A DNA stretch of 35,071 nucleotides from assembly GCA_046759445.1 (NCBI GenBank), contig JBHICG010000032.1, forward strand, positions 1-35,071, in the 5' to 3' direction. Below the pieces are notes generated by a model, which ran no database searches, was not told the origin of the DNA, and saw only the letters and a program-made list of their open reading frames with translations. The first letter of the stretch is position 1. Each line of letters starts with the position of its first letter. The position numbers and the translations under genes were made by a program. This DNA is from Candidatus Scalinduaceae bacterium. Its GTDB lineage: Bacteria; Planctomycetota; Brocadiia; Brocadiales; Scalinduaceae. Positions 1 through 35,071 of this stretch are shown here, piece after piece.

Positions 1-1
1 C

Positions 2-370
2 CGAGAATCACCAGATGTTGAACTAACGGCAGTCAACCGGATAAGCCTATTTAATTTTTCTTTCAAAAATTTAATTTGGGAAATGTTTATGGAAACATAT
101 TGTCAATTACTTAGAAAAATAGGGAAGCAAGAGAACGATCCAGCAATAAATATAAAGATTTTGAATGGAAGTATAGCTAAATATTTGGGTGCATTCATTG
201 ATGACAATGAAATTGAACCAACAGAAGATACTTTGGCTTTTTTATTTGATAAGATAACCAACGAACTTGCCGAAAATATCATAGAAAATTTTGGAATTGA
301 GCTTAAGGAAATAATACCTTTTATTGCAGAAAAATACGGTATTGCGAGAACGCATTATTACAAATTATAA
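2..370 (+). CDS. 5'-truncated hypothetical protein (C-terminal part)
   Basis: The frame of ORF 83..370 has no stop back to position 2 (RESPDVELTAVNRISLFNFSFKNLIWE-MFMETY...), so the gene probably starts left of the window. No recognisable motif. Confidence 0.6.
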   Translation, partial: RESPDVELTAVNRISLFNFSFKNLIWEMFMETYCQLLRKIGKQENDPAINIKILNGSIAKYLGAFIDDNEIEPTEDTLAFLFDKITNELAENIIENFGIELKEIIPFIAEKYGIARTHYYKL

Positions 371-388
371 GATAAATCAAAGACCGTA

Positions 389-1123
389 ATGAAACAATAT
401 GAAGCTGTTATAAAAGTAATGCAACATAATGGAGGATATGCAACTCTTGGTTTCTTATATCAAGAGGTATTAAAAATTAAGAAATGCGAATGGAAAACTA
501 AAACTCCTTTTGCAAGTATTAGAAGAATCGTCCAAGATGAAAGATTCTTTTTTAAAATAAAACCTGGACTATGGGCATTAAAAACACACAAAGATAAATT
601 ACCGCCAGAAATTCTACCCGTTAAAAGCATACCAAAAGCAAAACAAGAAGAATACAACCATACTTATTATCAAGGCTTGCTTGTTGAGATAGGAAATTTG
701 AAAAAATATAAAACATTTGTCCCAAACCAAGATAAAAATAGATTATTTTTAGGCAAAAAGCTTTGTAATATAGCAACTGTATCTGCTATTTACAGATTTA
801 GTTATGACCATTTACTTCAAAGAGCCAAAACAGTTGATGTAACTTGGTTTAATAATAGAAATATGCCTGACAGCCTTTTTGAAATAGAACATACTGCTCC
901 CATACAAAACTCGCTATCAAAATTTGTTGACCTTCAAGACTTTTACGCAAAATTTTTCATTGTGGCTGATTCTGTCAGAGAAAATGATTATAAAGCAAAA
1001 TTATCTTATACAGCTTTTGTTGATATTCGTGAAAGGACTAAATTTATGTCTTATAACCAACTATCAGAGTGGCACTCTAAGACTTATCAGTTAGTCAGTT
1101 TGGAAAGTTCGATTGGAATATAA
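389..1123 (+). CDS. N-terminal HTH + PD-(D/E)XK restriction-endonuclease-like protein
   Basis: N-terminal helical/winged-helix-like segment (GGYATLGFLY...TPFASIRRIVQ...PGLWAL); C-terminal VDVTWF...LFEIE motif typical of the PD-(D/E)XK fold, followed by FFIVA. Confidence 0.6.
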   Translation: MKQYEAVIKVMQHNGGYATLGFLYQEVLKIKKCEWKTKTPFASIRRIVQDERFFFKIKPGLWALKTHKDKLPPEILPVKSIPKAKQEEYNHTYYQGLLVEIGNLKKYKTFVPNQDKNRLFLGKKLCNIATVSAIYRFSYDHLLQRAKTVDVTWFNNRNMPDSLFEIEHTAPIQNSLSKFVDLQDFYAKFFIVADSVRENDYKAKLSYTAFVDIRERTKFMSYNQLSEWHSKTYQLVSLESSIGI

Positions 1124-1206
1124 CGCACTGAATTCATTTCCTTATAACAGTTTCTAATTTATAAACTGAATATTTAAATTAATGAATAATTGTTTGGGGG
1201 AAATAT

Positions 1207-1750
1207 ATGAAATCTAAAAGAAATAACAAAAACAAAGTTTATACAATTGAAGGTGGAATTTTAGGTTCTGGGTTGTATGCTGGTGTTGCAATTTTAGATA
1301 CTTCTGAAATAGAAGATTTAGCCGATTACGGAGGACTACTCTATGAACTTAAAAAAATGGGAATTAGAGATGGTGAAGAATATCAAATTGATAATGGTGG
1401 TGACTTGCTAATGTATTATGATTCTTATAAAAAATGTAAGAATATTTTAAAAAAATTTAAAGTAACAGCAGCAAATCTATAAGTATCTTGACACAATATT
1501 ACACTTCCAAAAAGAAGAAGTCTGGCAACCAATCGTTATAAACCAAAATTACTTTCTGTTGGATGGACAACATAGATTGAGATTGGCATTCCGTACCGGC
1601 ATGAAATATATAGATGTGATAGTTGAAAAGAAAAAAGACCCTGATGTAAGTAAAAGTATGAAAGAAGAAATCAAAAAGAGAGAAAAATTTAAAAAGAAAG
1701 CCAGAAAAATACTCAAAATTAAAAAAAATGATTCTTGGTTATATTGGTGA
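1207..1750 (+). pseudogene. Frameshifted ParB/Srx N-terminal-domain protein (ORFs 1207..1482 and 1559..1750 are one gene)
   Basis: The +1 frame is open from 1466 to 1750 and reads QQQIYKYLDTILHFQKEEVWQPIVINQNYFLLDGQHRLRLAFRTGMKYIDVIV, a ParB-like PIV...DGxHR...G...V motif. It overlaps the end of ORF 1207..1482 and has no start upstream of the motif. Confidence 0.6.
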
Positions 1751-1866
1751 ATCTTAGTTTTGTAAAAAAGGTATTGATAAGATTTTTTTTATGTTTATGT
1801 TATAAAGTATTATATGATTATAAACATAAACATCAGAGTTTCAACAATCTACTAAAGTCTTGCTTT

Positions 1867-2379
1867 ATGAAACAAACATTAAAACATCTGTCATTTGTAT
1901 TCATTTTAGCTTTACTATCATCATCTTTACAAGCTCAGGAATTAGTCAAAGTAATCAAGATAATTGATGGAGATACACTATGGCTACTAGACTACAAAGG
2001 GCAAAGGGGGAAAATAAAGCTTATAGGCATAGACGCACCAGAAAGCAAGGCTAATTATAAGGCTGAAAGGGATGCCGAAAAAACTGGACAGGACATAAAT
2101 ACAATTACTGCTATGGGTAAAAGGGCAACAAATTATGTAAGTAGCTTAGTAAAACCAGGGGACAATGTAAGGATAGAGTTTGATGTACGACAACGGGATA
2201 GTTATGGAAGACTGTTATGCTACGTCTATCTTTTAAATGGTAAAATATTGAATGAGGAGATTTTAAAGGCTGGTTATGCTAATGTTAAGACTATATCACC
2301 TAACCTTAAATACAAGGATAGGTTTTTAAAAGCCTACAAAGAGGCAAGGAAAAGTAAGATGGGATTATGGGAAGAATGA
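1867..2379 (+). CDS. Secreted thermonuclease (SNase family)
   Basis: IIDGDT, LIGIDAPE, RDSYGRLLCYVY, NEEILKAGYA, A..KMGLW motifs. Start moved to ATG 1867, which precedes a signal peptide (..SSLQA). Confidence 0.9.
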   Translation: MKQTLKHLSFVFILALLSSSLQAQELVKVIKIIDGDTLWLLDYKGQRGKIKLIGIDAPESKANYKAERDAEKTGQDINTITAMGKRATNYVSSLVKPGDNVRIEFDVRQRDSYGRLLCYVYLLNGKILNEEILKAGYANVKTISPNLKYKDRFLKAYKEARKSKMGLWEE

Positions 2380-2451
2380 AAATAATTTTTTAACATTCTG
2401 AAGATTCTAACAATTAAGAAAAGGGATTGCAGCAATTAAGAGAAGTTTTGA

Positions 2452-2835
2452 TTATCCTACCCTAAGGCCTTCTTCAACCGTTTTGTTTATCATTTCTTTT
2501 TCTTGTTCATCAATCTCCGCAAACGCAACAGAAACTCCACACATGGAAGAGCTTTGATGTGCCTTAATGCGTGTTACTGTACCAACACAGTTTATGGGAA
2601 GTAAGGACTTAGAAAAGCCTATTTTTAAATCTAGAAGTGCACCAACTCCTAATATTTTGTTACAAAAAAAGAAAACACCTCCTGCCCCTAAATCCTTCAT
2701 AGCAACCATATCCCATTTATCGGAAACCGTCTTCCGGTATTCATCTGGTCTTGCTCGAAACCTCACTGTGAAAGGTTTTTCTGTTTTTTTATATTCTATT
2801 CTTTTATATTTCCTTTTTTCCACGCCGTTATACAT
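2452..2835 (-). CDS. PilZ domain protein
   Basis: EKRKYKR (RxxxR) and DLGAGG (variant D/NxSxxG); C-terminal G-V-x-F beta-barrel end. Confidence 0.85.
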   Translation of the reverse strand: MYNGVEKRKYKRIEYKKTEKPFTVRFRARPDEYRKTVSDKWDMVAMKDLGAGGVFFFCNKILGVGALLDLKIGFSKSLLPINCVGTVTRIKAHQSSSMCGVSVAFAEIDEQEKEMINKTVEEGLRVG

Positions 2836-2880
2836 AGTAAGCTACCTTTCATGATAAGGTTTTTTGCGGGTAAGTTGCAT

Positions 2881-2908
2881 ATTCTATCATTTTTTAATGG
2901 TGTGTCAA
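2881..2908 (-). promoter_or_regulatory. Putative sigma70 promoter of PilZ gene 2452..2835
   Basis: Minus strand TTGACA-16 nt-TAGAAT with TGn extended -10. Confidence 0.5.
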
Positions 2909-3007
2909 GATTTTGTAAGCTATATTATTAAAAATACCGATAATGTCACATGCGGAAGCACGGGAGTGTTTTTAATTCCCCTAATTTACTATAAACGGTC
3001 AGATCCA

Positions 3008-3382
3008 TTAAAAAAATATATTAGGTTCTTTACTGAATTTCAAAGCGACACCTAATTTTTTGTTGTGATTGAAGAAGCCTTTATCATCTATTCTGACAAT
3101 TACTCCAGATCCATTAACCCAAACTCTTCTTTCTGTTAGCACAGATTTAGAGTATATTCCTTCTATATAAACCATTATCTCTTTTCCAAGTGGATAATTT
3201 TCGACATCTTTTGTTATAACTTCAAAATAAACTCCGTTTGGGCTGATATTCTTTGTTTTAGCTTTGCAGTCAAATATCGTCATTGGTAACGAGAGTTCTG
3301 TCCTTTTTTCAGTTCTCCTTTCATTTCCTCTTAGATGGCTTGCAACAGTCTTCTTTCTTGAAATATTGATAGTGCTCTTCAT
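3008..3382 (-). CDS. PilZ domain protein
   Basis: ERRTEKR (RxxxR), NISPNG (D/NxSxxG), G.IVR...GVALKF; GGAG RBS upstream. Confidence 0.85.
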   Translation of the reverse strand: MKSTINISRKKTVASHLRGNERRTEKRTELSLPMTIFDCKAKTKNISPNGVYFEVITKDVENYPLGKEIMVYIEGIYSKSVLTERRVWVNGSGVIVRIDDKGFFNHNKKLGVALKFSKEPNIFF

Positions 3383-3558
3383 GGTTGTTTTCTCCTTTAA
3401 CCTAAAATCTTATTTTTGTTTAAAATTTCGCTTGTATATATTCTAACAGTTCGAATGTCATCATGCTTTAAAAGGCAAATGTCTGTATTTTGGTTTGTTA
3501 TGTGCAATGGAAGGTGACGTGGGTGATACTTGTAATACATAATTCTAAACATTAAACT

Positions 3559-3574
3559 TGCAATATGCGTACCA
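3559..3574 (-). promoter_or_regulatory. Putative sigma54 (-24/-12) promoter upstream of PilZ gene 3008..3382
   Basis: Minus strand TGGTACGCATATTGCA = GG-N10-GC, close to the TGGCACG-N4-TTGCW consensus. Confidence 0.6.
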
Positions 3575-3990
3575 TTAATTCATCTCCAAAGACTAAAGAT
3601 CAAGGCCGTACATTAAGTTATAGTATAACAAAGAGATATAACTTCGAGCGAAGCAATGGAATAAACATTTTTATACTGTTTATTTAAAACTTGAGAAATA
3701 CTTTCTAAATCTCTAGAAAATTTAAAGAACCACTCATAGTTTACGCTTTTTATTTTTTCTAAAATTCTTTTATATCCTGAGAAAAACAATTTGGGTAAAA
3801 TATGAAAAAAAAAGTTGAAGTTTTACAGGTTTTTGTTTTAGTATCCACACCTGTTCAAAAAAAGAGTTATTATTACCCAAAAAATTATTTGTAATAGAAC
3901 TAAAGAAATACCACTTTTGTACTGATGAACCTGATAAATTAGTAAAAATGATTAATACATTAAGAAAATATAGAGAGTAGAACTTCGAAA

Positions 3991-4359
3991 ATGTATCAGT
4001 TTTTAGATAAGTTTTTTCTAATATTTCATTCATTCATTGTTGTTTTTATTCTATTTGGCTGGATATGGAAGAAAACACGAAAAGTCAATCTGATTGTTAT
4101 TTTACTAACGGCATTTTCCTGGTTTATTTTAGGCATCTGGTATGGCATAGGTTACTGTTTTTGCACAGACTGGCACTGGCAGGTTAGAATAAAATTAGGA
4201 TATCGCAACATGCCAAATTCTTATATAAAATTTCTTGCAGATACTTTAACGGGTTTTGATTTTAATGCAAACCTGGTTGATACTTTAACGACTGTATGTT
4301 TTGTATTAGCATTGGCTGCATCTGTTTACACAAACCTTAAAGATTGGGGGCAAAAATAG
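3991..4359 (+). CDS. DUF2784-family membrane protein
   Basis: Small hydrophobic protein with H in TM1 and GYCFCTDWHW motif (CPLT-like). Confidence 0.7.
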   Translation: MYQFLDKFFLIFHSFIVVFILFGWIWKKTRKVNLIVILLTAFSWFILGIWYGIGYCFCTDWHWQVRIKLGYRNMPNSYIKFLADTLTGFDFNANLVDTLTTVCFVLALAASVYTNLKDWGQK

Positions 4360-4578
4360 ATAAGATGAACACAACGGTAGCCATTAATATCAATTGATTT
4401 CAAAGGCTAATTTTCCTATTATTAGATGATTCCTCAATTAATAAATTAGCTCCCTTTGGTTGGCAATTTATGTAGTTTTGATACGCAAGATTTAAGTATA
4501 TGACATGATTATTCAGGATGTAAGCATAAGAAACGAAGTAAGACTTAATAATATCACGAAATGTTATAGGAGGATGTA

Positions 4579-5049
4579 ATGGAAAAGGTATACATGACAA
4601 AAAATGGTTATGATAAGTTGAAAATGGAATTGGATGATTTGAAAAATGTAAAGAGATCTGAAGTTGAGGCAGCGATTGGGAAGGCGAGAGCATTCGGTGA
4701 CCTTAGTGAGAATGCAGAATATCATGCCGCAAGGGAGGCACAGGGGTTGCTCGAAGCAAAGATTCGTAATCTTGAGGATAAACTTGCAAGGACTGAGATT
4801 GTAGATTCTTCTAATATTCCAAATGATGCCATCCATTTTGGAGCAAAGATTGAAATTAAGGACATGGAGTCAGGAGATATTGAACATTATCAATTGATAG
4901 GCGCTGGTGAAGATGATCCCTTAAATGGTAAAATACTGGCCACTTCACCATTTGCTAAGGCATTTTTAGGCCGCAAGGTAAATGAAGTAGTAGAGGTGGA
5001 AGCGCCTATGGGCAAGTTGCAGTATGAAATATTGAAGATTGAATATTGA
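4579..5049 (+). CDS. greA: Transcription elongation factor GreA
   Basis: ARAFGDLSENAEYHAARE signature, SPFAKAFLG; AGGAGG RBS. Confidence 0.97.
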   Translation: MEKVYMTKNGYDKLKMELDDLKNVKRSEVEAAIGKARAFGDLSENAEYHAAREAQGLLEAKIRNLEDKLARTEIVDSSNIPNDAIHFGAKIEIKDMESGDIEHYQLIGAGEDDPLNGKILATSPFAKAFLGRKVNEVVEVEAPMGKLQYEILKIEY

Positions 5050-5098
5050 ATATTAATCACAAGTTAGACACTATTGCACTTAAAAGGAGGTTATTATT

Positions 5099-5794
5099 AT
5101 GAAATCATCTTTTGCCAATAGTTTGCCAACACACGCTGAACTACAGGCAGCCCTTAAAGCTGTAGTTGCGGAGGAAAATGGAGGATTTGGTTTTAATATG
5201 TGGGCGACCATAGTTGACAGGGATGGTGTGGTAAAGACTATAGTGTTTACGGGTAATGACAGAGGTGATCAGTGGCCGGGTAGCCGTGTTATTTCTGCAC
5301 AAAAAGCGAATACGGCAAATGCATTCAGTCTGCCAGGATTTGCGTTATCAACTGCGAACCTTTTTTCGGCAGTTCAGCCAGGTGGCAGTCTGCACGGCTT
5401 ACAGTTTAGTAATCCTATTGCAACTGATGTGGCGTATAAAGGTTCATCTGAAGATTATGGAACCGAGAGTGACCCTATGGTGGGGTATAAGATTGGCGGA
5501 GTGAATGTGTTTGGTGGTGGTTTGCCACTGTATGATAGGGATGGCATACTTGTTGGCGCCATTGGAGTCAGTGGTGATAGTTCTTGTGCAGACCATAATA
5601 TTGCATGGAAATTGCGTTACAAACTTAATCTAAGTAATGTTCCCGCAGGCGTGAGCCCTACCAGCGATGACAACATAATAAATGACATTACCGACGGTGT
5701 TAGTGCAAGTGGGTGGGGGCATCCGGAGTGTTCTCCTAAGTCTACCAAGATTGCCAGGGATCTTCTAAAAACACACCCGTTAGAACAAAAATAG
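5099..5794 (+). CDS. GlcG/HbpS-family heme-binding protein
   Basis: ATIVDRDG, SAQKANTA, FGGGLPLY...LVGAIGVSG...DH motifs; AGGAGG RBS. Confidence 0.8.
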   Translation: MKSSFANSLPTHAELQAALKAVVAEENGGFGFNMWATIVDRDGVVKTIVFTGNDRGDQWPGSRVISAQKANTANAFSLPGFALSTANLFSAVQPGGSLHGLQFSNPIATDVAYKGSSEDYGTESDPMVGYKIGGVNVFGGGLPLYDRDGILVGAIGVSGDSSCADHNIAWKLRYKLNLSNVPAGVSPTSDDNIINDITDGVSASGWGHPECSPKSTKIARDLLKTHPLEQK

Positions 5795-5841
5795 TTGCAA
5801 ATGCTTTTATTTTTTAAAATATAAATGACTATTTTCAATGG

Positions 5842-6636
5842 ATGAAATCAATTGTTATTATGAATGAAGAACAAAAATTCGAAATCATTAAATATGATGG
5901 GGTGCCGTACACTATTTATAAATATTCTAAATTGGATTCTACCAATACGTTTTTAAAACAGCATTGCTCAACGTTGGCAGATTATACCGTCATCTGGGCT
6001 GAAGAACAGACACAGGGGAGTGGTCGTTTTGGCCGGATGTGGAAATCGGAGCCAGGTGAAGACCTCACATTCTCATTTCTGCTGCCACTTTCTTCTCTTA
6101 AACTGAAATTGAGACAGAATATTACGCAGTTAGCAGCCCTTGCGGTTGTACGATTACTAGAGAGTCACGGATTGAAGCCGGCTGTAAAATGGCCTAATGA
6201 TGTGCTTATAAAAGGTAAAAAAATATGTGGTATACTGTGTGAGACGGTTGAAGTAAAGAAGAAGGCATATGCAATACTTGGGATCGGACTTAACGTAAAC
6301 AGTTCGAAGGAATCATTTGTCCCTCTTGATAAGCCTGCCACATCAATTCGCGGCGAAATGCACCGTAGAATTGGCAGGATTGAAGTGCTTAGGGATCTTC
6401 TTGAGAACATAATTAAATGTTTTAACGAACTATGTCAGGAAGGTTTTAAGAAGATCAGAATGGAAATAAAGAAAAGATTGACATTTATAAATGAGCGGAT
6501 TATTGTTACTGACGGTGCAAATAATTTACATCCAGGGAAGATAATTGATCTTAATAATGATGGCACATTACTTTTTAACTGTGAGGAATGTGATGTTATC
6601 AGTTTAAATTCAGGAGAAGTATCATTTAAGGGTTAA
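5842..6636 (+). CDS. birA: Biotin-[acetyl-CoA-carboxylase] ligase (class I, no HTH)
   Basis: DSTN, QTQGSGRFGRMW, KWPNDV, KKICGIL, GIGLN motifs; next to a biotin-dependent decarboxylase. Confidence 0.93.
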   Translation: MKSIVIMNEEQKFEIIKYDGVPYTIYKYSKLDSTNTFLKQHCSTLADYTVIWAEEQTQGSGRFGRMWKSEPGEDLTFSFLLPLSSLKLKLRQNITQLAALAVVRLLESHGLKPAVKWPNDVLIKGKKICGILCETVEVKKKAYAILGIGLNVNSSKESFVPLDKPATSIRGEMHRRIGRIEVLRDLLENIIKCFNELCQEGFKKIRMEIKKRLTFINERIIVTDGANNLHPGKIIDLNNDGTLLFNCEECDVISLNSGEVSFKG

Positions 6637-6656
6637 GGCCTTAAAGGGGGTACTTT

Positions 6657-6905
6657 ATGATCAGTGATGCATTTATGCTTATGCTTATGGGCATGGGAGT
6701 TGTATTTGTTTTTCTTGTGATTTTGAATATAGCAATATCTTTGCTTGAGTATTGTACCAGGGGATATACGCTAAAGGAGGAAACTGCCATTGTTGAAGAG
6801 GAGCTCGCACGCAGGGGAAAGAAAAGAAAGGATACATTGGCAGGAGGCGGTGACACACATGCTGCAGCCATATCGGCGGCCGTTCATACATACAGAAACA
6901 CCTGA
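6657..6905 (+). CDS. oadG: Na+-translocating decarboxylase gamma subunit
   Basis: GMGVVFVFLVIL TM and C-terminal AAAISAAVH.Y motif. Confidence 0.9.
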   Translation: MISDAFMLMLMGMGVVFVFLVILNIAISLLEYCTRGYTLKEETAIVEEELARRGKKRKDTLAGGGDTHAAAISAAVHTYRNT

Positions 6906-6944
6906 TTTTTAGTATTGATATACTTATACACTTTTACTTTTATC

Positions 6945-7110
6945 CAGCATTGTCCGGTTAGATTTTTGCGTGTTTAATTTGTTGCCCCCAAAGCTGTCAT
7001 TCCCGCATGTTTTTATCGGGAATCTAGGATGAATGAACCTCTAGTTACCCGACAAAAGAGTTTGAGTATGACAAAACCCGCTCAAGCAAAAATCTAACCG
7101 GACAATGCTG
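6945..7110. mobile_element. MITE, 166 bp, with perfect 25-bp terminal inverted repeats and a near-perfect 9-bp target duplication
   Basis: CAGCATTGTCCGGTTAGATTTTTGC (6945-6969) and its exact reverse complement (7086-7110); flanks ACTTTTATC (6936-6944) and ACTTTTACC (7111-7119); no coding capacity. Confidence 0.85.
6995..7073. repeat. REP-like imperfect palindrome nested inside the MITE
   Basis: TGTCATTCCCGC...CGGGAATCTAG...CTAGTTACCCGAC...ATGACA, resembling GTCATTCCCGC-type palindromic repeats. Confidence 0.55.
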
Positions 7111-7288
7111 ACTTTTACCTAAAATGAGCGATTTATTGGGAACTTTATTCAGCCTAAGGTTTTAGCCTGTGTTTACAGACAGGTGTAAAGGTTGCGGCTA
7201 CATAAATCGTACAACTAGTTTTTACTGAAATGGCAGTTGGTTATTTAGTTATAAACAATCGACATATCAAACGAAAGGGTGGCTTATT

Positions 7289-9070
7289 GTGAGAAGGGTT
7301 AGATTTATGGATACATCATTCAGGGATGGATTTCAGTCGGTTTTCGGCGCTCGTGTGCTTACACAAGACTTCATACCTGCAGTAGAAGCTGCGGTAGAAG
7401 CGGGTATTACCCATATGGAAGCTGGTGGAGGCGCACGGTTTCAATCTCTTTTCTTTTACTGTAATGAATCGGCATTTCACATGATGGATAAATTTCGAGA
7501 GGCTGCCGGGCCTGACGCCAATCTTCAGACTCTTGCACGGGGTATTAATGTAGTTGCATTATCTCAGTCACCCAAAGATATTATTAATCTTCATGCGATC
7601 CTTTTTAAGAAGCACGGGATTACGACTGTCCGTAATTTTGATGCCCTTAATGACATTCAAAACCTTGAATATTCTGGCAAATGTATAACAGATGCCGGTC
7701 TTCATCACCAGGTGTGTATAACACTCATGGATCTTCCTGCCGAATGTGATGAGGCTCATACAGCAAAATTCTATCTTAATCGTCTGAGGACAATATTGGA
7801 TTCAGGAATTCCTTTTGAATCTATTTGTTTTAAGGATGCAAGCGGAACTGCCAATCCTCAGAAAGTGTATGAAACATTTCAAGGTGCCCGCAAACTCATC
7901 GGAGATGATGTGTTACTCTGGTACCATACCCATGATACTGCTGGAGTTGGTGTGACCTGTAATCTGGCTGCAATAGAGGGTGGGGCGACAAAAGACAACA
8001 ACCTTGGTATTGACCTTGCAAAGAGTCCCGTATGCGGTGGCACAAGCCAGCCTGATATTATTTCGATGTGGCATGCTCTCAAAGGCAAGGGATGGACGAT
8101 AGACATAGATGTTATGAAAGTCGTCGAGGCAGAAAATGTTTTTGAAGAATGCATGAAAGACTATTTTATTCCTATAGAGGCCAAGCAGGTCTCTCCAATC
8201 ATCCCGCTTTCACCAATGCCAGGAGGTGCCCTAACAGCAAATACCATGATGATGCGAGACACTGGAACGCTTCACCTTTATCCTCAGGTTATTAAAGAGA
8301 TGACTGAAGTTGTCAAAAAGGGTGGATTTGCTACATCTGTAACGCCAGTGTCACAGTTCTATTTCCAGCAAGCCTATGCTAATGTAACCCAGGGAAAATG
8401 GGAAAAGATTACGGAAGGATATGGTGATATGGTGCTTGGTTATTTTGGACGTACTCCTTCAAGTCCTGATCCAGAAATAGTAAAACTTGCTGAAAAACAA
8501 TTAGGTAAAAAAGCGTTTGATGGTCACCCGTTGGATATTCTTGAACCTGGAATTCCTGGAGCTACGAAAAAACTTAAAGATAATCAGATTGAGATTACGG
8601 ACGAAAATATTTTCATAGCTTGCACCTGCGGGGAAAAGGGCATCGAATTTCTGCGTGGAGAAATGAAAGCGAATATCAGGAAGATTAGCGATAAAGTAAA
8701 AGCTTCTCCTTCCCCTGTGCAGGTTCCCAGTAAAAAAGGTACTGGCAATTATAACGTTACCGTTGATGGCAAGTCATTTAATGTTACCGTTACCGAAGAT
8801 ACTGGTGCAGTTCAAGCCATTACTCCACAACCATCTGAGCCAATAGGGGCTGTAGAAGGTGAACCGATTGTTGCAAGCATGCCGGGTTCGGTTATGCGAA
8901 TAGAAGTTGCGCTGGGAGATACCATAAAGGCTGGAGATGTTATTCTCGTCCTTGAGGCAATGAAAATGGAATCTCCAGTTAAGGCGCAAAAAGATTGTAC
9001 AATCATCTCAATTGATGTGGCGGTTGGAGATAACGTGAAAAATGGTGACACGCTTGTTATGATTGGATAG
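7289..9070 (+). CDS. oadA: Oxaloacetate decarboxylase alpha subunit / PycB-like carboxyltransferase + biotin carrier
   Basis: DTSFRDGFQS, RNFDALND, FKDASG, HTHDT, MPGGA, VTPVSQF; C-terminal EAMKM biotinylation motif; GTG start; sits between oadG and oadB. Confidence 0.92.
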   Translation: MRRVRFMDTSFRDGFQSVFGARVLTQDFIPAVEAAVEAGITHMEAGGGARFQSLFFYCNESAFHMMDKFREAAGPDANLQTLARGINVVALSQSPKDIINLHAILFKKHGITTVRNFDALNDIQNLEYSGKCITDAGLHHQVCITLMDLPAECDEAHTAKFYLNRLRTILDSGIPFESICFKDASGTANPQKVYETFQGARKLIGDDVLLWYHTHDTAGVGVTCNLAAIEGGATKDNNLGIDLAKSPVCGGTSQPDIISMWHALKGKGWTIDIDVMKVVEAENVFEECMKDYFIPIEAKQVSPIIPLSPMPGGALTANTMMMRDTGTLHLYPQVIKEMTEVVKKGGFATSVTPVSQFYFQQAYANVTQGKWEKITEGYGDMVLGYFGRTPSSPDPEIVKLAEKQLGKKAFDGHPLDILEPGIPGATKKLKDNQIEITDENIFIACTCGEKGIEFLRGEMKANIRKISDKVKASPSPVQVPSKKGTGNYNVTVDGKSFNVTVTEDTGAVQAITPQPSEPIGAVEGEPIVASMPGSVMRIEVALGDTIKAGDVILVLEAMKMESPVKAQKDCTIISIDVAVGDNVKNGDTLVMIG

Positions 9071-9179
9071 TTTAATGTATGTTGAATCTAAAAATTGCGT
9101 GTGCGATTCTTTCTGCTTAGTATGTTCACATTGCAGATTTAGCAACTTGTAACTGAAACAAAAAACCGATATATCATCT

Positions 9180-10730
9180 ATGCGTAAAATTACTTTTCTC
9201 ATTATTACTTATTTTTTGCTGGTATCATCAGTAAATGCACAAGGGTATTTTTTAACCGACAATGATACTGTTACGCTATCAGTACCATCCGAATTAACCC
9301 TCCTAAAGGTATCACTAAAAGACGGTGCGGAACTTAAAATAGGCGACAAGATCAGAGAAGGGGATTTTATAGCCCTGTTTGTAGACCGGGACCATAACAA
9401 AGTAACTGTTACTGCAGGTATTACGGGAGAAATTACATATGTAAATGAGTCCTTTTATAAAAAATATACGTATATTCCCGTAGGAACCGTTCTTCTCAAA
9501 ATAGCAAAACAGGATATAATTGTTCAATCAACGGCAACTGAAAAAGGCGAGAAAGAACTTTCATTTATTGTGATTTTTAAGAATTTAGTGAAAAGTACAG
9601 GTTTGTATGCGTTGATTGTTGATAACGCAATTGATTGGACAGAAGGTATGGGAAGAGCACTTATGATTAGTGTGGGATTACTTCTCATATATCTCGGCAT
9701 TGCCAGGGAGTTTGAACCACTTCTTCTGATTCCAATAGGAATGGGAGCTGTGCTTTCGAATATTCCTCTTGCCTTTATTAATGAGGAGGGGGGGATTCTT
9801 CGATATGTGTATGATGCCGGTATCAAAACAGGTGTATTCCCACTTATAATTTTTATGGGTGTAGGAGCCATGACAGACTTCGGACCTTTGATCGCGAATC
9901 CACGCACCAGTCTCCTCGGAGCGGCAGCCCAATTTGGCATCTTTTCAACCCTGCTTGGAGCTGTCATTCTGACAAAATATGTTCCAGGCATAGACTTTTC
10001 ACTCAAAGATGCATCATCCATCTCTATTATTGGAGGTGCAGATGGCCCAACCTCTATCTTCCTTGCTTCAAAACTTAGTCCTCGTTTACTTGGGTCAATT
10101 GCAGTTGCCGCATATTCATATATGGCGTTGGTTCCCATAATCCAGCCACCGATAATGAGGTTGCTTACTACTTCTGAGGAACGAAAAATCAAGATGATAC
10201 AACTTAGATATGTTTCCCGTCTGGAGAAGATCATTTTTCCAATTGTTGTTATCATCATCTGTGCACTATTACTTCCATCGGCTGCACCGCTTATAGGGTT
10301 CCTGATGTTTGGAAACCTCATGCGAGAATCTGGTGTGGTCCAGCGATTGAGTGATACGACTCAGAATGCACTTATCAATACAGTGACGATTTTCCTTGGT
10401 CTTGGTGTGGGCAGTAAACTATCGGCTGATAAATTTCTTAATCTCGAGACGTTGGGTATTGTAGTTCTTGGCCTTTTTGCCTTCTCTTTTGGAACCGCTT
10501 CTGGAGTGCTGATGGCAAAAATCATGAATTTATTATCATCCAGAAAGACTAACCCTCTTATCGGATCTGCTGGTGTTTCAGCCGTTCCCATGGCAGCCAG
10601 AGTATCGAACAGGGTGGGGCTTGAAGAGGACCACCATAATTTCCTCCTGATGCATGCAATGGGACCTAATGTTGCTGGAGTGATCGGCTCTGCGGTTGCT
10701 GCTGGTGTGCTTCTTTCTGTGTTTTTGTAA
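9180..10730 (+). CDS. oadB: Na+-translocating decarboxylase beta subunit with N-terminal extension
   Basis: [65 protein letters not shown]; extra ~125 aa at the N-terminus. Confidence 0.95.
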
Positions 10731-10826
10731 GATAAAGATAATTGAATGTGACGGTTAATGTGGACAAAGTAAAGGAGTGGTTGTTTTTAAATTTCTAATT
10801 ATACAAGAATTGAAGGTGATGGGAAT

Positions 10827-11174
10827 TTATTCATCTGGAACATAAACCACTTTGCCACCTTTAAGTATATACGCAGTACCAAGGCGTTTACCTTCACCCT
10901 TTAGTTTGTTTGATGTGAGTTTTTTAATTTTAATTTCCTTACCCTTTTTCATTACCAGTTCAAACTCCCCGTTTTGTTTCTTTTTCATAATAGTCAGTTC
11001 AGATTCCGGTGTAAATATCTCAATGAGACTGTAAGCACTTATAAGTGCAAACAATAATCCTACAATGAATACCAGTCCCACGTCAAAAAGATTTGCAACT
11101 CCACCCAGTGGGTCTTCCGTGTGTAAGTCAACATGTTTCCCAATAATTCTACGTCTTCTCTTTAGAAATTTCAT
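10827..11174 (-). CDS. DUF2149 (HmuV-like) membrane protein
   Basis: EDPLGGVANLFDV, G.G.RLGTAY...G.VVYVP; overlaps the upstream MotA/ExbB-like gene. Confidence 0.85.
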   Translation of the reverse strand: MKFLKRRRRIIGKHVDLHTEDPLGGVANLFDVGLVFIVGLLFALISAYSLIEIFTPESELTIMKKKQNGEFELVMKKGKEIKIKKLTSNKLKGEGKRLGTAYILKGGKVVYVPDE

Positions 11175-11802
11175 ATTTTCTCATTACGCCTTCTGTTAGG
11201 TATTCTATGTTTTTAATATCCTCGTTTAACCACCTGTTCTGCAACATGGAGGTGAAATAAGCGCCAATACCAATAAGAAGGCCAATTACTGTTGTGCTGA
11301 ATGCTATAATCATACTGCCGGACATTTTTTCTATGTCACCTTGAGATAGTGCTGCAAGGGCGCTACCCATGGGAATAATTGTCCCCATAAGACCAAGGCT
11401 GGGCCCCACCCTTATCAACAACCTCAATCCGTCTAATTTCTTTGTCATTTGCTGTTCTCTACTCTGCAACAGATACTCAACTCTCATATCCGTATCATTA
11501 CCACTCTTTTTCAGTTCTTGAACTATATCCATAAAATAATTTCTTGTATTATGCGGTAATCTAGGACTGAATTCTTCGACACGTTTTATAATATCGTGAA
11601 GTTCGCTGTTATTAATGTTGCCTATTAATTCTTTAGCATTATGCTTAACCAGATGTCTTCTTCTTGATATATATTCTCCAAGGAATCTTCCCATCGTAAT
11701 AATAAGCATCATGAGTAAGCAAATTAACAAAATTATTACCGGATATATTAATGCAGAGGAAATTGTATATAGAATTGCTTGAAGGTACGTAATTACACTC
11801 AT
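11149..11802 (-). CDS. MotA/TolQ/ExbB proton-channel family protein (HmuU-like)
   Basis: GPSLGLMGTIIPM...AFSTTVIGL; paired with DUF2149. Confidence 0.88.
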   Translation of the reverse strand: MSVITYLQAILYTISSALIYPVIILLICLLMMLIITMGRFLGEYISRRRHLVKHNAKELIGNINNSELHDIIKRVEEFSPRLPHNTRNYFMDIVQELKKSGNDTDMRVEYLLQSREQQMTKKLDGLRLLIRVGPSLGLMGTIIPMGSALAALSQGDIEKMSGSMIIAFSTTVIGLLIGIGAYFTSMLQNRWLNEDIKNIEYLTEGVMRKYEISKEKT

Positions 11803-11816
11803 GGATTTCCTTTTTT

Positions 11817-12533
11817 TTACTTATAATCTTCCAGTTTAAAGTTAAATGCAATCTTCTTGATGGTAGTAAACGGAACACCTAATCGCTTAGCAGGTATAAA
11901 GGCTGCTTTCTTTAGTGCTTGACGGGCTGCCTTATCCAGGGATTTACAACCTGCTGAACTTAATATGTCAATATTAGCACACTTACCATTACTCTGGATT
12001 GTTACTTCCAATACAGTTGTCCCTTCATGACCACGTCTTTTACAACTTAAAGGGTAAACGGGCTTAAATACATTCTTAATCATAGCACCTATTAACACGC
12101 CTTTTTCCTTAACATCCGCTATTATCTCTTTGGAATCCTTAATGGTTGTATCTTTTTTCTGTATTTGTGACTGTTTAATATTGACTTCATTTTGAGTCTT
12201 AAAATATTCAGTACTATATGTTACTTCTTTCTGTTTTTGTTCTATATTTTCTTCAACCTTCACCCGCTCCCCTTTTGGATTTTCCTGTTTTTGTAAAGGT
12301 TTAGGATTTTCGACTGCTTTTTCTTCTATCTTGTGGACATCTTCTTGTATGTCATTCACAGATTCTGTGGAAGCAATTGATGCTATTGATGGTATAAGGT
12401 GCATCTTGAGGCTGGACTCACCCTTCTTGAATATCACTTCTGGTTCAGAAGTAACATTTGAGGTCATTACTAATGCCGCTAGGTGTAATGCTAAGGCTAT
12501 TAATCCGGCTATAAATAAATCCTTCTTAAGCAT
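11817..12533 (-). CDS. tonB: Energy transducer TonB
   Basis: N-terminal TM with ALALH, charged linker, C-terminal KPVYP...GHEGT...SAG...LDKAA...F.PA domain. Confidence 0.9.
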   Translation of the reverse strand: MLKKDLFIAGLIALALHLAALVMTSNVTSEPEVIFKKGESSLKMHLIPSIASIASTESVNDIQEDVHKIEEKAVENPKPLQKQENPKGERVKVEENIEQKQKEVTYSTEYFKTQNEVNIKQSQIQKKDTTIKDSKEIIADVKEKGVLIGAMIKNVFKPVYPLSCKRRGHEGTTVLEVTIQSNGKCANIDILSSAGCKSLDKAARQALKKAAFIPAKRLGVPFTTIKKIAFNFKLEDYK

Positions 12534-12589
12534 AACGGCTATAAATTTTCTACAGATACTTCATCTAATTTTATAGTCTTGAGAATAAA

Positions 12590-12615
12590 GGTGGATTCGC
12601 TTCGCTTAATCCAAC
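12590..12615. repeat. REP-like short palindrome between exbD and tonB
   Basis: GGTGGATT-CGCTTCGCTT-AATCCAAC; TGGATT/AATCCA stem. Confidence 0.45.
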
Positions 12616-12629
12616 AATAATAGACTAAA

Positions 12630-13043
12630 TTATTTGACTTTCTTTTCAATAGGTTGTGTTTCAAAATGTACTTCCTTGATCTCATCTTTTCTCAGAGTAT
12701 CAAGTACGTTTATTACTACTCCAAGGTCAGCTTTCTTATCACCGTTAATGAATATCTTTGTTTCTTTTTTAGACCTTGCCTTTATTGCTTCTGATAGGTT
12801 TTCGAGTAGGATTTCTATCTTATCAAAATATATCTTGTTATCCTTATCCACAGTGATAGAAACATAATCTTTTCTGTCTATCTCTGCCGTTGTTGCCTGT
12901 GGGAGTTCTATTTTTAGTCCACGATGAACCACCATGGATAACATCGCATAAATAAAGAAAACCAATAGGAGAAAGACGATATCAATCAATGGTATCATCT
13001 CAATCCTTGGACTTTTTCTTCTCAGATTAAGGTTTATCTTCAT
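12630..13043 (-). CDS. exbD: Biopolymer transport protein ExbD
   Basis: IPLIDIVFLLLVFF, IELPQA, GDKKA..G.V..VLD. Confidence 0.93.
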   Translation of the reverse strand: MKINLNLRRKSPRIEMIPLIDIVFLLLVFFIYAMLSMVVHRGLKIELPQATTAEIDRKDYVSITVDKDNKIYFDKIEILLENLSEAIKARSKKETKIFINGDKKADLGVVINVLDTLRKDEIKEVHFETQPIEKKVK

Positions 13044-13641
13044 CTTTAGCTTTTTTGTGAATTATTTCGAGATTGGTTGTACACTTTTCTATACTTCGCG
13101 CAGATCTTTCTACTTTAACAATAAAGTAGTTGTATGGAATTATAGTGGCAAGGGCAATAGTTAAACCAGCCGCTGTGGTAAATAAAGCCTGTGCTATCCC
13201 TCCTGTAACTGCCTTTGGGTCCTCAATACCGGCCTGTCCAAGGAAATCAAAAGAGATTATAATTCCGATCACTGTTCCCAGAATTCCGAGCAAGGGAGCC
13301 ATAGTTATTATTGTATCCAGAATAACCATCCCTCTTTTCATTTTGTCTATTTCGTCTTCTGCTGCCATTTCAAGTGCATTTAACATGGAAGACTTATGAT
13401 GTGAAAGGGCAAAGCATACTATCCTTATTAAGTAATCTTTTGACTTCTTGCCAAGAATCAAGGCTTTTTCATGAAATCCTTTTTCAATTTCTATAAATAT
13501 CTCATCCAACAACCTTCGATCCATCCTCCTTTTCTCCTTTGACCAGAAGATAATTCGTTCAATAGTAATTGTAAGGGAAATAAATGAACAAATTAACAGG
13601 GGATACATTACGGGGCCACCTTTTAGAATGAGATTCAGCAT
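13027..13641 (-). CDS. exbB: Biopolymer transport protein ExbB
   Basis: GGPVMYPL, APLLGILGTVIG, GGIAQALFTTAAGL. Start moved to ATG 13641, overlapping the cobN-like stop. Confidence 0.92.
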   Translation of the reverse strand: MLNLILKGGPVMYPLLICSFISLTITIERIIFWSKEKRRMDRRLLDEIFIEIEKGFHEKALILGKKSKDYLIRIVCFALSHHKSSMLNALEMAAEDEIDKMKRGMVILDTIITMAPLLGILGTVIGIIISFDFLGQAGIEDPKAVTGGIAQALFTTAAGLTIALATIIPYNYFIVKVERSARSIEKCTTNLEIIHKKAKDEDKP

Positions 13642-16600
13642 TGTTTTCTTCCCTTTCTCCATCCATAGTAGAATAATCCTATACAAATTAAAAATATGGT
13701 AATAGATATCCAGGACATGTTTGATGTTCTTAAACCTTTTTCCATTTCCTGTTTTTCCTCTTCCATTTCATATCCTTCTATTACTTCTGTTTTTTCGGAA
13801 CCTTCATTTTCTGTTTTTTGTTCAGTAATCTTCTCAGGTATTTCTTCCTGCCTCATTTGCCCGGGACCCTGTGCAAGCATGACAGCCTGTGCTTTAACAA
13901 TCTTGTCCACTCCTTCTTCTCTCTTGTTTAGTCCCCTACCCGTTGCAACCCTCATTATCTCTGTGTACTTAGCCAGAGCCTCACGACTTAATAAGTTGGC
14001 ATTAGCTACAACATCCATTGCGTATTTTTCTAAGACAGGATTATTACAAATAAGTTCGCTGCACGCGGCACCATGTTCTGTCACGGATTTAATGTATTCA
14101 GTTGCCAGGGTTTGTTTGACTTCTTCAGTAGGTTGCCAATAGCCTTTTCGGGTGGTTTCCAGCATTCGTGCAGTAAGGGCCTGATAGGCATAAGGGTTTT
14201 TTTCTCGGAAAAATTCTTCCAGATCCATCCCGTATTTATCCGCAACGTATACATCAAACGTTTGCTCCCAGCGGGAGGCATCAATTGTTTCCGGCATGGT
14301 AACCTGCCAGCCCCACATATTCTCAACAAATTCGGCCATCTTATTTGCCCCCTCAAAGCCTTCATTTTTCATCCCCTTAATCCACTCTGGATTCCAGTAA
14401 CGGGAACGAAGCTCCATCCCCATCATCCTGTCAATTGCCGTCATCTCCGGCCTGGCAGGATTCATTATGTTTGTAATGACCAGGTCAGGCGATTGACCGT
14501 CCAATTCCCGTATTGCGGCGGCAAGCCCTCCGGCGTACATGAAGAAATCATCGTTATCAAGGGTACCATAGAGATTAGTAGAACGGCTGTGAAGGACCAT
14601 GTCGGTTCCACTTAATACCATCTTATAGACCTCTTTCATCGGTTCTCCCCACAAACCGTTTCCGTAACCATAGCTCATATGACTAAAGTAATCTTCCGTG
14701 ACTACTGACTCGTTTTCCCAGCTTCCACTGGCACTGACAATCCGTGAAACGTTCAGATCATAGCGTCCTGGAGGTTCATCAAAGATACGCACAGCGGCAT
14801 ACTGTTCGGCCTTCTTTTCCGGCCAGCCTTGCTGAATCAATTTTTCTGTAACTTCCCGTATATGTTGGCGAACCAAATTATCATTTTCATCAAGCATTTT
14901 TACCATCTGTACTGCCTGATCGATGTATTGGGTCAGTTGTCCAAACATCTCTTCCGCTGCTGAGGAAACAACGATATCTATCCGGGGACGTCCTAACGTG
15001 TCTTTTGGTATTATTCGGATCCCCGTTACCTTTCCCCATTCGTTCCAGATAGGCTCAATACCTAAGAGGTAAAGTATTTGGGATTCCAGTATTCCCTCAT
15101 GTCGAATGGTTTCCGTTCCCCATATCACAAAGGATAATTTATCAGGATATCTTCCGTTGTTTTCTGCACGATAGTTTTTGAGAAGCTCTTTAGTTAGTTT
15201 AACGCCTACCTGCCATGCCTCCTTTTTTGGTATCTTATCCGGGTTAAAGGCATAAAAGTTTTTTCCGGTAGGTAATGAATTTGGATTTCTTACAGGATCG
15301 TTTCCGGTTCCAGTTGGTATATAACTCCCATTCATGGCCTTGATTGTGCTGGTGAGTTCCCGCCTTGCACTTTTCAGAATGTTCCTATCCAGTTCATCGG
15401 CAGTAACGTCCTTAATTACTTCCTTTATAGCCTGAATGGTAGATGTCCGAAGGGATTCTTCTGGTACCTTACCAAACGTATGCAGTCCATAAGGCATATT
15501 AAGCTGTTTCAATTCCTGCAGATATGATTCAATTTTGTGAATTACTTCGTGACCAAACGTATGCTGACCCTTTTCTTTGGTATCGAGATTAAGTGAATTA
15601 CTAATTTCTATATCCTTCTCAAGCCCCAGCGCCTTAATCTTCTTTATAATATTTTCCATGTATTGCCTTGCCAACGCTGCATCCTGGTCAAGAGCTCTGT
15701 GATGGTCACTGATCAGCTCTTCAAGCTCAGCATATTCGTGATAGAGCCCGCCCTTCTTCAGGGGAGGGATCATATGGTCTATAACTACAGCTGCTCCACG
15801 CCGTTTTGCCACAATCCCTTCGCCAACATCATCCACTATGTAAGGGTAAACTACTGGTAAATCCTGAATCAATGCCTCTGGCGGATCGTCACCTGAAAGA
15901 CCATTACTTTTACCAGGCAACCATTCATGTGTACCATGTGTACCAAAGTGAATAATTACATCTGCTCCAAAGCCGTATTTCAGCCATAAATAAACCCCTA
16001 CGTATTGATGATGTGGCGCCAGATCATCACTGTGATACATGGCTTCCTTATCTTGCAACCAGCCTCTGACCGGCTGTGGAAGTATAACAGCATTCCCGCG
16101 TTGTACTGTGGGAATAACCATAAACTTCTTATTCTGTTTCGGATCTGTCCACATCATTACGTCTGATTCTTCAACTGGTCCCCAGTCCTTGTTTACGTCT
16201 TTAATAAATTCAGCAGGTAATTTCCTGCTCCACTTTCGGTAATCTTCTAAAGACAATAAGACACATTTTCCACCGCTTATCATTTTATCCAGTTCACCCG
16301 GTGCCCAATTGCCTATATTTCGTCCGTAGTTAAGTGAATTATCAAGGAGAACATCCTTATCGATTTTCTCTTGGCCAGTGTTGAAACCGGAATCTTTCAT
16401 TTTTTTTAGGACATTTTCAATACTGGCAAATACGTTTAGATAACTTGCTCCAATCTGTTGCTTTCCCGGTGGGTAGTTCCAATAAAGTATAGCCACCTTC
16501 TTGTTGCTGTTATTTTTCCTTTGCAAATTAAGCCATGCCCTTATGCGATTTACAACACGCTTAACCTGTCCGGGAATATATTTTCGTTGTTCAACAAAAA

Positions 16601-17711
16601 AGCCCGTCTCATCATCTTTTTCCCGCATGCGGTATGAGACGACTGTGGGCTGGACGAGACCTGAGATTTCCGGAACGGCCAACTGCCAGCTTATTTCCAG
16701 AGAACTTAATCCTACGGGATCATTCTCCCACGTCTTTCCGTCCTTTCCATAAACCGTAATCAGATTAACCACAGGTACCCCACATTTTTCTAATGAAGAA
16801 GCAGCTTTAAAATCTGAAAAGCGAAACAAGAAAGAAAGTATGCCTGAAGCCCTTGAAACACCATTGGAATCAATCAGTAATTTTCCGATGACTTCAGAGG
16901 CCGGATAACCAAATGCCGTAAATGCATTCAGACCCTTATCTTCAAGGGTATGGACCAATTTGTCCTCTACAGATGTTTGTCCCTGTTCATAAAAAGAGGA
17001 ATAAGTCAGGACTGCTACCCATTCTGCCCCTTCTTTATAGTAACCTGCTTCACGATACCAACTCTCATATTCTTCAAACGTCTTAAAGATCTTTTCCTCC
17101 TGTTCGTGACGATGGTAATAGGCCATCTTCAATCCTTCTTGGAAAGGTTTGACATTGATTTCTGAAATCCGTAAATATTTCTTTAGTGAAAGCAGGATCA
17201 TGTTTTTGTAGTTTTCCAGGTTTCGATGTTTTGAATAAAAACGAATTTCCTTATCATAAGTCAGGCCAATGGCTGCATATTGTTTATTCAATCCTGCCGT
17301 CTCACCAATCGCCAGGGTTGTTGCACCATTATTAATTACGCCTTTCAATATTTTGGAGTCAAAGCCTGATTGGGTTGGCGTGGATATACGAATACCATGC
17401 ACATCAAACATAATAATATCTGAATCCTTGATTTCCACGGGGTTAAAGCCTGAGTCCAGGTCCGTCTTGCTTATGAGTTCAAAGTCAACTTGATCCTTAA
17501 TGAAAGGATAATCCTGCCAGATTGCCTTAATTGCCTTGACAATACTTGATGTCATGTAGTTTCCCACGATAAATGTGTATTTCTTAGTACTGTTATGGTG
17601 GTTTTCATGTGAATGACCCTCGTGAGCAAGAGAAGGATGTTGAAGGCCAAAAAGAAAAACAAACAAGATTAGAATCGTATACTTTTCTATTTTCAACATG
17701 CCAAACTCCAT
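13635..17711 (-). CDS. CobN/magnesium-chelatase-H family protein (BtuS/HmuS-like), exported and membrane-anchored
   Basis: NYPPGK, IHFGTHGTHEWLPGK, YPYIVDDVGEG..AKRRG, LPTGKNF, GRPRID, NP.WI.GM; N-terminal signal peptide + His-rich tract; C-terminal TM helix. Confidence 0.9.
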   Translation of the reverse strand: MEFGMLKIEKYTILILFVFLFGLQHPSLAHEGHSHENHHNSTKKYTFIVGNYMTSSIVKAIKAIWQDYPFIKDQVDFELISKTDLDSGFNPVEIKDSDIIMFDVHGIRISTPTQSGFDSKILKGVINNGATTLAIGETAGLNKQYAAIGLTYDKEIRFYSKHRNLENYKNMILLSLKKYLRISEINVKPFQEGLKMAYYHRHEQEEKIFKTFEEYESWYREAGYYKEGAEWVAVLTYSSFYEQGQTSVEDKLVHTLEDKGLNAFTAFGYPASEVIGKLLIDSNGVSRASGILSFLFRFSDFKAASSLEKCGVPVVNLITVYGKDGKTWENDPVGLSSLEISWQLAVPEISGLVQPTVVSYRMREKDDETGFFVEQRKYIPGQVKRVVNRIRAWLNLQRKNNSNKKVAILYWNYPPGKQQIGASYLNVFASIENVLKKMKDSGFNTGQEKIDKDVLLDNSLNYGRNIGNWAPGELDKMISGGKCVLLSLEDYRKWSRKLPAEFIKDVNKDWGPVEESDVMMWTDPKQNKKFMVIPTVQRGNAVILPQPVRGWLQDKEAMYHSDDLAPHHQYVGVYLWLKYGFGADVIIHFGTHGTHEWLPGKSNGLSGDDPPEALIQDLPVVYPYIVDDVGEGIVAKRRGAAVVIDHMIPPLKKGGLYHEYAELEELISDHHRALDQDAALARQYMENIIKKIKALGLEKDIEISNSLNLDTKEKGQHTFGHEVIHKIESYLQELKQLNMPYGLHTFGKVPEESLRTSTIQAIKEVIKDVTADELDRNILKSARRELTSTIKAMNGSYIPTGTGNDPVRNPNSLPTGKNFYAFNPDKIPKKEAWQVGVKLTKELLKNYRAENNGRYPDKLSFVIWGTETIRHEGILESQILYLLGIEPIWNEWGKVTGIRIIPKDTLGRPRIDIVVSSAAEEMFGQLTQYIDQAVQMVKMLDENDNLVRQHIREVTEKLIQQGWPEKKAEQYAAVRIFDEPPGRYDLNVSRIVSASGSWENESVVTEDYFSHMSYGYGNGLWGEPMKEVYKMVLSGTDMVLHSRSTNLYGTLDNDDFFMYAGGLAAAIRELDGQSPDLVITNIMNPARPEMTAIDRMMGMELRSRYWNPEWIKGMKNEGFEGANKMAEFVENMWGWQVTMPETIDASRWEQTFDVYVADKYGMDLEEFFREKNPYAYQALTARMLETTRKGYWQPTEEVKQTLATEYIKSVTEHGAACSELICNNPVLEKYAMDVVANANLLSREALAKYTEIMRVATGRGLNKREEGVDKIVKAQAVMLAQGPGQMRQEEIPEKITEQKTENEGSEKTEVIEGYEMEEEKQEMEKGLRTSNMSWISITIFLICIGLFYYGWRKGRKQC

Positions 17712-17751
17712 TACATCTTCTTTTTTTTGTAAGTTTTTATTATCAGTTTCA

Positions 17752-17804
17752 AATCCCCCTTAATCCCCCCGCTGCAAGCAAGATGCGGGGGGAAATTGGG
17801 GATT
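17752..17804. repeat. GC-rich palindromic hairpin (REP-like) between DUF4430 and cobN-like genes
   Basis: AATCCCC..TAATCCCCCCGC / GCGGGGGGAAATTGGGGATT inverted repeat. Confidence 0.6.
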
Positions 17805-17861
17805 AAACTAGAGCTTTGATTGCGTCTATGATATGTTATTGATTTTGTAGTTACTCCTGAT

Positions 17862-18245
17862 TTACTTATTTATTTTAGGAGAACAGATATCCTTGGTATA
17901 AATCCATTTTGTGTTATCATCTTTATGGAGGATACGTTCAAAGGCCAATTTGTCCGCACGCTTACCATTAATTTCATAGTACCATGCTTTATCTCCACGT
18001 TTGCCTTTAACACCGTCAATAGAAGTAACGAATACATAATCGTTAACCTGATGCGTTTCTACTTGGGCAACAGACTGAAGCACATCTAGGGCAGTTATTC
18101 CTTCTTTCCATTGTGTCTCTACTTCACGAAACTGACGTGTACTACCATAGTCAATTCCAACCTTTACTTTTTCATCTGCACAGGCTACTGCGCATAAAAT
18201 GGTTATGTAAGTAAAAACAACACTAATTTTACTTATGACTTTCAT
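17862..18245 (-). CDS. Exported DUF4430 (transcobalamin C-terminal-like) protein
   Basis: Signal peptide; TALDVLQ...FVTSIDGVKG...WYYEING..A...D...W.Y pattern; in a B12-riboswitch operon. Confidence 0.8.
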   Translation of the reverse strand: MKVISKISVVFTYITILCAVACADEKVKVGIDYGSTRQFREVETQWKEGITALDVLQSVAQVETHQVNDYVFVTSIDGVKGKRGDKAWYYEINGKRADKLAFERILHKDDNTKWIYTKDICSPKINK

Positions 18246-18306
18246 TTACCCATTCTCCTTTCTAAAAAAAGATGATTTTACAGAGTAATAGTATAAACTT
18301 GCATAC

Positions 18307-18430
18307 TGTAGCGGAATACCTTTGGGTTTCCATTACGACGGAGACCAAACGCAACATTTTTTACATTTTGTACTAATGTTTACAAATTTGTACTCGACGT
18401 TTATTGGAGGTCTAAAAGACCTCCGCTACA
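18307..18430. repeat. Degenerate GTAG-type REP doublet (REPIN-like) at the 3' end of the receptor gene
   Basis: TGTAGCGGA (18307-18315) and TCCGCTACA (18422-18430) are inverted; each adjoins a short hairpin (GGAGGTCT-AAA-AGACCTCC is perfect). Confidence 0.6.
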
Positions 18431-20363
18431 TGCTAAGTTTTAAACCGAAAAAGAACCTTGCTCCTGCTGCCCTAAACCCCAAAATTTCATCATATTGAAT
18501 GTTCAGCAGGTTTTCAGACCTTGAGTAAATCTGTAAGTGTTTTGAGAAATCGTATGTAAATGTAGCATCCAGTTTATGGACACCTGTATTAGTCCTTATA
18601 GTTGGTCTTCCAGGAGGTGTTATTCCGCCACCATTTGTACCATCTCTAGAATTTCCAACTATCGTATCGTCAATGTTAAGGTTAAACTTATTTAGAAAGC
18701 TGTAATTGATATTGACAGAACCTTGCTTCCTCGGCTGTCTTATCAATTCCTTTTTTGACTTATCTCTGGTATTAATCCTTGTAAATGTACCCCTTAATGT
18801 TAACCCTTTAAATGGTTTAACTATGGCTTCGGCTTCAATTCCCTCAGTCCTTACAGAATCAATATTCTGTGCCCTGAATATAAATCCACCTGTATTAACG
18901 GCTTGAATAAGATTTGAGAATCTGTTGTTAAAATATGTTACTCCAAAGTAGAGCCTATCTTCCAAAAGGTATTGCTCAATGCCTACGTCGTAACTTTCGC
19001 TTTCCTCTGGTTCCAGTGTAGGGTCTCCAAAATTTGGAAAGAACAACTCATTTAGTGTAGGTCCCCTAAAACCTTTCCCATAATTAGCCTTGAATTTTGT
19101 ATCTGTTTCTTTCAGGAGATAGGCAAGCGAAAATTTTGGATTAACGTCTTTTCCATATGTGTTATTGTCATCTATCCTCACTCCTGCATTGAAGAAGAAC
19201 CTATCCCATAATTTTAATTGATTCTGAAAGTACCAACCTCTATTGATTATGGCTTCTTCAAAGGTACGATTATCAGCTTCCTGGTCTTCAAATTCAAAAC
19301 CAAATATAAAGGTATTGATATCTTTATATTTTATTGTATGCTGCCAGTCTCCCGTATAGATTTGTGTATCAAGACGGAATCTATTAAATGGACTTAAGGT
19401 TTCCGTCGTACCCGGGTTAGGCCTGTCAACACTTATCAAGTCAGCATCAGCAAACGAGAATTTTAGTTTGTGACTCCACCAGTCAGTTACATTGTGATTG
19501 AAAATTGCATTCAAGAAAAAATCCTCATTTTTAGAAAAACGGTTAGGGTCCTGCCGGAATGGCCCGTCATCGATTCCTATCATAGAATCGTTGTATCGTA
19601 GGGTGGTTTCAAAATATGATTTTTCGTTGATATTATACCCGAACCTTGAGGATATATTAGTCTTGTCATAATCATCATCAGCTCCGCGCCCGTCACTATC
19701 AATCCTTGCCACATCAACTGAATAATTAAAATTCTCTATACTTCCACTTGAGCTGATTGATTCATTAAATGTCTTTTCAAGGGTTCCAAATTCAGAACGA
19801 ATACTTAATTTCGGCTTCCCTTTGCCTTTCCTTGTGATTATATTTATTAAGCCTCCCATGGCATCGGAGCCATACAGAGTACTTTGCGGTCCCCTTACTA
19901 CTTCTATCCTCTCTATATTATCAGTCGTGAGGTTTGAGAAATTGAATGACCCTGTGGTTGGACTATTAACTTGCACACCATCGATCATAACCAAAACCTG
20001 GCTTGTACTAGAGCCTCTAATTGTTACGTTTGTTAGTCTACCGATAGAGCCGGACTTGCGTAAATTAAGGCCAGGTACACTTCGAAGGGCTTCAAATATA
20101 GTTGTTGCTTTTTGCTGTTCAATCTGTTCTCTTGATATTATGGTAACAGAATCTGCCAACTGACTGATTGGTGTTTCAGTCCTCGTTGCAGTCACAATTA
20201 TTTCCTCAATATCTTCCTCCACAAGTTCCGAAGAATTATTTTCATCTTTTTTGTTCAGGTTTTTTGTTTTTTCTTCTTCGAGATTAGGGCTATTCTGTGC
20301 ATAACTGAAATCAGAAAGAAAAATTAACGATGATGTAAAGAACACAATCAAATGATATTTCAT
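18426..20363 (-). CDS. btuB: TonB-dependent outer-membrane receptor, BtuB-like (cobalamin)
   Basis: Signal peptide, TonB box EEIIVTATR, plug motifs VLVMIDG and IERIEVVRGPQSTLYGSDAMGG, C-terminal beta strand; first gene after two cobalamin riboswitches. Confidence 0.88.
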   Translation of the reverse strand: MKYHLIVFFTSSLIFLSDFSYAQNSPNLEEEKTKNLNKKDENNSSELVEEDIEEIIVTATRTETPISQLADSVTIISREQIEQQKATTIFEALRSVPGLNLRKSGSIGRLTNVTIRGSSTSQVLVMIDGVQVNSPTTGSFNFSNLTTDNIERIEVVRGPQSTLYGSDAMGGLINIITRKGKGKPKLSIRSEFGTLEKTFNESISSSGSIENFNYSVDVARIDSDGRGADDDYDKTNISSRFGYNINEKSYFETTLRYNDSMIGIDDGPFRQDPNRFSKNEDFFLNAIFNHNVTDWWSHKLKFSFADADLISVDRPNPGTTETLSPFNRFRLDTQIYTGDWQHTIKYKDINTFIFGFEFEDQEADNRTFEEAIINRGWYFQNQLKLWDRFFFNAGVRIDDNNTYGKDVNPKFSLAYLLKETDTKFKANYGKGFRGPTLNELFFPNFGDPTLEPEESESYDVGIEQYLLEDRLYFGVTYFNNRFSNLIQAVNTGGFIFRAQNIDSVRTEGIEAEAIVKPFKGLTLRGTFTRINTRDKSKKELIRQPRKQGSVNINYSFLNKFNLNIDDTIVGNSRDGTNGGGITPPGRPTIRTNTGVHKLDATFTYDFSKHLQIYSRSENLLNIQYDEILGFRAAGARFFFGLKLSM

Positions 20364-20404
20364 TCATTCCTCCTTTTTCCCCTCGGAAAAAAGTTTTAGA
20401 AGAA

Positions 20405-20572
20405 CGTGTAAGACAGGTTTCCTGGCTTTCGGATCTTCCTACTTTCTGCACCTTCCCATCTCAATTCAAGTAGAGACAGTGGCATTTTACAGATTTCGTT
20501 ACCGATTACAGTTGCGGGGCAGCTCCCGTTACCCGAGAATGATTCGGGAGGGATTCCCTTATATCTCACACA
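20405..20572 (-). ncRNA. Cobalamin riboswitch (proximal; probably translational)
   Basis: Minus strand AAGGGAA...GCUGCCCCGCAACUGUA...GCCACUG...GGGAAGG...AGCCAGGAAACCUG (B12 box); closed by UGUGUGAGA/UCUUACACG; followed by a hairpin overlapping the GGAGG RBS of btuB. Confidence 0.93.
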
Positions 20573-20621
20573 TAATAAAAAAGTTTTTATAAAATGTTAT
20601 TGCAAATAATCACCTCCATTA

Positions 20622-20682
20622 CCCACGAAAACCACGAAATACTACGAAAGTATTTTTTGTGTCTTTTCGTGTGTTTTGTGGG
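20622..20682. repeat. Imperfect palindrome of three (C)ACGAAA units between the riboswitches
   Basis: CCCACGAAAACCACGAAATACTACGAAA / TTTTGTGTCTTTTCGTGTGTTTTGTGGG. Confidence 0.6.
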
Positions 20683-20702
20683 GACTGATCTCTTACGAAA
20701 AT

Positions 20703-20742
20703 AAAAAAACCCGAATCTTCGGTGGGAAGATCCGGGTTTTTT
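20703..20742 (-). terminator. Intrinsic terminator (expression platform of distal riboswitch)
   Basis: Minus strand ACCCGGAUCUUC-CCACC-GAAGAUUCGGGU followed by a U-run (7 U in total). Confidence 0.85.
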
Positions 20743-20804
20743 ACTGGTATTAGATTATGCATCATACCTTCACCTTCTTTACCATCGAAGAATTAGCGTG
20801 AAGC

Positions 20805-21002
20805 ATTTACGGGCAGGTTTTCTGACTATCGGTTCATCCTAAACACTGCGCCTTCCCAATCCCGATCAAGACTCGGGATACAGTGGCTTATTGTCCAGAG
20901 TTATTTCTAGACATGCAGCTTTCGTTACCGATTACAGCGGCGGGTCCGTGCCCTTTATAAGGGTCTTCCCTATTATCTCGCCATATGCGAGCACCCGTAA
21001 AT
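20805..21002 (-). ncRNA. Cobalamin riboswitch (distal; probably transcriptional)
   Basis: P1 AUUUACGGG/CCCGUAAAU; CUCGC..GCGAG hairpin; AUAGGGAA; CGGACCCGCCGCUGUA; GCCACUG; GGGAAGG; AGUCAGAAAACCUG. Confidence 0.95.
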
Positions 21003-21041
21003 TGTTTTAAATTGTCAAAGTCCAATTAACTAAGGCTAGTG

Positions 21042-21070
21042 ATTATACAAAAGCGAAAAAATATTGTCAA
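21042..21070 (-). promoter_or_regulatory. Sigma70 promoter of the B12 operon leader
   Basis: Perfect TTGACA-17 nt-TATAAT on the minus strand, 40 nt before the distal aptamer. Confidence 0.8.
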
Positions 21071-21075
21071 TGAAA

Positions 21076-22203
21076 TTAATTGCATAGCTTAGTTATTAAT
21101 TGTTCTATTATGAGGGGCGGAGATAGACGGCTTGTTTTACATAGGAGGTCTGCCTCCAACATATCTTTCCATTTTTCAGGCATTTCTTCTTCTACAAAAT
21201 TATGAGCCTCATTCAAAAACTTATCAATAAAGGGTCTTCTAACAGAAACATTTTTTAAAATATCTTCTTTGCTACCACCCTTATCCAAAATCTTTAAAGC
21301 CTTCCATAAATCTCTCATTCTTTTATGTATTGAATTTATCATTATTATAGCAATTGATTTTTCATCATATGTAATATTTTTGTTTTCATTTTCCATTCCA
21401 TTATCAAAAATGTTTTTTGTTACCTTTATGGCAAGAGAAGCATCCTTCATTCCAATTGCATCAAGCAAGTTATAAAGCTTTTCTCTGTGACTTATTCCTA
21501 ATAGTTTTTGAATGTCTTCTATTGTAATTTCATTCCTATTGCCGATGTAAATGGATAATACATCTATTTGTTTATCGATGATGGCCAGATTGTTTCCAGT
21601 TTTTTCCAGGAGGTAAAAAGCCGTTTTTAGATTCATCATTTTATTGTAACTCTTGACATGCATAGCAACCCACCTTGTTATTTCACTGTCGTATTCTGGT
21701 TTGTTCTTTTCCCAGGGTGCAGGACTATCATATAATCTATTACACTCGATAAGAATACCACGTTTATTGTCCAATGCCTTTGCCAATTTCGTCCTTTTGT
21801 CTATGGATAGAACATCTAAAATCAACCAGTTAGTGTTATAGGGATTTTTAATATATTCTAAAAGCTTGTCCTGATACCTACTTAAAAAATTATCAGCATT
21901 TTTAACAATTACCAGTTTATGTTTTCCAAACATAGAAGTGGTTCTTACTTCGTCGAGAATGTGATTAAATGATAAAATATATGTCTTGGTTCTTTCTTCT
22001 TCTACCCTTTCGGTTACCGCATTACCTGCAACGTCTTTACTATTAAATTCAAGAAAACCTTGTTCAGTACCTCCTTCAGAAAAGAATCGTTTTTTTATTT
22101 TAGCTAAAGTCTGTTGTTTGAGGAAATATTCATTTCCGCTTATTATATAAAATGGGTATTTGAGTATGTCCTTAGACTTATAAGCAAATTCGGCAAATTT
22201 CAC
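21076..22203 (-). CDS. holA: DNA polymerase III subunit delta
   Basis: YIISGNEYFLK, SMFGKHKLVIV, G.NL..I...I..L..Y, IT.EDI..L, L.DAI, L.AD..CKT; GTG start. Confidence 0.88.
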   Translation of the reverse strand: MKFAEFAYKSKDILKYPFYIISGNEYFLKQQTLAKIKKRFFSEGGTEQGFLEFNSKDVAGNAVTERVEEERTKTYILSFNHILDEVRTTSMFGKHKLVIVKNADNFLSRYQDKLLEYIKNPYNTNWLILDVLSIDKRTKLAKALDNKRGILIECNRLYDSPAPWEKNKPEYDSEITRWVAMHVKSYNKMMNLKTAFYLLEKTGNNLAIIDKQIDVLSIYIGNRNEITIEDIQKLLGISHREKLYNLLDAIGMKDASLAIKVTKNIFDNGMENENKNITYDEKSIAIIMINSIHKRMRDLWKALKILDKGGSKEDILKNVSVRRPFIDKFLNEAHNFVEEEMPEKWKDMLEADLLCKTSRLSPPLIIEQLITKLCN

Positions 22204-22306
22204 AATGAAATCATAATGGCTTTTAGTGTTTTTTGCAAAGTAGAAATTGGATATCGTCTAACTATATTATTGTTAGAGATAATTTGGAATATTTTTCTCA
22301 AAGATA

Positions 22307-22334
22307 TTGACATGATTACACTTATATGTATAAT
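22307..22334 (+). promoter_or_regulatory. Putative sigma70 promoter of HU/IHF gene
   Basis: TTGACA-16 nt-TATAAT. Confidence 0.55.
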
Positions 22335-22427
22335 ACTTTTCATATGATCAGTTCTGTTTCTTATTCTTTTTTTTAATAGCATGGGGTTAGTATTCTGAAA
22401 CCTTTTTTGGGGGGGGGTAATAGAAAT

Positions 22428-22718
22428 ATGGTTACAATAACAAAGAGAGAAATTGCAGAGTCTATTTCTCAGAAATTAGGAAACCAACAAGTAAATACGA
22501 AGCAAATAATTCAATTATTCTTGGATTTGTGTATCGAAGAACTTGCAAAAGGTAACCGATTAGAATTCAGAGATTTTGGGATTCTTACTATAGTTGAAAG
22601 AGGTTCAAGGGTTGGAAGAAATCCAAAGACAGGGGTAATTGTATCTGTTCCTCCAAAAAGAGTTGTAAGGTTTAAATCAGGTAGACTTCTAAAAGAAAAG
22701 GTTCAAAAAATGGCTTGA
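22428..22718 (+). CDS. HU/IHF family DNA-binding protein (IHF-beta-like)
   Basis: TKREIA, RLEFRDFG, GRNPKTG, VRFKSG. Start moved to ATG 22428. Confidence 0.93.
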   Translation: MVTITKREIAESISQKLGNQQVNTKQIIQLFLDLCIEELAKGNRLEFRDFGILTIVERGSRVGRNPKTGVIVSVPPKRVVRFKSGRLLKEKVQKMA

Positions 22719-22745
22719 TAAATTTATTTATCTGCTATTTTTAAC

Positions 22746-23453
22746 CTAATCTGTAATATTCTTGCTTTGACTGGAAATTTCAAAATGCTCGAGTTTGGCA
22801 GGTCGAGTCTTTGTTAAAAATGCAGAGAGATCGTTTATGCTCGGGAATATCATGTCTGCGCTTTTTAAATAATCTTGTGGGAGGGAGGTTTGTACTGCGA
22901 AGCATTTCAATCCTGCACTCTTTGCTGAAGCGATACCTGCCGGCGCGTTTTCAATTACTAAACAGTTTTCTTTTCTGACGTTCAACTCATTTACGGCTTT
23001 TAAGTATGGTTCCGGATTAGGCTTACCATTACTTACCATATCTCCAGTAATAATAACTTCAAAGATGTCCTCAAGCCCCATCTGTAAAACCTTTTTAACA
23101 ACCTCTAATCGAGTACCTGTTACCAGAGCGATATGGTAATTGTTTCTGTGCAATTCAGATAAAAGTTCCTTTGAACCCTTCATTAGTTTTACGGTAAATA
23201 TGTCTTTAAATATCTTCCGCTTAAGTTTAAGTACTTTTCTGATCATCTCACTGGAAAGAAATTTGTCGTTTTTACTAGCCAGTTCTTTTATCGTTTCTTC
23301 GCCTGTCATACCTTCCATAAGATAAATGTCAAGGTCAGTTACTGACATTCCTATAGTTGATAGTGACTTTTTCCATGATTTGATATGATACGGCATACCG
23401 TCAACGACAACACCGTCCATATCGAAGATAACTGAATTAATGTTTTTCATCAT
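22746..23453 (-). CDS. HAD-family phosphatase (beta-phosphoglucomutase-like)
   Basis: IFDMDGV motif I, ALVTG, KPNPEPY, VIENAPAGI..A..AG. Confidence 0.9.
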   Translation of the reverse strand: MMKNINSVIFDMDGVVVDGMPYHIKSWKKSLSTIGMSVTDLDIYLMEGMTGEETIKELASKNDKFLSSEMIRKVLKLKRKIFKDIFTVKLMKGSKELLSELHRNNYHIALVTGTRLEVVKKVLQMGLEDIFEVIITGDMVSNGKPNPEPYLKAVNELNVRKENCLVIENAPAGIASAKSAGLKCFAVQTSLPQDYLKSADMIFPSINDLSAFLTKTRPAKLEHFEISSQSKNITD

Positions 23454-24783
23454 CCAGTAACTCCAAGGCGTATTTTATAGGAACCCCAAAATTTGCACCT
23501 CTAAAACCTCTGAAAATTCCATAATTTATGGCGGTTACTTTGCCTTTATTATTAAAAAGAGGACCTCCGCTGCCACCAACAGTTGTTTGTGCATCATATA
23601 TAATTCTTTCTTTTAAAACATCGCTTATGTGTCCTTGGGTTGATAAAGGTTTTATTAAACCACGGTTGGATAGCTCTTGTGCTGCTTCAATGAAAGGTAA
23701 TTTTGCTATCTCTTGAGCAATGTCTGGATCAGTCTTTGCAAGAATAGCATTCAACCCAGCAGGGTAGCCTAATAATACAACAGGTTCTCCTTCAGTAGCA
23801 TCAATACCACTTAAATCTAATTTAAGTACAGGGATGTCTATCCCTTCAGGATTAAAACTTAGGAGGGCGACATCGGAATCTTCAGAAAGCTTTTCGACTT
23901 TAAGCGGGAAAGGTTTTTTCACGTTTGGGAAAAATGCCCTGAACTCCTCAAACCTGGGTTTGAGCCCTTGTTCTATAGAAATAAAATATGCCTTTTTCTG
24001 CCACCAAGGTTCTGCAATATGGCGATTTGTTAGAATTTTTCCATCTTTGCTTACTAAAAATCCTGTTCCAGTATAGTCATTTGTTAGTAGATGGCCATCA
24101 CCCCATGCCTTTAACGGCTCACCTGTCTTATCAATTAATGAAAATGAACCCTGGATTAGACATACACCAGCGCTAAAAGTTTTAATTATTTTTTCTGCAA
24201 CAGTACTTTCAAATTCTAAAACTTCTACTCTTTTTGTCGTTTCTGTTAATAGGGAATATCCAGTATAAAATAGTATAATAATTCCACTAATTATGACGAG
24301 GAAAATTAAAGAACTAACAATTTTGAATTTTAGCGAAGATTGTGTAAAGGCTTCGACTAGTAAGCTTTTGAAAAATACCAGTGCCGTAGTTAGTCTTCGA
24401 CCTCTGTAAGGTTCTCTTGCAATGTCCATGGAATCTGCTAGCATTTCTCTGAATGGCTTACATACATCTCCTTCTTCGGTTTTTATCCTGAAACGTATTC
24501 TTGGTCCATCTTCACCATATTCAATAAGGTCACCATCATGCAGAACTACTTCATTTATCAACCTATTATTTACAAGAGTCCCTCTAGCACTATTAAGGTT
24601 CTTTAAAATATAGTCACAATTTTCGAGATGAATTTCAGCATGTACAGGATTGGTATTCTTATCTTTAGCGGGATCAAATATTAAATTACACGAAGAGTCA
24701 GTTCCAACAATAATCCGTGAATTAGTGAAGAACTCAGTTTTACCTCTTTTGCTACCAGATAGATGTACAAAAATGGCTTTCAT
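23437..24783 (-). CDS. FHA-domain, single-TM, trypsin-like serine protease
   Basis: N-terminal FHA fold (HAEI...GTLVN...LHDGDLIEYG), TM at ~aa 154-175, triad GTGF..LTNRH / DVALL / GGSGGPL; no PDZ. Confidence 0.88.
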   Translation of the reverse strand: MKAIFVHLSGSKRGKTEFFTNSRIIVGTDSSCNLIFDPAKDKNTNPVHAEIHLENCDYILKNLNSARGTLVNNRLINEVVLHDGDLIEYGEDGPRIRFRIKTEEGDVCKPFREMLADSMDIAREPYRGRRLTTALVFFKSLLVEAFTQSSLKFKIVSSLIFLVIISGIIILFYTGYSLLTETTKRVEVLEFESTVAEKIIKTFSAGVCLIQGSFSLIDKTGEPLKAWGDGHLLTNDYTGTGFLVSKDGKILTNRHIAEPWWQKKAYFISIEQGLKPRFEEFRAFFPNVKKPFPLKVEKLSEDSDVALLSFNPEGIDIPVLKLDLSGIDATEGEPVVLLGYPAGLNAILAKTDPDIAQEIAKLPFIEAAQELSNRGLIKPLSTQGHISDVLKERIIYDAQTTVGGSGGPLFNNKGKVTAINYGIFRGFRGANFGVPIKYALELLDDEKH

Positions 24784-25352
24784 TTGGTTTTTTTAACAAA
24801 ATGCTTATATACAATATCAGCAAAGGCATTTAATCCTTTCACATCTTTGCCTAGCTTTGATATCTTATTTTCAAGTTCCATCTTATTTTTGAAATTCTTT
24901 GAGACATATTCAGCTACGAATGTTTGAGCAGAAATAAAATTCATATCAGAACCTTTATCGTTAGGAGTCTGGGAAATCTTATATGCTACTAAATTTGTAA
25001 TCGTCTTTAATGTTATATCTTTCTTACTACTTATGCTATCTTTCACTGCATCAAAACTCAAATGGACTCTATCAGTATAGCATTGATAAACGGTATCCGC
25101 AAAAGCCTGCATTCCTTTTATGCCTCCGTCCAATTGTGACAATCTCTCATAAAATTCATCCATACTATCAAAGTTCTCTGAAACAAATTCTGCCATAGTT
25201 TTTTCCGCAGAAAGGAAATTATTTTCTGGTCCTTTATCATAGATACTTTTGGATATTTTAAATGCTACAATATCTGCGATAGATTTTATAGTAGCATCTT
25301 TACCGTTGTGAATCTTATTTCTAATTGTTTCAATATCCAGTTTTCCCTTCAT
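24780..25352 (-). CDS. Hypothetical protein made of two ~90-aa tandem repeats
   Basis: KDATIKSIADIVAFKIS..DKG...NFLSAE...AEFVS.NF...KG..AFAD.VY is repeated as KDITLKTITNLVAYKIS..DKG...NFISAQ...AEYVS.NF...KG..AFAD.VY. Confidence 0.85.
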   Translation of the reverse strand: MKGKLDIETIRNKIHNGKDATIKSIADIVAFKISKSIYDKGPENNFLSAEKTMAEFVSENFDSMDEFYERLSQLDGGIKGMQAFADTVYQCYTDRVHLSFDAVKDSISSKKDITLKTITNLVAYKISQTPNDKGSDMNFISAQTFVAEYVSKNFKNKMELENKISKLGKDVKGLNAFADIVYKHFVKKTK

Positions 25353-25360
25353 CGAAGTGC

Positions 25361-25390
25361 ATTATACTATCACTAAAATATATAAGTCAA
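25361..25390 (-). promoter_or_regulatory. Putative sigma70 promoter giving a nearly leaderless transcript
   Basis: TTGACT-18 nt-TATAAT with only 8 nt between the -10 box and ATG 25352; no SD. Confidence 0.5.
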
Positions 25391-25593
25391 CTGTGATATA
25401 TCATAACTTTTTTAAAGTTTTTAGATGTTTTTTTAAAGGACTGTTTTTAGAAAGGAAGTAAAATCTGGTTAGAAGTGACAGAAGATACGTAATTAGTTCA
25501 GCAAACTAGACAATATAATTTTAACACTAATTTTATTCTTGTATATAAGAAAGTAGGTAAGTTATAGTTTTTGAGGAAGTTTAGTTGAATAAA

Positions 25594-25624
25594 GGACTTC
25601 AGGGCATTTTTGGCCCTGAAGTCC
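25594..25624 (-). terminator. Intrinsic terminator after gene 25644..25994
   Basis: 12-bp perfect stem GGACTTCAGGGC/GCCCTGAAGTCC followed by UUUAUU on the minus strand. Confidence 0.7.
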
Positions 25625-25643
25625 CAATTGCTAAGATTTGAAA

Positions 25644-25994
25644 TTAGTGGCCCTCACCAGCGTGAAGTCCTTCAGCTCCTAACTCAAATGTTACTTGGAT
25701 GATTTCACCAGGATTAACTATTATTTCCTGAGATCCCGACCCACCATGTGGGCCTGTACAAGAAACTGTATATACACCTTTGTTTACCTGAAATACATAG
25801 TTTCCATTGTGGCCGGTAGTTTCAGATTCATCTCCCACACTCACTTCAGCATCATGAATTGGCGCGCCAAGCGCTATCACCTGTACTGTTACTCTTGCAG
25901 GCTCTTCATAATAAGCTGAGCTAATATTGCTTAAACAAAAAATTAAACCAGATGCCAATAGCGTCATAAAAACGTATTTACTTTTGCTTAACAT
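25644..25994 (-). CDS. Secreted carboxypeptidase-regulatory-like (prealbumin-fold) domain protein
   Basis: Signal peptide; GAPIHDAEVSV..TTGHNGNY.F.V..GVYTV pattern. Confidence 0.7.
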   Translation of the reverse strand: MLSKSKYVFMTLLASGLIFCLSNISSAYYEEPARVTVQVIALGAPIHDAEVSVGDESETTGHNGNYVFQVNKGVYTVSCTGPHGGSGSQEIIVNPGEIIQVTFELGAEGLHAGEGH

Positions 25995-26139
25995 AGTATT
26001 TCCCCTTTCTTTAAATTAAAAAGACATTTAAATTACGATAAAACTCATTTTATAATCATTTATGTTTATTGTACGGCTAGTATCACCCCCTCTCATCTTG
26101 AGAAGTTCTTTTAGCCTAAAGACAATTTTGATTTTCAAG

Positions 26140-26167
26140 ATTATACAGTAAAACGTATTTTCGTCAA
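26140..26167 (-). promoter_or_regulatory. Putative sigma70 promoter of gene 25644..25994
   Basis: TTGACG-16 nt-TATAAT on the minus strand. Confidence 0.4.
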
Positions 26168-26550
26168 GATATTTTCTGTGTTATTCAGGCGATTAGGATA
26201 AGGCTTTAAACTGAGCAATACCTTAAACGTTGATAATGAGTTATTTTACAAATTATAATTGAGAAAAGTCCTTATAATCAAGAACAAAAATGAGTTCTTA
26301 TATTAGAAAAAAAGTTTTATCTTCTGCGTAATCAAAGAGATAGTGGGTACATATTTATTGTAAAAGAACATAAAAGGAAAGAGAGCATTGAATACGTCCA
26401 ATATGAGAATCTATTACTAATTCTATAAAATTCCGCTTAGCATATGGTGGTTTCTATTTGGGAAAATATAAAATTCTTCTACAGATACGTTATCTAATTT
26501 ATTTAATAAATGGACATTTCTTTCGCATGCCTTGGAATTGTTTTAAGTGA

Positions 26551-27906
26551 TTACGTATGTTCACTCTTTAGAAAAACCCACCACACGCCTAGCCAGACAG
26601 CAATGGCTATAATGCTTATCTCCAATACGACCCATCCTCCTTTATTAGCAGCCAGAATCACTGCCATTGATGTCCAGAGACCACCTCCCATAAATGGTTC
26701 GTGAAGGAGTTGCTTGTATCCGAATGCGGAAGTCGCATCTGTCTTTTGTTCAGGATCCACCGCCCTTAAAAGCAAAAGCCCTGTTGCCGTGACACCCATG
26801 GACTGACCCATTTCAGCAATTGCCCGTTCAAACCAGCAATTTGGCAGAATCCTCCTGGCAAGCCACATGACACAGAAGATATTCCAAAAGATGCCCCCTA
26901 CTATAATAATAAGAAATGGGATAATGCCATTTATGACAATCTCCAACTGGATAGTACTAATAGCCGCAACCACGAGAAAATCTAGAGCTGTTCCTGCAAA
27001 TCGCTGCATGAGGATATGATCAACTGGAGAAATTTTAGCGAAGTGGGAAAGAAAAAATTGTACTATAAGTCCACCGATCATGCAGAGAGGAAACAGAGGA
27101 AAACCAGCAAAGATACGTATTTCAGATAAACCAGGAATGTATTTCTCAGTAGTTACCAAACCGAACTTTATGCAGTAACCAATCATTACAGCAATACCGA
27201 TAATGGCAAGATGCAGCGCAAGGCTGTCAACAGAATCTGCTGATGTTGTTTGAAAACCGGCAATTGGACGCTTATTGATCGGATACAAACCAGCATATTC
27301 TTCTGGTGTTATCAAATCTTTTTTAGTAAGGCTGTCTACGTACCCTTTTCTTGCGGCCCAGTTTATTAGTGTGATACCTACAATAATCGCTGAGATTATA
27401 CCTGCTGTAGCAGAAGCGAGGCAAAAGGCAGATCCTTCAGTCCACGTAAGTTGACTAAACGTATCACTAAGTCCACCTGCTGTGCCATGCCCACCTTCAA
27501 AACCCACGGGGATTACGACTCCGAATAAATCAGGGATTTTAAAGATCGGTCCGAGTACAATCAAAACAAGTACTATCCCAACAACATATTGTCCCCATGC
27601 CACTATCTGGCCATAAGCAAGTTGGGGTCCAGCCCGTTTCCAGATAACAGAAAAGGGGGGGATAGAAACCCCTAGAAACAGTGTTGCAAATACGATGTTT
27701 ATCAAAAATCCAGGTAGTCTTGGCCAACCGGCTGTCCAGTTTGTGGGAAGCGAATTGCCTGAAGTCTGAATGATTATAAGCCCAATAATCCCTCCAATTA
27801 CTGACGATGGAAGATAAAGCTTCTGAAAAAGCTTTATTTTTACTCTAACAAGTTTTCCTATTATTAGGAGTAGACATAAACCGCAGAATGAAGTTACAAT
27901 TATCAT
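26551..27906 (-). CDS. gltS: Sodium:glutamate symporter family protein
   Basis: LPSSVIGG, GFEGGHGTA, GQSMGVTATG.LL.R.VDP; polytopic membrane protein. Confidence 0.85.
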   Translation of the reverse strand: MIIVTSFCGLCLLLIIGKLVRVKIKLFQKLYLPSSVIGGIIGLIIIQTSGNSLPTNWTAGWPRLPGFLINIVFATLFLGVSIPPFSVIWKRAGPQLAYGQIVAWGQYVVGIVLVLIVLGPIFKIPDLFGVVIPVGFEGGHGTAGGLSDTFSQLTWTEGSAFCLASATAGIISAIIVGITLINWAARKGYVDSLTKKDLITPEEYAGLYPINKRPIAGFQTTSADSVDSLALHLAIIGIAVMIGYCIKFGLVTTEKYIPGLSEIRIFAGFPLFPLCMIGGLIVQFFLSHFAKISPVDHILMQRFAGTALDFLVVAAISTIQLEIVINGIIPFLIIIVGGIFWNIFCVMWLARRILPNCWFERAIAEMGQSMGVTATGLLLLRAVDPEQKTDATSAFGYKQLLHEPFMGGGLWTSMAVILAANKGGWVVLEISIIAIAVWLGVWWVFLKSEHT

Positions 27907-28053
27907 TGAATATAAGATTTGTTACTTATTGCAAAAATTTGCAAAATTGTGTTTGCGTTAAGCACTTGGTTATGTAATTACATTAAATATGCAACAAAAT
28001 GTAATTTTTTTTTAAACTAGTATTCAAAAGGTTTTTTCTTAATACCAAATATC

Positions 28054-28971
28054 ATGCGCATAGCAATTCTTGGTGCAACAGGCTGTGTTGGTCGAAACCT
28101 TATAAATAAACTAATCAAATCCAGCAAACATGAGATTATTGCATCATATCGTATTGACAAAGAAGTAAGTAAACGTTTGAAAAATAGGCGAATAATATGG
28201 ACAAAGGTTAACATGCAAGATCCTGCTAGTACAGAGGAATTTTTACGTGATGCAGACGTCCTCGTATATTTAATACACTCGTTAGGGTATACCAAATTCG
28301 AGAGTCTGGATATAGAACTTGCTCATCAAGTATCTGATGCTTCAAAAAGGGTTGGTATAAAGAAAATAATTTATCTAAGCGGCATTATCTCAAAAGGGCA
28401 AAAACTATCGCATCATTTAAAAAGCAGAGTAGATACAGGTGTTGCCCTTGCGGCACATGGGATTAGTGTGGGAGAAGTTCGTGCCAGTATACTCCTCGGC
28501 ACCTGCAGCGCTTCATATCGCATAGTATATTTTCTCTCAAAACGACTTCCCATAATGATAACACCTAGTTGGTTGAATTCTCTTTGTTCCCCAATTGCTT
28601 TAGAGGATGCTGTTTACGTGATTGAATCGTTAATTATGCGAGACATTAATGGCCATGAGATTTTTGAGATAGGTTCAGATGTATTACGGTACCGTGATCT
28701 TGTGTCTCTTTGCGGTAAGGCAATACATGGTTATAAAAATATAATTATTCCTGTACCTTTTTTTACCATTTCACTATCTGCATTATGGATTTGGCTTATA
28801 ACTGGAGTCTCTCGTAATCTTGCAAGGGCACTGGCAGAAAGCATTGTTGACGATACTGTATTTTCTCATAATCGTTTCAAAGAAATAACAGGGAGAGATC
28901 CAATACCGGTTGAGCAAGCGCTGTACCAATGCGTAGAGGATATGAAGAAAAGAGAGCATCAAAAAACATAG
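28054..28971 (+). CDS. NAD(P)-binding atypical SDR / epimerase family (YbjT-like)
   Basis: ILGATGCVG, YLIHS, IIYLSG, LSHHLKSR, RASILLG, PIALED. Confidence 0.85.
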   Translation: MRIAILGATGCVGRNLINKLIKSSKHEIIASYRIDKEVSKRLKNRRIIWTKVNMQDPASTEEFLRDADVLVYLIHSLGYTKFESLDIELAHQVSDASKRVGIKKIIYLSGIISKGQKLSHHLKSRVDTGVALAAHGISVGEVRASILLGTCSASYRIVYFLSKRLPIMITPSWLNSLCSPIALEDAVYVIESLIMRDINGHEIFEIGSDVLRYRDLVSLCGKAIHGYKNIIIPVPFFTISLSALWIWLITGVSRNLARALAESIVDDTVFSHNRFKEITGRDPIPVEQALYQCVEDMKKREHQKT

Positions 28972-29043
28972 TTTTAAACCATGTACTGTTGCAAATCTGA
29001 GCTTTTTATGTTTATTATGTGTTTCAAAAAATAGTGTTAGACA

Positions 29044-29072
29044 TTGACAATCGTGAGATTTGTTGGTATTAT
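29044..29072 (+). promoter_or_regulatory. Putative sigma70 promoter upstream of amidase
   Basis: TTGACA-17 nt-TATTAT with TGn extension. Confidence 0.4.
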
Positions 29073-29346
29073 CGGTAAACTTTAGAAATCACCAAAAGAG
29101 AGAATACATAATTTTTTCCTTCCAGCATAATGTCTTACCTGAAATATTTTGATAGTTTAAGCATCTGTCAACTTCCACAAATTTTTTTAATATTTTTTTA
29201 TTATAAATTTCATATACTACTTGTATTCAATAACTTAAGGGAAATATATAGTAAATAACGTAACTAAGTTTAAAAGACATAAAAGACAAGTGATAGACTT
29301 GTACAGGTCTATATGTAAATAAAATGCATTTTGTCGAGGGGATAGT

Positions 29347-29955
29347 ATGGTTAAATTTGAATGTTCATATTTGAAATTATTGTTGTTTATGGTACTGATT
29401 TTGTATGGTTGTAGTACACAAGTAGCGAAATTACCTGTTAAAGAAAGACGGATGGAACCCATAAAGCCTGAACCTAAGATAACTATACCGAGTTCAATTT
29501 TGAGTGAATTGCATAAATTTAAAGTTAGATCATGGAAATATATTGTTATTCATCATAGCGCTTCTAATTCAGGCAATGCGTATACTATTGGCAAATTTCA
29601 TAGGGAAGTAAAAGGATGGGAAAACGGGTTGGGTTATCATTTTTTAATAGGGAATGGAAATGGCTCAGGAGATGGTGAGATAGAAGTTGGGGATAGATGG
29701 AATGATCAGATAGATGGTGCTCATGCTGGTAATAAGGAATATAATAGATTTGGAATAGGAATCTGTTTGATTGGTAACTTTGAGAATAGTTATCCTACAA
29801 AGTTGCAGATTTCATCTCTAGTGTATTTAATAAATTATCTTCATGAGCGTTGTAATATTCCTAGAGAAAATATTAAAATGCATAGTAATTTCAGAAAAAC
29901 GGCGTGTCCAGGTGGGAATTTTCCTTATTATGAAGTAATGTCTAGTGTGAGATAA
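29347..29955 (+). CDS. N-acetylmuramoyl-L-alanine amidase (Amidase_2/PGRP), probable lipoprotein
   Basis: IVIHHS, GYHFLI, GAHA, IGICLIGNF, H...TACPG Zn ligands; lipobox-like LYGC. Confidence 0.9.
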   Translation: MVKFECSYLKLLLFMVLILYGCSTQVAKLPVKERRMEPIKPEPKITIPSSILSELHKFKVRSWKYIVIHHSASNSGNAYTIGKFHREVKGWENGLGYHFLIGNGNGSGDGEIEVGDRWNDQIDGAHAGNKEYNRFGIGICLIGNFENSYPTKLQISSLVYLINYLHERCNIPRENIKMHSNFRKTACPGGNFPYYEVMSSVR

Positions 29956-29971
29956 TTAAAGAGGCATAATT

Positions 29972-30676
29972 ATGATACCCATAAAAGACAGAAATCCATC
30001 AGGCTCATTTCCTTTTGTTACGGTAGGAATCATAGCCGTAAATGTTTTTGTGTTTATGTTAGAACTTTCTTTAGGTTCAGGGTTAGATGATTTTATAATG
30101 AAATATGGTATAGTGCCGCTTAAGGTTGGAAATTATTTCCAAGTTTTAGATTTGACATTTGTAGATACATTTCTTCCTTTTATAACATCAATGTTTTTAC
30201 ATGGTGGATTTGTACACCTAATTGGTAATATGTGGTATTTATGGATTTTTGGTGATAATATTGAAGATAAATTGGGGCACTTCAATTATCTATGTTTTTA
30301 TGTCATGTGTGGAATAATTGCATCTTCTGTTCATGTAATTTACAACAATCAATCAAGTGTTCCCTGTATTGGTGCTAGTGGCGCTATTGCAGGAGTGCTG
30401 GGTGCTTATATGATTACTTTTCCCCGCGCAAGGGTAGTAACTATTCTTCCAATATGGTTTATATGGCAGGTTATAGAATTGCCAGCCTTTATTGTTCTGG
30501 GGCTCTGGTTTGTTATACAATTTTTTAACGGCACAGCATCTATTACGACATCAGCCTCTAGTGGAGGTGTTGCATGGTGGGCACACATAGGAGGTTTTGT
30601 TTCAGGAATATTCATAATTGTTATTTTACGAATAATTTATGGAATGACAAATAGAAGAAGTTATAAATATCGTTAA
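29972..30676 (+). CDS. Rhomboid family intramembrane serine protease
   Basis: SMFLHGGFVHLIGNM, GASGAIAG, AWWAHIGGF. Confidence 0.95.
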   Translation: MIPIKDRNPSGSFPFVTVGIIAVNVFVFMLELSLGSGLDDFIMKYGIVPLKVGNYFQVLDLTFVDTFLPFITSMFLHGGFVHLIGNMWYLWIFGDNIEDKLGHFNYLCFYVMCGIIASSVHVIYNNQSSVPCIGASGAIAGVLGAYMITFPRARVVTILPIWFIWQVIELPAFIVLGLWFVIQFFNGTASITTSASSGGVAWWAHIGGFVSGIFIIVILRIIYGMTNRRSYKYR

Positions 30677-30689
30677 CTGTATGGGAATT

Positions 30690-31829
30690 CTATTTTGGCA
30701 CTTTTATATCCTGTTTTGCTACTTCTTTCAAGCTCATACCTTCTTTCCATAAGAATAGGAATCCAACCAAAGCGGTAGGGATAATGGTTATTGTCCAGAA
30801 TATTATTGCATAACTTTGAGCAGAAGATACTCCAGCCCCAAATATATCTAAAGACTTCTGTGTGGCCACGTGAAAAACCCCTATAAACCCTGGTGCTTGA
30901 GGCAATGCTATTGCTAAAGCCAGGCAGACGATTACAAAACAGGCTCCTACAAAAGGCAATCTAATGTTGAAGGAATAAGCCAAAACATATACAACGGAGG
31001 CATTAAGTAGCCATATAATTAGAGAAAGAAACCCTATCCATATTAGTTGTTTTTTGTTATCAAATATTTGTAATCCAGAGACGAATGAACCAAGAAGATT
31101 AATGGATTTGTCTTTTAAATTATGTGGTAGAAAGAAGATTAGCCTTTCAACAACCGTTGCTGTCTTTTCTGGATAAATTGATAAAAGAAATAGTAAAGTT
31201 ATTGCAAGTATTCCAATGAATGCAAATATAGCTGACCAATTTTTCAATTGCTTTAACGTAGACAAATCTTCGTTTCTAACACCGTTGATACTAGATGAGT
31301 GCACTCCTGAGCTATGTTTAAGGCCTTTTGCAATTAATTCTTCTTTAGATGATTCGGGATAATTTGTGACAATACCATTTTTCTTATGTGATGTTTCGGA
31401 TGGAAAGATAAGTAAAATCAGAGATGCAAAAACAATAATACATAATAAATCAAGGATTCTTTCAATTACAACTGTAGCAAAAGATGTTGTAAATTTAATA
31501 TTTTCTTTCCGTCCTATTATAATGGGCTTGATGATTTCTCCCATTCTTGCGGGCAATATGCAGTTAACCATAAGACCAATCATGGTTGCAGAAAATAGGT
31601 TTAGTAAAAAAGTCCTTTTTATGGGTGCTATTAAGCCTGACCATCTAACAGCCCTTATAAAGTGACTTAAGAAAGTAATTAAGATTGCCGGTAGGACATA
31701 AATATAATTTGCTTCTGCAAATGCCTTATTTAAACCAGACCATTCTATGTCTTTTACAAAAAGCCATGAGCAAATAATACTTATTAATATTCCTGATACG
31801 AATACAATTTTCTTTTTATTTAATTTCAA
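30690..31829 (-). CDS. Lysylphosphatidylglycerol-synthase TM-domain (flippase-like, UPF0104) protein
   Basis: RAVRW, N.ILPARMGE, ERILD, PQAPGFIGVFH; TTG start. Confidence 0.85.
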   Translation of the reverse strand: MKLNKKKIVFVSGILISIICSWLFVKDIEWSGLNKAFAEANYIYVLPAILITFLSHFIRAVRWSGLIAPIKRTFLLNLFSATMIGLMVNCILPARMGEIIKPIIIGRKENIKFTTSFATVVIERILDLLCIIVFASLILLIFPSETSHKKNGIVTNYPESSKEELIAKGLKHSSGVHSSSINGVRNEDLSTLKQLKNWSAIFAFIGILAITLLFLLSIYPEKTATVVERLIFFLPHNLKDKSINLLGSFVSGLQIFDNKKQLIWIGFLSLIIWLLNASVVYVLAYSFNIRLPFVGACFVIVCLALAIALPQAPGFIGVFHVATQKSLDIFGAGVSSAQSYAIIFWTITIIPTALVGFLFLWKEGMSLKEVAKQDIKVPK

Positions 31830-31905
31830 TGTATTTTCTGGCTTTTTGTAAGAGTGTATAATTTAAAAAAAAATAAAATTATCAGTAACTTGCAAAATAC
31901 TTAAA

Positions 31906-34506
31906 CTATACTGCAGTAATAGTTCCAGTGTGAAATGTTATAGAATTTCCTTCTACTTTCACTATTATTTCACTCCCCTCCTTAAATCTTCCCTGAAGTA
32001 TTTCCAATGAGAGCGGGTTTTCGATATACTTTTGGATTGTACGTTTTAACGGCCTTGCACCATATGTAACATCATATCCTTCTTCTATCAATCTACGTTT
32101 GGCATCTTCTGTTACTGTTATAGTTAAATTATGTTGAGATAATCTTTTTTGTAATTCTTTAAGCTGTATCTCAATGACCTTTCCAATTTGTTCTTTTGTT
32201 AAACTGTTAAATATTATTATTTCATCGATACGATTTAGGAATTCTGGTCTGAATACATCCTTTAACAATTTTCTAATTGCTTCTTTTAATTTTTCCTTAT
32301 CCTCATGACCTACAAGATCTTGGATGAACTGGCTTCCTATATTTGATGTCATTGCAATAATAGTGTTCTTGAAGTCAACGGTTCTACCGTGTCCATCTGT
32401 TAATCTTCCGTCATCAAAGATCTGGAGTAAGAGGTTAAAGACGTCTCGATGAGCCTTCTCAATTTCGTCAAATAATATTGCGGAATATGGTCTTCGTCTT
32501 ATGGCTTCTGTTAGTCTTCCTCCTTCTTCGTATCCCACATAACCCGGTGGTGCGCCTATAAGCCTGGCTATGGAATGTTGTTCCATGAACTCAGACATAT
32601 CAATCCTGACCATTGCATTTTCATCGTCAAAAAGAAAAGAAGCCAATGCCTTACATAGCTCTGTCTTTCCAACACCCGTAGGTCCCAGAAACAGGAAGGT
32701 CCCGATCGGACGACTGGGATCTTGAAGACCAGCTCGGGCACGTCTTACTGAGTTTGAAACTGCTTCTATTGCCTCCTCTTGGCCGACTACTCTTTCCTTC
32801 AAGCGATCTTCCATCTTGATAAGCTTTTCTTTTTCACCCTCCATCATCTTTGATACGGGAATTCCAGTCCATTTAGATACAACTTCAGCTATATCATCCG
32901 TATCAACCTCTTCTTTGAGTAAACATCTATCCTTTTGTATATCTAATAATTCTTTATGTTTTTGTTTTAGATTATTTTCATAATTTCTTAATATGCTATA
33001 GCGTATCTCTGCTACCTTTTCTAGATCGCCATTTCTTTGAGATGTTTGTTCATCTATACGTGCTTGATCGATTTTTGCATTTAATTCTTGAATTTCCTTT
33101 ATGATTTTTTTTTCGTTCTCCCACTGCGCTTTTAATGCGCCGGTTTCTTCTCTAAATTCCGACAGATGACGTTCCAGTTTTTCCATCCTTTTTTTTGACT
33201 CAGTATCCTTTTCTTTCTTTAATGCCTCTTTTTCAATTTCCATTTGAGTAATTTTCCGCTCCACTTCATCAAGTTCTGTAGGCATACTGTCTATTTCCAT
33301 CCTTAATCTTGACGCTGCTTCATCTATTAAGTCGATAGCCTTGTCGGGCAAAAATCTATCAGAGATATATCTATGTGAAAGTGTTGCAGCTGTAACTAGA
33401 GCGGAGTCCTTGATTCGCACACCATGATGTAGGTCATAACGTTCCTTTAATCCTCTGAGTATCGCAATTGTGTCCTCCACAGAAGGTTCACCGACATATA
33501 CTGGTTGGAACCTTCTTTCCAGCGCCGCATCTTTTTCAATGTGTTTTCTATATTCGTCTAATGTTGTTGCGCCTATACATCGAAGTTCGCCACGAGCTAG
33601 AGATGGTTTCAGGAGGTTGGAAGCGTCTATTGCTCCTTCTGCCGCCCCTGCGCCCACTACTGTATGTAGTTCATCAATAAAAAGTATTGTCTGTCCCTCG
33701 GACGCATCGATATCCTTTAATACGGCTTTTAATCTATCTTCAAACTCCCCTCTATATTTTGCTCCGGCAATTAGTGCCCCCATATCTAGCGACATTAACT
33801 TTTTATTTCTTAATCCTTCAGGCACATCACCGTTAACAATCCTTAGGGCCAATCCTTCTGCTATAGAGGTTTTCCCCACTCCTGGTTCACCAATTAGAAC
33901 TGGGTTATTTTTGGTCCTGCGAGATAATACTTGTATAATACGCCTTATTTCATTATCCCTTCCTATGACAGGATCTAATTTCCCCTTACTTGCCAAATCT
34001 ACAAGATCCTTACTGTAGCGCTTTAATGCCTGATATTTTTCTTCAGGATTCTGATCAGTAATCCTCTGGCTTCCCCTTATATCTTTGAGAGCTGCGAATA
34101 TTTCATCTTTGTTAACACCTGATTCAAAAAGTATTTTTCCCGCAGTACTTTGCTTTTCGTCTGCCAAGGCAATCAAAAGATGTTCTGTGCTTATATACTC
34201 ATCTTTTAGTCTATTGGCTTCAACAAGGGCATTATTGAAAATATTGTTTAGTGCGTTGCTGATATATTGTCCTTGACTTCCATTTACCTGAGGAAGTGTT
34301 TCGATAGTATTAAGGGTTTTAGCAAGTATTTCATCCTTATTGGCCCCCAATTTTTTTATGATAGGGAGAACTATTCCTTGTTGTTGCTTGAGCAAACAAG
34401 CAAGAAGATGTAAGGTTTCTATTTGTTGGTGTCTTTTTGAAGCTGCAAGTTGTTGAGCTTCCTGGATCGCATCCTGTGCTTTTATTGTATATTTGTCTAA
34501 TCTCAT
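31906..34506 (-). CDS. clpB: ATP-dependent chaperone ClpB
   Basis: Two AAA+ modules ([16 protein letters not shown]), Clp N domain, coiled-coil middle domain, 866 aa. Confidence 0.98.
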
Positions 34507-34518
34507 TTTACTATTGAT

Positions 34519-34549
34519 AAAAAAAAGTCGGGTGCTACCCGACTTTTTT
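34519..34549 (-). terminator. Intrinsic terminator between dnaK and clpB
   Basis: AAAAAAGUCGGG-UAGCA-CCCGAC-UUUUUUUU on the minus strand (also T-tailed on the plus strand). Confidence 0.8.
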
Positions 34550-34595
34550 GGTTTTGGTTTATGTCAAATAATGACTGTGTTCTTAGTACGACGTG

Positions 34596-35071
34596 TTAAT
34601 CCTTGACCTCATAATCGGCATCTATTACATCTTCTCCTTCTTTATCTTTTTTAGGTTCTTTTTCTGAAGGTTTTTCTTCAGCTTTTTTACCTGTCGCTTG
34701 TTCTTTTTTAGATGCGTCTTCATACATGGCCTGTGCTAATTTGTGAGAAGCAGATTGTAACTCATCAATGACTTTTTTGATTTCATTTGCATCATCTCCA
34801 TCTTTTATCTTTTTAAGTTTTTCTATTACAAGGTTTATGTTGCTTTTTTCAGTTTCACTAATTTTGTCACCTTGTTCTTTCAGAGTTTTTTCTGTTGAAT
34901 AAATTGCCTGGTCAGCCTGATTCCTTGCATCGATTAATTCTCTTTTCTTCTTATCTTCTTCGGAGTGTTGTTCTGCTTCAGTTTGCATCTTTTTGATTTC
35001 CGCTTCAGATAATCCAGAAGATGATTTTATCTGAATTGATTGTTCCTTGCCTGTTCCAAGGTCTTTTGCTG
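34596..35071 (-). CDS. dnaK: Chaperone DnaK, 3' part (runs off the window)
   Basis: Frame open to the window end: AKDLGTGKEQSIQIKSSSGLSEAEIKKM...ARNQAD...DVIDADYEV. Confidence 0.97.
   Translation of the reverse strand, partial: AKDLGTGKEQSIQIKSSSGLSEAEIKKMQTEAEQHSEEDKKKRELIDARNQADQAIYSTEKTLKEQGDKISETEKSNINLVIEKLKKIKDGDDANEIKKVIDELQSASHKLAQAMYEDASKKEQATGKKAEEKPSEKEPKKDKEGEDVIDADYEVKD

Follow-up and report, generated by a model that had tools for sequence, protein, structure and literature searches.

In a Scalindua-family anammox planctomycete (genome 97.05% complete, not closed), an operon of eight genes placed behind cobalamin riboswitches combines an exported CobN-like protein with a BtuB-like receptor, and is a variant of the BtuS or B12-linked Hmu-like kind of locus found in Bacteroides fragilis and on Geobacter lovleyi pSZ77 (BtuS being compared by description only). 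Our best explanation, to which we give a probability of about 0.35, is that a corrinoid is imported and that its cobalt centre is then acted on in the periplasm with the assistance of ion-motive force, feeding the CbiMNQO transporter; salvage of intact corrinoids is nearly as likely. The general idea is already in print, i.e. in work on BtuS, the G. lovleyi cluster, and riboswitch-linked hmu-like operons. If our explanation is true, this anammox bacterium scavenges corrinoids or cobalt by an ATP-free, exported system served by an ion motor.

The eight genes, identified from the open reading frame list and by Pfam, are all encoded on the minus strand of the window (the whole 35,071-nt stretch of DNA that was analysed), downstream of a promoter and both riboswitches:

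21042..21070, minus strand: sigma-70-type promoter, TTGACA-17-TATAAT (12/12 consensus positions matched)
20795..21013, minus strand: cobalamin riboswitch 1, long form with peripheral extension (RF00174, 81.3 bits, model positions 1-189)
20704..20742, minus strand: intrinsic terminator between both aptamers (17-pair stem with 6 GC pairs, T-run)
20395..20583, minus strand: cobalamin riboswitch 2, short form (RF00174, 80.3 bits)
18426..20363, minus strand: BtuB-like TonB-dependent receptor, 645 aa (Pfam Plug and TonB_dep_Rec barrel)
17862..18245, minus strand: exported DUF4430 protein, 127 aa (PF14478, 45.5 bits versus a cut-off of 23.8)
13635..17711, minus strand: CobN-like protein, exported and C-terminally membrane-anchored, 1358 aa (PF02514 CobN-Mg_chel, 1022 bits)
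13027..13686, minus strand: ExbB (MotA_ExbB, 99.8 bits)
12630..13043, minus strand: ExbD (PF02472, 103.6 bits)
11817..12533, minus strand: TonB (TonB_C, 60.6 bits; TIGR01352 above cut-off)
11149..11802, minus strand: second MotA/ExbB-like channel protein, the HmuU equivalent (MotA_ExbB, 47.6 bits)
10827..11174, minus strand: DUF2149 protein, the HmuV equivalent (PF09919, 96.7 bits)

Every member of the gene set given in a preliminary description of this DNA was thus confirmed by Pfam, and the single promoter and two riboswitches that it placed before the btuB-like gene are present. Both aptamers were matched as complete by RF00174 (gathering score, 31.5). The promoter lies 29 nt ahead of riboswitch 1, whose best alignment partner is the first aptamer of the C24 pair and whose expression platform is, judging from the sequence, likely the intrinsic terminator; 31 nt lead from the end of riboswitch 2 to the btuB-like start and its AGGAGG. 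The intergenic gaps are short, no terminator-like sites were found between the operon genes, and some RNA-library contigs span gene junctions of the operon. An internal ATG is a likelier start for ExbB than the listed TTG, which overlaps the stop of the CobN-like gene; ExbB matches the TolQ/ExbB NCBIfam models, all under cut-off. Of the 20 anammox loci whose upstream sequence covers 2.5 kb or more, 18 carry same-strand riboswitches, and the double arrangement is kept across anammox genera. Outside anammox, just 4 of the closest 48 loci have a riboswitch so placed that it could control either the cluster or the divergent receptor, which suggests that the chemistry of the clade may not be B12-specific.

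At the genome level, the link to cobalt holds up. The genome contains four cobalamin riboswitches in two tandem pairs, and the sole other pair stands before an outer-membrane barrel gene and CbiM-CbiQ-CbiO; in Brocadia, Jettenia, and other anammox loci, CbiMNQO-CobD-CobQ is located directly upstream of the operon. The host makes B12 by a de novo anaerobic pathway, possesses a cytoplasmic CbiX-type chelatase, and shows 29 matches to B12-binding domains (27 above cut-off); the pathway and these matches indicate that the cell needs cobalt.

As the preliminary description had claimed, the window contains no btuCDF, CobS/CobT, or ChlI/ChlD genes. The search of the whole genome extended this result: BchI/ChlI gave no match above cut-off and CobS was not found at 97.05% completeness, and tblastn gave no match to ChlID-like genes, in keeping with the suggested chelatase without an AAA+ ATPase partner. 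The genome likewise yielded no Peripla_BP_2/BtuF, no true BtuC (a FecCD match was marginal, at 27.1 bits), no match to PF09819, SbmA_BacA, or DUF2162, and neither HmuY nor HmuT. An inner-membrane route for intact corrinoids was therefore not found among the families searched (Peripla_BP_2, PF09819, SbmA_BacA, DUF2162, and, marginally, FecCD).

The proposed export of the CobN-like protein is supported by a signal-like hydrophobic N-terminal segment and by a hydrophobic C-terminal helix followed by a basic tail. Its mature N-terminus is His-rich (HEGHSHENHH), a tail that is absent from a second anammox paralogue type. HmuS (9d26) is its top PDB match (2e-148, 499 bits), ahead of CobN (413 bits), and it scores under every NCBIfam CobN/BchH cut-off. 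In two trees it falls outside both the cytoplasmic CobN/BchH group and the HmuS haem-dechelatase clade, which answers, for CobN/BchH and HmuS, the phylogenetic check that had been proposed. The protein shares the PF02514 scaffold of the class I chelatases CobNST and ChlHID and retains HFGTHG, VGEG, and a CobN-type LDNDD motif. These correspond to H554, E593, and D1100 of Brucella CobN, which hold Co2+ according to a preprint (bioRxiv 10.64898/2026.07.21.739949), and the residues concerned (H592, E631, and D1054) show little or no variation among 22 clade members. A pure binder would need these motifs less. CobNST and ChlHID are cytoplasmic and use AAA+/VWA partners, whereas the operon's protein is exported and membrane-anchored and no such partners were found in its genome.

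One of the closest known systems is the hmuYRSTUV haem-uptake operon of Bacteroidota, in which the NADH-dependent haem dechelatase HmuS (PDB 9d26), the one proven dechelatase, takes iron out of haem in the periplasm and FeoB then imports the iron (PMC12583661). Both systems combine an exported, membrane-bound CobN-family protein with an adjoining TonB-dependent receptor, HmuU (MotA/ExbB-like), and HmuV (DUF2149), and the B. finegoldii locus bears out the claim that the CobN-like, MotA-like, and DUF2149 genes form the HmuS-U-V core. HFGTHG and VGEG are also common to both proteins. However, HmuS belongs to a separate clade, has a methionine-rich insert that the operon's protein lacks, and carries LSLDHxxEFMGG, with strictly conserved His-1209 and Glu-1212 (PMC12583661), where the operon's protein has LDNDDFFMYAGG; the residue aligned to His-254 of HmuS is not His. 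HmuY and HmuT (DUF2162) were not found in the host genome, and the operon adds DUF4430 and a private ExbBD-TonB set. It is under cobalamin riboswitches, in contrast to the iron control of hmuYRSTUV; no cobalamin riboswitch was found in the B. finegoldii hmu locus. The cobalt link and the core genes support the description of the operon as a cobalt analogue of the hmu locus, but the motif, which is chelatase-type LDNDD rather than LSLDH..E, and the lack of HmuT/DUF2162 count against a simple analogue of HmuS.

Another is the cobN-exbB-exbD-tonB cluster of Geobacter (Trichlorobacter) lovleyi SZ (plasmid pSZ77/pGLOV01; PMC3403914), whose CobN-like protein is 40% identical, of the same Asp-Asp type, and assigned by the trees to a sister subclade (LDNDDFFQYLGG). 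Tandem cobalamin riboswitches followed by a TonB-dependent receptor, the MotA-like and DUF2149 genes, and a dedicated ExbB-ExbD-TonB set occur in both, and the G. lovleyi cluster is surrounded by cob genes, CbiMNQO under riboswitch control being close by. It differs in having DUF2162 (HmuT-like) and a second receptor, in lacking DUF4430, and in gene order, with the motor preceding the CobN-like gene. G. lovleyi synthesizes B12 de novo. Neither CobS nor CobT was found by the authors, who regard the function of the cluster as unknown and propose that it transports B12 or precursors of corrinoids (PMC3403914). The BtuS family is likewise associated with receptors of the btuB type and with regulation by B12; a role in metalloporphyrin salvage was proposed (Rodionov 2003 as cited in PMC6460266; PMC10100974), and BtuS1 and BtuS2 have been studied for haem iron only. 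A B12 riboswitch also precedes an hmu-like operon of B. fragilis that, unlike ours, has two receptors and apparently no DUF4430 (PMC10100974).

Several features make a corrinoid ligand plausible. The top NCBIfam model for the receptor is TIGR01779 (TonB-B12; 278 bits, under the equivalog cut-off of 599.7), and in the PDB its top hits, at E 3e-38, are to E. coli BtuB. The DUF4430 protein has a hydrophobic N-terminal helix (residues 2-24), and its AF2 model (pLDDT 81.7) predicts a fold that matches the transcobalamin beta domain, as had been suggested. In Foldseek, 3u7z, deposited as a putative metal-binding protein, came first (E 2e-5), and the beta domains of transcobalamin, intrinsic factor, and haptocorrin followed at E values of about 1e-4 (TM 0.60-0.83). 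The predicted fold is shared with these carriers and with the bacterial SLBB/DUF4430 proteins (PMC1796856). The operon's protein differs from them in being small, stand-alone, and periplasmic, without an alpha/alpha-toroid partner domain, and in its coupling to a CobN-like enzyme, an association seen in anammox loci only.

The MotA/ExbB-like protein groups with neighbours of CobN-like genes in 43 loci and corresponds in position to HmuU of the B. finegoldii hmu locus. In DUF2149, the Phe-Asp pair F30/D31 does not vary among the 24 sequences compared, and a low-confidence model (helix 22-47 and five strands) suggests one transmembrane helix and a small beta-rich periplasmic domain. As the ExbBD-TonB set beside it is already complete, this second motor points to a client that is not TonB.

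Under our best explanation, both riboswitches of this cobalamin-repressed envelope system would allow expression when corrinoids are scarce, and the receptor, powered by the operon's ExbB-ExbD-TonB, would import a corrinoid, or a different cobalt tetrapyrrole, which the DUF4430 protein would hold in the periplasm. The membrane-tethered CobN-like enzyme, with the His/Glu/Asp cobalt site of CobN, would act on the metal centre, most likely by releasing cobalt, while the MotA-like/DUF2149 pair would harness ion-motive force as a substitute for an AAA+ motor, none having been found. Co2+ would then enter through the co-regulated CbiMNQO and feed the cell's own anaerobic B12 pathway. What the substrate is, in which direction the metal reacts, how energy is coupled, and that cobalt is handed over to CbiMNQO are inferences; periplasmic HmuS followed by FeoB iron import, with the same HmuU/HmuV pair, provides a precedent. 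Against cobalt release, the Asp-Asp chelatase motif lacks the Glu of the proven dechelatase HmuS. We know of no enzyme that removes cobalt from corrin, and to our knowledge chemists regard such removal as not feasible without destruction of the ring. B. fragilis, with its hmu-like operon behind a B12 riboswitch, lacks corrin-ring synthesis and would thus gain nothing from free cobalt, which also counts against our explanation.

Nearly as likely is that whole corrinoids are imported for direct use or remodelling, with the CobN-like protein as a periplasmic receiver or chaperone taking its ligand from BtuB/DUF4430, and with the MotA-like/DUF2149 pair driving hand-over to, or passage via, an unrecognised inner-membrane route that replaces BtuFCD. 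A riboswitch-controlled btuB operon is the standard signature of corrinoid uptake, the DUF4430 fold is that of a B12 binder, CobN binds its corrin substrate tightly, and the chemically hard removal of cobalt is sidestepped. With no known importer found, intact use would require a new route. Transport of this kind was suggested for G. lovleyi (PMC3403914), and riboswitch-linked versions occur in Bacteroides, which are corrinoid scavengers (PMC10100974). However, the operon contains no polytopic permease, DUF2162/HmuT is not in the genome, and a MotA-like protein, DUF2149, and one C-terminal helix resemble no known transporter; the near-invariance of the metal-site residues is unexplained by a pure binder, and the organism produces its own B12.

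Acquisition of Co2+ or a small cobalt chelate, with the CobN-like protein as a periplasmic cobalt chaperone for CbiMNQO, is unlikely. The His-rich N-terminus, the conserved Co2+-holding residues, the co-regulation and adjacency with CbiMNQO, the receptor score under the BtuB equivalog cut-off, and the 3u7z match agree with it, but a 1358-aa tetrapyrrole-chelatase scaffold with a motor is far more than ion binding requires, the His-rich tail is missing from the second paralogue type, DUF4430 matches B12-binding domains of three animal carriers, and the top relatives of the receptor are BtuB. Rather improbable is a forward chelatase that inserts cobalt into corrinoids imported in metal-free or incomplete form, ion-motive force replacing ATP. 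Corrinoids without a metal are scarce in nature, an importer in the inner membrane would still be required for the product and none was found, and the cell already has its CbiX-type enzyme; the LDNDD motif (cf. LDSDD in CobN), chelatase-type rather than HmuS-type, favours insertion, and a similar idea has been put forward for chelatase genes adjoining a B12 receptor in Chlorobaculum (PMC8620254). Haem-iron acquisition as by HmuS, with incidental B12 control, is very improbable: anammox cells are very rich in haem, HmuS is the top PDB match, and the same HmuU/HmuV partners are present, but the protein lies outside the HmuS clade without its insert, His-1209/Glu-1212 motif, or His-254, HmuY and HmuT were not found, the receptor is BtuB-like rather than haem-receptor-like, and the double cobalamin riboswitches persist across anammox genera.

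The operon comprises one regulatory leader and eight genes on the minus strand of the window (21070-10827), arranged as listed below together with the second riboswitch pair of the host genome.

Features of the operon, in order of transcription, and of the second riboswitch pair
21070-21042, minus strand: promoter, consensus match (perfect TTGACA-17-TATAAT)
21013-20795, minus strand: cobalamin riboswitch 1, complete aptamer (RF00174, 81.3 bits)
20742-20704, minus strand: strong intrinsic terminator between both aptamers (17-pair stem)
20583-20395, minus strand: cobalamin riboswitch 2, complete aptamer (RF00174, 80.3 bits)
645 aa, minus strand: TonB-dependent receptor, plug and barrel (Pfam)
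127 aa, minus strand: DUF4430 protein (Pfam)
1358 aa, minus strand: CobN/Mg-chelatase-family protein (Pfam)
Three genes, minus strand: ExbB, ExbD and TonB (Pfam)
217 aa, minus strand: second MotA/ExbB-family protein (Pfam)
115 aa, minus strand: DUF2149 protein (Pfam)
39193-39943 of contig C24 of the host genome (3194-3944 of its stretch L007): second riboswitch pair, preceding a cobalt-import unit

The promoter, two riboswitches and eight genes reported in the preliminary description were thus confirmed in full. Both aptamers are full-length RF00174 matches (model positions 1-189) above the gathering score of 31.5 bits, and 31 nt separate the end of the second from the first start codon, ahead of which lies an AGGAGG. 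The genes are separated by gaps of 180, 150, 96 and 14 nt, with overlaps in three gene pairs, and terminator-like sites, looked for in every gap, were not seen. RNA-library contigs from two runs of one study cover 24 and 27 of 30 operon bins at at least 95% identity, bins without a contig carrying no information. Single contigs span the gap between the btuB-like and DUF4430 genes and the junction of the MotA-like and DUF2149 genes, although contigs cannot prove one transcript and DNA carry-over is possible. One contig of run X3 skips 97 nt inside riboswitch 1 (window 20831-20929); the first aptamer of a related strain may be shorter.

In the host genome, the two riboswitch loci share a tandem design, in which a long, extended aptamer is followed by a short one that lacks the extension and directly precedes the start codon; a terminator after the first aptamer was noted in the window pair. 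The first aptamers of the window and C24 pairs are more similar to each other than each is to its own partner. A tandem pair is also present at the plasmid locus of G. lovleyi (L085, 7455-7921). This design may serve two-input sensing of different corrinoid forms.

The receptor scores below the BtuB equivalog level (TIGR01779, 278 versus 599.7 bits; PRK10641, 201 versus 836), although these two are still its best models, and its best PDB match is E. coli BtuB. The DUF4430 protein was identified by Pfam (45.5 versus 23.8 bits), and an AF2 model built on 14 anammox sequences reached a pLDDT of 81.7. A Foldseek search of the PDB with this model gave 19 matches at E up to 0.001; among the 18 listed, two are chains of 3u7z, itself a DUF4430 protein, and the other 16 come from transcobalamin, intrinsic factor or haptocorrin, each aligned over the beta domain. 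The proposed transcobalamin-like nature of the DUF4430 protein is therefore borne out at the level of the predicted fold.

The MotA-like protein matches MotA_ExbB (47.6 versus 22.9 bits). A single helix is predicted in DUF2149; it holds a Phe-Asp pair that is invariant (24 of 24 sequences), with D31 predicted to lie inside the helix. The two proteins thus combine a MotA_ExbB channel subunit with a single-pass partner carrying a predicted membrane-embedded Asp, as in an ion motor, and the layout of DUF2149 is that of ExbD, TolR and MotB. Homology of DUF2149 to ExbD/TolR was not supported, since hhalign paired only 14 transmembrane columns (probability 0.36%, E 0.16), and a DUF2149 profile search of the PDB returned nothing below E 0.5. 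The mean pLDDT of its AF2 model (64.4) was too low for a fold search. In the hmuYRSTUV locus of B. finegoldii, HmuS is followed by HmuT (no Pfam family), HmuU (MotA/ExbB family) and HmuV (DUF2149); the window operon contains equivalents of HmuU and HmuV and differs in having, in addition, its own complete ExbB-ExbD-TonB set.

The CobN-like protein matches PF02514 with 1022 bits, yet it scores below the respective cut-offs of all nine NCBIfam CobN/BchH models, the best being NF004645 (947 bits versus a cut-off of 1619). In the PDB it ranks HmuS (9d26, 2e-148) ahead of CobN (3e-122) and ChlH (1e-111); residues 1-330 have no PDB match at E up to 1. Its N-terminus is signal-like, ends in SLA and is followed by HEGHSHENHH, and its C-terminus consists of a hydrophobic helix and a basic tail, so that the predicted topology puts the body of the protein in the periplasm. 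The signal-like N-terminus and the C-terminal helix are also found in relatives from other phyla, and 111 of 134 full-length cluster representatives have hydrophobic segments at both ends. A predicted complex of residues 780-1358 with DUF2149 scored 0.01 in a run without controls, a value that speaks neither for nor against binding.

HFGTHG, VGEG and LDNDD are kept in the protein and its clade. According to the accessible part of a 2026 preprint (bioRxiv 10.64898/2026.07.21.739949), H554, E593 and D1100 surround two Co2+ ions in Brucella CobN; these residues correspond to H592, E631 and D1054 of the window protein. Across 22 clade members, E631 and D1054 never vary and H592 hardly does. The active-site stretch, TLDNDDFFMYAGG, resembles that of CobN, LDSDDYYQFEGG. 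HmuS carries LSLDHvyEFMGG at this position, including His-1209 and Glu-1212 (PMC12583661), whereas in TLDNDDFFMYAGG Asp replaces His-1209 and Met replaces Glu-1212, both invariantly in the clade. Among 150 representatives of the exported family, 73 have the Asp-Asp form, 39 have Asp-His...Glu and 38 do not match the pattern. The two motifs thus provide a simple sequence marker dividing the exported family into chelatase-like and HmuS-like proteins.

Trees were constructed with FastTree (166 sequences) and IQ-TREE in quick mode (40 sequences), the HmuS clade being anchored by the hmuYRSTUV locus of one B. finegoldii record. The HmuS clade has a support of 100, and the window protein falls in another (support 98-100), which contains all anammox sequences and members from Acidobacteria, Gammaproteobacteria and other Planctomycetota, and which adjoins the clade of the G. 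lovleyi plasmid protein. The exported proteins are split from cytoplasmic CobN of S. meliloti, Ralstonia and Haloferax and from Tateyamaria BchH (support 90 and 99). In both analyses, therefore, the protein does not group with cytoplasmic CobN; such a grouping would have spoken against the original proposal.

HmuS was demonstrated to be a dechelatase in 2025; its Met-rich insertion in domain IV comprises residues 780-898, and its site-1 haem ligands are Met-79 and His-254, in an HGR motif (PMC12583661). With phmmer, HmuS 698-889 is left unpaired while window residues 744-762 run on, and His-254 aligns, in a weakly aligned stretch, to a residue other than His. The operon contains HmuU-like and HmuV-like genes, and tblastn searches of the host genome with B. 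finegoldii HmuY and HmuT gave no match. Membership in the HmuS family was rejected because the protein lies outside the HmuS clade and lacks the Met-rich insert and the His-1209/Glu-1212 motif, and the hmu operon is incomplete. Membership as a CobN subunit was likewise rejected: the protein is below the equivalog cut-offs and exported, and AAA+ partners were not found in the 97%-complete genome. At the sequence level, then, the protein is neither CobN nor HmuS by their defining features.

The protein fits the description of BtuS, a name given in 2003 (Rodionov) to B12-regulated exported CobN-like proteins, as far as the accessible text of PMC6460266 relates. The corresponding layout is present: the CobN-like protein is exported and under B12 control, and a btuB-type receptor and the MotA-like and DUF2149 proteins are encoded beside it. 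When plasmids were searched with B. finegoldii HmuS, only HmuS-type Bacteroidota matches were returned, without BtuS1 of B. fragilis, and the cluster names of ten CobN-like representatives were mostly uninformative. The G. lovleyi plasmid system shares the layout of the window (B12 control, receptor, exported CobN-like protein, MotA-like/DUF2149); a tandem riboswitch pair lies ahead of it, cobalamin-synthesis clusters lie on either side, and a riboswitch-controlled CbiMNQO is nearby. In the accessible part of their report (PMC3403914), its authors did not find CobS/CobT and left the role open.

The host genome (3.62 Mb, 97.05% complete) contains an anaerobic cobalamin cluster (CobQ, CbiB, CbiA, a small CbiX-type chelatase, CbiC, CbiD, CbiE and CbiL), one CobN-family gene and four cobalamin riboswitches in two tandem pairs. 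B12-binding domains gave 29 matches, of which 27 exceed the cut-off. Most lie in ORFs of 440-640 aa, probably B12-dependent radical SAM enzymes, and the 29 matches represent an unusually high cobalamin demand. The second riboswitch pair is followed by an outer-membrane beta-barrel, CbiM, a small membrane protein, CbiQ, an ABC ATPase, an unknown protein and an aminotransferase. The beta-barrel (L007 3932-4705) has 257 aa, is Phenol_MetA_deg-like (E 7.5e-7) and may be an outer-membrane channel for cobalt.

Searches of the host genome yielded nothing over the cut-off for BchI/ChlI and did not find CobS; tblastn gave no match for ChlID-like proteins or CobW, and a VWA protein matched only at E 0.004. 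The absence of CobS/CobT- and ChlI/ChlD-type partners noted for the window thus extends, by these searches, to the 97%-complete genome. Peripla_BP_2/BtuF, SbmA/BacA, DUF2162 and PF09819, which we take to be the CbrT family, were not found in the host genome either, and FecCD gave only a marginal match (27.1 bits).

In total, 75 related loci were surveyed, 27 from anammox bacteria and 48 from others. The CobN-like protein shares 84% identity with one from Candidatus Scalindua rubra and 65-76% with its counterparts in Brocadia, Kuenenia, Jettenia and Anammoxibacter. The common anammox order is receptor, DUF4430, CobN-like, sometimes ExbB-ExbD-TonB, and then MotA-like and DUF2149. CbiM-N-Q-O, an aminotransferase and CobQ lie directly upstream in several Brocadia/Jettenia loci and in one unclassified Planctomycetia locus. 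Upstream sequence of 2.5 kb or more was available for 20 anammox loci; same-strand riboswitches, mostly in tandem, are present in 18 of them, the exceptions being L015 and L032. The DUF4430 cluster has members in the window and in 18 anammox loci but in none of the 48 non-anammox loci, although divergent copies may escape clustering. The usual non-anammox layout consists of a divergent receptor, MotA-like, DUF2149, CobN-like, unknown secreted proteins, PepSY_TM and DUF6152; ORF calling was crude in these GC-rich loci, and small-gene counts are lower bounds.

In only four of the 48 non-anammox loci (L079, L073, L041 and L080) was a riboswitch confirmed and placed to act on the cluster or the divergent receptor. 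The purpose-built covariance model (R1) fit the low-GC anammox loci and missed the L073 riboswitch detected by Rfam, and a whole-genome RF00174 search was used for the loci in place of a second covariance model. Coordinate mapping of its matches gave 21 candidate placements. Direct scans confirmed only those four loci and L063, L043, L046 and L048. Nine placements (two each in L036 and L074, one each in L081, L066, L047, L061 and L076, and a second in L073) disappeared on direct Rfam scans and must therefore sit on other contigs; those for L040, L051 and L060 are outside the scanned stretch.

Across the window's order, searches detected DUF2149 in 18 of 41 genomes, including 12 of 14 in one family and 3 of 15 in the family of the window (its genome counted); it was not found in either of the other two genomes of the window's genus. 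BtuF-type proteins are rare (7 of 41 genomes, the window's own counted), and most of the anammox genomes searched therefore lack a classical B12 ABC importer, whether or not the CobN-like system is present. No inverse relation of BtuF and DUF2149 was seen among these genomes, BtuF occurring in 3 of 18 with DUF2149 and 4 of 23 without.

These data support an envelope system that is repressed by B12 and handles a cobalt tetrapyrrole; in it, a chelatase-family enzyme that looks catalytically intact would act in the periplasm without ATP, beside a dedicated ion-channel pair. We place cobalt release feeding the co-regulated CbiMNQO importer first, at a probability of roughly one in three, because the metal-site residues do not vary, the cell requires cobalt, and the two riboswitch-controlled units would form a complete route for cobalt and not for an intact corrinoid. 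Salvage of the intact corrinoid through an unrecognised inner-membrane step is also tentative and nearly as likely, since the motif is of the chelatase rather than the dechelatase type and, to our knowledge, removal of cobalt from a corrin has no precedent. Riboswitch-linked relatives in Bacteroides, mentioned in the accessible text of PMC10100974, point the same way. Cobalt-ion chaperoning, forward chelation and haem use are lesser possibilities.

A bolder form of the cobalt-release reading, which we consider rather unlikely, is that the CobN-like protein is a periplasmic cobalt dechelatase for which a MotA-like/DUF2149 ion motor supplies the mechanical drive in place of AAA+ partners, and that B12-producing anaerobes pass corrinoid cobalt to CbiMNQO. 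The cobalt would then come from environmental corrinoids and their breakdown products. If so, cobalt extraction from a corrin would gain its first enzyme, the chelatase family would gain its first member that runs on ion-motive force, and microbes would have access to the cobalt held in strong complexes in sea water and sediments. Cobalt release or metal chemistry driven by ion-motive force, if demonstrated, would revise cobalt cycling and B12 economics in anoxic waters; if corrinoids are simply imported, the inner-membrane step would be a new kind of route.

Already in print as open observations are the BtuS proteins, the cluster of G. lovleyi and a mention in PMC10100974 of a cobalamin riboswitch at some hmu-like operons. 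Word searches of open-access text turned up neither a functional study of any B12-linked member nor an account of the anammox version. Three points are new: the anammox architecture, which includes DUF4430 and lacks HmuT; the split of the exported family by the Asp-Asp versus Asp-His motif; and the genome-level argument tying the operon to CbiMNQO. The anammox version offers a clean test case for the B12-linked branch because the host makes B12 itself, has 29 B12-binding-domain matches, yielded none of the inner-membrane corrinoid importers searched for, and has only two units under B12 riboswitches, namely this operon and the cobalt importer.

Several minor observations were made in the related loci and the operon flanks. 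Anammox genomes contain two CobN-like paralogue types, one with a His-rich mature N-terminus (AHEGHxHE...) and the other starting with AEETKP (loci L010-L035); both occur, on separate contigs, in two Brocadia MAGs (L011 and L019; L014 and L023). In L015 (Brocadia sp. DTUAMX2), the CobN-like gene lacks its first ~200 codons and directly follows CbiQ-CbiO, and the receptor, DUF4430 and riboswitch are all absent; it looks like a deletion variant. In the Acidobacteria/Gammaproteobacteria loci (L039-L084), which hold the nearest relatives of the CobN-like gene outside anammox bacteria and most of which have no riboswitch nearby, secreted proteins of ~400 and ~300 aa without a Pfam family are conserved downstream of the CobN-like gene, with PepSY_TM and DUF6152, and some have a haem-binding-like CxxCH protein upstream. 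Housekeeping genes flank the operon, namely holA and the genes for subunits of oxaloacetate decarboxylase. The beta subunit of this decarboxylase (window 9180-10730, plus strand) carries an extra N-terminal part of ~158 aa with a signal-like start, and an HbpS-like protein (PF03928) is encoded at window 5099-5794 on the plus strand.
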